DNA of 64,000 nucleotides from contig CM022672.1 of NCBI GenBank assembly GCA_012295275.1, positions 18,538,001 to 18,602,000 on the forward strand. The letters are read 5' to 3'. The notes beneath the pieces are model-generated. The model did no database searches. It was not told where the DNA came from and saw only the letters and a list, made by a program, of their open reading frames with translations. The first letter of the stretch is position 1. Each line of letters starts with the position of its first letter. The position numbers and the translations under genes were made by a program. The DNA is from Chrysomallon squamiferum. Taxonomy: Eukaryota > Animalia > Mollusca. This document shows positions 1-64,000 of this stretch, one piece after another.

Positions 1-155
1 AGACAGAAAGATTTTTTAAATTCTGCAACGACGCAGAGTTGTAATTACGAGCTGTGATGAGAAAATTCAATTATGTTTTCTCGGCTCACATAAATCAGTC
101 TGTTTTAACAAACGAAATATCAGTGATAGGCTACTTCTTATATTATTATTATTAT

Positions 156-186
<31 letters not shown>

Positions 187-1139
187 GTCGGGGGAGTTTT
201 ATCTTATTATACTGTTATTGATTTTTTATATATATATATATATATATATGAATATAAAATATTTTGTCTAAATAGTAAAAACCTAACCAAACAACTTCAC
301 CTAGCAACATAAATATAACACTGATGTAATATTTACAAAAGAAATTTACTGTCATATCTGTCATGAATTGCATGAAATATTAATACAGTTTATGTAACAC
401 ATCATCTTTATTATCAACATTATTTTCGTCGATATTATTATTATCATTATTACTGTTGGTATTTTTATTGCTGTTGCTCTTGTTTTTTTTAGGATAACGA
501 TGTATGGTTATTATTGATTGTTATCGTCATGATTATCATTATAATTATTATTATTGCTAATTTATTACTTTGGTATTGATTTATTGTCATTGATGTTATT
601 GTCATTGTTACTGTACTAATGTTGTTGTTGTTATTATTATTATATCATAGACTCTAGAGGTATATTCAGTTATTGTTGTTAGTATATTGCATAACGGCTC
701 ACGAAGAAGAGAGAAAATTTTAGATTAAATGTATTAATAATGACTACTTCAAAATTCAATAACCGATGTATCAAGGGAACACTGATACACTATAAAAAAT
801 TTAAACAGATCGAATGTTGTATATTCCTGTGCACGAACACACTCCATTATATATTCATATATTATTATTATCAGCAAAAAAATATATATATATAAAAATT
901 ACAATAATTAACATGAAAATTACTTTCATAAACATTTCATTTACAAACGCGAAGCAGTTTCTTTAAGAAATTTATTTGATTTTCAAATATCATCTTTTTA
1001 TTTTTCTTCAAGATATTCAAAAAAAAAAAAAAAAAAAAAATAAAATAAGCAAGCACGTGTATAACTGAAGAATTTTCTGATATATTTTTATATCATATTC
1101 TTCTTCTATTTGCCTGGAATGTATAAGCCAATTTCGCCT

Positions 1140-1175
<36 letters not shown>

Positions 1176-1539
1176 TTCCTTTCGTTTTAAACACTTTTAT
1201 TCACGATTTCGTACTGAACACTTCTTTACATTTTCTATCCTCTTATCTTCATTTCTTTGAGATTCCTTTGACGTCCCCTAAAAATGTAGTCTTGATGGAG
1301 AGGAATTTGACTTTTAAATTCACTGGTGAAAAAAAAGAAAAAGAAACAAAAACAAATAGAGTTAAAAACGTTATCTACTGTAAGCTGAAATATTTATGCG
1401 TTGCGTACTTTCGAGAATGTCAAACACTTGAGATGTTTTTGTTAAGCGAAACTGATAAAATACCGTTAGAATATTTTTTTTTTGTTTATATATATTTTTT
1501 TTGTTTAGGATATAAGTAGACAGACAAATATAAAAACTG

Positions 1540-1995
1540 ATACATACATACATACATACATACATACATACATACATACATACATACATACATACATACA
1601 TACATACATACATACATAAATACATACATACATACATATATACTTAAATATAGATACATACATACATATATACTTCTACATACACATACATACATACATA
1701 CATACATACAAACACACATACATGTATACATACATACATAGTACATAAGTATGAACATACATGGTACGTACGTACATACATGCATAATACCGACAGCACA
1801 GTAGCAATAACTGCAGCAAGAGTAGCAGCAACAACAGCAACAATAATAACAATAACAACAACAACAATAATAACAATAACAACAGCAACAATAATAACAA
1901 TAACAACAGCAACAATAATAATAATAACAACAACAACAAAAGTAATAATAATAATAAATAAATAAATAAATAAAGAAGAAGAAGAAGAAGAAGAA
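1540..1995. repeat. Compound microsatellite (TACA)n / (CAA,TAA)n / (GAA)n
   Basis: Directly visible simple repeats. Confidence 0.95.
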
Positions 1996-2062
1996 AGAAG
2001 AAGAAGAATTCTGAAAAATCAATACAGTTTATCTGAAATTCAAGTCATGAAACACGCAGCTT

Positions 2063-2106
<44 letters not shown>

Positions 2107-2395
2107 CAATTCGGTACACGAGAAAAGCTAGTTAATTATGTTTTAACTGTTTGTTTTACCGTAAATAGAAGTAAATACTTCTCTCTGAGATTTATACTGG
2201 CAACTTCGCGGCGCCCGCTGGTAACAGGAAATCTGGTTGCGGTAACGAAGTCGTGTAAAACGTGAAATTCAGGCTCGCAGGCACCGATTTAGTTTCTGGT
2301 TTTTCTGTTCTTGTTCTTTCCTGTCACCGTGCTGCCTAATGGCCTGCGATTGCCATAAAATATGGACTTTAAACTTTCAAATTTGTTTTTTAAAC

Positions 2396-2453
<58 letters not shown>

Positions 2454-2869
2454 TATTATTTTTATTATTATTATTTGTTGTAGGATAAGGTTCAGTCTTA
2501 TTCGTGGATTTTCCATCTGCGATTTTGAATTACAGAGTTCGAAAAAAAAACACCCCAAAAAACCAAAAAACAACATAAAAACAACAAAAACAACAAAAAA
2601 CAATATTTATATAAATTACTCTACAGTAAATTGTATTCTTGTAGTTGCACGCTAGAAGACTGTAGTCAGTATGATCTACGTAGGTTTTTAGTAGTTTCTG
2701 ATAGTATGTGTATGAACAGTTTTAAGTTAGGAATCTGTACTGGGTGATGTTGTGCAGTTTTACATGTGTCCCGAGCAACAGCAGTTTTGTGAACATTCGC
2801 AGTGAGTCCTGGATATAGGAACCAGCGGGGAAAAAACGTGGAGACTGTATTTCCCGTTCTACTCTCGTA

Positions 2870-3115
2870 CTTTCCATTTTAGTCTTTAATTTCCCATTTC
2901 ATACTTTGATTCACGTTATCGCAATCGAGTTCAAACTTTGATTTTCCATTTACACGTTTTGATTTCCCATTTCATGCTTTGATTCACATTATAGCTTTTC
3001 GAGTTTATATCTGAGCCATTGATTTCCCAATTCAGCGTTTGATTTCCCATTTCAGCTTCTTTACAATTTTCAATTTTTCATTTTATTTCCCATTCTAGAC
3101 TTTGATTTCCCACTT
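2870..3115. repeat. Degenerate short-period tandem repeat (TTTGATTTCCCATTTCA core)
   Basis: The core ttgatttccca or close variants recur roughly every 20-45 bp. Confidence 0.7.
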
Positions 3116-3235
3116 TTGCCTTCATTTCTTAATAACCAAACAAACCAAGAAATAGTTACATTTCTCCAATTTTATTAAATTCTTACCGATCGTTACATAT
3201 AATTCAATTGCCAAAAACTCATTTCTTTCCGTTTA

Positions 3236-3279
<44 letters not shown>

Positions 3280-4484
3280 CGAAAATAAAATAATTTAATA
3301 ACGGCTTGAAAACAAAATTATAAAAATTATGTAAAACCTTTTTATACATAATTTTTTTTTTTTATTATTTTTTTTTTTTGCCCTTCTTGTAACCATGTGA
3401 GGAAGACAATTTAGTGACGTAGTCAGAACAGCTATGATGTAATAACTTCAGTCGCGTAACACCAGCTAAGTCGCCAAGTCGTATTGTTATAACAAGTGAC
3501 AGTGTCTTAGCCAATCAAATCAGACCTGTTAAAGGTGAATACCATTGACATACTTTTAAGAATCAATGGATATAGCGAGGACGTTTGTGTAGTGGGAATG
3601 TTTAGAGTATGTCTCTTTTACACTTTAACTATTTCTTCTTTGAATGTTCTTCCATCAGATTAGAAATTTTTAAAATCTAATTCCGTTAAATTTTTGTTTG
3701 TTTTTTTCTTTTCTTTCCTTTTCTTTTCTTTCCTTTTCTTTTCCCTCTCTTCATTTTGTACTTTCTTCACTCTTTCGTTTTCTGTTTTGTTCCCTCTTTC
3801 ACTTTCTTTGTCTCTGTCTCTTTATAGATAGATCTGTCTGTCTGTCCATGTGTATTTCTGTGTATTCAGTTAAATACTCCCATCATTCCCATCTCACTCT
3901 ACCTTTCCACATTCAGTAATTTTTCGTTATCGTTATCATCGGCATTATCCCACAGTCGTCTCAATATTATCCCATTTCTTCTTGTGCAATATCAGAATAT
4001 TCGTACTAACCCAATGAATTTTGTTTCCTCATTACCGAATACTGCACAATTGACGACGTACATCGAAAGCACCGTGAAGTTCTTGTACGTCTTGGAAACC
4101 TTTCAATTCTTTTTTTTTTTTTTCTCTCGAAAATTAACGATTTTTGCTAAAACGAAATCGTGTGATGAGAACGTACAATTAAGGAACGAGGAACAACGAC
4201 CCTAATCGATTTGTGAGACGGCTGTGAACACGAACAGGAACAACTCTGGTAAAGAACGTCGTTTGTAAGAAGTATGAGAACTTCTTCGGCTTAAGCTGGC
4301 CAACAGCTCTGATCCGAAAAGCTCCCAGATTACCCGTTCAGAAAAGGTTAATTGGCCGAATGTAGCCGTTTAGACCACTATAACATGATCTCATGATGTG
4401 TGTTTAATGGACGAGAGGGCATGAGTTCGAGTCTCTGCACTGTTACAGAAGTTGAAGGATACACACACACATACAGATTATTCA

Positions 4485-4830
4485 ATACCTAAAATACACG
4501 TACGTAAGACTGAGATTATTCAAATCCTAAAACACATACTTGCCAATGCCAGGTTTCCCACACAAAAAATAGATGCTCGCAAAAATGACGAAATACAAAG
4601 GACAGCGTGCTTCGTGGGAAGCGATGATTACCATCGGTTACTGAGCAACTTTTCACGGTTATCTTTATGGCCAAACGGTAACGTTGTCCGCTTTCGGATT
4701 GTCTGCCAACGGGTGCCATACGTTTGAATTTAGAAAGTGGCAACTGACGGGGCCAGTGCGTTCCCGAATATTTTCTATGTGCAGAGTCTATTCAGACGAA
4801 TATAAGACAGAATATTCAAATCCTAAAATA
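4485..4830 (+). mobile_element. Dispersed repeat family A (tRNA-derived SINE-like), degenerate copy
   Basis: Colinear similarity to the reverse complement of 21051-21453, e.g. catacttgc..tgccagg.ttcccaca, aaaatgacgaaa.acaaa, gattacc.tcg.tta.tgagcaac and gaatatt.tctatgtgcagagtcta.tcagacg. Confidence 0.7.
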
Positions 4831-4920
4831 CATATACATATATAATTAAACATTCATACTTATGTACGTAAATACATTGCAGTAAACACACACGCACATA
4901 CATACATACATACATACATA

Positions 4921-5155
4921 CAGTGGCGTTCAGACGGGAGCCGAAGGGTACTCAAATAGGGGGCATCCAATCAGAGAAAAGAACTTAACAAATTTGGTTG
5001 ATTTATATTCAAATCTAATAAAGTGTATTATTTTATATTTCATCTATGTTTACATATTCAAAATATCTCTCACCACTAAGGCCATATACTCGAGTCTTTG
5101 GGGCATAGAATCAAAGAGTTGGCCCCGGGCATCACCAAACCTCTGCACGCCACTG
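4921..5155. mobile_element. Non-autonomous hAT-like MITE inserted in a (TACA)n microsatellite
   Basis: Terminal inverted repeats CAGTGGCGTTCAGA (4921) and TCTGCACGCCACTG (ends 5155) match at 13/14. Flanks CATACATA (4913-4920) and CATTCATA (5156-5163) form a 7/8 8-bp target duplication, although the microsatellite context weakens that evidence. No transposase ORF. Confidence 0.65.
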
Positions 5156-5346
5156 CATTCATACATACATACATACATATATATATGTATATATATATAT
5201 ATATATATAGATATATATATATATATTGATCAAAAAATCTTAACTATTGTTCTTTTTTAATTTATTCTCAGTGTGTTTATATGTAAGTTGAAAAGACACC
5301 TCTGTTTCTTTTTGTATCCACGAAAGACTCATTTTCATTAAAAGGA

Positions 5347-5391
<45 letters not shown>

Positions 5392-8300
5392 CTTTAACAA
5401 AATATTAAAACACAGTGGCATGATCGTCAAACAGTAAACTATAAAAGTACATTCATGCTGTACGGGAAATTCTCGCCACGGTAAAACTTCAAAGATCTTC
5501 TTTCTAATTGTGTTTACTCTGTTTTGTATTAAACAATCCTCCGCATGCATCGAGCTTAATAAAACTATGAATAATTTAAAATTAATACCCTTTACTGTAT
5601 AAATGCGGGGTCGGGGCGGGGGGGTGTCTTTTTTTTTTTTTTTATTTTTTTAAACTTAACTTTCACGCCTACATCGTTTACCAAATTATGTGCAGCTACG
5701 TCACACGGATGATTACAGATCTGTTTCTGGTTTTTATCAACGTCAACGTGGTAATGTTTTTCTTGATAAACAAAAAATCTAATTAAGATTCTTTGATTAT
5801 GGTTTTACAAATAAGGACTCCAGGGTTCTGTACACTCAGCTGTACGCGCGTGGTTGTATTGTTTGAGATAAAATTTTAAATAACATTTACACAAAGCGAT
5901 TTATTAATTTCGTCATCGTCGTCATCAGAGGCAGCTGCTGCTGCGGCATAATCGTTTATGATAATAATAATAGTAATAATAATAATTATTATTATTGATA
6001 TTATTATTATTATAAAATTATTATTATTATTATTATTATTGTTTTTGTTGTTGTTGTATTACTACATCGATTACTAACATTAATACAACTAATACTAATA
6101 CGAATACATGCATGTATACTTATGCATACATACATGTAAATACATACATACATAAATACATACATACAAAAATACATACATACAAATATACATACATACA
6201 TACATACAAACATACATACATACATACACATGTATATACATATATACATACAAACACATGCTCAAATATATACACACACACATATATATATATACACAAA
6301 GAGACAATCAGTCATATAAATATTTTCTCGTTTTAATGAAAACAGATATGTGTAGGTGGCTTTTAATTAATTTGTTTTTTGCTAATATTTCACGATATGC
6401 AGCAAACTTCGTTGAAGTAAATTAATTTCTGGAAATTTGATATCAGGTTATATTCATTCATGTTGACACTATCGCTACGTCATAACTATTGTCTATTCTC
6501 CGGAATGAAACGACGGAACTGCCCGAAGTTATAACCGAACAGAAAAGTACAAGATTAAGAGGACGTTTCTATTTAATATTGATTTCTCTCCGTTTTTCCT
6601 TTATTTAATTAATTTTTCATTTTGTTGTTGTTGTTTTTATTAGAAAACGGCTTACGTGATTGTGATGTTTACTAAGAAAAGAAGTCAACAGTTGCACGAA
6701 TAACCCTGAAATTAAACCCTGACTAATTTATATGAAAACTTTTAAAATAATAAGGGAAGATTTATTTTTTTTTTTTTTTTTTTTTTAAATACATGATTTT
6801 AACTGTGTTACATGATGGTTAACTTATATAATACGTATAGTAAAAATATTATCCTTATAACCTGAGACAATTCAATTTTGGGGATATGATTATTATGTTA
6901 ACCTTTGCACCTGACGCTGGCATTCAACCCAAGAGTCTGGATCGCCCATGCCTGACTACACGAACTCGTGAACTCTGCTACATTGAATTCGAAGACTTCA
7001 CTATACTACACACTACGGAATACAAATGATGCTGTGACTTTCAACACCGGTCAGAGGCTCGGACAAGATATACGTCGATATCAGGATTCGATCCATGAAT
7101 TTCATAATTTCATACAGAGAAAACAGCATGTGCTGGTTTCCATCAGCAGTTTTCAAGAGCGGTCTGCTCGTCTGAATACCGCGACTTGCTTCTTTGCTAA
7201 CTAGTTTCCAATCTCGAGAAGATTGCTGTTGGGCGTTCTAATTGGTTTTCCCTTGATTACTCATTTTCGTCCACAAAGGAGAGAAATAACTACGTCTTGA
7301 GCTGGGCAGTTTGTCCACTTTCTTAATTTGAATGGCCGAAATTGACCATTGTCGTTCAAAGTACAACGTACTTGTTTCCTGTTGTCGTCTTTCTTGGTTA
7401 TGTTTTTTTCTTTCCTTCTTTCGTTCGTTGTATCCTTTATTTCTTCTTTTTTCTTGTTTGTTGTTGTTGTTGTTATTATTATTATTATTATTATTATTAA
7501 TTGTTATTATTGTTGTGATGATGATGATTATCATTATCGTCATCATGTTTCAGATTTTCATTAAATGAACCATGATGAAACGAAATTCTCTCTCTTTCTT
7601 TATCTCTCTCTCTTATACACAACACAGACACACACACACACACACACACACACACATCAAAATAAATATATATAAATATAAATACACACTCCCAAATATC
7701 TCCATTAAACAAGCCAACTTATTCAAAATTTTCACCTACGTGATCTTTTTAAAACACTACCGAAAAAAAAACAAGCAAAAAAAAAAAAAATGTAACAACA
7801 ACAAAACAAACGAAACTATAACAGAATGTTGCAGAGATTTCTTTGAAAAGATTTATTAATATTGCACACAATTACCTGGAACACAATATCCCACTAAACC
7901 CGCAGTTTCTGATTACGCCCGTATCCCAGAAAGCTGGTTTTCGAAGCTGTAATGGTTTCTGCTGGTCTCCGACGTTCTGATTTACCGTCCAGTAAACCAC
8001 ACGACAGAGCGATATGCAAGTAAGTACGATAATCAGTTCTGATCGCGTATTATTGCAAGGCACAGAGCGTAAATACGAATATCCCAGAATAATCGCAGAG
8101 TTATCTTCGTTATCCTCAGTAATTACTCGAGTTTCTTTGCTCGCAATATTCGGTGCAAATCTCGGATGGATATCCAGGCTGATCGTGTATCAGATCACTG
8201 GATACAGAATGTTAATAACACAGATTACCAAATCTGCTTAGCACAGATAGGAAAATCATGTAGACTGATTCATCATACATATATATACATTTGTATATTA

Positions 8301-8436
8301 TATAGACTTAATAAAGAAAAAAATATATAATATATATATATATATATATATAGCACTAAATACCAATTTCTCTTTGCGTCAGTGGATGGAGAGATATAAT
8401 TATATATTTTACACATGAAGATATTGTTCAAATGTC

Positions 8437-8476
<40 letters not shown>

Positions 8477-8961
8477 GATATACACACGCACATACACACA
8501 CACATACACACGCACGCACGCACACACACACACAGGTACAACACTTAACAACAGACACAACACAACACAAAACGTCGAACAATAAAAACAAAAAAAAAAA
8601 AAAAATCACTCTTCTTTTCGGAATGGTCGAAAATCGAATTACGGTGATTTTTTTAATTCTGATTTCTTGATCGGGTCTCTTGGGGGCGTGTGCTGTCTTA
8701 GTAAATAAACATTGTGTCTGACTTGTAACGACGTCCCTGGCCGTGTTAGTCTTATGCTATCTAAATGAAACGCGAGGCCAGGGAATTCAAACAGACACCA
8801 CGACGTCTTGCAGACCGCTACAATCCAGTGATACGTTGATAACACCGGGAACTGTAGTGTAACGAAACCCGAGAAATCTAGCCACTTCACAACAGAGGTT
8901 CCATTATTATTATTAGTTTTGTTATTTATATTATTGTCGCTGCTGCTGCTACTACTACTAT

Positions 8962-9011
<50 letters not shown>

Positions 9012-11109
9012 TTATTTATATTATTATTACCGCTGCTGCTGCTGCTTTTACTACTACTACTACTACTATTATTATTATTATTATTGTTGTTGTTGTTGTT
9101 GTTGTTGTTTTTAACGAATCTCAGACTAATAGGTATGTAAATCACAGCAATGGTAAACCAGTGGTTTCAATATACTGTTTTAACTCTTTAATATAGTTTG
9201 AAGATTTTATTTTATTTATTTATCTTCTATTTATTTATTTACATACTTACTTACGTCTTTATTTGTTTATTATTATTACTATTATTACCTTATTTTCATT
9301 GTTTATATATATATATATTATTCTTAGAAAAACTTCATTAGCAAAAAGATAATATTTCTTTTGAATTTGATTCTGATATTTTATTACAACAACACCAACA
9401 ACTACTAGTACTACTGCTACTTAATACTATTACTGCTACTGCTTCTACTAATACTACAATTTTCTGTGAACTGACCTTCCTTACGTTGATAGAATTTTAT
9501 TTATTTTCTCTATATTATCCTTCTTTATTTTTTTTCTTTCCAGTACTTTCTTCCTGGTTATTTTATTTATTTATTTATTTTGTTTTTTGTTTCCCCTTTT
9601 AATAAATGTGGATATTTGGCAGATTTTCGAAGTAACTGTCCGTTTGTTTTCGTTCAGCAAACTATTAACCTCACTGGAAGAAATTTTATTTCTGTTTATT
9701 TCCGGATACATAATGTTCAAAATTGTTATAAAACTCCCAACGAAAACAGAGAGTGAGATATTAAATAATATTCATAATAATAATAATAATAATAATAATG
9801 AATAATAATAATAATAATAATAAACATAATAATAGTAGTAGTAGTAGTAGCAGTAATATTACGGTAGTAGTCTCAGTCTCTCTCTCTTACTCTCTCTCTC
9901 TGTTTATCTCTCTCTGTCTCTCTCTCTCTCTGTGTTTCTCTCTCTGTTTATCTTTCTCTCACTCTAACTCACCCTATCTCTCTCTCGAACTTTTCCTCTC
10001 CTTGTCATTCACTCATTCCCCATTCCTTTCATCTCCCTCTTTCTCGAAAAAAAAAATATATATATATATAATAAAAAGAAATAAATAAATAAATAAAATA
10101 AAAAACAAAAAAGTAAATAAATAATTTTATCAAACACCAAGCAAAAGGAAACAAAAAGAAATAAAGTAAAAATGTTGCAGGTCCAGTCGTGGTAGTAGTT
10201 GAAAGAAATAAGTAATCGTTAGGTTTATTAAAGATATTATTTAAAAAAAAAATATTCCTGTTAAAAAAAATTTAATATTGTTCTACAGGCACAGAAAACC
10301 TAAATAATAAACCTATAACATAAATCAGCCTTAAGCGCTTTACGAAAAATGAGTTCAATGGATGGTAGCGATATTTTATTAAAAAAATAATAATAAAAAA
10401 CAAAAAATCAATTTACCCCTGAAAAACATCGATATCTCTTCAGACAAAAACTGTTAACATTAGAGTTTTGTTGCTGTTCCCTTGTTGCTTTCGTAGATAT
10501 CGTTCTACCCTTATAATGCATATTTATTGCTTTATTTATTATTCTTTCAAATTATGATCATTTATATTCTGTTTCTCTGTCTCTTTATGTCTTTGTGTGT
10601 CTCTCTCTGTCTCACATACCTATATACACATATGTGTGTGTGTGTGTATGTGTACTATCTGCGTATCTATATATGTCTATCTGTCTATCTATATATCTGT
10701 CCACCTATTTATCTATCTGTTTGTCTATCTGTCTATATGTCTGTCTGTCTGTATATTTGTTTGCCTATCTGTCTGTCTATACACACATATAACAGACATA
10801 CATCTGAAAATATACTCACATCTACACATATCCGAACGTCTCTTTTCGTTTTTTTTACTTGCTATTTATTTCTATTTTTTCTTCTGTTTTTTCTTTCTCT
10901 CATATTCTTTATATGTCTGTCTCACTGTAGACTATACTACTACTACTACTAATAATAATAAAAAAACAACAACAACGACGACAACAATAATATCGTTAAT
11001 GATAATAACAACAATAATAAAAATAATTATAATTATAATAACAATAATAACAACAACAATAATAATAATTGCAGCAACAGCAAATAAAAACAACAGCAAC
11101 AACAACAAC

Positions 11110-11144
<35 letters not shown>

Positions 11145-11544
11145 TAACAAATGCCAGTCTTCAACAGAAAACATAATTCTAGCCAGACAACTTCATTACA
11201 GTGGTAATAACTTCATAACAAACCAACGTGATCTACAGACATAATTACCGTAATGTCCTCACTATAGACACCCACATATAGATAACCACCACTTACTCGG
11301 CAATTGCAGTATAATTGATTCTGATAACTAATAAATAAAAATTAATGGGTTAGCCTGAAAAATAATACACAGACGGTGAGTTCTTGTTATCAACTTCTAA
11401 GAGGACATTTCAACATATAATAATGCAAATACATTAACAGCAATAAGATTTGCACATCTTCCTTTGTTCGGAATAATATAGACGTGGCGTTTAAGAAACA
11501 AATGGTATGAATAATAGATTTATAAATAAATACATTAAGGATAG

Positions 11545-11593
<49 letters not shown>

Positions 11594-13463
11594 GATATAT
11601 GACAGGAAATTATGGTTTTTTCGTTGTCTGCACATCGGTGAAATGGTTAATGAAACTATGATTATGTTCGAAAATTATGATTATTGTTTCCGAATACACG
11701 TCATTACAAAACCATAATTTAATTACGAAATAACCCTTAGTTAGTTGTAACCCTGATTTTAATTGTTATTACTGTAATTATTTCCGCTGGTTTAGGATTG
11801 TAAATTTTTCACTAGACTATTTTTTTTATTATTATTCATTATTTTTTAAAAGACCGTTACCTTAAGCAGAGTTCTTGTTAAGTAATGTGAGGGTTTGTTC
11901 ATCTGTTATTTATAATAAAATATATGTATTACTGTGAACAAATTTTAATATGTTCATACCAGGGTACAGTTCCACAGTTATATAAAATTGTTATTGTTGT
12001 TGCTGTTGTCGATTATGATGTTTTATTAATACATTAGTGTCATTAATACATTAGTGTCATCTCAGATATATATATATATATATATGGAATAACTGGTAAC
12101 TGTCTCAAGATATCAGATTTATCTAGCAAAGGTTAAAATGCCGAAATAGCGAGGCTCTGTAGAGCTGCATTAGTGTCGACCTAAACAGGATCAAGCTGAT
12201 TTGTTAGGACAGTAACTAACAATTTTTTTTTCCTGCAATACTAAATACTATAAAAACTAAATAAAACTAACTGTTTTATTTCTCAACTCACTGTGATATA
12301 TATATATATTTTACTGGCATAGACAAACTGGAAATATATATATATATATCTTTCAGTTTGTCTACGCCTCTAATGTAAGCAACAGTTCTTTCTTTCTTTC
12401 TTCTTTTTTTTTTTCTATTTTTTTTTATATTCATTTTTATTTTTATTTTTTTATTTTTTTATTTATTTATTTATTTTTATTTTATTTATTTACTTTTTTT
12501 TTGGGGGGGGGATTATTTTTCATCTATTTGTAAACATGCACACGTTTTAAAATAGTTTTCAGTTCTACGAAATGCAACCAAGAACGTTCCTCGTAATCTA
12601 CAGAAGTTATTTCATCATGGGAATTATCTTTGCTGAGATTCCTGTCTATATTTTCTACTGTTATTTTTTTATATATATTTTTTTTTTCTTTTTGTTTTCT
12701 TGTTTCAAAACGATTATCCAGAATCTTTCTGTACAGTATACAACAAAACCTCTTAGAATCATAATTTGACTTTCTGAAACTTTCTCACTTATTATTGTTA
12801 TTAATTCGTATCCAAAAGGGTTAAAATTAACATAACAAGTATTGAAGAATATATTTTTCTTGTTTTTCGACACAGTAAAACTTTCACTCATTAAATTTGT
12901 TCGATGCTTCCGTTCTCTTACGTCCCGTTCCAACCACACTCTTTGTATGGGAAAGTTTATTAGAAAATATCTTTCTGTTAACTGGTCAAGATAATTTATG
13001 AAATATTAATTAATTCTTATAAAATTATTATTATTTTCTGAATTCAAAATATACACACACTCTTGCAGTATATATCAATAATTCACACAAACATTAATTC
13101 ATTCATTCATCCGATTCTGATTTTAAAATATCCAATTAAAAAACATGAAAATAACAAAGAAATGTTCAGTAAATCACTTTACAATGTTAGACTGTTAATA
13201 AGATGTCTGCTGTATCTGTGTTAAACATGAACGGGATCAATCAAAATAACTTTTTTATGACCGTGTACCAAGAAGCTTAAGATGTACAGATACACAGAAA
13301 CAGACACAGCTACGGATACAACACAAATATATATACATACATATATTCAAAAAAGATAATAGAATAAAGAACAAAAATAACTTTCAAAAATATTATCACA
13401 TTTTTATACAGAAAACGAACCCGCAACATGACTAAGAGTTAAACACATTTAAGGTGATAAAAT

Positions 13464-13885
<422 letters not shown>

Positions 13886-14750
13886 GTAATCTAAAGCATT
13901 ATACATTAAAGCCAGCGGGGTAGTTGTTCAGTTTGTAAACAGACAGACTGATTGGCGTATAAACAGATGAAATTAAATTATTTAATTAATGGATGGAATG
14001 ACTTACGAATGAGTGCATGGAAGCGTGAACTGCTGTATGAATGGATGATGAATAGGTAGTCTCTTGCATGCATGGACAGACAAACAACTGGATATTTATA
14101 TGCATGAATGAATAGGAGATGAATGGATGATTAAACGGACAGAGGAAAGGAGGGATGGATGAAATTATGAATGGAAGGAGGGAGGAAGAATGGATGGATG
14201 GATGTAGGGAAGGAGTTTAGAGTAACCGATCGATAAAAAGGGTGAGTAGGTGCATGCATACACGAGTGAATATAATGTTAACATAGGCTACATGTATGAA
14301 TGAAGGGAATAAATGGACAAATGTCTTAATGGATGAATAAAAATACATGGATCTGAGCAAACGCGTGGATACATGGATAAACGGATTGCTGAAAGAACTG
14401 TCAGATCCAGTAATTAATACACAGACCGATGGGCGAGAATTCGGCCAGTGATTGATGGTCGGACGTACGTACGTACGGCCGGACAGATGAATAAATGTCC
14501 ATTTAGATCGTCCAGCTTATCGTTAGAGCCAGTGAATATCTGCAAAACAAAGACATGGCCCTCGGTACATGGATGTTCATGTAATTGGATTTCTTACGTT
14601 TGATGAATGTGCTTGTAAGGCCAACTACGGCTGTTGTCGCGAGAGATCTCAATCACAGTCATAACACAGAGCTTTGCGTAAATCTCTTTTCTTAGGCAGA
14701 TGTTCCGAAGTGCCGCATTTCTCGGAATAAACAACAAGTAAACAGTGGTC

Positions 14751-14832
<82 letters not shown>

Positions 14833-14952
14833 ACAGACACACACACACAGACATACAGACAAATAAATAAATAAATCTACATACATGTTTCCATAACGAA
14901 TCAGAAATTTCTGATATTCTAATTAACTGATTTTTCTTTGATTTGATTCGTA

Positions 14953-14999
<47 letters not shown>

Positions 15000-15459
15000 T
15001 TGATTAATTAGCTACTTTTCCTCTGTGATTAATGTGATTTTGATAAGAGCAAGCTGCATGAATAAATGGATGAATGAATATTTTTCGACTACATCTCAAT
15101 AAATTTCAGTATTAGTGATCACAATGTGTCATGGTGGTGGCTTGAAAGATGACTGTTCTTATCGGTCAGCTGAAAGAAGCTTAAATATTCACCTTTCCAT
15201 AAACTGGAACATTTTTTTTTGGAAAGGCACTTGTGGAGCTATGGCTGGAAACAGAAACAATACAAAAGACAGACAGACGGACGGACGAATACTGATCCTT
15301 TGAATTACAACCAGCTCTAAGTACTAACTCAAACTGCGTCTTTGCTAAAGCAAGAAATTAGTTCTTGTTCGTAAATTTTTTATTTTGTTTTTTTTAGCTC
15401 TGTTTATTAAAAGAGCCTTCTTAAATGGACCACATTCTGATAATAATGCAAATTATGTA

Positions 15460-15932
<473 letters not shown>

Positions 15933-17372
15933 TTTATTTTTCTTCTTTTTTTTTTATTTTTTTATAAATTCCAGAACAGAATTTTCCAATGGCTATAAGA
16001 GCCTAAATGCCAAGTGACCGAAACGAAAATTAGTTATTTCTCACCAGAACGCTGTTCTGCGTGCAGAACTGGCGTCTTTCTCCGGAGTTAATTGGTGTTC
16101 GCTGGGAAACCATACAATTTTCACAATGTCGATATTGGAAGCCTTTCAGGTCACTAACGCTAAAGAAAGCCCGCTGAGGTCTGTGTTTGGGAAATATCTC
16201 GTAGGTTAGTGTCACTTACGTCTGACTCCAAATTAACACCCGCCGTTCATAACCTGCACGCGCTCGACCAAGATGGCTGCGGCGGCGACATCATCATCAT
16301 CATCTTCATCTTTGAGGAATGAATGTCCTGTGGGTTCTGAATGCAAACAGATCCTTCCCTCCTTCGAATTTCAGAAATAAAAGTTTTAATCGAAGGAGGT
16401 TATGATGATGGTGAAAATACGCTTGCCAGTGTAGTAAGTGCACTTGGTGCCAGTCTCTCCTAATATTTACTGACAGATATTATTATTACGAGCATCATTA
16501 TTATTATTGAAATTCTGGTAGTACTGTTACTACTGCAAATTAGTACGATCGTTATCTCAGCATCATCATTATTAGAACAATTACTATTATCTTCATCTTC
16601 ATCACCATCATTGTTATCATCTTTATTATTATCATCATCATCATCATTATTATTATTATTATTATTATTACCATCATCATCATCATCATCGTTATTTAAT
16701 ATTAAGTTAAGAGAGAGAGAAATACATTTTTACAACTACATTTTTCATGTCATTAAGCAAATACAAAATCGCTGCTTTTTAAACAAGACCATCATTAACA
16801 CCTAAATCTCATTAAGAACTGTTATGTATTTACAAGGCTGTGTTAAACACAACTCACTAGCCACTGAGAACATGAAGAAAAAAAACACTGACGAGCAAGC
16901 TGAGACTTTCTGTCATGAAATACATACACGTCTGTTATGACACTACGGTTCAAGAACGCACAGTCATGGTCTAAAACAATAAATGTGTTACGTTGTGAGG
17001 CAGAAACAATTCGGCTGACAGGCGATCGTACACAAATGTAGTGAGGATGAATGAACGAATGAATGAATGAAAAACAATTAACGTGCTAATCAGAGCAAGC
17101 TGTTGTGAAGCACGTCTACGACGGGCACGCTTTCTGACAGGTCAGCGGGCGTGTCCGTCGCAATGTAGTGAGGTTTCATTAAACATTCATTTATAATAAA
17201 GTTTTATTGATGATGCATCTCTCCCTAATGCGGTCTGAAGAGGTACCATCATGCAATACTGTGTCTTCCAGCCCTTTTCCTAAAACATGCGTTTTTTGTT
17301 GTTGGAGAGGAACAGTCAGTCTCAAATATTGAAGAGGCCAATACAGACAGGCTTATATCCTGATACTGAGTT

Positions 17373-17565
17373 GCCAGTTATTTTTATTATTATCTGAACG
17401 TCATGGTGACAGTGATTCCTCTTCCTATAATCCTTAACCCGCCCTTGAAAATGGATGATCTTATTTAAGATAATCGGCTTAAAGTTATTCTTTCTGGTAA
17501 CAGTTTATTGTATTGTATAAAAACAAATTTCTTATTTTATTTTATATATTTAATTTTATAGTTAT
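17373..17565 (+). repeat. Dispersed repeat family B, copy 1
   Basis: ttatctgaacgtcatggtgacagtga...cgcccttgaaa...gatcttatttaagataatcggcttaaagt.attctttctgg.aacagtttatt recurs in direct orientation at 21507-21686. Confidence 0.8.
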
Positions 17566-17957
17566 TTTATTTAATATTTAATTTTTTTTTTTTTTTTTTT
17601 TTTTTTTAAGTGTGTATGACGTTATTATTATTATATATATATATTTTTTAATAAACATGTTTTCTTGAAAAATGTCATTATTATTTAATGTTAGTTAATC
17701 CCGTTCCAAAATCGTACAGACACTTAATTCTGTTTTTAGTTATCTTGCTGATCGTAAAAGATTTGCATCGTGGGTGGAATTAAGCTCATCCTGAGTCCTC
17801 GGGCTCCCAGGAGCACCAAGCCCACCATTAAACTCACAGCAGTGACACAAACAATGCAAGCAGTACACGTCAGTGGGATTATCCCAATTACAACTCAACA
17901 GCTTGATTCACAAACGAAATGGTACAAAGTTAATTGTAACAAAAACATCTCACAGTC

Positions 17958-18018
<61 letters not shown>

Positions 18019-18208
18019 TTCTGTCCGTCTGTCTCTCTCTCTCTTTCTCTCTCTTCTGGCTATTTCTCTCTCTCTCTCTTATCACCTTCTCTCTCCTCTT
18101 TCCATGTCTCTCCATTTATTTTTGTTCATATCTGTTTCTCTTCTCCCTTCAATTTCCATCTCCATTTATTTTTGTTCAATCTGTTTCTCTTCATCTCTTT
18201 CACCGGAA

Positions 18209-18280
<72 letters not shown>

Positions 18281-18547
18281 CATTAATATCATTTAGTTTT
18301 CATTATTATTTTTTTAAAACCTAAAATAACTGTACAGACTTTGATTCAAAATACTAACATAAACATACGGATATACATTCAAAATACTAACATAAACATA
18401 CAGATATACCTTCAAGATATATACATTGATACATACATTCCTACAGACACACACACACACACTCATACATTATTTGATCTGTTTATGACGTAACGTATTT
18501 ATATCCAGTTTTCGTTCTCACTTCCTAAATAAACCAACCACACATAA

Positions 18548-18627
<80 letters not shown>

Positions 18628-18872
18628 GACATGATTTGATTTGTTTCTGATTGTAGTGTATTTGTACCCAATATGCCTGCTCATTTCCTAACTACACTAA
18701 CGTCTTCATTGTATTGATTCCTGTGCCCATTGTTATAATTTCCACACCAAACTCACCTGAGGGCTAATTGGCGTTTCATACCGCGCCGTATGGAGAATTA
18801 ATTGCATATCAAAGTTAATCACTGCTGATTTCGTTTCGTTTGCTTGCGCTCGGGTGTTTTCAACTCAGAGAC

Positions 18873-18893
18873 ATGGAAAGAAACTTGAGAAAA
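18873..18893 (+). CDS. Candidate upstream coding exon of the G-alpha gene (MERNLRK)
   Basis: ATG GAA AGA AAC TTG AGA AAA is followed by donor GTATGT (18894). A phase-0 join to the TTGCAG acceptor at 19680 is in frame (TFSLSN-MNKSG...). Confidence 0.45.
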
Positions 18894-19698
18894 GTATGTA
18901 ATTTGATTTAGTTAAAATATCTCGTTACTGGCTGTTAATATTTATACCAAAGTGTGTCTTCGTGCATTCTTTAATATATAAATATATATATATATATGCT
19001 TTGTGTAATATATATATATATTTATTCTGTAGTGACCTAGCTTAATTTTGCATTTTATAAAGTATATAATATGTAGGTATGCTTTTTTTGAAGCAAGTAC
19101 ATTCTTTAGTGTGTATATATATATATATTTATATTTATATTTTATTTTTTCTATAATGGACATAATTTTATGTTTGTTCTTTTTATTATGTGTATAATTA
19201 ATTACACTTAATAACTTTATATATTGTATATATCCATTTCTTTCTCTCTTTTTTTTAAATTCTTTTTCTCATTATAGTCATGTTGAAAATGAATATTTCT
19301 TCCCTTTACGTATACATGGGTGTTGTATTTATTACTATTTTTAAAATAAGATTTCTTTCTCAGATGAATATAAAAAGCTTTTTTGTATTAAACATTCTGT
19401 TCAGCATTCGTTTTATCATTGTATGTATATCTCAGAATTTCCGTGTGAATGCATATTTTAGCCTGTACTTCAGAATCTGTGTATTGTGCGTGTTTTTTAT
19501 CTTTGTTTTCTTGTATTTCTTTTTAATTTGTATGTGTAAATAATGTATATCTGTAAGAGCAATCTTTTTTACGTTCAGATTTCTGTTCTCTCTGAGTTAA
19601 TACGCTAGTCTTATCATGTAATATTTATATAAATAATGAAGTAACTGTGTTTAACTGGTTTTTAATTCCGTGTCTTGCAGACGTTTTCTCTGTCCAAC

Positions 19699-30233
<10,535 letters not shown>

Positions 30234-30551
30234 AATCAGCTTACAAGGATAAAAAAAAATAATAATAAAAAAAAACTCGAAAAAGCAAATTTTATTCTTT
30301 CTTGAATAACAAAATATATTTTTGTTGGCTGTTGTTAACACATAAGAAAAAGAAAGAGGGCATAAAAAAAAAAACATTATTAAGAATTTTCAAAACGGTG
30401 GCGTTATCATTTTAGATAGAAAAAAATTATTTGTCATGCTAGATAATGCGTCGGAGTTACTGGATTATGTGAAATCATACACAACTAGTGCTGGATGCGA
30501 CTTCTAAGAAGTGTGAAAGAGTTGCTTCCCCTTTAACACTCTTCTGGAAAA

Positions 30552-30589
<38 letters not shown>

Positions 30590-30884
30590 ATTCTGTTAAA
30601 CATATGGCTTAAAGGTTACTGTTGACATTTCAGTGGATTACGCAGAATGCAGAGGTGTCCTTCAGTTCTGAGATGTGTTTATTTTAGTTTAACTACTCAA
30701 CCTTCGCAGTGTAGAAACAGAGCGAAGCAGGAAAGGAACGTCGAAACAGCAAAAAAAGTTAATACTCATGGATATACATCATTGTCTAAAACATATCTGC
30801 AGTCTATCTATGATTTGCTCTGCCAAAATCAAATGGAAATAAATATCAAGATCCTTGTTGGTTTATTGATCGATGTTTTTTTAC

Positions 30885-31720
30885 ACTGTTTGATCCAGTT
30901 GCTAACATTTTATCATTCTTTGATCCAATTACTAAGATTCACAAAATCTGCATCGTGTTAACAAGGTTCTGACAGTCTGATCCAGTTATTAATTATAAAA
31001 TTTAAATCATCCAGTTATCTAGTAACTTATGCAATTTGATCGACGTACCAAGATTGTAGCACAATAAGATCCAGTTACCAAGATTGTAGCACAATAAGAT
31101 CCAGTTACCAAGATTGTAGCACAATAAGATCCAGTTACCAAGATTGTAGCACAATAAGATCCAGTTACCAAGATTGTAGCACAATAAGATCCAGTTACCA
31201 AGGTTCGAGCATAGTCAGATCCAGTAAACCAAGGTTCTAGCACAATCAGATCCAGTTATCAAGGTTCTAGCACAGTCAGATCCACTTATCAAGGTTCTAG
31301 GACAATCAGATCCAGTTATCAAGGTTCTAGCACAATCAGATCCAGTTAACAAAGTTTCTAGCACAATCATATCCAATTACCAACGTTCTAGCACTGTCAG
31401 ATCCCAGTTGTTGCACAGTTTGATCCAGTTATTTGATTTCTAGTGAAATAGATCGAGAGTCTATCGTTTTAATACAACTGATGTGATATAGTAATGACAA
31501 TGATTCGTAAATATGTCCCCTTACCAATGTTAAAACATTGTTTGATTCGAGTTACGAAGGTTCAGACAAAAGTAACTCCTGTTATCAAGGCTCCAACACC
31601 AGTTTGATGGAATTATCAGGATTCTAATATTCTTTTACCACATAACCAGGAATCTAATACTATTTTATGTAGCTTCCAGAGTTGTAACATGGTTTGACCC
31701 AGAGTTCATAATTCTGATCT
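30885..31720. repeat. 30-bp minisatellite downstream of the G-alpha stop
   Basis: Unit CCAAGATTGTAGCACAATAAGATCCAGTTA occurs in about 5 identical copies (~31048-31200). It is followed by variant units CAAGGTTCTAGCACAATCAGATCCAGTTAT, with decayed copies on both flanks. Confidence 0.9.
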
Positions 31721-31769
31721 AATTTTGTCATTCAGATTATCATGAACACAAAAATATTAATTAAATAAT

Positions 31770-31852
<83 letters not shown>

Positions 31853-32176
31853 ATTTTAGATTTTTATACAACAAATGTGGAAATACTGAACGCTTCTGAA
31901 TATAATGTTCGAAATGATCTCTTATAGTATAAACACAATCAGATTTAAGCTATTGGTTGTGACCCGAACTAATAGATTAAATATATACTTCAAGATTTTT
32001 CAATCTATTTTTAGAAAATAACCTTTGCTAATAATAAAGTTTGACTGTAAAATAACAAGTCGGAAGGAGATCTTATTTCAGTCATGTCGTTTCAGTCTTA
32101 GAAATGTGAATAAAAATAAAGGTCATTAGGTCCATCATGTTTTATTTATATATTCATTTAAATATATTACATTTTA

Positions 32177-32227
<51 letters not shown>

Positions 32228-32233
32228 TATTTT

Positions 32234-32273
<40 letters not shown>

Positions 32274-33722
32274 TTTTACATTTCTATCTACGAAACGACG
32301 TCATGATAATAAAAAGCATGAAAAAAAATGAGGCTTCATTAAAAGCGTTCTACATTATTCTCAAGGCTTTGTTATTATCAAAGATTAGTCTCTAACAACA
32401 TATAATGACTTCATATGGATGTATACAAAATATACTGTGACATGTACATATATTACATATAGTGATAGAATAGGATGACCTGAGTTTTCAAAACATAACC
32501 ATTGACGTTTGAGATGACGTTAACATTTTGGACCGACTGTAAATATATCTCAGAAAACATCAACGGTTCCTTGAGTTTTCTGTTACGTATTTATTTATAA
32601 CCAATTAGTTACAGCAAGTATTTTTCGAATCTTGTTCGTTGTGTTTGGGAAATATCATCTTCTTTTTGTTTTTCCTGTGTGTTTCCTGTAAGTTGGAAAG
32701 AACAAACAAACAAATTATGTGAATACGTTTTGAATAGTGATAGAATATTGAATGTGTTGATATACCTATTTAATCGTTTTCTTAAAAAAAAAAAAAAAAA
32801 AAAAACCCAATTTCGAATTCTCCATGTAATATTTGATTATTTGTCGTGTGTGTTTCATTAAAGTGTTGCTCAACGTTTTCAAAATGTCGTATATTTAATG
32901 TTTATCTGTTGGGGTTTTATTTTTTCGAGTAGAAACATGTAACTCAGGGGTTACATATTTGCCACAAATAAAGGGCGTGTTACGTTTTAAAAGCTCTTAA
33001 ACGTGTTTGACTCTGTGGAACTGTAAACACTTATCTGTTATTGTAATTTATACCTACAATGTTTCTAGCATTCTATGCTACACATATAAACTTGACTTTA
33101 TATTGCTTATAAATTAATTTTTTTTGTTTTTAATTTTGAACTGCTAAAGTTTACTTAAGTTTATTTTCTGACAGTTTGTTTATTTTATTTTATTTTATTT
33201 TATTTTGATTTTATTTTATTTTATTTTATTTTATTTTTTATTTTATTTTATCTTCATTTATTGTTTTGGTATATATTATTTGGAAATGTTACAATAGGAT
33301 AGATTTACTTACTTGCTTACTTATTATTTATTTTATTATTTTTTTATTTTTTTATTTATTTATTTATTTATTTATTTATTTTTTTATTTTTTTATTTAGT
33401 TATTTATTCGTTTATTTGTTTATTTGTTTGTTCATATATGTGGAAATGCTGCAGAATGACAACAAATAAGGTTGTTCAATTTTGTTTTTAATGAATTTCT
33501 TGTTTATCTTTGATTGTATTAAAACCATTAGAATCAGTTTCTTAACTTTATTTTGTACATGAAATGTAAAATAAATACTAATAAACTGAGTACATGTACA
33601 GGACAACTTTGCAAGGACTCACAGTTATTTATTTATTTATATATTTACTTACTTACTCACTTACTTTTTTTTTTTATTTTTTTTATTTTATTCATTCATT
33701 CATTCATTCATCATTCATACAT

Positions 33723-33753
<31 letters not shown>

Positions 33754-34961
33754 GGCTGAATTATAGTTTTCCATAGCTCTTTTTCTGTGTTATTTCTTGT
33801 TGTTATTAGGGAGGGCTGGGTTTTGTAGAGTTTTTTTTTCAGTAATGGTTTTCTTTCGTTACAAACAAATAAATAAATAAAAAAATAAATAATCACAAGA
33901 AGAAGACAACAAAACAAAAAGGAAAGAAAGAAAGAAAGAAAGAAAGGTTTAGAAAGTTAAAAAAAAAAAAAAAAAAACCAACGAAAAAACCCCTAAACAC
34001 TGCCTATATTATCAAGAATTAACTCGGGAATCTAATATTAATGCTCTGCCCTCCAAATCTGTCTCATGATTTTTCTTTATTTTATTTTACTATTTCAAGA
34101 TCAATCACTTCATGCTAGCTGTTGTAGAAAGCGGATTTCTTGTTCATGTGTTGGTATCTTTTTTTTTTTTTTTTTTTTTCTCTTTTTTTTTTTAATTACA
34201 AATTTACAATCATAAAAGATTAAAAAAAAATAATTAAAAAAAAAAATAAAAATTTAAAAAAAAAAGAAAATGGAAAATAGGAGGTAATATTACTGTTCTA
34301 AATAAAGCATAATGGTTTGCCAGACTACATAATGTTCTTCAGTCTAATGTTCGGAATTTAGAAAAAGTATGTAGGAGTTGATTGCCCTTGATAAATCACT
34401 TATTTTGTATTTATATTTATATCTCTGTCTGTCTGTCTGTCTCTCTGTCTGTCTGTCTGTCTGTCTGTCTATCAATCTATTTTGTTTCCTTAAAAAAAAT
34501 CATGCACGTTTTCCTTGAATGGGAAGAAATGTTTTATCCAACATTTTAATATTAATGAAGTAATGTATTAATGCATAATATAAATATAAATACATACATA
34601 CGTACATACGGTGAGTTGAGAAAATAAATTTGTATTAAGTAGGACTGCAGTATAAAAGAAATAACTGTTTTGTTCAGGTCGAATGTCGAATGCAGCTCAA
34701 AACAGCCTCGCTGCAAATCGGCATTCTCACCTTCTCAGGATAAAATTGGTGTCGTAAGAGAGTAACGAATTATACCCTATATATATATATATATATATAT
34801 TACTTTTATTATTATGTTATCATCAGTGCAGCAATGATGGCAACATTACCTTAGTAAAACAACAATACCTATAGCATCTCAACGATGGCGATTATTATGT
34901 AATTAATGGTTGACGCAATCAAAATCTTTATAAAATTTATATTACTACTACTACTACTACA

Positions 34962-34998
<37 letters not shown>

Positions 34999-35092
34999 TT
35001 ATTATTATTGTTATTGTTGTTGTTGTTGTTGTTGTTGTTATTATTATTATTATTAGCTGCAGCAGCAGGACTATTAGGATAGTTTTAGTAGA

Positions 35093-35158
<66 letters not shown>

Positions 35159-36435
35159 AAGTAGTAATAGTAGCAGTAACAGCTAATTAATAATCATTTA
35201 TTGTGGGAAAAATAACAAACAACAACCACAATAACAGCAACAAACAGACAAATAAACAAAAATCCCTGATACATTTATTAATAATGGTGTATATTTTTAT
35301 CATGAGAAATGCATGAGAAAATGAAACATTGACTTTACCTTGAGAAAACGATAGAACCAAAATTATTATTTTTGTTATTACTGTTATGCATTTATGCTTG
35401 CTAGTTAGACAACGTTATGTCAAAATGATGTTAACTACCAATGTATATAAAACTCTGTGTACATACAAGATGTCTATTTTCTGATAGTTTAAGTTTTAAA
35501 GGTACTCAACGCAAAAGAAAATTCTTAAAATGTTAGATCGTTTCAGTGCATTGTTTTGTGTGAAAACAAAATACACATCAATACATCCACTTGATTTTCG
35601 TTTGTTTTACATTAGCGTTTCTTCTGTGTTGACAGAAATAATTACAAGTGATGTTTGTTTGAGAAAGCACTGGCGTTATCATTTTTTTAATTTTTTATTA
35701 TGGTCATCGTTATTTTAAGAATTAATAATTTACGTCATTGTGATAACATTTTTGCCAAATAAAACAAAGACAGGCTATAAATAAAATTAAAAAGAAAAAT
35801 ATTAAAAGAAAAAAAACCAAAAAAACAAACAAACAAACAAACCCAATAAAATAAAATAGAATAAATATTTACCATCCTCAGTTTTGGAGGAATTTCGCGA
35901 TAACTACCGTTAATTTTGTTGTCTTAATAAGCATTTATTATACAGTATATAAAATTATAGTAGTAGTAATGCATAGATACGTACATACATACATGCGTAC
36001 ATACATACATATACACATACATACATATATCTATATATATAAGCGCTTGTGCAATTTAAATTTGGCTGTATAGACCTAAATTGTTTTACAAACGAACAGA
36101 TAAAATACACATTTTCAAAAATTAAAAAAAAATATAGATTAAAAAAAGTTTTAACTAAAAAGTATAAAAAAAATACCTAAAAGTATGAATAGTGATATCT
36201 AACACAGAATTATTTAGAAATCTCAACAAACTTACCTTAAATAAAACCTTTATACGTCGAACTAATGTCAGAGGTATTCTGGCATTTGGTTCATTGTTTC
36301 TGACGTCAAAGCATTGTTGACGTAATAATTATCGGATGACATCGGAAGAGTCACAGAAGTTGGGATTGAAGAAACAATTATCTATTTATCATTGTATTAT
36401 TTATAATTTACTGTAAATGGTAATATATACAATTA

Positions 36436-36485
<50 letters not shown>

Positions 36486-36751
36486 AAAAATTTATCAGGG
36501 TCGACTGTTTGCAAAGACAGGAAAGAGAAAAAAAAAAAGATGGATGGTCAATCCATAAGTTAAAGATGCATTCCATAGTGATGATTTAAAATTTCATCTG
36601 TTTAATTTTTTTTTTTTAGTTTATTCTATTCTATTCTATTCTATTTATTTATTTATTTATTTATTTTTTTATTTTATTTTATTTTATTTTATTTTATTCC
36701 TATTTTATTTTATTTTTTAATTCGTTTGTTTCTTAATTTATTTTATTTGTT

Positions 36752-36863
36752 TGAAGAAAACAGATAAAATTCTGCTGCAACAGATTTCTTTCACCAGTTT
36801 GTTTTGATTACCATAGAAGAGGCAGTTTTCGCTCTCACAGTTAACATAGTTGTAACAGACTGG
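36752..36863 (+). repeat. Dispersed repeat family D, copy 1 (upstream of the IAP)
   Basis: aagaaaacagataaaa..ctgctgcaacagatttctttcaccagtttgttttg..gattaccatagaagaggcagttttcgctctcaca recurs in direct orientation at ~41846-41975. Confidence 0.85.
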
Positions 36864-36912
36864 TTTGATTTATTTATTTATTTATTTTATTCTTATTCTT
36901 ATTTTATTTTAT

Positions 36913-36950
<38 letters not shown>

Positions 36951-36970
36951 TTATTTAAACAATGAGAGAC

Positions 36971-37115
<145 letters not shown>

Positions 37116-37709
37116 CGCGAAAAAGACGCATCATAAATTAAAACAAACACTTAAGTCATATTTGAAATGCAGTGGAAAGCCAAATACGCTTTTCAGTGAA
37201 AAAATTATTTTTTTTATCTGTTTTGAGCGGGATTTGTCCTCTGCAGCCTGAAAAGAAGACGCCCTGAAACAAAACCACGGTGGCAAACAAACCGGTGAGA
37301 CTTTGCACTAAAAGTAACCTTGGGACACTGATAACCTTTCTCGACAGATAACGACGACTTGATTCAAAGGAATACTGAAGCTAATCTGTTGACTCTTTAA
37401 CCAGGATCACAACAACATGTCAGAATTTCAGCCTCAAACTACAGTTGTTTTCCGTTCTCTCTTTAATTATAACCTGCAGTTTCACTTCAGTGGTTGTGGC
37501 CATTATCTTCACGTTTGTGGACCACGATAATAATTATAACATATTCGTAATAATACATATTACGTATATAATATAAAAATACATACATATTATGTAGGTG
37601 TCTAATTGTTCATGGATATTTATTTATACGTACATACGTACATATATACTTATATACATACATACTTACATGCATGCATAATATAAACACACGTACATAT
37701 ATACACATA

Positions 37710-37835
37710 TTCGAATCTCGACATTTGTGAGGTCGTGATTGGACTTTTTCCTCCTGCGCCAGTGCGTTCCAGAATATTGTCTATGTGCAGAGTCTAATCA
37801 GACGTACATTAGACACAGAGTATTCATTCCTAAAT
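37710..37835 (+). mobile_element. Dispersed repeat family A, 3' fragment
   Basis: tttgtgaggtcgtga.tggacttt.tcctcctgcgccagt...gaatattgtctatgtgcagagtctaatcagacgtacat matches the 21 kb and 4.7 kb copies. Confidence 0.7.
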
Positions 37836-37909
37836 GTATAGATATACACATAAAAATAGAGAGATATATCCTTCTATGAATGAATGTTTGTATGTGTATT
37901 TTAAGTGTG

Positions 37910-37943
<34 letters not shown>

Positions 37944-38118
37944 TGTATGCACGTACGTACGTATTATCTAAGATCTTAATCGTTCAATTTTTGTACGTTA
38001 TGTTAACCTCACTCTCTTAAATTAATACAAAAATAAAAAATATTTTTTTTTTTTTTTTTTATTGTCAAATATTCTATATTTAGTGCATATTTATTTATCG
38101 GCCGAAGTACGAAAAACT

Positions 38119-38128
38119 GGAAATCCCC
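38119..38128 (-). promoter_or_regulatory. Canonical NF-kB (kappaB) site upstream of the IAP ORF
   Basis: GGAAATCCCC on + reads GGGGATTTCC on -, matching GGGRNWYYCC, about 175 bp before the ORF. Confidence 0.45.
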
Positions 38129-38301
38129 TTCTATTTTTATACTATGAGTATTATCTATATGGAGTTAGTTCCCTTATGTTATAGAAATGAACACTAAAAA
38201 AATGCGTAAAAATACGGCTTGGATTCAGCAATCTTATCTCGCGACTTTAACGTACGTTTTGGTGAGTGTCGCTCAATGAAATTAATATTTATTAACGTGT
38301 A

Positions 38302-39270
38302 ATGCAGAAACTGAATAGGAAACTAGGATTAACCACACTGAGTCATCCTCCGTCTGCTGGAAATCCCTGTTACTATGGAAATGATCAGAAGAACGTCAGC
38401 AGCTCCGGAAACATCCTTGTTGAAAAACAGCAGACGGCGAAACAAGATGGCCGTTATTTTAAAGACGAAAAAGACGAATCGCTGATCAACGACAACGTTG
38501 ACGATTTGACTTGCGCAGATGCGCTCGGATCAAGCAGTGTCGAAAAACAAGTGCACGCTTTGTACCCGAGATACTCGGAACACGGAGAGAGGCTGAGATC
38601 GTTCTCTAAAGGATGGCCGTTGCCGTTTCCTCACCTGACGCCCGAAAACATGGCCCGGGAAGGTTTCTTCTTCCTGGGCAACCTGGACCGCGTGCGCTGC
38701 TTCTGCTGCGGGCTGACGCTGAGGGAGTGGGAGGAAGACGACGACCCCTACGACGCGCACTGGCAGTGGTCAGAAAACTGTGCGTTCATCCATCAGCGAC
38801 GTCGTGAAAAGATCCGCCAACTGCAGCATCACGGCCACGGCGCGACTCCTTCCCAGCCTACGTCGTCATCTGAGGCGTCGTTATTGGCCGCTACAACTAC
38901 GTCGTCATCATCGTCGTCGACGACTGTCTACGATCCTTCCTCCATGTCGTATAAATCATCATCATCATCATCATCGGCAGTGGTTTCGGAATATACACCG
39001 TCGTCGTCAGCGTCAACGTCAACATCAACCTCGACGACTGCGGCAAATGTGGAGGAGGAAGAAGAAGAAGATGCTTGTGCTGCTGAGTCCGAGTCGCACG
39101 TGCAGAATACGAAAGTAGAAGCTGTTCTGGAAATGGGGTTTTCCATGGATGCAATACAGAGAGCGATTGAGAACCGAGAGAAGTCTGGATTACCCGAGTT
39201 CAACAACGCCGAGGAGCTTTTCAGGGCAATTCTCGAATTAGAAAATAATTCTGATTCCGAAGGCAAATAA
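38302..39270 (+). CDS. Inhibitor-of-apoptosis (IAP/BIRC)-like protein: single BIR domain, Ser/Thr-rich linker, C-terminal UBA, no RING
   Basis: Uninterrupted 322-aa ORF. BIR domain RLRSF..W...LTPENMAREGFFFLGNLDRVRCFCC...WEEDDDPYDAHWQWSENCAF has the Cx2Cx16Hx6C zinc ligands. The C-terminal VEAVLEMGFSMDAIQRAI...FNNAEELFRAIL resembles the cIAP/XIAP UBA (MGF loop). The start is uncertain because ATGCAG at 38302-38307 could instead be an acceptor. Confidence 0.9.
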   Translation: MQKLNRKLGLTTLSHPPSAGNPCYYGNDQKNVSSSGNILVEKQQTAKQDGRYFKDEKDESLINDNVDDLTCADALGSSSVEKQVHALYPRYSEHGERLRSFSKGWPLPFPHLTPENMAREGFFFLGNLDRVRCFCCGLTLREWEEDDDPYDAHWQWSENCAFIHQRRREKIRQLQHHGHGATPSQPTSSSEASLLAATTTSSSSSSTTVYDPSSMSYKSSSSSSSAVVSEYTPSSSASTSTSTSTTAANVEEEEEEDACAAESESHVQNTKVEAVLEMGFSMDAIQRAIENREKSGLPEFNNAEELFRAILELENNSDSEGK

Positions 39271-39458
39271 ACATTTCACATTCTTCTGAAGATTTTAATT
39301 ATTTTTATTTTTTAATTTTTTTTTTTTTTTTTTTTTTTGTGTTTGTGATTTTGCGAGAAAATAGAAAGTTGGAATTCATGTTACAAGTTTGGAAAGTTTG
39401 GAAACCTGAACAAAAAGTACATAATTTAAATTGTTGTGGATTCCGATTACGAAAACAA

Positions 39459-39661
39459 AGTGATAAAATTAGGATCCAAATAAATCATCGAAAAGAAAAT
39501 AGTTAGAATACTGTGGAAAACTTTAAGAGCAAATGTTTTACGTATGTCTGTAAATTTCAAAACAACAACAAAAACAACCAAAAAAATACAACACAGTGAT
39601 AAAATTAGGATACAAAGAAATTATCGAAAACAAAATAATTAGAATACTGTGGAAAACTTTA
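39459..39661. repeat. Local ~65-bp duplication in the IAP 3' region
   Basis: agtgataaaattaggat.caaa.aaat.atcgaaaa.aaaata.ttagaatactgtggaaaacttta at ~39459 and ~39595. Confidence 0.8.
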
Positions 39662-41521
39662 TGAGGAAACGTTCTGCTATTTATTTTTATTTTTTATTTT
39701 GTTTATTATTATTATAATGTGGGTTTTTTATTATTATTATAATTTTTTTTTGTTGTTGTTTTATTGTTGTTTTTGGGTTTTCGGGATTTTTTTTTCTTCA
39801 AGTTTTCTATAAATAAGGCTACGAACTGTACTAAAAATACAACGGAACCAATACAAAGTTTTGTGTGGAAAATATTTAACTTGATCTGCTAAGCATAAAC
39901 AGTTCACAGATGCTGTATTAAACGTATTAACTGAATGCACTTACAAATGGAGAGACAGACATGCAGGAAGATGGAAAGACCAAGAAACAAAGCTGAATTC
40001 ACAAGTTCATCTTGGGCAATAAAAAAGTTTTAAAAAATATATCGGGTTGATGAATTAATTTGATTTTAGATTTTTGCAGTGAACATTCACATGAAGATTC
40101 ATTTGTATTATTATATATATATATATATTTATTTTTTTATTTTTTTTCAGCGTATGAAATAACACTGGCGTTCTTCATGCGAAACTTTTTCAACAGTTAT
40201 TTCCCTTGCAAGCGACAATCGACGAGAAACAAAACTATTAATTTTTAACAATATGTTAACAGTAGAAATTAGAATTTCAGTGTTGGTCTGTTAATTTTTG
40301 TTGTTTTATTTTTGTTAATGTTTTTGTAATACTAATTGTTAGGCAGACGATGTTAGTGTTAGTAGCTTGGTAGCAGTGATTCTTAACAATTAACAAACAA
40401 AAATTTAATTTTCTAAATTCTGTCAACTGAATAAACTTTGCTTTCATTTTGTGTTTGTATTCATGTTATTTATTTATTCATTTGTTTGTTTGTTTATTTA
40501 TTAGTAGTAGTAGTACTTGTTGTAGTTGAGCCTTTTTTGTACGTACATATATACATACATATATAAATGCATACATAAAGACATACATACTTAGAAACAT
40601 TTATACAAACAGATACATACATACATATATACATACATGCATACATACAAACATACATGAATGCATGCATACCTAATTATACAGATATATATACATGCAT
40701 ACATACATACGTACATGTATTCAGCCATATATTCATGCATACACACACACAAACACACACACACACACACATACATACACACATACACCCAGATACGCGT
40801 ATATGAATGTGTAACAGTGTTACACAACAATCTGTTGAACATCCAACAGACACATAACATTACGTAACTAATGTAGACTGCATTAGCGATGATTGACATT
40901 ACTGGATATTACAAACTACTGCTGCCTTTAAACCGTACCAGATGTCTAATACCAGATGTCTGCCAGAGGATCAGCAGAATAGGGAATAAAGGAGAATTCC
41001 TAATTAAAACTAGATTGCTGCACTCATAGTACAAAACAACTGCAGCGCATCTGCTATGTACTTATAGCACTGGCAACTTACAAACCAAATACAAATAATC
41101 GTCTGCTGAGGCGAGTCCAGACCCCTGACTTCATTTCTCCTCCTGGAACGTTCTTTGATTTATTAAAGACCGTAGAATGTTATTTTGCTGACTATGGGAA
41201 GGTGTACGTAAAACATCCATTGTTGCTAACCTGTAAGAGGTGTCTTTGAAAAAAGAGGCAATGTGTTTCCTGTGTCGTAAGACTGTTACGAGAAACACTT
41301 AAAACCGCACCTGATAACAGTTAATAAATAAATGAGTGAAAATAGTCTTAAGCAAATATTTACTCTATCCTTTTTTTTCTTTCTTTCTCCGATGCTCTTG
41401 TCGTCTCTTTTTTAACAGACGTCTTCGATCGTGTTCATTATACATAAATATATAACTCATTAATATTAATATATTGAATAAAAATTATTTAAGGAGAATT
41501 TAGGAACATATGAATTTCAAT

Positions 41522-41694
<173 letters not shown>

Positions 41695-41845
41695 GTTTTA
41701 GTCAGTAAAAAAGCTAAATATACATTTCATAGTGAGTGATATTAAATTTCACCTGTTTAATTATTTTATTTATTTATTTAATTTATTCTCATATTATTTC
41801 ATTTTTTTTAATACGTTTGTTTGTTAATTTATTATTATTAGTTTA

Positions 41846-41975
41846 AAGAAAACAGATAAAAATGCTGCTGCAACAGATTTCTTTCACCAGTTTGTTTTGG
41901 GTTTTTTTTAAACACATGATTACCATAGAAGAGGCAGTTTTCGCTCTCACAATAAACACAATTATGACAGACTGG
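41846..41975 (+). repeat. Dispersed repeat family D, copy 2 (downstream of the IAP)
   Basis: Direct match to 36752-36863 with a short internal insertion. Confidence 0.85.
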
Positions 41976-43094
41976 GTTGTTGGCTGCTCGCCATTCAAGC
42001 TACTTTAATATAATGCATTTAGCAGGAAGGCATTTTGTCAGCGTTAGGTGTACTCGAAAATCTCACAACCAATAAACATATCAGCGTTTTATTATTAGAC
42101 TAAACATGCTTAGGTTACAACCCTCGTACGAAACGAGTGCGTGCTGAAACAAATATTTAACAAAACGTCGTTATTTTATTATAAATAAAAATTTGAAGGA
42201 GTCAAAAATGTGTATTTTGTGCATGATAAATGATAAAAATGTGTGAGAGGAAACAATAATCATCACTCGCCGGATTAGCCTTACCGATGCACGTGAATGC
42301 ATACTCGTACACACACATACACAAAAAAAAAACGAACAGATATGCGTGCATATATGCATTCATATTTAGATATATACACATACACAAATATATACATTTT
42401 TATATGTGTATGTGTGTGTGTGTGTGTGGTGTGTGTGTGTGAGTATATATATATATATATATATGCACACACATACATACAGTTCTTTTATGTTCACTTA
42501 TGCTGTTTACACAGAGACATAAATAAAATTATATACAATGAAACAAATATGCACACAAAAACATATCCAATCACCTACACATATATCATATAAGTGCACA
42601 GACAGATATGTGCATACATATCCACTTGCGTAGCCATACATGGATGCACTTAGGCATATACAGGATTCACGCAAACATACACACACACACATTTTCATAT
42701 ACAGGATTCACGCAAACATACACACGCACACACACATTTTAACATAAAACTTAGCTTAACACATCGTAAAACAATCGAAAAAGATAAGTGAAATAACTTT
42801 AAAAAGCATTATGACGTCACAAAACACCATATTTAGCCTTAATGTTTTCTTCGATTTTATTTTGTTTTGTCAAATAGTTTGTATTTTCCATCAATTTTGT
42901 TTTGTTTGTTTGTTTAATTTGTACTTATTCTTTTTTTGCACTTTCTTTCTTTATATCTCATTTTTGTTTTCATAGTTTATTTATTATTACTATTATTTTT
43001 ACTATTATTATTATTATTGTTGTTGCTGTTGTTATTGTTATTATTATTTCGTTGTTTTGGTTTGTTTTTGGTTTTGTTTTATTTATTTATTATA

Positions 43095-43143
<49 letters not shown>

Positions 43144-43342
43144 GTTGTTGTTGTTTTTTGTTTGTTTGCTTGCTTGTTGGATTCTTCGTATTTTTTATTT
43201 TGTTTCTTGCACTCAGAGGAACCCAAATTGTTCTTACAATATTTTGTTTGTTTCTGTTTATTTAATTGGCAAATCTGAGACATTTTAATTCATATTTTAT
43301 AGTGCATTCTTAAAACGAAATCTTTATGAACACAACAACAAC

Positions 43343-43382
<40 letters not shown>

Positions 43383-43445
43383 GTGGTGATGATGATGATG
43401 ATAATTTTTCCAATAATATTATTTATTTTATTTTGAAAAATACAT

Positions 43446-43520
<75 letters not shown>

Positions 43521-45299
43521 TTTCTGGCACACATTACTTCGAATAGACTTAGAACAAACTCATAAAATATATATATATATTATTGGTAGAATAATAATTT
43601 AAAATAAAATAAATAAGTGAAAATGATTTAACTAAATTTTCATTTTCACACCAAGCAGCAGCAAACCGCTATAACATGTTTCTCAAAAAAAAAAAAAATC
43701 GACAAAATCTACCTTCATTTTTAATCTGGCCCAAATCTCAAAAAAACAACAACAAAAAAAACTAACTCCTCATGAACTACTTTCGCCTATTAAATAAATA
43801 TCGAAACATTTTGTTATCCTTTCTGATTTCCCTGCACCACTCTTCCACAACAAACTCTCCCTGCATCCCTTACTTAAACTCCGGACCCGCTCCTGAACTG
43901 CAAACATGTGCAATAACCAACGGTTTCGTCTTCCCATGTAGCAGACATTCCGAGTCCACGCTTGTTTCCAGTGACCGCCATTTGCAAACAAAATGTACCT
44001 GTGCGCACGAGGAGAAGAAATGCCGAGCAGTTGGTTGGTTGCATTGCCTTCCATGCGATAATTTTAGCCCGATTCGCTGCGGCTGTTGGCGGCTGGTCTT
44101 GCCTGTATTTGGGTATATACCGCGATACTCGATGCAAACTTCAGCAGGCGCTGGTGTGCTCTCGGAATAATCCGGAAAGGTTAGACCATCCGATAAATGA
44201 AATCCATAGACGTTAGGAAGTGACGTTAGAAGAAGAAGAAGAAGAAGACGAATAAACGAATAAAGATGTTTTTTTTTTGGTTTTTTTTTTGCTAATCTTC
44301 AACCTGTCAAAGGAGAAACATTTAGAGGGACTGATTGTTTTGTTGTTTTCATTGATAGGCGTGGCTTGTTCGATTAAATTAAGTTTTCTCTTTTTTTTCT
44401 GTGTTTATTTATTTAATACTACTAGTAGTAGTGTTAGTAGTAGCAGTAGTTGTAAATAGTTGCAATAGTTATAGTATAGCAGTGTTGGCCACAGTAGTAG
44501 CAGCAGTAATAGCAGTAGTAGGCGGGGTAGCTGTAGCAACAGAAGCAGCATCAATAAACGTAGTAGTAGTTTTGATTTTGTTGTTGTAGTTTCCAGCTAA
44601 CATGAATTATACAGATATGTTTTAATTAATTAATTTAATACATATATAGTTCATCTACCAGACCTTCATAGGAAAAATATAAAAACAAAACAATGGATAA
44701 AATAAATGTTCCTGTCATATACATATAAGCACAAACATACATACATTCATACATACATATATACATACATATATACATTCATATAAACATTATTTATGTA
44801 CTTTGTTTTGGCTTTTTTTTCTTTTTTTTTCCTTCCTTATTATTACTTCTTTGTTTTTTGTTGTTGTTGTTGGGGTTTTTTTAATGTATTCATTTAGGTA
44901 GAAGGTTTGGATTTATTTGTTAATTTTATTATTATTACTATTAGTATTATTACTGTTATTGTTGTTATTTGTTTATTCGTTTGTTTCTGCAGGTATATAT
45001 GCATAAATATAAAAAGAGCAAGAAAATTAACTAATCAAAAAAGACAAAACAAAATTATATCCAATAAAAACAATAATAATAACAACAATAAATTCCATAA
45101 TTAGACATAAAAAAAACATTATGGAAAATATATATATATTTTTTTACATCATTTCATAATAGCTCGACAAACCAATTACATAACAAAAACGAACAGAACA
45201 TTATCATGTCCGTCTCTGTCAACATTGTGGGTTAACGTTATCAGCAAGACACTGGACACCCGCCTGTAACCAACCACATGTTATTACCGTCTGCTTCTG

Positions 45300-45534
45300 T
45301 CTGTGACCATTTTCGCGAATCCCATAGCGAGGCGGCGCATCCGAAAATCGTCGAAGCCGCTATTCCCGATAAGGCGCAACAGACGTGTGACGTCACGGCA
45401 CTGTGGTATGCATAATAACCGGCGTTCGCCGTTCACTTTCGTAGCGCTCGTCTTGTGGACCGGTCAAGAGATAAACCGGAATTTTTAGTTTTATTAGGGA
45501 CCCATATATTGTGTCATTTTATTTAAAGGTAAGT
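45300..45534 (+). promoter_or_regulatory. CpG-rich promoter-like region and probable non-coding first exon of the RLC gene
   Basis: Local GC/CpG island with CRE TGACGTCA (45388-45395), ETS-like CCGGAA (45476-45481) and a perfect donor AAG|GTAAGT at 45528/45529. Confidence 0.45.
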
Positions 45535-47017
45535 CAGTCTATTGTTTATTACGTGTGCTTTGACTTTACGTACGTTTGCGAATACAGGAATGTAGTGGTT
45601 TATGTTTGTTTTTTGGGAGGGGTTTTATATATTAATGATCGTTTGTAACTGGTTTAGCAGTATTAGTGTGAAGGATTTACAGATTTGGAGCTATCGTCAG
45701 TTTTCTTTATTAATCTTCTTTTTCTTCTTTTCTCACCTTCTTTCCATAGCATAAAAGAAAATTTAATTTTATCATTTTTGTAAATATGATATAGATTTAT
45801 GATTATAAGCCTGAGATTTGAGGAACTTATTGAAAACTTTCATAAAGTTACTTTGCTGACTTTGTAAGTTGTTTTTTTCCCAATGCAAAACGTACTTACC
45901 CAACCCCTCAGAAAGAAAAGTTATATAATTTAATTTTACAAAATGAAGAGATAAAAACCTAGTAAACTGAAAAATCAGTTCAGCTAAATCTGCATCACTA
46001 GCGTCATGTAAACAAAATTTCAGATCACGTCACCTAAGAAATATAACTGCAATACTTTAAGCGACTTTATTTAATAGATAAAAATGGGAATGTCTCTCTT
46101 TCTATAAAGTTATAACAAGAACCCTAGATTTCTTTTCACCGAATCTCAAAATACAGATTAGTTTCATGTTTCCGAAACCGTCATCGTTTGCGAAATGTAA
46201 TTATTTGGCATAAACAAACGCTTTACAAGCGAAGACATATAGAAGTATGACTGGCAGTCTCAAATGATGGCATACATACTATTAGCACAGATTTTTGTAG
46301 TTTTATTTTTCTAATGAATTTTGAACCGAAATTCTTTGTTTGTTTTCGTAAAAGAAACCAATGAACATAAAATGTGTTTTTAAGCTCAGATAAACATATT
46401 CAGGACTGTTATTATTCTAGAAATAACTGATATAAGTGTCAATTATAACAGCAACCTTTCTGGAATAAAATAATAATATATCACGTACTAACATAGGTAT
46501 AATGTAGTAAATTATTATTAATTTTTAAAGTCGATGAGAATAGTTTAACACAAACCTAAGAATTAATAAATGGGTATTAAACAAAAAACAAATTTTGGTT
46601 TTAACGATCATTTGCTATCAAATATAAATTTTAGAGTATAATTCCATAAATCAGTTCAGGAAGCAAAAGAAATAAACCAAAAATGCTTAATATTTAATAT
46701 TTAATATATATATATATATAGGAGAGAAATTTTGCATGTATTTCTTGTTAAATTATGCAATAACTAAAATTTCCGAAAAAAAAAAATACTTAAAAGAGGT
46801 GTTGAAACGTTACAAAATGTTGTAGTTTTACTGAAATAAATTAAAGATCAGCAGAGCTTACAATGCATTTCAAGGTATCGGTTCACTTAGCTTTTTCCCC
46901 AATTCCATAACAGATACCATGGTAACACACACCTGGTATTTCACTTTACCATAGACAACTCTAAGCCAGTACCTTAACGAGGTTCACCTTGCGGCTAGGG
47001 TTACAGTGCGCGCATCT

Positions 47018-47031
47018 GTTGCCATGGTAAC
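47018..47031. promoter_or_regulatory. RFX X-box-like motif
   Basis: GTTGCCATGGTAAC, with a second near-match GATACCATGGTAAC at 46913-46926. Confidence 0.4.
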
Positions 47032-47241
47032 AACAGCAGGAGAAGAGGATCTCCTTCGAGTTGCCAGTTCACCTGTTTTTGCTATGAACTAAGATGAATC
47101 ATAAGTAACCTTTAAGCAGGATTTTTTTTTTTTTTTTTTTTTTATCTCACCTTTTTGTTTTACCCTTGAGAAATCTCTAAACAAGATTTTAAAAATAAAG
47201 TAAATTTTTATTTATTTATTTTTTGGTTGTTGCATTTATTA

Positions 47242-47293
<52 letters not shown>

Positions 47294-47321
47294 TACTACT
47301 ACTACTATTAACACTACTACT

Positions 47322-47357
<36 letters not shown>

Positions 47358-48411
47358 TTAAATCATATTTATTATTATTATTTTTGTATGTTTTTTTATT
47401 CATTATCAAGAGCAATATTTGAGTTCCAATTCTTTATAAATCTTTTTTTTCCCCTATAAGTTTCTTCTTTTTTTTTTTAAAGAAATAATTCCGTACGTTT
47501 CATACAACCGACTTTTCTTTGGCTGCATTCCTTGAATATGTCGGGTGTTCGATTTTTTTCGATTCCACTGACGTATGTGAAATGAAAAATAATGGGAAGG
47601 GCTGATGGATAAAAAAAGAAAAGAAAGATAAACCACTTTTAACTGTCAAGGTGATCAGTTAGAGTTACACAAATAGGGATGATGGTTGTTCAGTGAGAGG
47701 TACACCTGTTGTTGTTTAGCAAAAATTAAATTAGCAAATTCTTAAGTCCTCCGTGGAGAATGTTCAAAAATAAACTAAGATTTCCTCAGGGCTTGTAATA
47801 ATAATTTAGAAGCAGTTACTGCGGCCTACACATCAACGAAAAAAAATATATATATATATATATACACAGTGTTTTGATAGGCAGTTTAGCATAATATATA
47901 TATAATTATTTTACAGAATAATTTGTTTTACATTTTATTTTAACTCGGCTAGAATTGAAATAAAAGATCAGTGTAACTTAAAATTCCAAAATAAATTAAA
48001 TCAAAAATATTTCTGAAATGTATATAAAAAATAAATTAATTAAATAAATGAAAATAAAAAAAGAATGTTCAGCCTTCAAACGATTGTCTGTCTGTTACGA
48101 ACATAACATTTACATGAGACCAAAAAATTCTAAACTTTAAAAAAAAAAATATGTTTTAATATAATTTAGAATTTTACTCCCATAGTCTCAAAATCAAGTT
48201 AATTACATATTGATCTCCAGAGAAATCATGAGTATATAATCTGAATTTTATCCCAGAATTAATGCAGACTACAACTTCCAGGGTGAAAAAAAAAAAAATA
48301 CGTTACGCGAGTCTATAATAACAACTCGTTTTAAATAACAGATCTTACACACATAGTCTGACATAATAATCATAGATATTCTACAGCTTCAAACTTTACA
48401 AAATTCAGGCG

Positions 48412-48442
<31 letters not shown>

Positions 48443-48970
48443 TATATACTTGAGTGAAGAATCATTATCATCTAGTTTTCTAAAGGCACTAAAACAAACA
48501 TGAACACCGACAAGGTATCGCATTCCTCTCCAAGTTACACCAGCATTGATACAAGGCAGCTAATGGCCGCCACATGCAAAGGGGTAACAGATAGAAGGGA
48601 GGAGGTATCGGGTTACCGGGAGCCAAATATAGCTACTGCCAGCTCTGCGATTTTCGTAAATACACTGATACGGTAGTGCTAGCTCGGAGGCAGGCTGAAA
48701 GGTAGGTGTTTGCGTTAGCGTTCTCTCGACTCTGGGGGTTATTAAGTTTCTGCACTTGAGCTGCTGAGGTGGGAAAATGTTTATCTGTAGAATTCTCACT
48801 GAAAAATAATTTATGAAAAAGAGATTGTTACGAAAACATTTTTGGAAATGAAATGTAATTTTAGTGGTTTGAAGCTGCTGTAGAATTCTTAAGGTGTTTT
48901 TTTAGTTGTTGTTCACATCGTGTTTTTGATTCAGTGATATTACTGTAAACTTTTTCATTATCATCATCTT

Positions 48971-49048
<78 letters not shown>

Positions 49049-49803
49049 AATTATTAGGTTATTATTATTATTATGCAAGCAGATATGCCAACTGCAATTA
49101 CTGCAAATATTGTTTTCATTCTTTATTTTTATTTTAAAAAAAATACACCAAAAAACCCTCTAATTTCAGTTACAACAATACCTTCAAACTTTTAAGTAAG
49201 ATTTTAAAAATGTTTTATTCCAAAAATTAAATATATAAATTGAGGGTGGGGAAAAGTTAAGAAACACAAACATCTACATCAGGTTTCATATTTCTAAATT
49301 CTGACGGAGATTGTATTACTGGGCGCGTGCCAGAACTGAGAGAGTTGGACGTGTGCCAGATTGCCATGGACGTGTTGGAATTTGCGGAGGAACCTCTGCT
49401 TTCCCAGAACCCGACATAGCGTCTGCCACTTCAAATCAAGATGTTTTTCTAATAACAAGACAAGCAGATAACCTGATTATGTCCCTTTGAATACCAGTAC
49501 TATTTTCTACGAAACTGAACACAACTGTACAATCACTTCCAAATTAATCGTTTTTCTCTTTTACCTTCCTCGTAATTATTATTATCATCATAATCAATTT
49601 ATATGTTTGCTTGTGCTTATGCATATATTTCAATAATGAATTTGTAGTTGATAAATCTGGTTCCTGGTTGTTGTTAACTGATAATGGTTTATATTTGTAA
49701 CAATGAGAATTTGTGTGTGTGTGTATGTGTATCTGGGCGTGTTTTATTTATTACTAATTTAACTATATATATTTTTTTTTCTTTTCTTTTTCATGTACAA
49801 CAG

Positions 49804-49822
49804 AACCAAGATGGCAGAGGAG
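49804..49822 (+). CDS. RLC 19-nt start-codon micro-exon
   Basis: Polypyrimidine tract, then acaacag|aaccaagATGGCAGAGGAG|gtaaat; phase 0, compatible with both exon-2 variants. Confidence 0.75.
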
Positions 49823-49982
49823 GTAAATTTTCTTTTTCTTTAATACGCATGCGTATTACATACCTATATTCACCGAGTAGTTTCATTTGTCACTAATGAA
49901 TCTTAATACAATTGCGATTCTGAGCAGTTTCTTGTCGAAAAACGCGTGTTGGACACCGATGTTATTATTATTATAATTATAA

Positions 49983-50022
<40 letters not shown>

Positions 50023-51346
50023 TATTTATTTATTTTTCACTAATTTATAATGTGTCTATGTAATTATGTAACTGAAACTTATCTTTTTACATCGTTTCCT
50101 AACGGGAATTCATTTTAAAGAGTACCTTCAGAGTATATTCCGGTAGTCTAAATATATTTTGTATACATTTCAGTATATGCAACGACATCACCATAGAAGC
50201 AGTTTAAAAAATGATGTCACTTTAAAACGAAACAAAACAAAACAAATTATTTACTATTTTGTAGTTGAAAGTAACCGCAATGATTACAGTTCATTGAAAC
50301 AGTTAATCGAATATATAAGCAAACATACCAGTCAATCCTTAATATACACTGTTCGATTTATTTAGTTTACCTTATTAAAAAAATAATAATAATAATTAAA
50401 AAAAAAAAATAATAATAATAATAATAATAAAAATCTTTAAAAAATTCTTACTGCACTGACAACTGTTATGATTCTTTATCTGTAAAATTTGGTTTCCTGT
50501 AACTGCGATTGCTTTGTTAATTTCTGTGGATTTTGTCAAATTAATGTATTTATTGACTGTTTAAAACACCATATTCGAAGAGCAATTTCACAACGCCGCT
50601 GAAATCCTCGAAGTTACAACCATATGTGATTCAGCAGTACAGCGATTCGTTATTTATCTGAGCCGGAAATGATTCGCTAAAGGCTTTTATCTCCGTCAGC
50701 AATGTTAGCCTGAAGGTTATGTTCGCTTATGGTAAACCACTGTTTTATCAAAACTTCAACGTGGTCCCGAAGATAGCAATCAACTAATACCTTTTGGCTG
50801 ACCTCGTTTTACTTATGTAATGGTAACATTGGGGAACAGTCAGCGCTATTATGTAATGCAGGCTACAGCTATATGTTTTCGTTGCAAAACTGGGATCAGT
50901 TATCTCCTAATAATGACGTATTGAGCAAAAACCTACTCTAGTGTCAATCAAACTGTAAAACGTATTTGAAGTTCTACCGAAAATCAGATTAAACTGCTAA
51001 CAAACGGTTCGAGTTATCTCAAAACTGAAAATGACATATACATGTATATTATTGGAAACTATGTTTTTAACTGCATGAAACTTCGTTCCCTTATGAAAAA
51101 TATATATTATATTTTGATTACATATATTTTTTTTTTACTTTTTAAATTTATTTATATCAGTTTCTTCATCCGTGTCCAGCTGATATGGATTTCTTATTTT
51201 CTTATCATCTTAATAAAAATAATAATTTATATGCTTATTATTAGTAGTATTATTATTATTATTATTATTATCTTGTTATTATTAAATTATTTTTATGATC
51301 TTGTTTAAAAAACAAATGTATTTTTATTATTATTATTTTTAAAAAA

Positions 51347-51381
<35 letters not shown>

Positions 51382-53076
51382 CACTACACATTTTGATACC
51401 TGCCCAAATATATTTTCATAATAATGAAGAAAAAATAAAACGTTAATAAAAATTAATGTCATATGTTATTAAAACAATGTGTTGATCAAAACATAATAAT
51501 GTTGATTTTCTTTATAATTATGTATGTATGTATGTAACTTATGTACGATGCACTTGAACAGGTATTTTTCAGTTAGACGACTTAGACAATGTGCCTCATA
51601 AAGTCTTAGACAGATTCGAGTGTGTTATTGTGTATTATAATAATAATTTAGAATAGAAATTACTACTGTGTTTGCGATTCTTTATATTTACCATAGAGAG
51701 ATTGGTAGCTTCTATTTGGTTGTTGTTTTGGTTGGTTCATTTTTTTTTCGTGTTTTGAGTTTTTATGTGTTATAATTGGCTTTTGTTACAGCTTTAATCA
51801 CATGTGTAGTTACCCTTGTAGGTAGCAGAAGTGTCGTCAGGGGTAGTTGCAGTGGACATGCGCATTGGTGTGTTGCTAGCCTCGTTCTCGAGTGTGCTGC
51901 TGATGGAGTAGACTTAGACTGGTTTGGATCCCCCCCGTCTCATATTAAAAATAAAACACACACACAAAATGACACCAGTTTCAGTTAATTTAAATTTATT
52001 TAATATAATTATTATTATTATTATTGTCATTATTACTGTTATTGGGTTGCGAAAATAAATTTCTATTTATTAATTCATTCTTTTTTACCTGTCTTTCAAA
52101 AGAATATATATATATATAGTATATCCGTCCATAAATAATTTTTCAAATTTAAATATTCAAACGTTTCCCTGACCCCCCCCAAAAAAAAAAAAAAAAAAAA
52201 AATGAAAATAAAATATACTTTAGATTAACCAATGAAATAAAAATAACGTTTTGGAGCAATAAGTTTTATTTATTTGTAAAAGAACAACAAATACCCACCA
52301 AAAGAAAAATACGAAAAAAAACAACAAAAAAAAACATTGAAGAATTAAAAATTAAATAAATAAACAAAGAAAGAAAGAAAGAAAAATCGAAATAAAACAA
52401 ATGCATCTGAAATCAAAAAATACAAAAGGGGTCCATCCAAAAATAATAAAGAAACATAACAGAAAAAAAAAAAAAAAAACTGGTGACATTTTCGAGCTCG
52501 AAAAAAGCTCAGTGAAGTAAAGTTGTTTTTTTTTTTTCCTTTGTCTTGTTAATTAGGAAGGCGGAAAGAAGCGGGGAGAGCGGCACGCCTCGAACGTTTT
52601 TGCTAAACTCTCCAAGAAAATGATGCAGGAGATGAAAGAGGTATGATTAGTGGTGCTCCACTGTAGCAGTGGGCAGTGTTTACTCACGGAATACATTTTG
52701 TACTTTTTCAGGCAATTAAAAAGAAGGAAGAACCAAAGCGCGCACAGCGCGCGACATCCAACGTTTTTGCGATGTTTCGCCAGGCTCAGGTTCAGGAATT
52801 CAAAGAGGTGTGCGATCTACCAATCAAAATGGAGAATTAAACTTTTTCTTATAGTTCCGTTTCCGGTGACAACTTTTCGTTTTGCTTGCGTCATTTCCGG
52901 TGATATCCGGGGTCTGCTAACACACTTCCAGCATGGGCGACATAATGCCTTTTGAAATAACAAAAATCTTCCTCATTGCATTTTTTTTTTTTTTCCATAA
53001 TATATTTATCTTAAGTCGGTGCATGAAAATAAAAATATACTAATTACAATCTTTATTTTTCTTCTGTTGCAACTGA

Positions 53077-53107
<31 letters not shown>

Positions 53108-55106
53108 GTTCAAAAATCAAGTAAACGAAAACAGAATTTACGATAACAGTAATTAAGATCTGTATAATTTTTTTATTTCTGACAGTTTTAATTTAAATAA
53201 TAAATATATAGCTTCAAAATATTCTGGGAATATTTTAATTTTTATTTCTGCTAGGACAACAATTGTATTGTTATTAAAGGGATTTTACTTTTTCAGATTT
53301 TAAAACATTTAATAAATGATAAAAAAGAAATGTAAATAAAATGACAATAAATAAATATAACTATATTTTAAAATTTAAACAATCTTTTAAAAAATATATA
53401 TATAAGATAAAATAAATGAATGAATGAATAAGTTTTAAATTATTTTGTTAATGCTCATTTAATATAAGCCAATAACGTTTTGGGAGAAACGTTTTTGCTC
53501 TTTAAATTTTGCTACCTTTCTTCACAATTTCACAGTTTCTATACCTTTGTTTCACTTGCCCACTAACCCAGACTTTGCACAGATCTATGTACAGCTAGAG
53601 TGGAAAAAAAAAAAAAAAAAAAAGGTTACATAAATTTAATTACGTTGAATATGGAGAGGAGGGTCCTTTTTTTCTTTGAGAATTAAAATAAAGATGTAAA
53701 TACCTTTATTACGAAAGATTCAGTTTTGTGATCTAATGTGTTCAGATATAGCAATAACTTTAAAAAAAAAAATAATAATAATAGAAGAAGCGTAAAATGA
53801 ATAACGACTAAAAGATAAATAGTACAAAGATTAATAACGATAATTTTAAATTCAAGAATATCGCATTTATCATAATCTATCTATACTGCGTTAAAATGAA
53901 TGTCCCAGTGCTGACAAAAAAGAAGAAAAAAAAAAAAAGCGTTGACCCTGTATATTGCTGGCAATGGATTGATGCAGCCTTTATTTCCAGGGTATTTTCA
54001 AGGTGAGGTAAATCTCCAGCTTATCAAACTTTAGTCTTATTTTGTATTGCAGCACTTGGCGCTTCATTGCCTTTTTAGCCAGAGAACTTTTAACACAGCC
54101 AGTTCAATGGGTCAGAAAACGATACACTCCATTTTCATTATGTAGGGAAAGATTATGATATATTGATATCTGTATTGGTTAGAGGATAGGGTAGTTTGAT
54201 ATAGCAAAAATATGCAAATATACAAGTAATGAAAGAAAGAAACTGATAAAGTATGTAAGTAATTAAAGCAGGTAAACGTTGATGCTGTCTGAGCTGTTAT
54301 ATCTAGCTTTGCATAGATGCTGTCATCTTTTTCTGTTCTGTTAAAATATTCTCTATTTTTTTTTTTTTTTTTTTTAATAAATTTTTCTTTTCACTTTTCA
54401 GTGAACATTGTCAAGCTCGATTAACATTCGTTCTCTTCAACATGATTTTGTTTTTAAATATTTTTTTATATATACTTAATGTCTTTGTTAAAAAAAAAAA
54501 AAAGACACGACAACACGATGAATACATACTTTATTACGTTATAATTTATTATTTTATTAATTTATTTTATTTTATTTTTCAAAAATCGTGTTTTGGAAGA
54601 ACTAATACAATACCGACCATTTGATATTTGGGGGATGGATTTATCTAGAAAGATTGGCTTGATAATAGATTTTACGTAATTCATTAGTATTTAGAAGACA
54701 ATCCCTTTTTATACTGTCTACCCCCAAAAACGCTCAAAAGGCTTTGATTTCATTCGCTTTTATATTCTGTTGGCATTCCTTGCTTCCTTGAATTTACCCA
54801 CATCAACATACTGATTAAAAAAAAATTGACATTTACCATGCATAGTGTCACAAGTTTGCCCATCCTTTCTATCCCTTGATAATTAAATGATCGGTAAATT
54901 TTTTATTATATAATCTGAAAAGCACTTTTGTTACGTTTGAATCTGATTTTGCATATTATATGGTAAATACGTTAAATAAATTTACATAAATACCATCATG
55001 TGTCGTAAGTAGACAGATACATATGCACGCAAACACACATATTCACACGCATACGTATAAAATTATGTATTTGTTCAGTGTGTGTGTGTGTGTGCGTGTA
55101 TGTATG

Positions 55107-55137
<31 letters not shown>

Positions 55138-55696
55138 TGTATTTTTTATAAAATGTTAAACTGATATCTTCACATAATTACTTTTGTATTATATATATAT
55201 ATATTTTTTAATATCTTTTAATATATTTTAATACATAAAATATATATAGCATATTAACTATTATATTAGATATAACTTGCTTATAAATTTATTTGTATGT
55301 TTAAATGTTTACTTTGTTAAATACATTTGTTATAACGAAAGTAATGTTTTTTGACATTCATTTACATTTAATATTTTATAACGATGACTATCAAACTTAT
55401 TTGGCTAAAAATTTAAACATTTCATTCTGTTATTGTGATATTTTTATTATTAATTTGTTTATATGTTTCATCATGATTGTTTTTATTATACTGAGAATTA
55501 TTCATGTTATAACTCTGAACACACCAAAGATACGTTTTATCATTTTACTTTTGGTTTATTTTCCTATAGGCATTCACTATGATTGATCAAAATCGTGATG
55601 GCATCATCGATATTGAAGATCTTAAAGACATGTACTCAAATCTTGGTATGTGACAGTCTCAGATATATGTATAATCTGAACAAAATTAATAATAAC

Positions 55697-55751
<55 letters not shown>

Positions 55752-56534
55752 GCAGTATGTATAAAAATATATACTGACCAACGATATAATTTTCGCTATT
55801 CGTTTAACATATCATCCTAATTTAGTTAATTTCACTTTAATTACAAACAAAATATATATTGCTGCACACGATTGGTTCATTGTACTCCTGTAAATATAAC
55901 ACACCATCTGATTGGTTGATTTTCAGGAAGGATTCCACCTGACGATGAGCTAAAGGAGATGTTGGCGGAAGCGCCTGGTCCACTGAACTTCACGATGTTT
56001 TTGAACTTGTTTGGTGAAAAATTGAGCGGTAAGTTTGTAGTAGAGTTTGAGGAATATTTTGTGTGCGTGCACCAGCTGGTATTTTTCTTTGATACGCAAA
56101 AATCACATAATTAATTACACGACATTCAATAACCACTAATATTTAAAACTTGTTGAAGTGCGGTCTCTTCTCTGTTGTTATGGTTTTAATCTTTATTGTT
56201 ATAGGTGTGATCTACATTTTTATTTTATATTTCTAATCTGTGTTCCTTTATTTCTTCCGGTCTGATTTTTGTTCTTGTGGCTATAGGCGAAAACGTAATT
56301 TTTTTTCTTTCTTTCTTTTTTTGTTTCTTTGGGGTTTTTTTTTTTTTTTTTGTTTGTTTTTTTTTATTTATTTTTTATTTATTTATTTTATTTTAATTAA
56401 AATATAAATTGATTTTTCTCCTTACTTGTAGGTACTGATCCAGAAGACACCATCAGAAATGCATTCGCCATGTTTGACGAAGCTGGAAAAGGCTACCTCC
56501 CAGAAGAATAGTAAATTTCATTTTAAACATAATG

Positions 56535-56572
<38 letters not shown>

Positions 56573-57143
56573 GTCAATGTTGATGATGATGATGATGATA
56601 TGATAACAAAGGCATAATAAGAGTTTGATAACATTTAAAATATATATATTGTCTTTTGAATTAATGCCAAATGCAGATTATCTGATTACCTATAACTTTT
56701 AATTACATTTAATTAGTTACTGAAAGTTTAATATTAATGTAGAAACTCTTGAATCAGGACATAATTATATTAATTTCCGAAAAGAGAAAAGAAAAGATTT
56801 TCATTAATGTAAGCTCTTGAAATTATAGTGATTTCCTTAGCATCATGTTTGACTTACTAATGTAAATAATTTCTGTTTCGTTTTTCAGCATCAAGGACTT
56901 GCTAACAAATATGGGTGATAACTTTACACAGGATGAAGTAAGTTAATATACAAGTTATCTCTATTCAAAAAGTATTTTCTAATGGATGATCTTATTACTA
57001 ATTATTATCTGAAATTTTACAGTTAGGTTTTTTTTTTTTTTTTTTAATTATGATACATGACACTGAAGCAGATGTACTTGAAAGTTAACTTTAGTAATAT
57101 ATAAATCTAACTGGTATTTGAATACCAAATTATTTTCATTTTT

Positions 57144-57176
<33 letters not shown>

Positions 57177-57367
57177 TTGTTGTTGTTGTATTAAACCATG
57201 TCCCTGAACTAAAGACTAGTCAATGGCAAGGATACACAATATGTCTCTGCTTTTTTTTTTTTATTATTATTTATTTTGTTATATTATATTATTATATTAT
57301 TATATTTTTTAATTATTATTTATATATGTTATATTATATTATTATAGCTCTATTATATTTCTATGAC

Positions 57368-57406
<39 letters not shown>

Positions 57407-57523
57407 TTGTGTTTCCAGCTTAGACAAACGTGGAAAGAGGCACCTATAGAAAAGGGACAGTTTGACTATAACGCCTTCGTCTCACTGCTTAAGGGTAAAC
57501 AGGCTGAAGAAGAGGTCGCATAA
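49811..57523 (+). CDS. Myosin II regulatory light chain (EF-hand); two isoforms of 168 and 172 aa
   Basis: Exons 49811-49822 (MAEE), 52557-52640 or 52712-52807, 55570-55645 ([26 protein letters not shown]), 55927-56028 (..[21 protein letters not shown]), 56432-56510 ([16 protein letters not shown]..), 56889-56937 ([16 protein letters not shown]) and 57419-57523 ([34 protein letters not shown]). All GT-AG and in phase. Confidence 0.95.
52557..52640 (+). CDS. RLC alternative exon 2a
   Basis: Acceptor aattag; encodes [28 protein letters not shown]; donor GTATGA; 84 nt, phase 0-0. Confidence 0.88.
52712..52807 (+). CDS. RLC alternative exon 2b (MLCK-site type)
   Basis: Acceptor tactttttcag; encodes [32 protein letters not shown]; donor GTGTGC; 96 nt, phase 0-0. 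Confidence 0.9.
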
Positions 57524-58831
57524 GACGGCATCCAGTCTAGGAGCCTACCCACACCACTCCCCTTTGAATCTCTCCAAACGCGTCGAGGTCTGGTTTCATC
57601 CTGGTCCCGTGAATCGCGTCGACTTGTCCACACCAGGCATCAACTACTGGACTGGAAGACTGCCATTCACGGATTGGGGCCTCAAAAGTGGAAGGAAAAA
57701 GTCAAAAAAGAAAAAAGAAAAAAAAAAAGGATATGTAAAAAAAAAAGAAGCCAAAATATATATATATATATAGATAGATAGATAGATAGTTGTAATGAGA
57801 AAGAAATAACAGTAATAAAGAAATATATATATTTTTTAGATGATAAAAAAAACCTAAGAAAAGCAACGTATTATTATTTACCGTTGGAAATGAGATTCAA
57901 AGGCGACTGGTGTGACTCTTTGTAGTTTCACACTCTTTCAATGAAAATTGAGACCTAGCGGGCCAAAGAGTGTATCGCATTCCATTTCTGCTTGGACAAA
58001 AAATTTTAACATTTGCTGCATACTCAGAGAATCAGAGCGCGAAGAAGCGGGTCCGACGAGCGCTCTAAAGTCACAGGTTGCTGTTGGTTTCATCGAAGTT
58101 TGGCTCTGGGCTCTGACTGGTATATTTTTGGAAAACACTAGCCTTCAGAAATACGTTACAGAGGTGTTGTTACGGCAACAGCTAGGACTAGGTTCCAGCG
58201 CTGTTCTGCAGCAACCCTCGCAAAATCTGTTGGCCCGGTAGGTTTCGATAATAATCTAAAAAAAAAAAAAAAAACCGGTTAGTACTGAAATCGGAACCGG
58301 TCCAATAATTTCCCCCCATCCTTCTATCCTTAATACACCACTATACGATTTGCAGTTTACTGGTTTCTACTACCATTATGACATATAGAATATTTATATT
58401 TTATTTATTTTTTAGATTTCACAGTCTATTATTAACCGCAATTCAGTTATCATTTTTTTTTTTTTTTTTTTTTTTTTTTAAGTGAAGGGGTTGGGAGCGG
58501 GTGGCATTTAATAATAATTTAAAAACGCAATACTATATATCCCAGGTCGTCTCAGTTATTTTAATTTTATTATTATTATTATTATTATTTTTTTTTTTTT
58601 TTTTTTTTTTTGTATGTGTATATTATTTGTTACGGTGTCTGACCTGTCGTCATATAAAACTCCAGTGAGGGTAATATATATATACAACATCGGCCGGGCG
58701 GTGTGTGTGCTTGACTGATTGTACAAGTAGAGCAAGTACTTGGTCTACTGGGGACATTGTGTCTCTTTGCATGTTTTCAACCTGATGTGGATTGTTTTTT
58801 TTTTTTTTTTTTTTCTGTGTCTTATTTATTT

Positions 58832-58837
58832 AATAAA
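58832..58837 (+). terminator. Candidate polyadenylation signal of the RLC gene
   Basis: AATAAA followed by a GT-rich downstream element (gtgtttgttgtgt, ~58863); a proximal AATAAA is also present at 57814. Confidence 0.4.
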
Positions 58838-58917
58838 ACCTCTGTGCACAGAGAATCAGTGCGTGTTTGTTGTGTATTTTAATTAATTAATTTAATTACG
58901 CGGTTACTGGTTTCTTA

Positions 58918-58959
<42 letters not shown>

Positions 58960-59664
58960 CGATTATGCATTTCGGGTCGCTGCGAAAATGATTTTTAAAC
59001 TTTCGAAACGAAATAATACGAAATCTAATTTATTTTGAGAATTCGAAACAAAACTCTTAATAATAGCCAGCTTCTAAAAATGTACTCGCGTCACCAGCAT
59101 TAAACTTTAAATGGAACAAAAAAAAAAAAAAAATAAACAACAACAAATAAACAACATAATGGGAGACAAGTGCAAACAAATGTGTATTTTCATTATGCTG
59201 ACTAGTACTGATAGCTGACTGTCAGACGCTAATTAGACACCTTATGTCTACGCAACTCCTAAAGAAAACGTGTGTGTGTGTGTGTGTGTGTGTTTACTTA
59301 ATAAGTTGCTTCACTGCCGGTTTGTTTATTTATTTATTTATTTTGTAATAAATCTCTCATGTCACTGGTTTATAGATTTAGTACGTTTTATAAATTGTTA
59401 TTATACCGCGTACACACTTATTAACTGGCAAAAGGCATCCGACATTTTTCTTCTTGAAAATTCTTGCATTTGATGATAATTATTTTATGTCGTTTAACTT
59501 CTGATGTGTACAAAAATTATAACCACAACCTTTTTTTTTTCAGAAAATATTTATTTATTCAAATAAGATATCAAAAAGATTATCTCTCAAAAACTTTTTT
59601 TAAAGTTTTTGTTCAACATAATTATAATTAATAATTTTAAAAATGTTCTGGTACAAATATTTCA

Positions 59665-59695
<31 letters not shown>

Positions 59696-59781
59696 TAATA
59701 ATAATAATAATCATAATCATAATCATAATCATAATCATAATAATGATGATGATGATGATGATAATTGCATCTGTGAAAGAC

Positions 59782-60266
59782 CTACGGCCTCTCCTTACAA
59801 CGAGATTTTTCGTGAGACCGTAGTCCCCATCTAGACGAGAACTTCTTCCCACAGACTCTGCAGTTCAGTTTCTCCGAGTGCAGACGCACGTGAATGGCCA
59901 GCTCGTGCTTGTCTGAAAATCGGCACGGACACAGATGACATCTAAAAAGTCTCCGCTGTGACGTCTGTAGTGTCTTTTCAGGTTCGGCAACAGATTTGTC
60001 TGGTAACTGCACAAATTACACCTGTGCAAGGCTCTGGGTCTGTATGCGACATCATAACTCTGCTGTTTGAACAAAACCGTCAGTTGTTGTTTACCCTCTA
60101 GTCCAACGGGATTGCTTTCCCGTTGGTGATACTCGAAGAACTCGCCAGGGTCACGTGGCTTTTGACAGTACGTCGCGTCCCTGCGCGGGGAGATGATACT
60201 ACTTCCGGTTGACTCTTCTTTGTCATTGAAAACATTTTCGTCACAAACGAAGGAAGCATTCCATTT
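59782..60266 (-). CDS. Terminal exon encoding a C2H2 zinc-finger cluster (3 fingers), with an apparent frameshift near 59950
   Basis: Acceptor (ttta)n-ttttag at 60268/60267. The phase-0 frame reads KWNASFVCDE...HRCNLCSYQTNLLPNLKRHYRRHSG. A shifted frame continues LFRCHLCPCRFSDKHELAIHVRLHSEKLNCRVCGKKFSSRWGLRSHEKSRCKERP*. Confidence 0.8.
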
Positions 60267-60521
60267 CTAAAATAAATAAATAAATAAATAATAGAAAGAA
60301 AAAAAAAAGTGTTTAAATAATAATTTTATTAATTGGTTAATTACGAATCTAAACATATTTTCATGTTAACTGCTTCACACAGATAAATGGCTGGGAAAGA
60401 TCTCGCAAACTGATGACATCACTGAAACGAGCAATATATCCAGATGACCCAGCTGTTTTTTCGTTAAATTCTCGCTTCCATATTATTTCATTTTGTGATA
60501 TATGCGTGTTTGTCTCTATAT

Positions 60522-60567
<46 letters not shown>

Positions 60568-61387
60568 TCTTCGCTTCAGCTTCTGAAATTTGTTTATCTC
60601 GTGGTCATGTAATGTTTATTCTAAACCAGCTTTAAAAACTTAAATAAATAAATGATGAAAACAAATATTTAAAATACAGATTTTGTAATCAGAGCTTCAC
60701 AAAATTTCCTTTATACCATTTCTAATTTCTGCTATTTTAAATGCCAAAGGTTAATAAGATTTGACGTTTTATTACACAATCAACTAAAGTTACATTATCA
60801 AATATATTTATCTGTATGAATGTACGTTTGATCATTTGTTGGTGAGTATGTGTATGAAAGAAAGCATATCGTAAAACATAAAGCTGTTTATGTAATAAAT
60901 AAAAATGCAATAAATCATAGTCTTATTAGATACGTAGAGTATAGAAAATAAATAAGTAAATAAATAATAATAAATGAAGCCTTTTTGTTAAAGAACAAAC
61001 AATTCTGGTGTATACAGTGAACCTTTAAGAGAAGATAATTATTACTGAAAACAAAACATTCTTCAGTGAATTTGCACAAAAAAGTGGGTGAAATGAAAAC
61101 AAAACCTTTAGCATAATACTTGTGAATATAATCTTCTTTTAAGATACTGTTTAAACTTTAAAAAAAAAAAAAAAAAAAAAACAACAACACACAAGCAAAA
61201 CATTAACAAAATGTAGTTTGCTACGGTTTGATCCTGTTATCTATAGCGTCCTAGCACCGTCTTTTATTCACAAAGATCAGTCAACTTGGGGAAAAAAACA
61301 TTTCTTTATTACCAGTAATTTCTTCTTTTTTCTTTCTTTTCTTTCATTATCATTATTTTATCTGTTCTATTCTATTCATTTCTGTTC

Positions 61388-61440
<53 letters not shown>

Positions 61441-61814
61441 AAAACAAATTATTTATTCATTATAAAAACAAATTATTTATTCATTATAAAAAAAAAATTT
61501 AACTTGTTTTTTTCTGATTATAAAATATTCAACGTTGGTGATGTTTCAAATAAAGATACTGTATTTATTTACTGACAGTAATAACAACAGTACTAACAGA
61601 AAACAAATCATAAACAATCACTAAATATAATAATTATTTTTTATTAACATTCAGGTTATAAAATTATAAAATAGAGATAAGCACAGTAATATAGATATTA
61701 CTATTATTAGTATAATAGATAAGCCATATATTTCAGCTACTTTTTTTTTTATAAATCTTGTTATTCAATATTAGACATGCACAAGTCTTGGCTGGCCTTT
61801 ACTTCATTCCATAA

Positions 61815-62303
61815 TTATTTTTGCAACGAACTCTTCGTAATTTCAATATCGTGTCGCAATCGACATCGACGTATGAAATTAATCGAAGCGTGGAAATCTG
61901 AAAAGCCGAACTTCTGAGCGATCTCTTTCGCTTTGGCACCGATGGCGCTCATGGTAACACACTCTCCATTTTCATTCGCTTTCTTATACCACGAATAGAG
62001 CGCCTCTTCCAGCGTCCCGTACACAGACGGTTTGCTGCATTTCTTGGACGCACTCTGGATGTTGGAATATGCCGTCATTACCTCACTTCTTTTATTAAGT
62101 ATTGAGATCAGCGTGCTGCGTGGTATGCCGTATTCCCTGGCTATTTCGGCTTTGGTCTTCTTGCCCAGGTCTGCGATTTCAATCAGAAGATATTTCGTTT
62201 CGAAGTCGAGCGTCTTGCGTTTGTTTGTCTTCCTCGGAGTTTTCTTTGAACTGACGTTTCGGGGTTCGGAACGATAACCGGGCTGGGGTGCATTGCTGGT
62301 TTC
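61815..62303 (-). CDS. Terminal exon encoding a CENP-B/pogo-type bipartite DNA-binding domain (psq-like HTH + Tc5/CENP-B HTH), no DDE domain
   Basis: Acceptor ttaattgaacag at 62305/62304. The phase-0 open frame reads ETSNAPQ...KRKTLDFETKYLLIEIADLGKKTKAEIAREYGIPRSTLISILNK...LEEALYSWYKKANENGECVTMSAIGAKAKEIAQKFGFSDFHASINFIRRCRLRHDI...QK*. Confidence 0.88.
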   Translation of the reverse strand, partial: ETSNAPQPGYRSEPRNVSSKKTPRKTNKRKTLDFETKYLLIEIADLGKKTKAEIAREYGIPRSTLISILNKRSEVMTAYSNIQSASKKCSKPSVYGTLEEALYSWYKKANENGECVTMSAIGAKAKEIAQKFGFSDFHASINFIRRCRLRHDIEITKSSLQK

Positions 62304-62420
62304 CTGTTCAATTAAAAACAGTTTATTTTTTATTCCTCGGAAGAACTCAAGATGAAAGTTTTTGTTCGGTACAGATCAATTGAAATAATTTCTGTTGTTT
62401 CTGTTACTTAAGATATGTAA

Positions 62421-62456
<36 letters not shown>

Positions 62457-62547
62457 TAAAAACAAATTCAATGTTTTAGAAGCAGATAACAAAAGGAATG
62501 CAAGCATACAAAATGTATATCAAGTAAAGTATGTACAGCAACTAAAC

Positions 62548-62582
<35 letters not shown>

Positions 62583-62984
62583 TAATAATAGTAATAATAA
62601 TAATATGTTAAATAGGAAACAATTATGTGCATATTAACAATCCACATGCTTTTAAATAACAACAACAACAGCAACAACAACAATAATAATAATAGTGTTA
62701 CACAGGAAACAATTATGTGTATATTAAAAATCCACATCTTTTAAAAAACAATAACAACAACAATAATAATAATAATAGTAACTGAAGAATAATAATGATG
62801 ATGATTAAATAATAAAAAATAACATACTAAAAGTCCAGGAAATTTATCATGTGAATAAGTTGTTCTAGTTATTTCTGGTTTTAAAACATGATCTCATTCA
62901 TCAGTTTAAAAATAAATGTGGGAAAATAAATTTTGAACCTATGTTGGATACAATTTGTTATTTAGATTCTTTTGAAAGTAAGAT

Positions 62985-63016
<32 letters not shown>

Positions 63017-63778
63017 GCATACATTAATTAATTTCCTAAACTCAACATATGTTATAATAAACTGATTAAAATATAAACTAGTATTTGACAAATGTACCTA
63101 AATAATCTGTGTTTTCTCAAAGTTTAAAATAGAGCATAATATCTTAATTTGACAGTACAATGTATATGATTCTGTTCAAATTACAGTTATCAAGCATTCT
63201 ACCTGAACTGAAAAAATAACTAAAATGACTAATTTTGGTGCATTACGATACAGAACGAGGAAGCAAAACAAACAAGTGATCACAAGAATTAGCACTCGAA
63301 ATTAAAGCACAAGATTTTGTTATGTTGTGTAAGTGGGTTTGAATGCTGGGTAAGAGTTTTCCCAGTGGGCTTGAAGTAAGCACTTTCTGTATTAGACTCC
63401 ACTGTTTATTTCCTATTTCAGATGGAGTTAAATATGACAAATTTTAATCAATGGTTATATAGTGTCACACACACAGCTACCATACAGACAATAATACTAT
63501 TATTAACAGCTGAAATACACAGGCTCCATGCAATATGGTGTGAACTTTTATATGTATCTTCCTAAAGGTTGGAACAACAATAACAACAACCAGGATGATG
63601 ATGATATCTGTTCCAGACAACATCACAGGAAGCTTTATCAAAAATACCACAAATGTAAGTTTGTCAAATATAATTAATTTAAAATGATAATTTTTCTTCC
63701 CGTTTTTAGTTTAAAAAAAAAAAAAAAAAAAAGGAAAAAACATAGGAAGGAAATGAAAGGACTGATCCAGATACTGAC

Positions 63779-64000
63779 CTATTTTTTCTTTACTAACAGG
63801 ATGCCATGTCGTGCTTTGAACTTGTTAATGTATCCTATGCTGGGATGAAAGTCTTTATGTCCCAGTTCTTGTGCTAACTCACGGGCTTTGGTCACCATCA
63901 TCTGACCAGTTATATACAGCCCATGTCTGACTGCCTCGCAGTACCAGCTGTACAGTTTGTCCTCTAGATGCGAATACTGTGATTTGCACAGGCGCTGACG
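63779..64000 (-). CDS. Second CENP-B/Tc5-type HTH terminal exon (partial; 5' part lies beyond the window)
   Basis: Open frame from the window edge: RQRLCKSQYSHLEDKLYSWYCEAVRHGLYITGQMMVTKARELAQELGHKDFHPSIGYINKFKARHGILLVKKK*. Paralogous to 61815-62303. Not in the ORF track. Confidence 0.88.
   Translation of the reverse strand, partial: RQRLCKSQYSHLEDKLYSWYCEAVRHGLYITGQMMVTKARELAQELGHKDFHPSIGYINKFKARHGILLVKKK

Follow-up and report, generated by a model that had tools for sequence, protein, structure and literature searches.

A gastropod locus that probably joins a shared, BTB-free head to alternative last exons of different DNA-binding classes

Variable-tail transcription factors, in which a common front is combined with one of many DNA-binding ends, are usually treated as an arthropod, BTB-linked speciality. 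In the available parts of the reports on the fly loci, lola is described as having 20 isoforms, 17 of them with different C2H2 ends, and mod(mdg4) as having at least 30, mostly with FLYWCH ends (PMC11426971, PMC6237743). Both are said there to join common exons to one of 20-31 3' exons, which are trans-spliced from separate promoters and lie partly on the opposite strand (PMC6237743, PMC11426971; also PMC13490949, PMC4387717, PMC12692577). Vertebrate host-transposase fusions (KRABINER, SETMAR, CSB-PGBD3) are described, in the available part of one preprint, as genes in which a separate exon encodes the DNA-binding region of a transposase and splicing links it to a host head (bioRxiv 10.1101/2020.05.07.082677), and domestication of Crypton/DUF3504 elements is treated in the available part of PMC3212892.

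Here we describe a locus of related design at the end of a 64,000-nucleotide stretch of the Chrysomallon squamiferum genome (the window). Three coding islands, B1, B2 and B3, lie on its minus strand at 59.8-64 kb, within AT-rich, microsatellite-rich DNA and with 1.5-2 kb between blocks (Table 1). We put at about 0.75 the probability that they are alternative last exons of one gene, likely encoding a set of transcription factors, by choice in cis; a shared-head architecture, with cis and trans joining taken together, is very probable. Under the cis reading, a shared donor would pick one acceptor, the message would be cleaved and polyadenylated behind the chosen exon, and every transcript would combine the common head with a single DNA-binding tail, the tail setting the DNA target. 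A sequence-only reading of this DNA had proposed alternative last exons with different DNA-binding domains behind a shared N-terminus beyond 64 kb. That proposal is supported by a splice junction at B2, by a probable splice near the B3 acceptor and by five tails behind a 312-aa head in Gigantopelta aegis, and its coordinates for all three blocks were confirmed.

Table 1. Features at the right-hand end of the window (positions in the window; a slash marks the splice site).
Feature	Position	Strand	Description
B1	63779-64000+	-	3' part of a probable alternative last exon, acceptor beyond the window; carries the second HTH of a CENP-B-type pair, followed by TAG
B2	61815-62303	-	Complete probable alternative last exon, 162 aa to stop: linker, CENP-B_N, HTH_Tnp_Tc5, stop
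B2 splice acceptor	62304-62330	-	Weak pyrimidine tract, ...TGAACAG/GAA; phase 0, used in RNA
B3	59782-60266	-	Probable alternative last exon: linker of about 80 aa and three C2H2 fingers, TAG; basis Pfam
B3 splice acceptor	60267-60310	-	T-rich tract, ...TTTTAG/AAA
One-base deletion in assembly relative to RNA	59943..59944	-	Extra base in contigs of RNA runs X1 and X3
Unspliced RNA contig	60215..60415	-	Through the B3 acceptor into the intron; RNA run X3, record 4, depth 2.6; one contig, one run

Searches with Pfam found HTH_Tnp_Tc5 in B1 (E 1.7e-14) and both CENP-B_N (E 8.8e-8) and HTH_Tnp_Tc5 (E 3.2e-10) in B2, bearing out the mixture of C2H2 and CENP-B-type HTH modules that had been read from the letters; judged by family membership, all three tails would bind DNA. 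B2 and B3 each start at an AG in phase 0, and neither has a Met in frame upstream of its first DNA-binding module, again as had been read. Of the minus-strand AG sites, 514 have 11 or more pyrimidines in 20, and 60266 is the sole one of these to open a phase-0 frame of at least 100 aa at a GC content of at least 42%; the B2 acceptor falls below this pyrimidine filter, yet it is the one confirmed by RNA. A GC-richer block behind an acceptor at 58255 was considered as a fourth tail and was not counted, because its frame is only 36 aa long and no Pfam match was found in the three frames tested. The AATAAA hexamers downstream of the blocks, previously offered as support, carry no weight, since such a hexamer is present within 400 nt at 67% of sampled positions (851/1272).

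Five public runs cover the stretch, four recorded as RNA from one study (X1-X4) and one DNA-like (X5), all as contigs whose depths were not used for ranking exons; those of the RNA runs are of low depth. B2 was examined with RNA runs X1, X2 and X3 and with run X5. In two of the three RNA runs (X2 and X3), contigs depart from the genome at the B2 acceptor, 62303, with identical foreign letters; the contig of RNA run X1 stops short of the acceptor, and that of DNA-like run X5 continues unbroken from B2 into the intron. The junction is open in phase 0 on the minus strand (...SLASYHSKQ/ETSN), and the foreign letters upstream of it are absent from the window and had 0 matches in metagenome contigs. 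In RNA, B2 follows a coding exon that the window does not contain, joined to it in phase 0, and the RNA junction into 62303 that the sequence-only reading had proposed as a check was thereby found.

A HMMER search with B2 returned 1364 matches at E 0.001, and the most identical of the 150 matches listed (46%) was P0006, isoform X4 of G. aegis LOC121382984, which B2 matches at the C-terminus (337-471 of 475 aa). Word-based homologue searches among longer proteins gave nothing for B2 (252 candidates) or for the 5' part of B3 (22 candidates). With the first 312 residues of isoform X4 as query, 25 proteins were recovered, four of them being isoforms X2-X5, whose region matched at 100%; isoform X1 was retrieved from the cluster of isoform X5. 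The five RefSeq isoforms X1-X5 (XP_041368628-633), automatic models named 'uncharacterized', 'Ken-like' and 'FLO11-like', are identical over 312 aa ending in DNKQ and diverge right after Q312. Five is a lower bound, the proteins searched being 261-832 aa long. By Pfam, the tails carry BEN (isoform X1), three C2H2 fingers (X2), CENP-B_N and a Tc5 HTH (X3), a Tc5 HTH (X4) and Psq (X5). Their first residues are A, M, E, E and V, respectively, and because these differ in the first codon base the junction in G. aegis is of phase 0.

Mutual best matches pair each block with one G. aegis isoform tail: B1 with X3 (46%, vs 40% to X4), B2 with X4 (45% to this 163-aa tail, vs 35% to X3), and B3 with X2 (74% over fingers 2-3 and 41% over the linker end and finger 1). 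On this sequence comparison, LOC121382984 is the likely orthologue. The BEN and Psq tails of isoforms X1 and X5 had no tblastn match in the window, and their counterparts would lie beyond 64 kb in C. squamiferum. The exon spliced to B2 ends in HSKQ and the G. aegis shared part in DNKQ. Set in register against the end of the G. aegis head, with the junction Q excluded, the RNA peptide preceding B2 scores 12, a value reached by 3/303 head windows and by 0.47% of 31,595 background windows; the match is weak alone, but it falls at the predicted place. We infer that the exon ahead of B2 is orthologous to the one that the G. aegis isoforms share. This exon would serve B1 and B3 as well, and orthology suggests that the same exon likely joins each block.

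As assembled, the 485 nt of B3 are frameshifted, and the frame opened by the acceptor stops at 59865 after one finger. The contigs of RNA runs X1 and X3, the only two covering 59943/59944, both carry an extra base that gives a single reading frame through the three fingers as far as the stop at 59782, and the G. aegis tail of isoform X2 is likewise continuous at this place. The deletion may be an assembly slip or a private null allele. The sequence-only reading had missed this frameshift. RNA contigs lie on B3 in all four RNA runs examined (X1-X4). Past 60262, the contig of run X2 extends for 518 letters and that of run X4 for 21, neither aligning to the intron; these departures are consistent with, and likely reflect, a splice at or near 60266. 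A junction into 60266 had also been proposed as a check, and of this the departure near the acceptor was recovered.

Differences between the runs and the window were counted in both complete blocks. In B3, 8/12 are silent and all four replacements fall in the linker, a silent excess with a rough binomial p of 0.003 against the 75% replacement expected, which is not a dN/dS. In B2, one of six is silent and five change a residue; on these small counts B2 shows no sign of constraint within the species, and its frame, length and stop position are kept in G. aegis. One observation on the RNA counts against a shared exon. If such an exon were well covered, its contigs should branch, yet the long upstream pieces in runs X3 and X2 (466 and 518 letters) belong to contigs without branches, for which low depth could account.

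An alternative that we consider unlikely is that most tails are added in trans, their precursors being transcribed from promoters within the array, as in fly mod(mdg4) and lola. Fly loci of such design use trans-splicing, according to the available part of PMC6237743, and the unspliced contig through the B3 acceptor ends at 60415, between TCAGT motifs at 60425 and 60413. However, TCAGT occurs 75 times on the minus strand of the window, and contigs cannot reveal transcript starts; the unspliced contig may be a separately started transcript, but pre-mRNA or DNA carry-over explains it equally well. The three tails are all on one strand and closely spaced, and the array is small, with five tails annotated in G. 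aegis, which speaks against joining in trans.

For the shared head (G. aegis residues 1-312), Pfam gave no family at E up to 0.5, BTB included, and comparison with solved structures by sequence gave no match below E 1.3. An AlphaFold2 model from a 10-sequence alignment was poor (pLDDT 60, pTM 0.42), Foldseek with this model found 0 matches in PDB at E 0.001, and a homodimer prediction scored 0.02, which counts neither for nor against. The Atlas structure neighbours of the head region, all below the bar for naming a family, include four all-mollusc clusters of 51-101 members, two of which take their names from zinc-finger protein isoforms X25 and X9; an Atlas feature search with the head gave no usable match. 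Comparison of the head alignment with metagenome contigs yielded no locus, none of its 204 pattern matches being confirmed. The first ~75 residues are 45-60% identical in 19 abalone proteins, one G. aegis paralogue and one unnamed protein. Haliotis LOC124129002 X3 (P0087), which also ends in a CENP-B HTH pair, was rejected as a further head relative, its front being unrelated (hhalign probability 0.2). From its position and by analogy with BTB, the ~75-aa head may be a protein-interaction module, and residues ~78-312 a presumably disordered linker.

These relatives bear on a reading that we hold to be improbable, in which each tail belongs to a separate paralogous gene with its own copy of the head exon, as appears to be the case in abalone. 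The abalone and G. aegis relatives share the same ~75-aa head, but 20/21 end in DUF3504 (QRICH1/KIAA1958-like). Abalone proteins under one locus name differ inside the head (P0179 vs P0185), so that head duplication does occur in the family, and the differing heads suggest that the genes were copied separately or as whole ORFs and do not draw on a single head exon. Against it, the G. aegis head has no tblastn match anywhere in the window and is therefore not located between the blocks, so separate genes would have to interleave across spacers of 1.5-2 kb, and the 312-aa head of G. aegis is the same, letter for letter, in all five isoforms. With no head between the blocks and with the tails conserved, neither separate genes nor transposon debris fits well. 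The latter reading, in which stray splicing has picked up decayed pogo/Tigger remnants as B1 and B2, with B3 a broken pseudo-exon, could draw on the transposase-type HTH pair, the frameshift in the assembled B3 and the residue-changing differences in B2 (5/6), but it is highly improbable and already largely refuted by the G. aegis orthologue, whose tails are 45-74% conserved, almost unchanged in length and in the place of the stop, and it is opposed by the intact B3 in RNA, by the lack of a Pfam match to the DDE catalytic domain (DDE_1) in B1 and B2, and, as far as the 25 longest of 266 pairs go, by the inverted repeats at 59000-64000, which have microsatellite-type arms.

We built a quick tree of 49 HTH rows, comprising four snail tails (B1, B2 and those of isoforms X3 and X4) and the 45 best of 149 matches spanning at least 110 query residues. 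The four snail tails cluster together (SH-aLRT 89), with B1 sister to the isoform X3 tail (SH-aLRT 80) and B2 basal on a long branch and not paired with isoform X4; no snail branch reaches 95, and no supported sister group was found among the 45 other HTH rows. The two HTH tails probably represent the captured DNA-binding region of a pogo/Tigger-type transposase whose catalytic part was lost, and the captured tail would have been duplicated within the array before the split from the G. aegis lineage.

The sequence-only reading had known of no such system in this lineage, and our literature search likewise found no description of such a locus or head in molluscs and no paper on G. aegis LOC121382984, as judged by title and the start of the abstract within full-text literature, a scope that most subscription papers fall outside. 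The isoform set itself is already in RefSeq, under unrelated names. The strengths of the locus are conservation in two species and an unusual mix of four DNA-binding classes, in an array that is small and known from sequence and RNA contigs. A conserved BTB-free gastropod locus with four tail classes would mean that this design evolved a further time with different components, and the locus draws attention to a family of mollusc regulators with an unnamed head domain. As a compact case, it bears on whether trans-splicing accompanies such arrays in general or only large ones, and on whether they are supplied by captured transposases. Most such DNA-binding domains escape gene counts in which each locus is represented by a single isoform. 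We suggest, tentatively and as a conjecture, that molluscs, perhaps spiralians widely, evolved their own counterpart of the arthropod TTK-BTB system: an unnamed, self-associating head in a family of loci that collect DNA-binding last exons, several of them captured from transposons (pogo-type HTH pair, Crypton-type DUF3504), with some arrays reaching at least 25 isoforms with trans-splicing, and with mixed heads allowing combinatorial DNA recognition.

Compared with vertebrate host-transposase fusions, the locus likewise has a transposase-type domain that is encoded by a separate exon and spliced to a host part, as seen in B2. Those fusions tend, in the part of the source available, to supplant the parental transcript as they grow older, whereas here both species have kept two HTH tails together with tails of the C2H2, BEN and Psq classes; unlike in pogo/Tigger elements, the stop codon of B1 and of B2 comes immediately behind the second HTH. 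With lola and mod(mdg4) it shares the joining of common 5' exons to alternative 3' terminal exons, seen in the G. aegis isoforms and the B2 junction, and variable exons that encode different DNA-binding domains by Pfam. The differences are that the shared part has no BTB domain, that five tails are annotated in G. aegis (a lower bound) against 20 or more isoforms, and that the tails span four structural classes (BEN, C2H2, Psq and the CENP-B HTH pair). The three blocks within the window all lie on one strand, the fly variable exons partly on the opposite one; the rest of this array would lie beyond the window. The earlier description of the array as lola/mod(mdg4)-like thus stands for the design and not for the family, because the shared part has no BTB; nor is the locus a TTK-BTB member, given the missing BTB and the reported absence of the TTK motif in Mollusca in the available part of PMC11426971. 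We therefore regard it as a BTB-free variant that converged on the lola/mod(mdg4) design, built on an unnamed and unrelated front domain.

Outside the array, the ~75-residue N-terminal domain ("head") of the Gigantopelta aegis LOC121382984 isoforms is carried by 21 proteins from our homologue searches (P0173-P0193): 19 come from abalone, and the other two are a G. aegis paralogue and an unnamed protein. DUF3504 forms the C-terminal end in 20 of the 21, and P0175 has a different tail, without a Pfam match. Because hits from one species have equal record length, we suggest that the head-bearing genes of a species form a tandem cluster. A second gastropod multi-isoform locus with a CENP-B HTH pair ending, LOC124129002 of Haliotis rufescens, is represented by its isoform X3 (P0087), in which the pair lies at the end and the front differs from the head; this locus is possibly another variable-tail gene.

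Within the array, an RNA contig in the region 60215-60425 (minus strand) passes unspliced through the acceptor at 60266 of the alternative last exon B3. Its end falls between two TCAGT motifs, a weak hint of a transcript start within the array. The minus-strand block adjoining the light-chain gene (see table) has a phase-0 frame of 36 aa and no Pfam match; it may represent a distal exon that is non-coding or has decayed.

Other features of the window
Feature	Position	Strand	Remark
G-protein alpha subunit gene, multi-exon	23647-30233	+	PF00503 matches in three pieces
Long ORF containing a single BIR domain	38296-39270	+	Pfam E 7.5e-22
Presumed myosin regulatory light-chain gene	49811-57523	+	Named from sequence likeness
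GC-richer block behind strong T-rich acceptor at 58255	57900-58255	-	Adjoins light-chain gene 3′ end

The BIR-domain frame is an inhibitor-of-apoptosis-type gene. The gene that we take to encode the myosin regulatory light chain (RLC) gave no Pfam match in the single piece scanned. Its exon 2 occurs in two tandem plus-strand versions, near 52557-52640 and from about 52712, which are likely mutually exclusive; in scallop, muscle-type RLC isoforms arise by alternative splicing.
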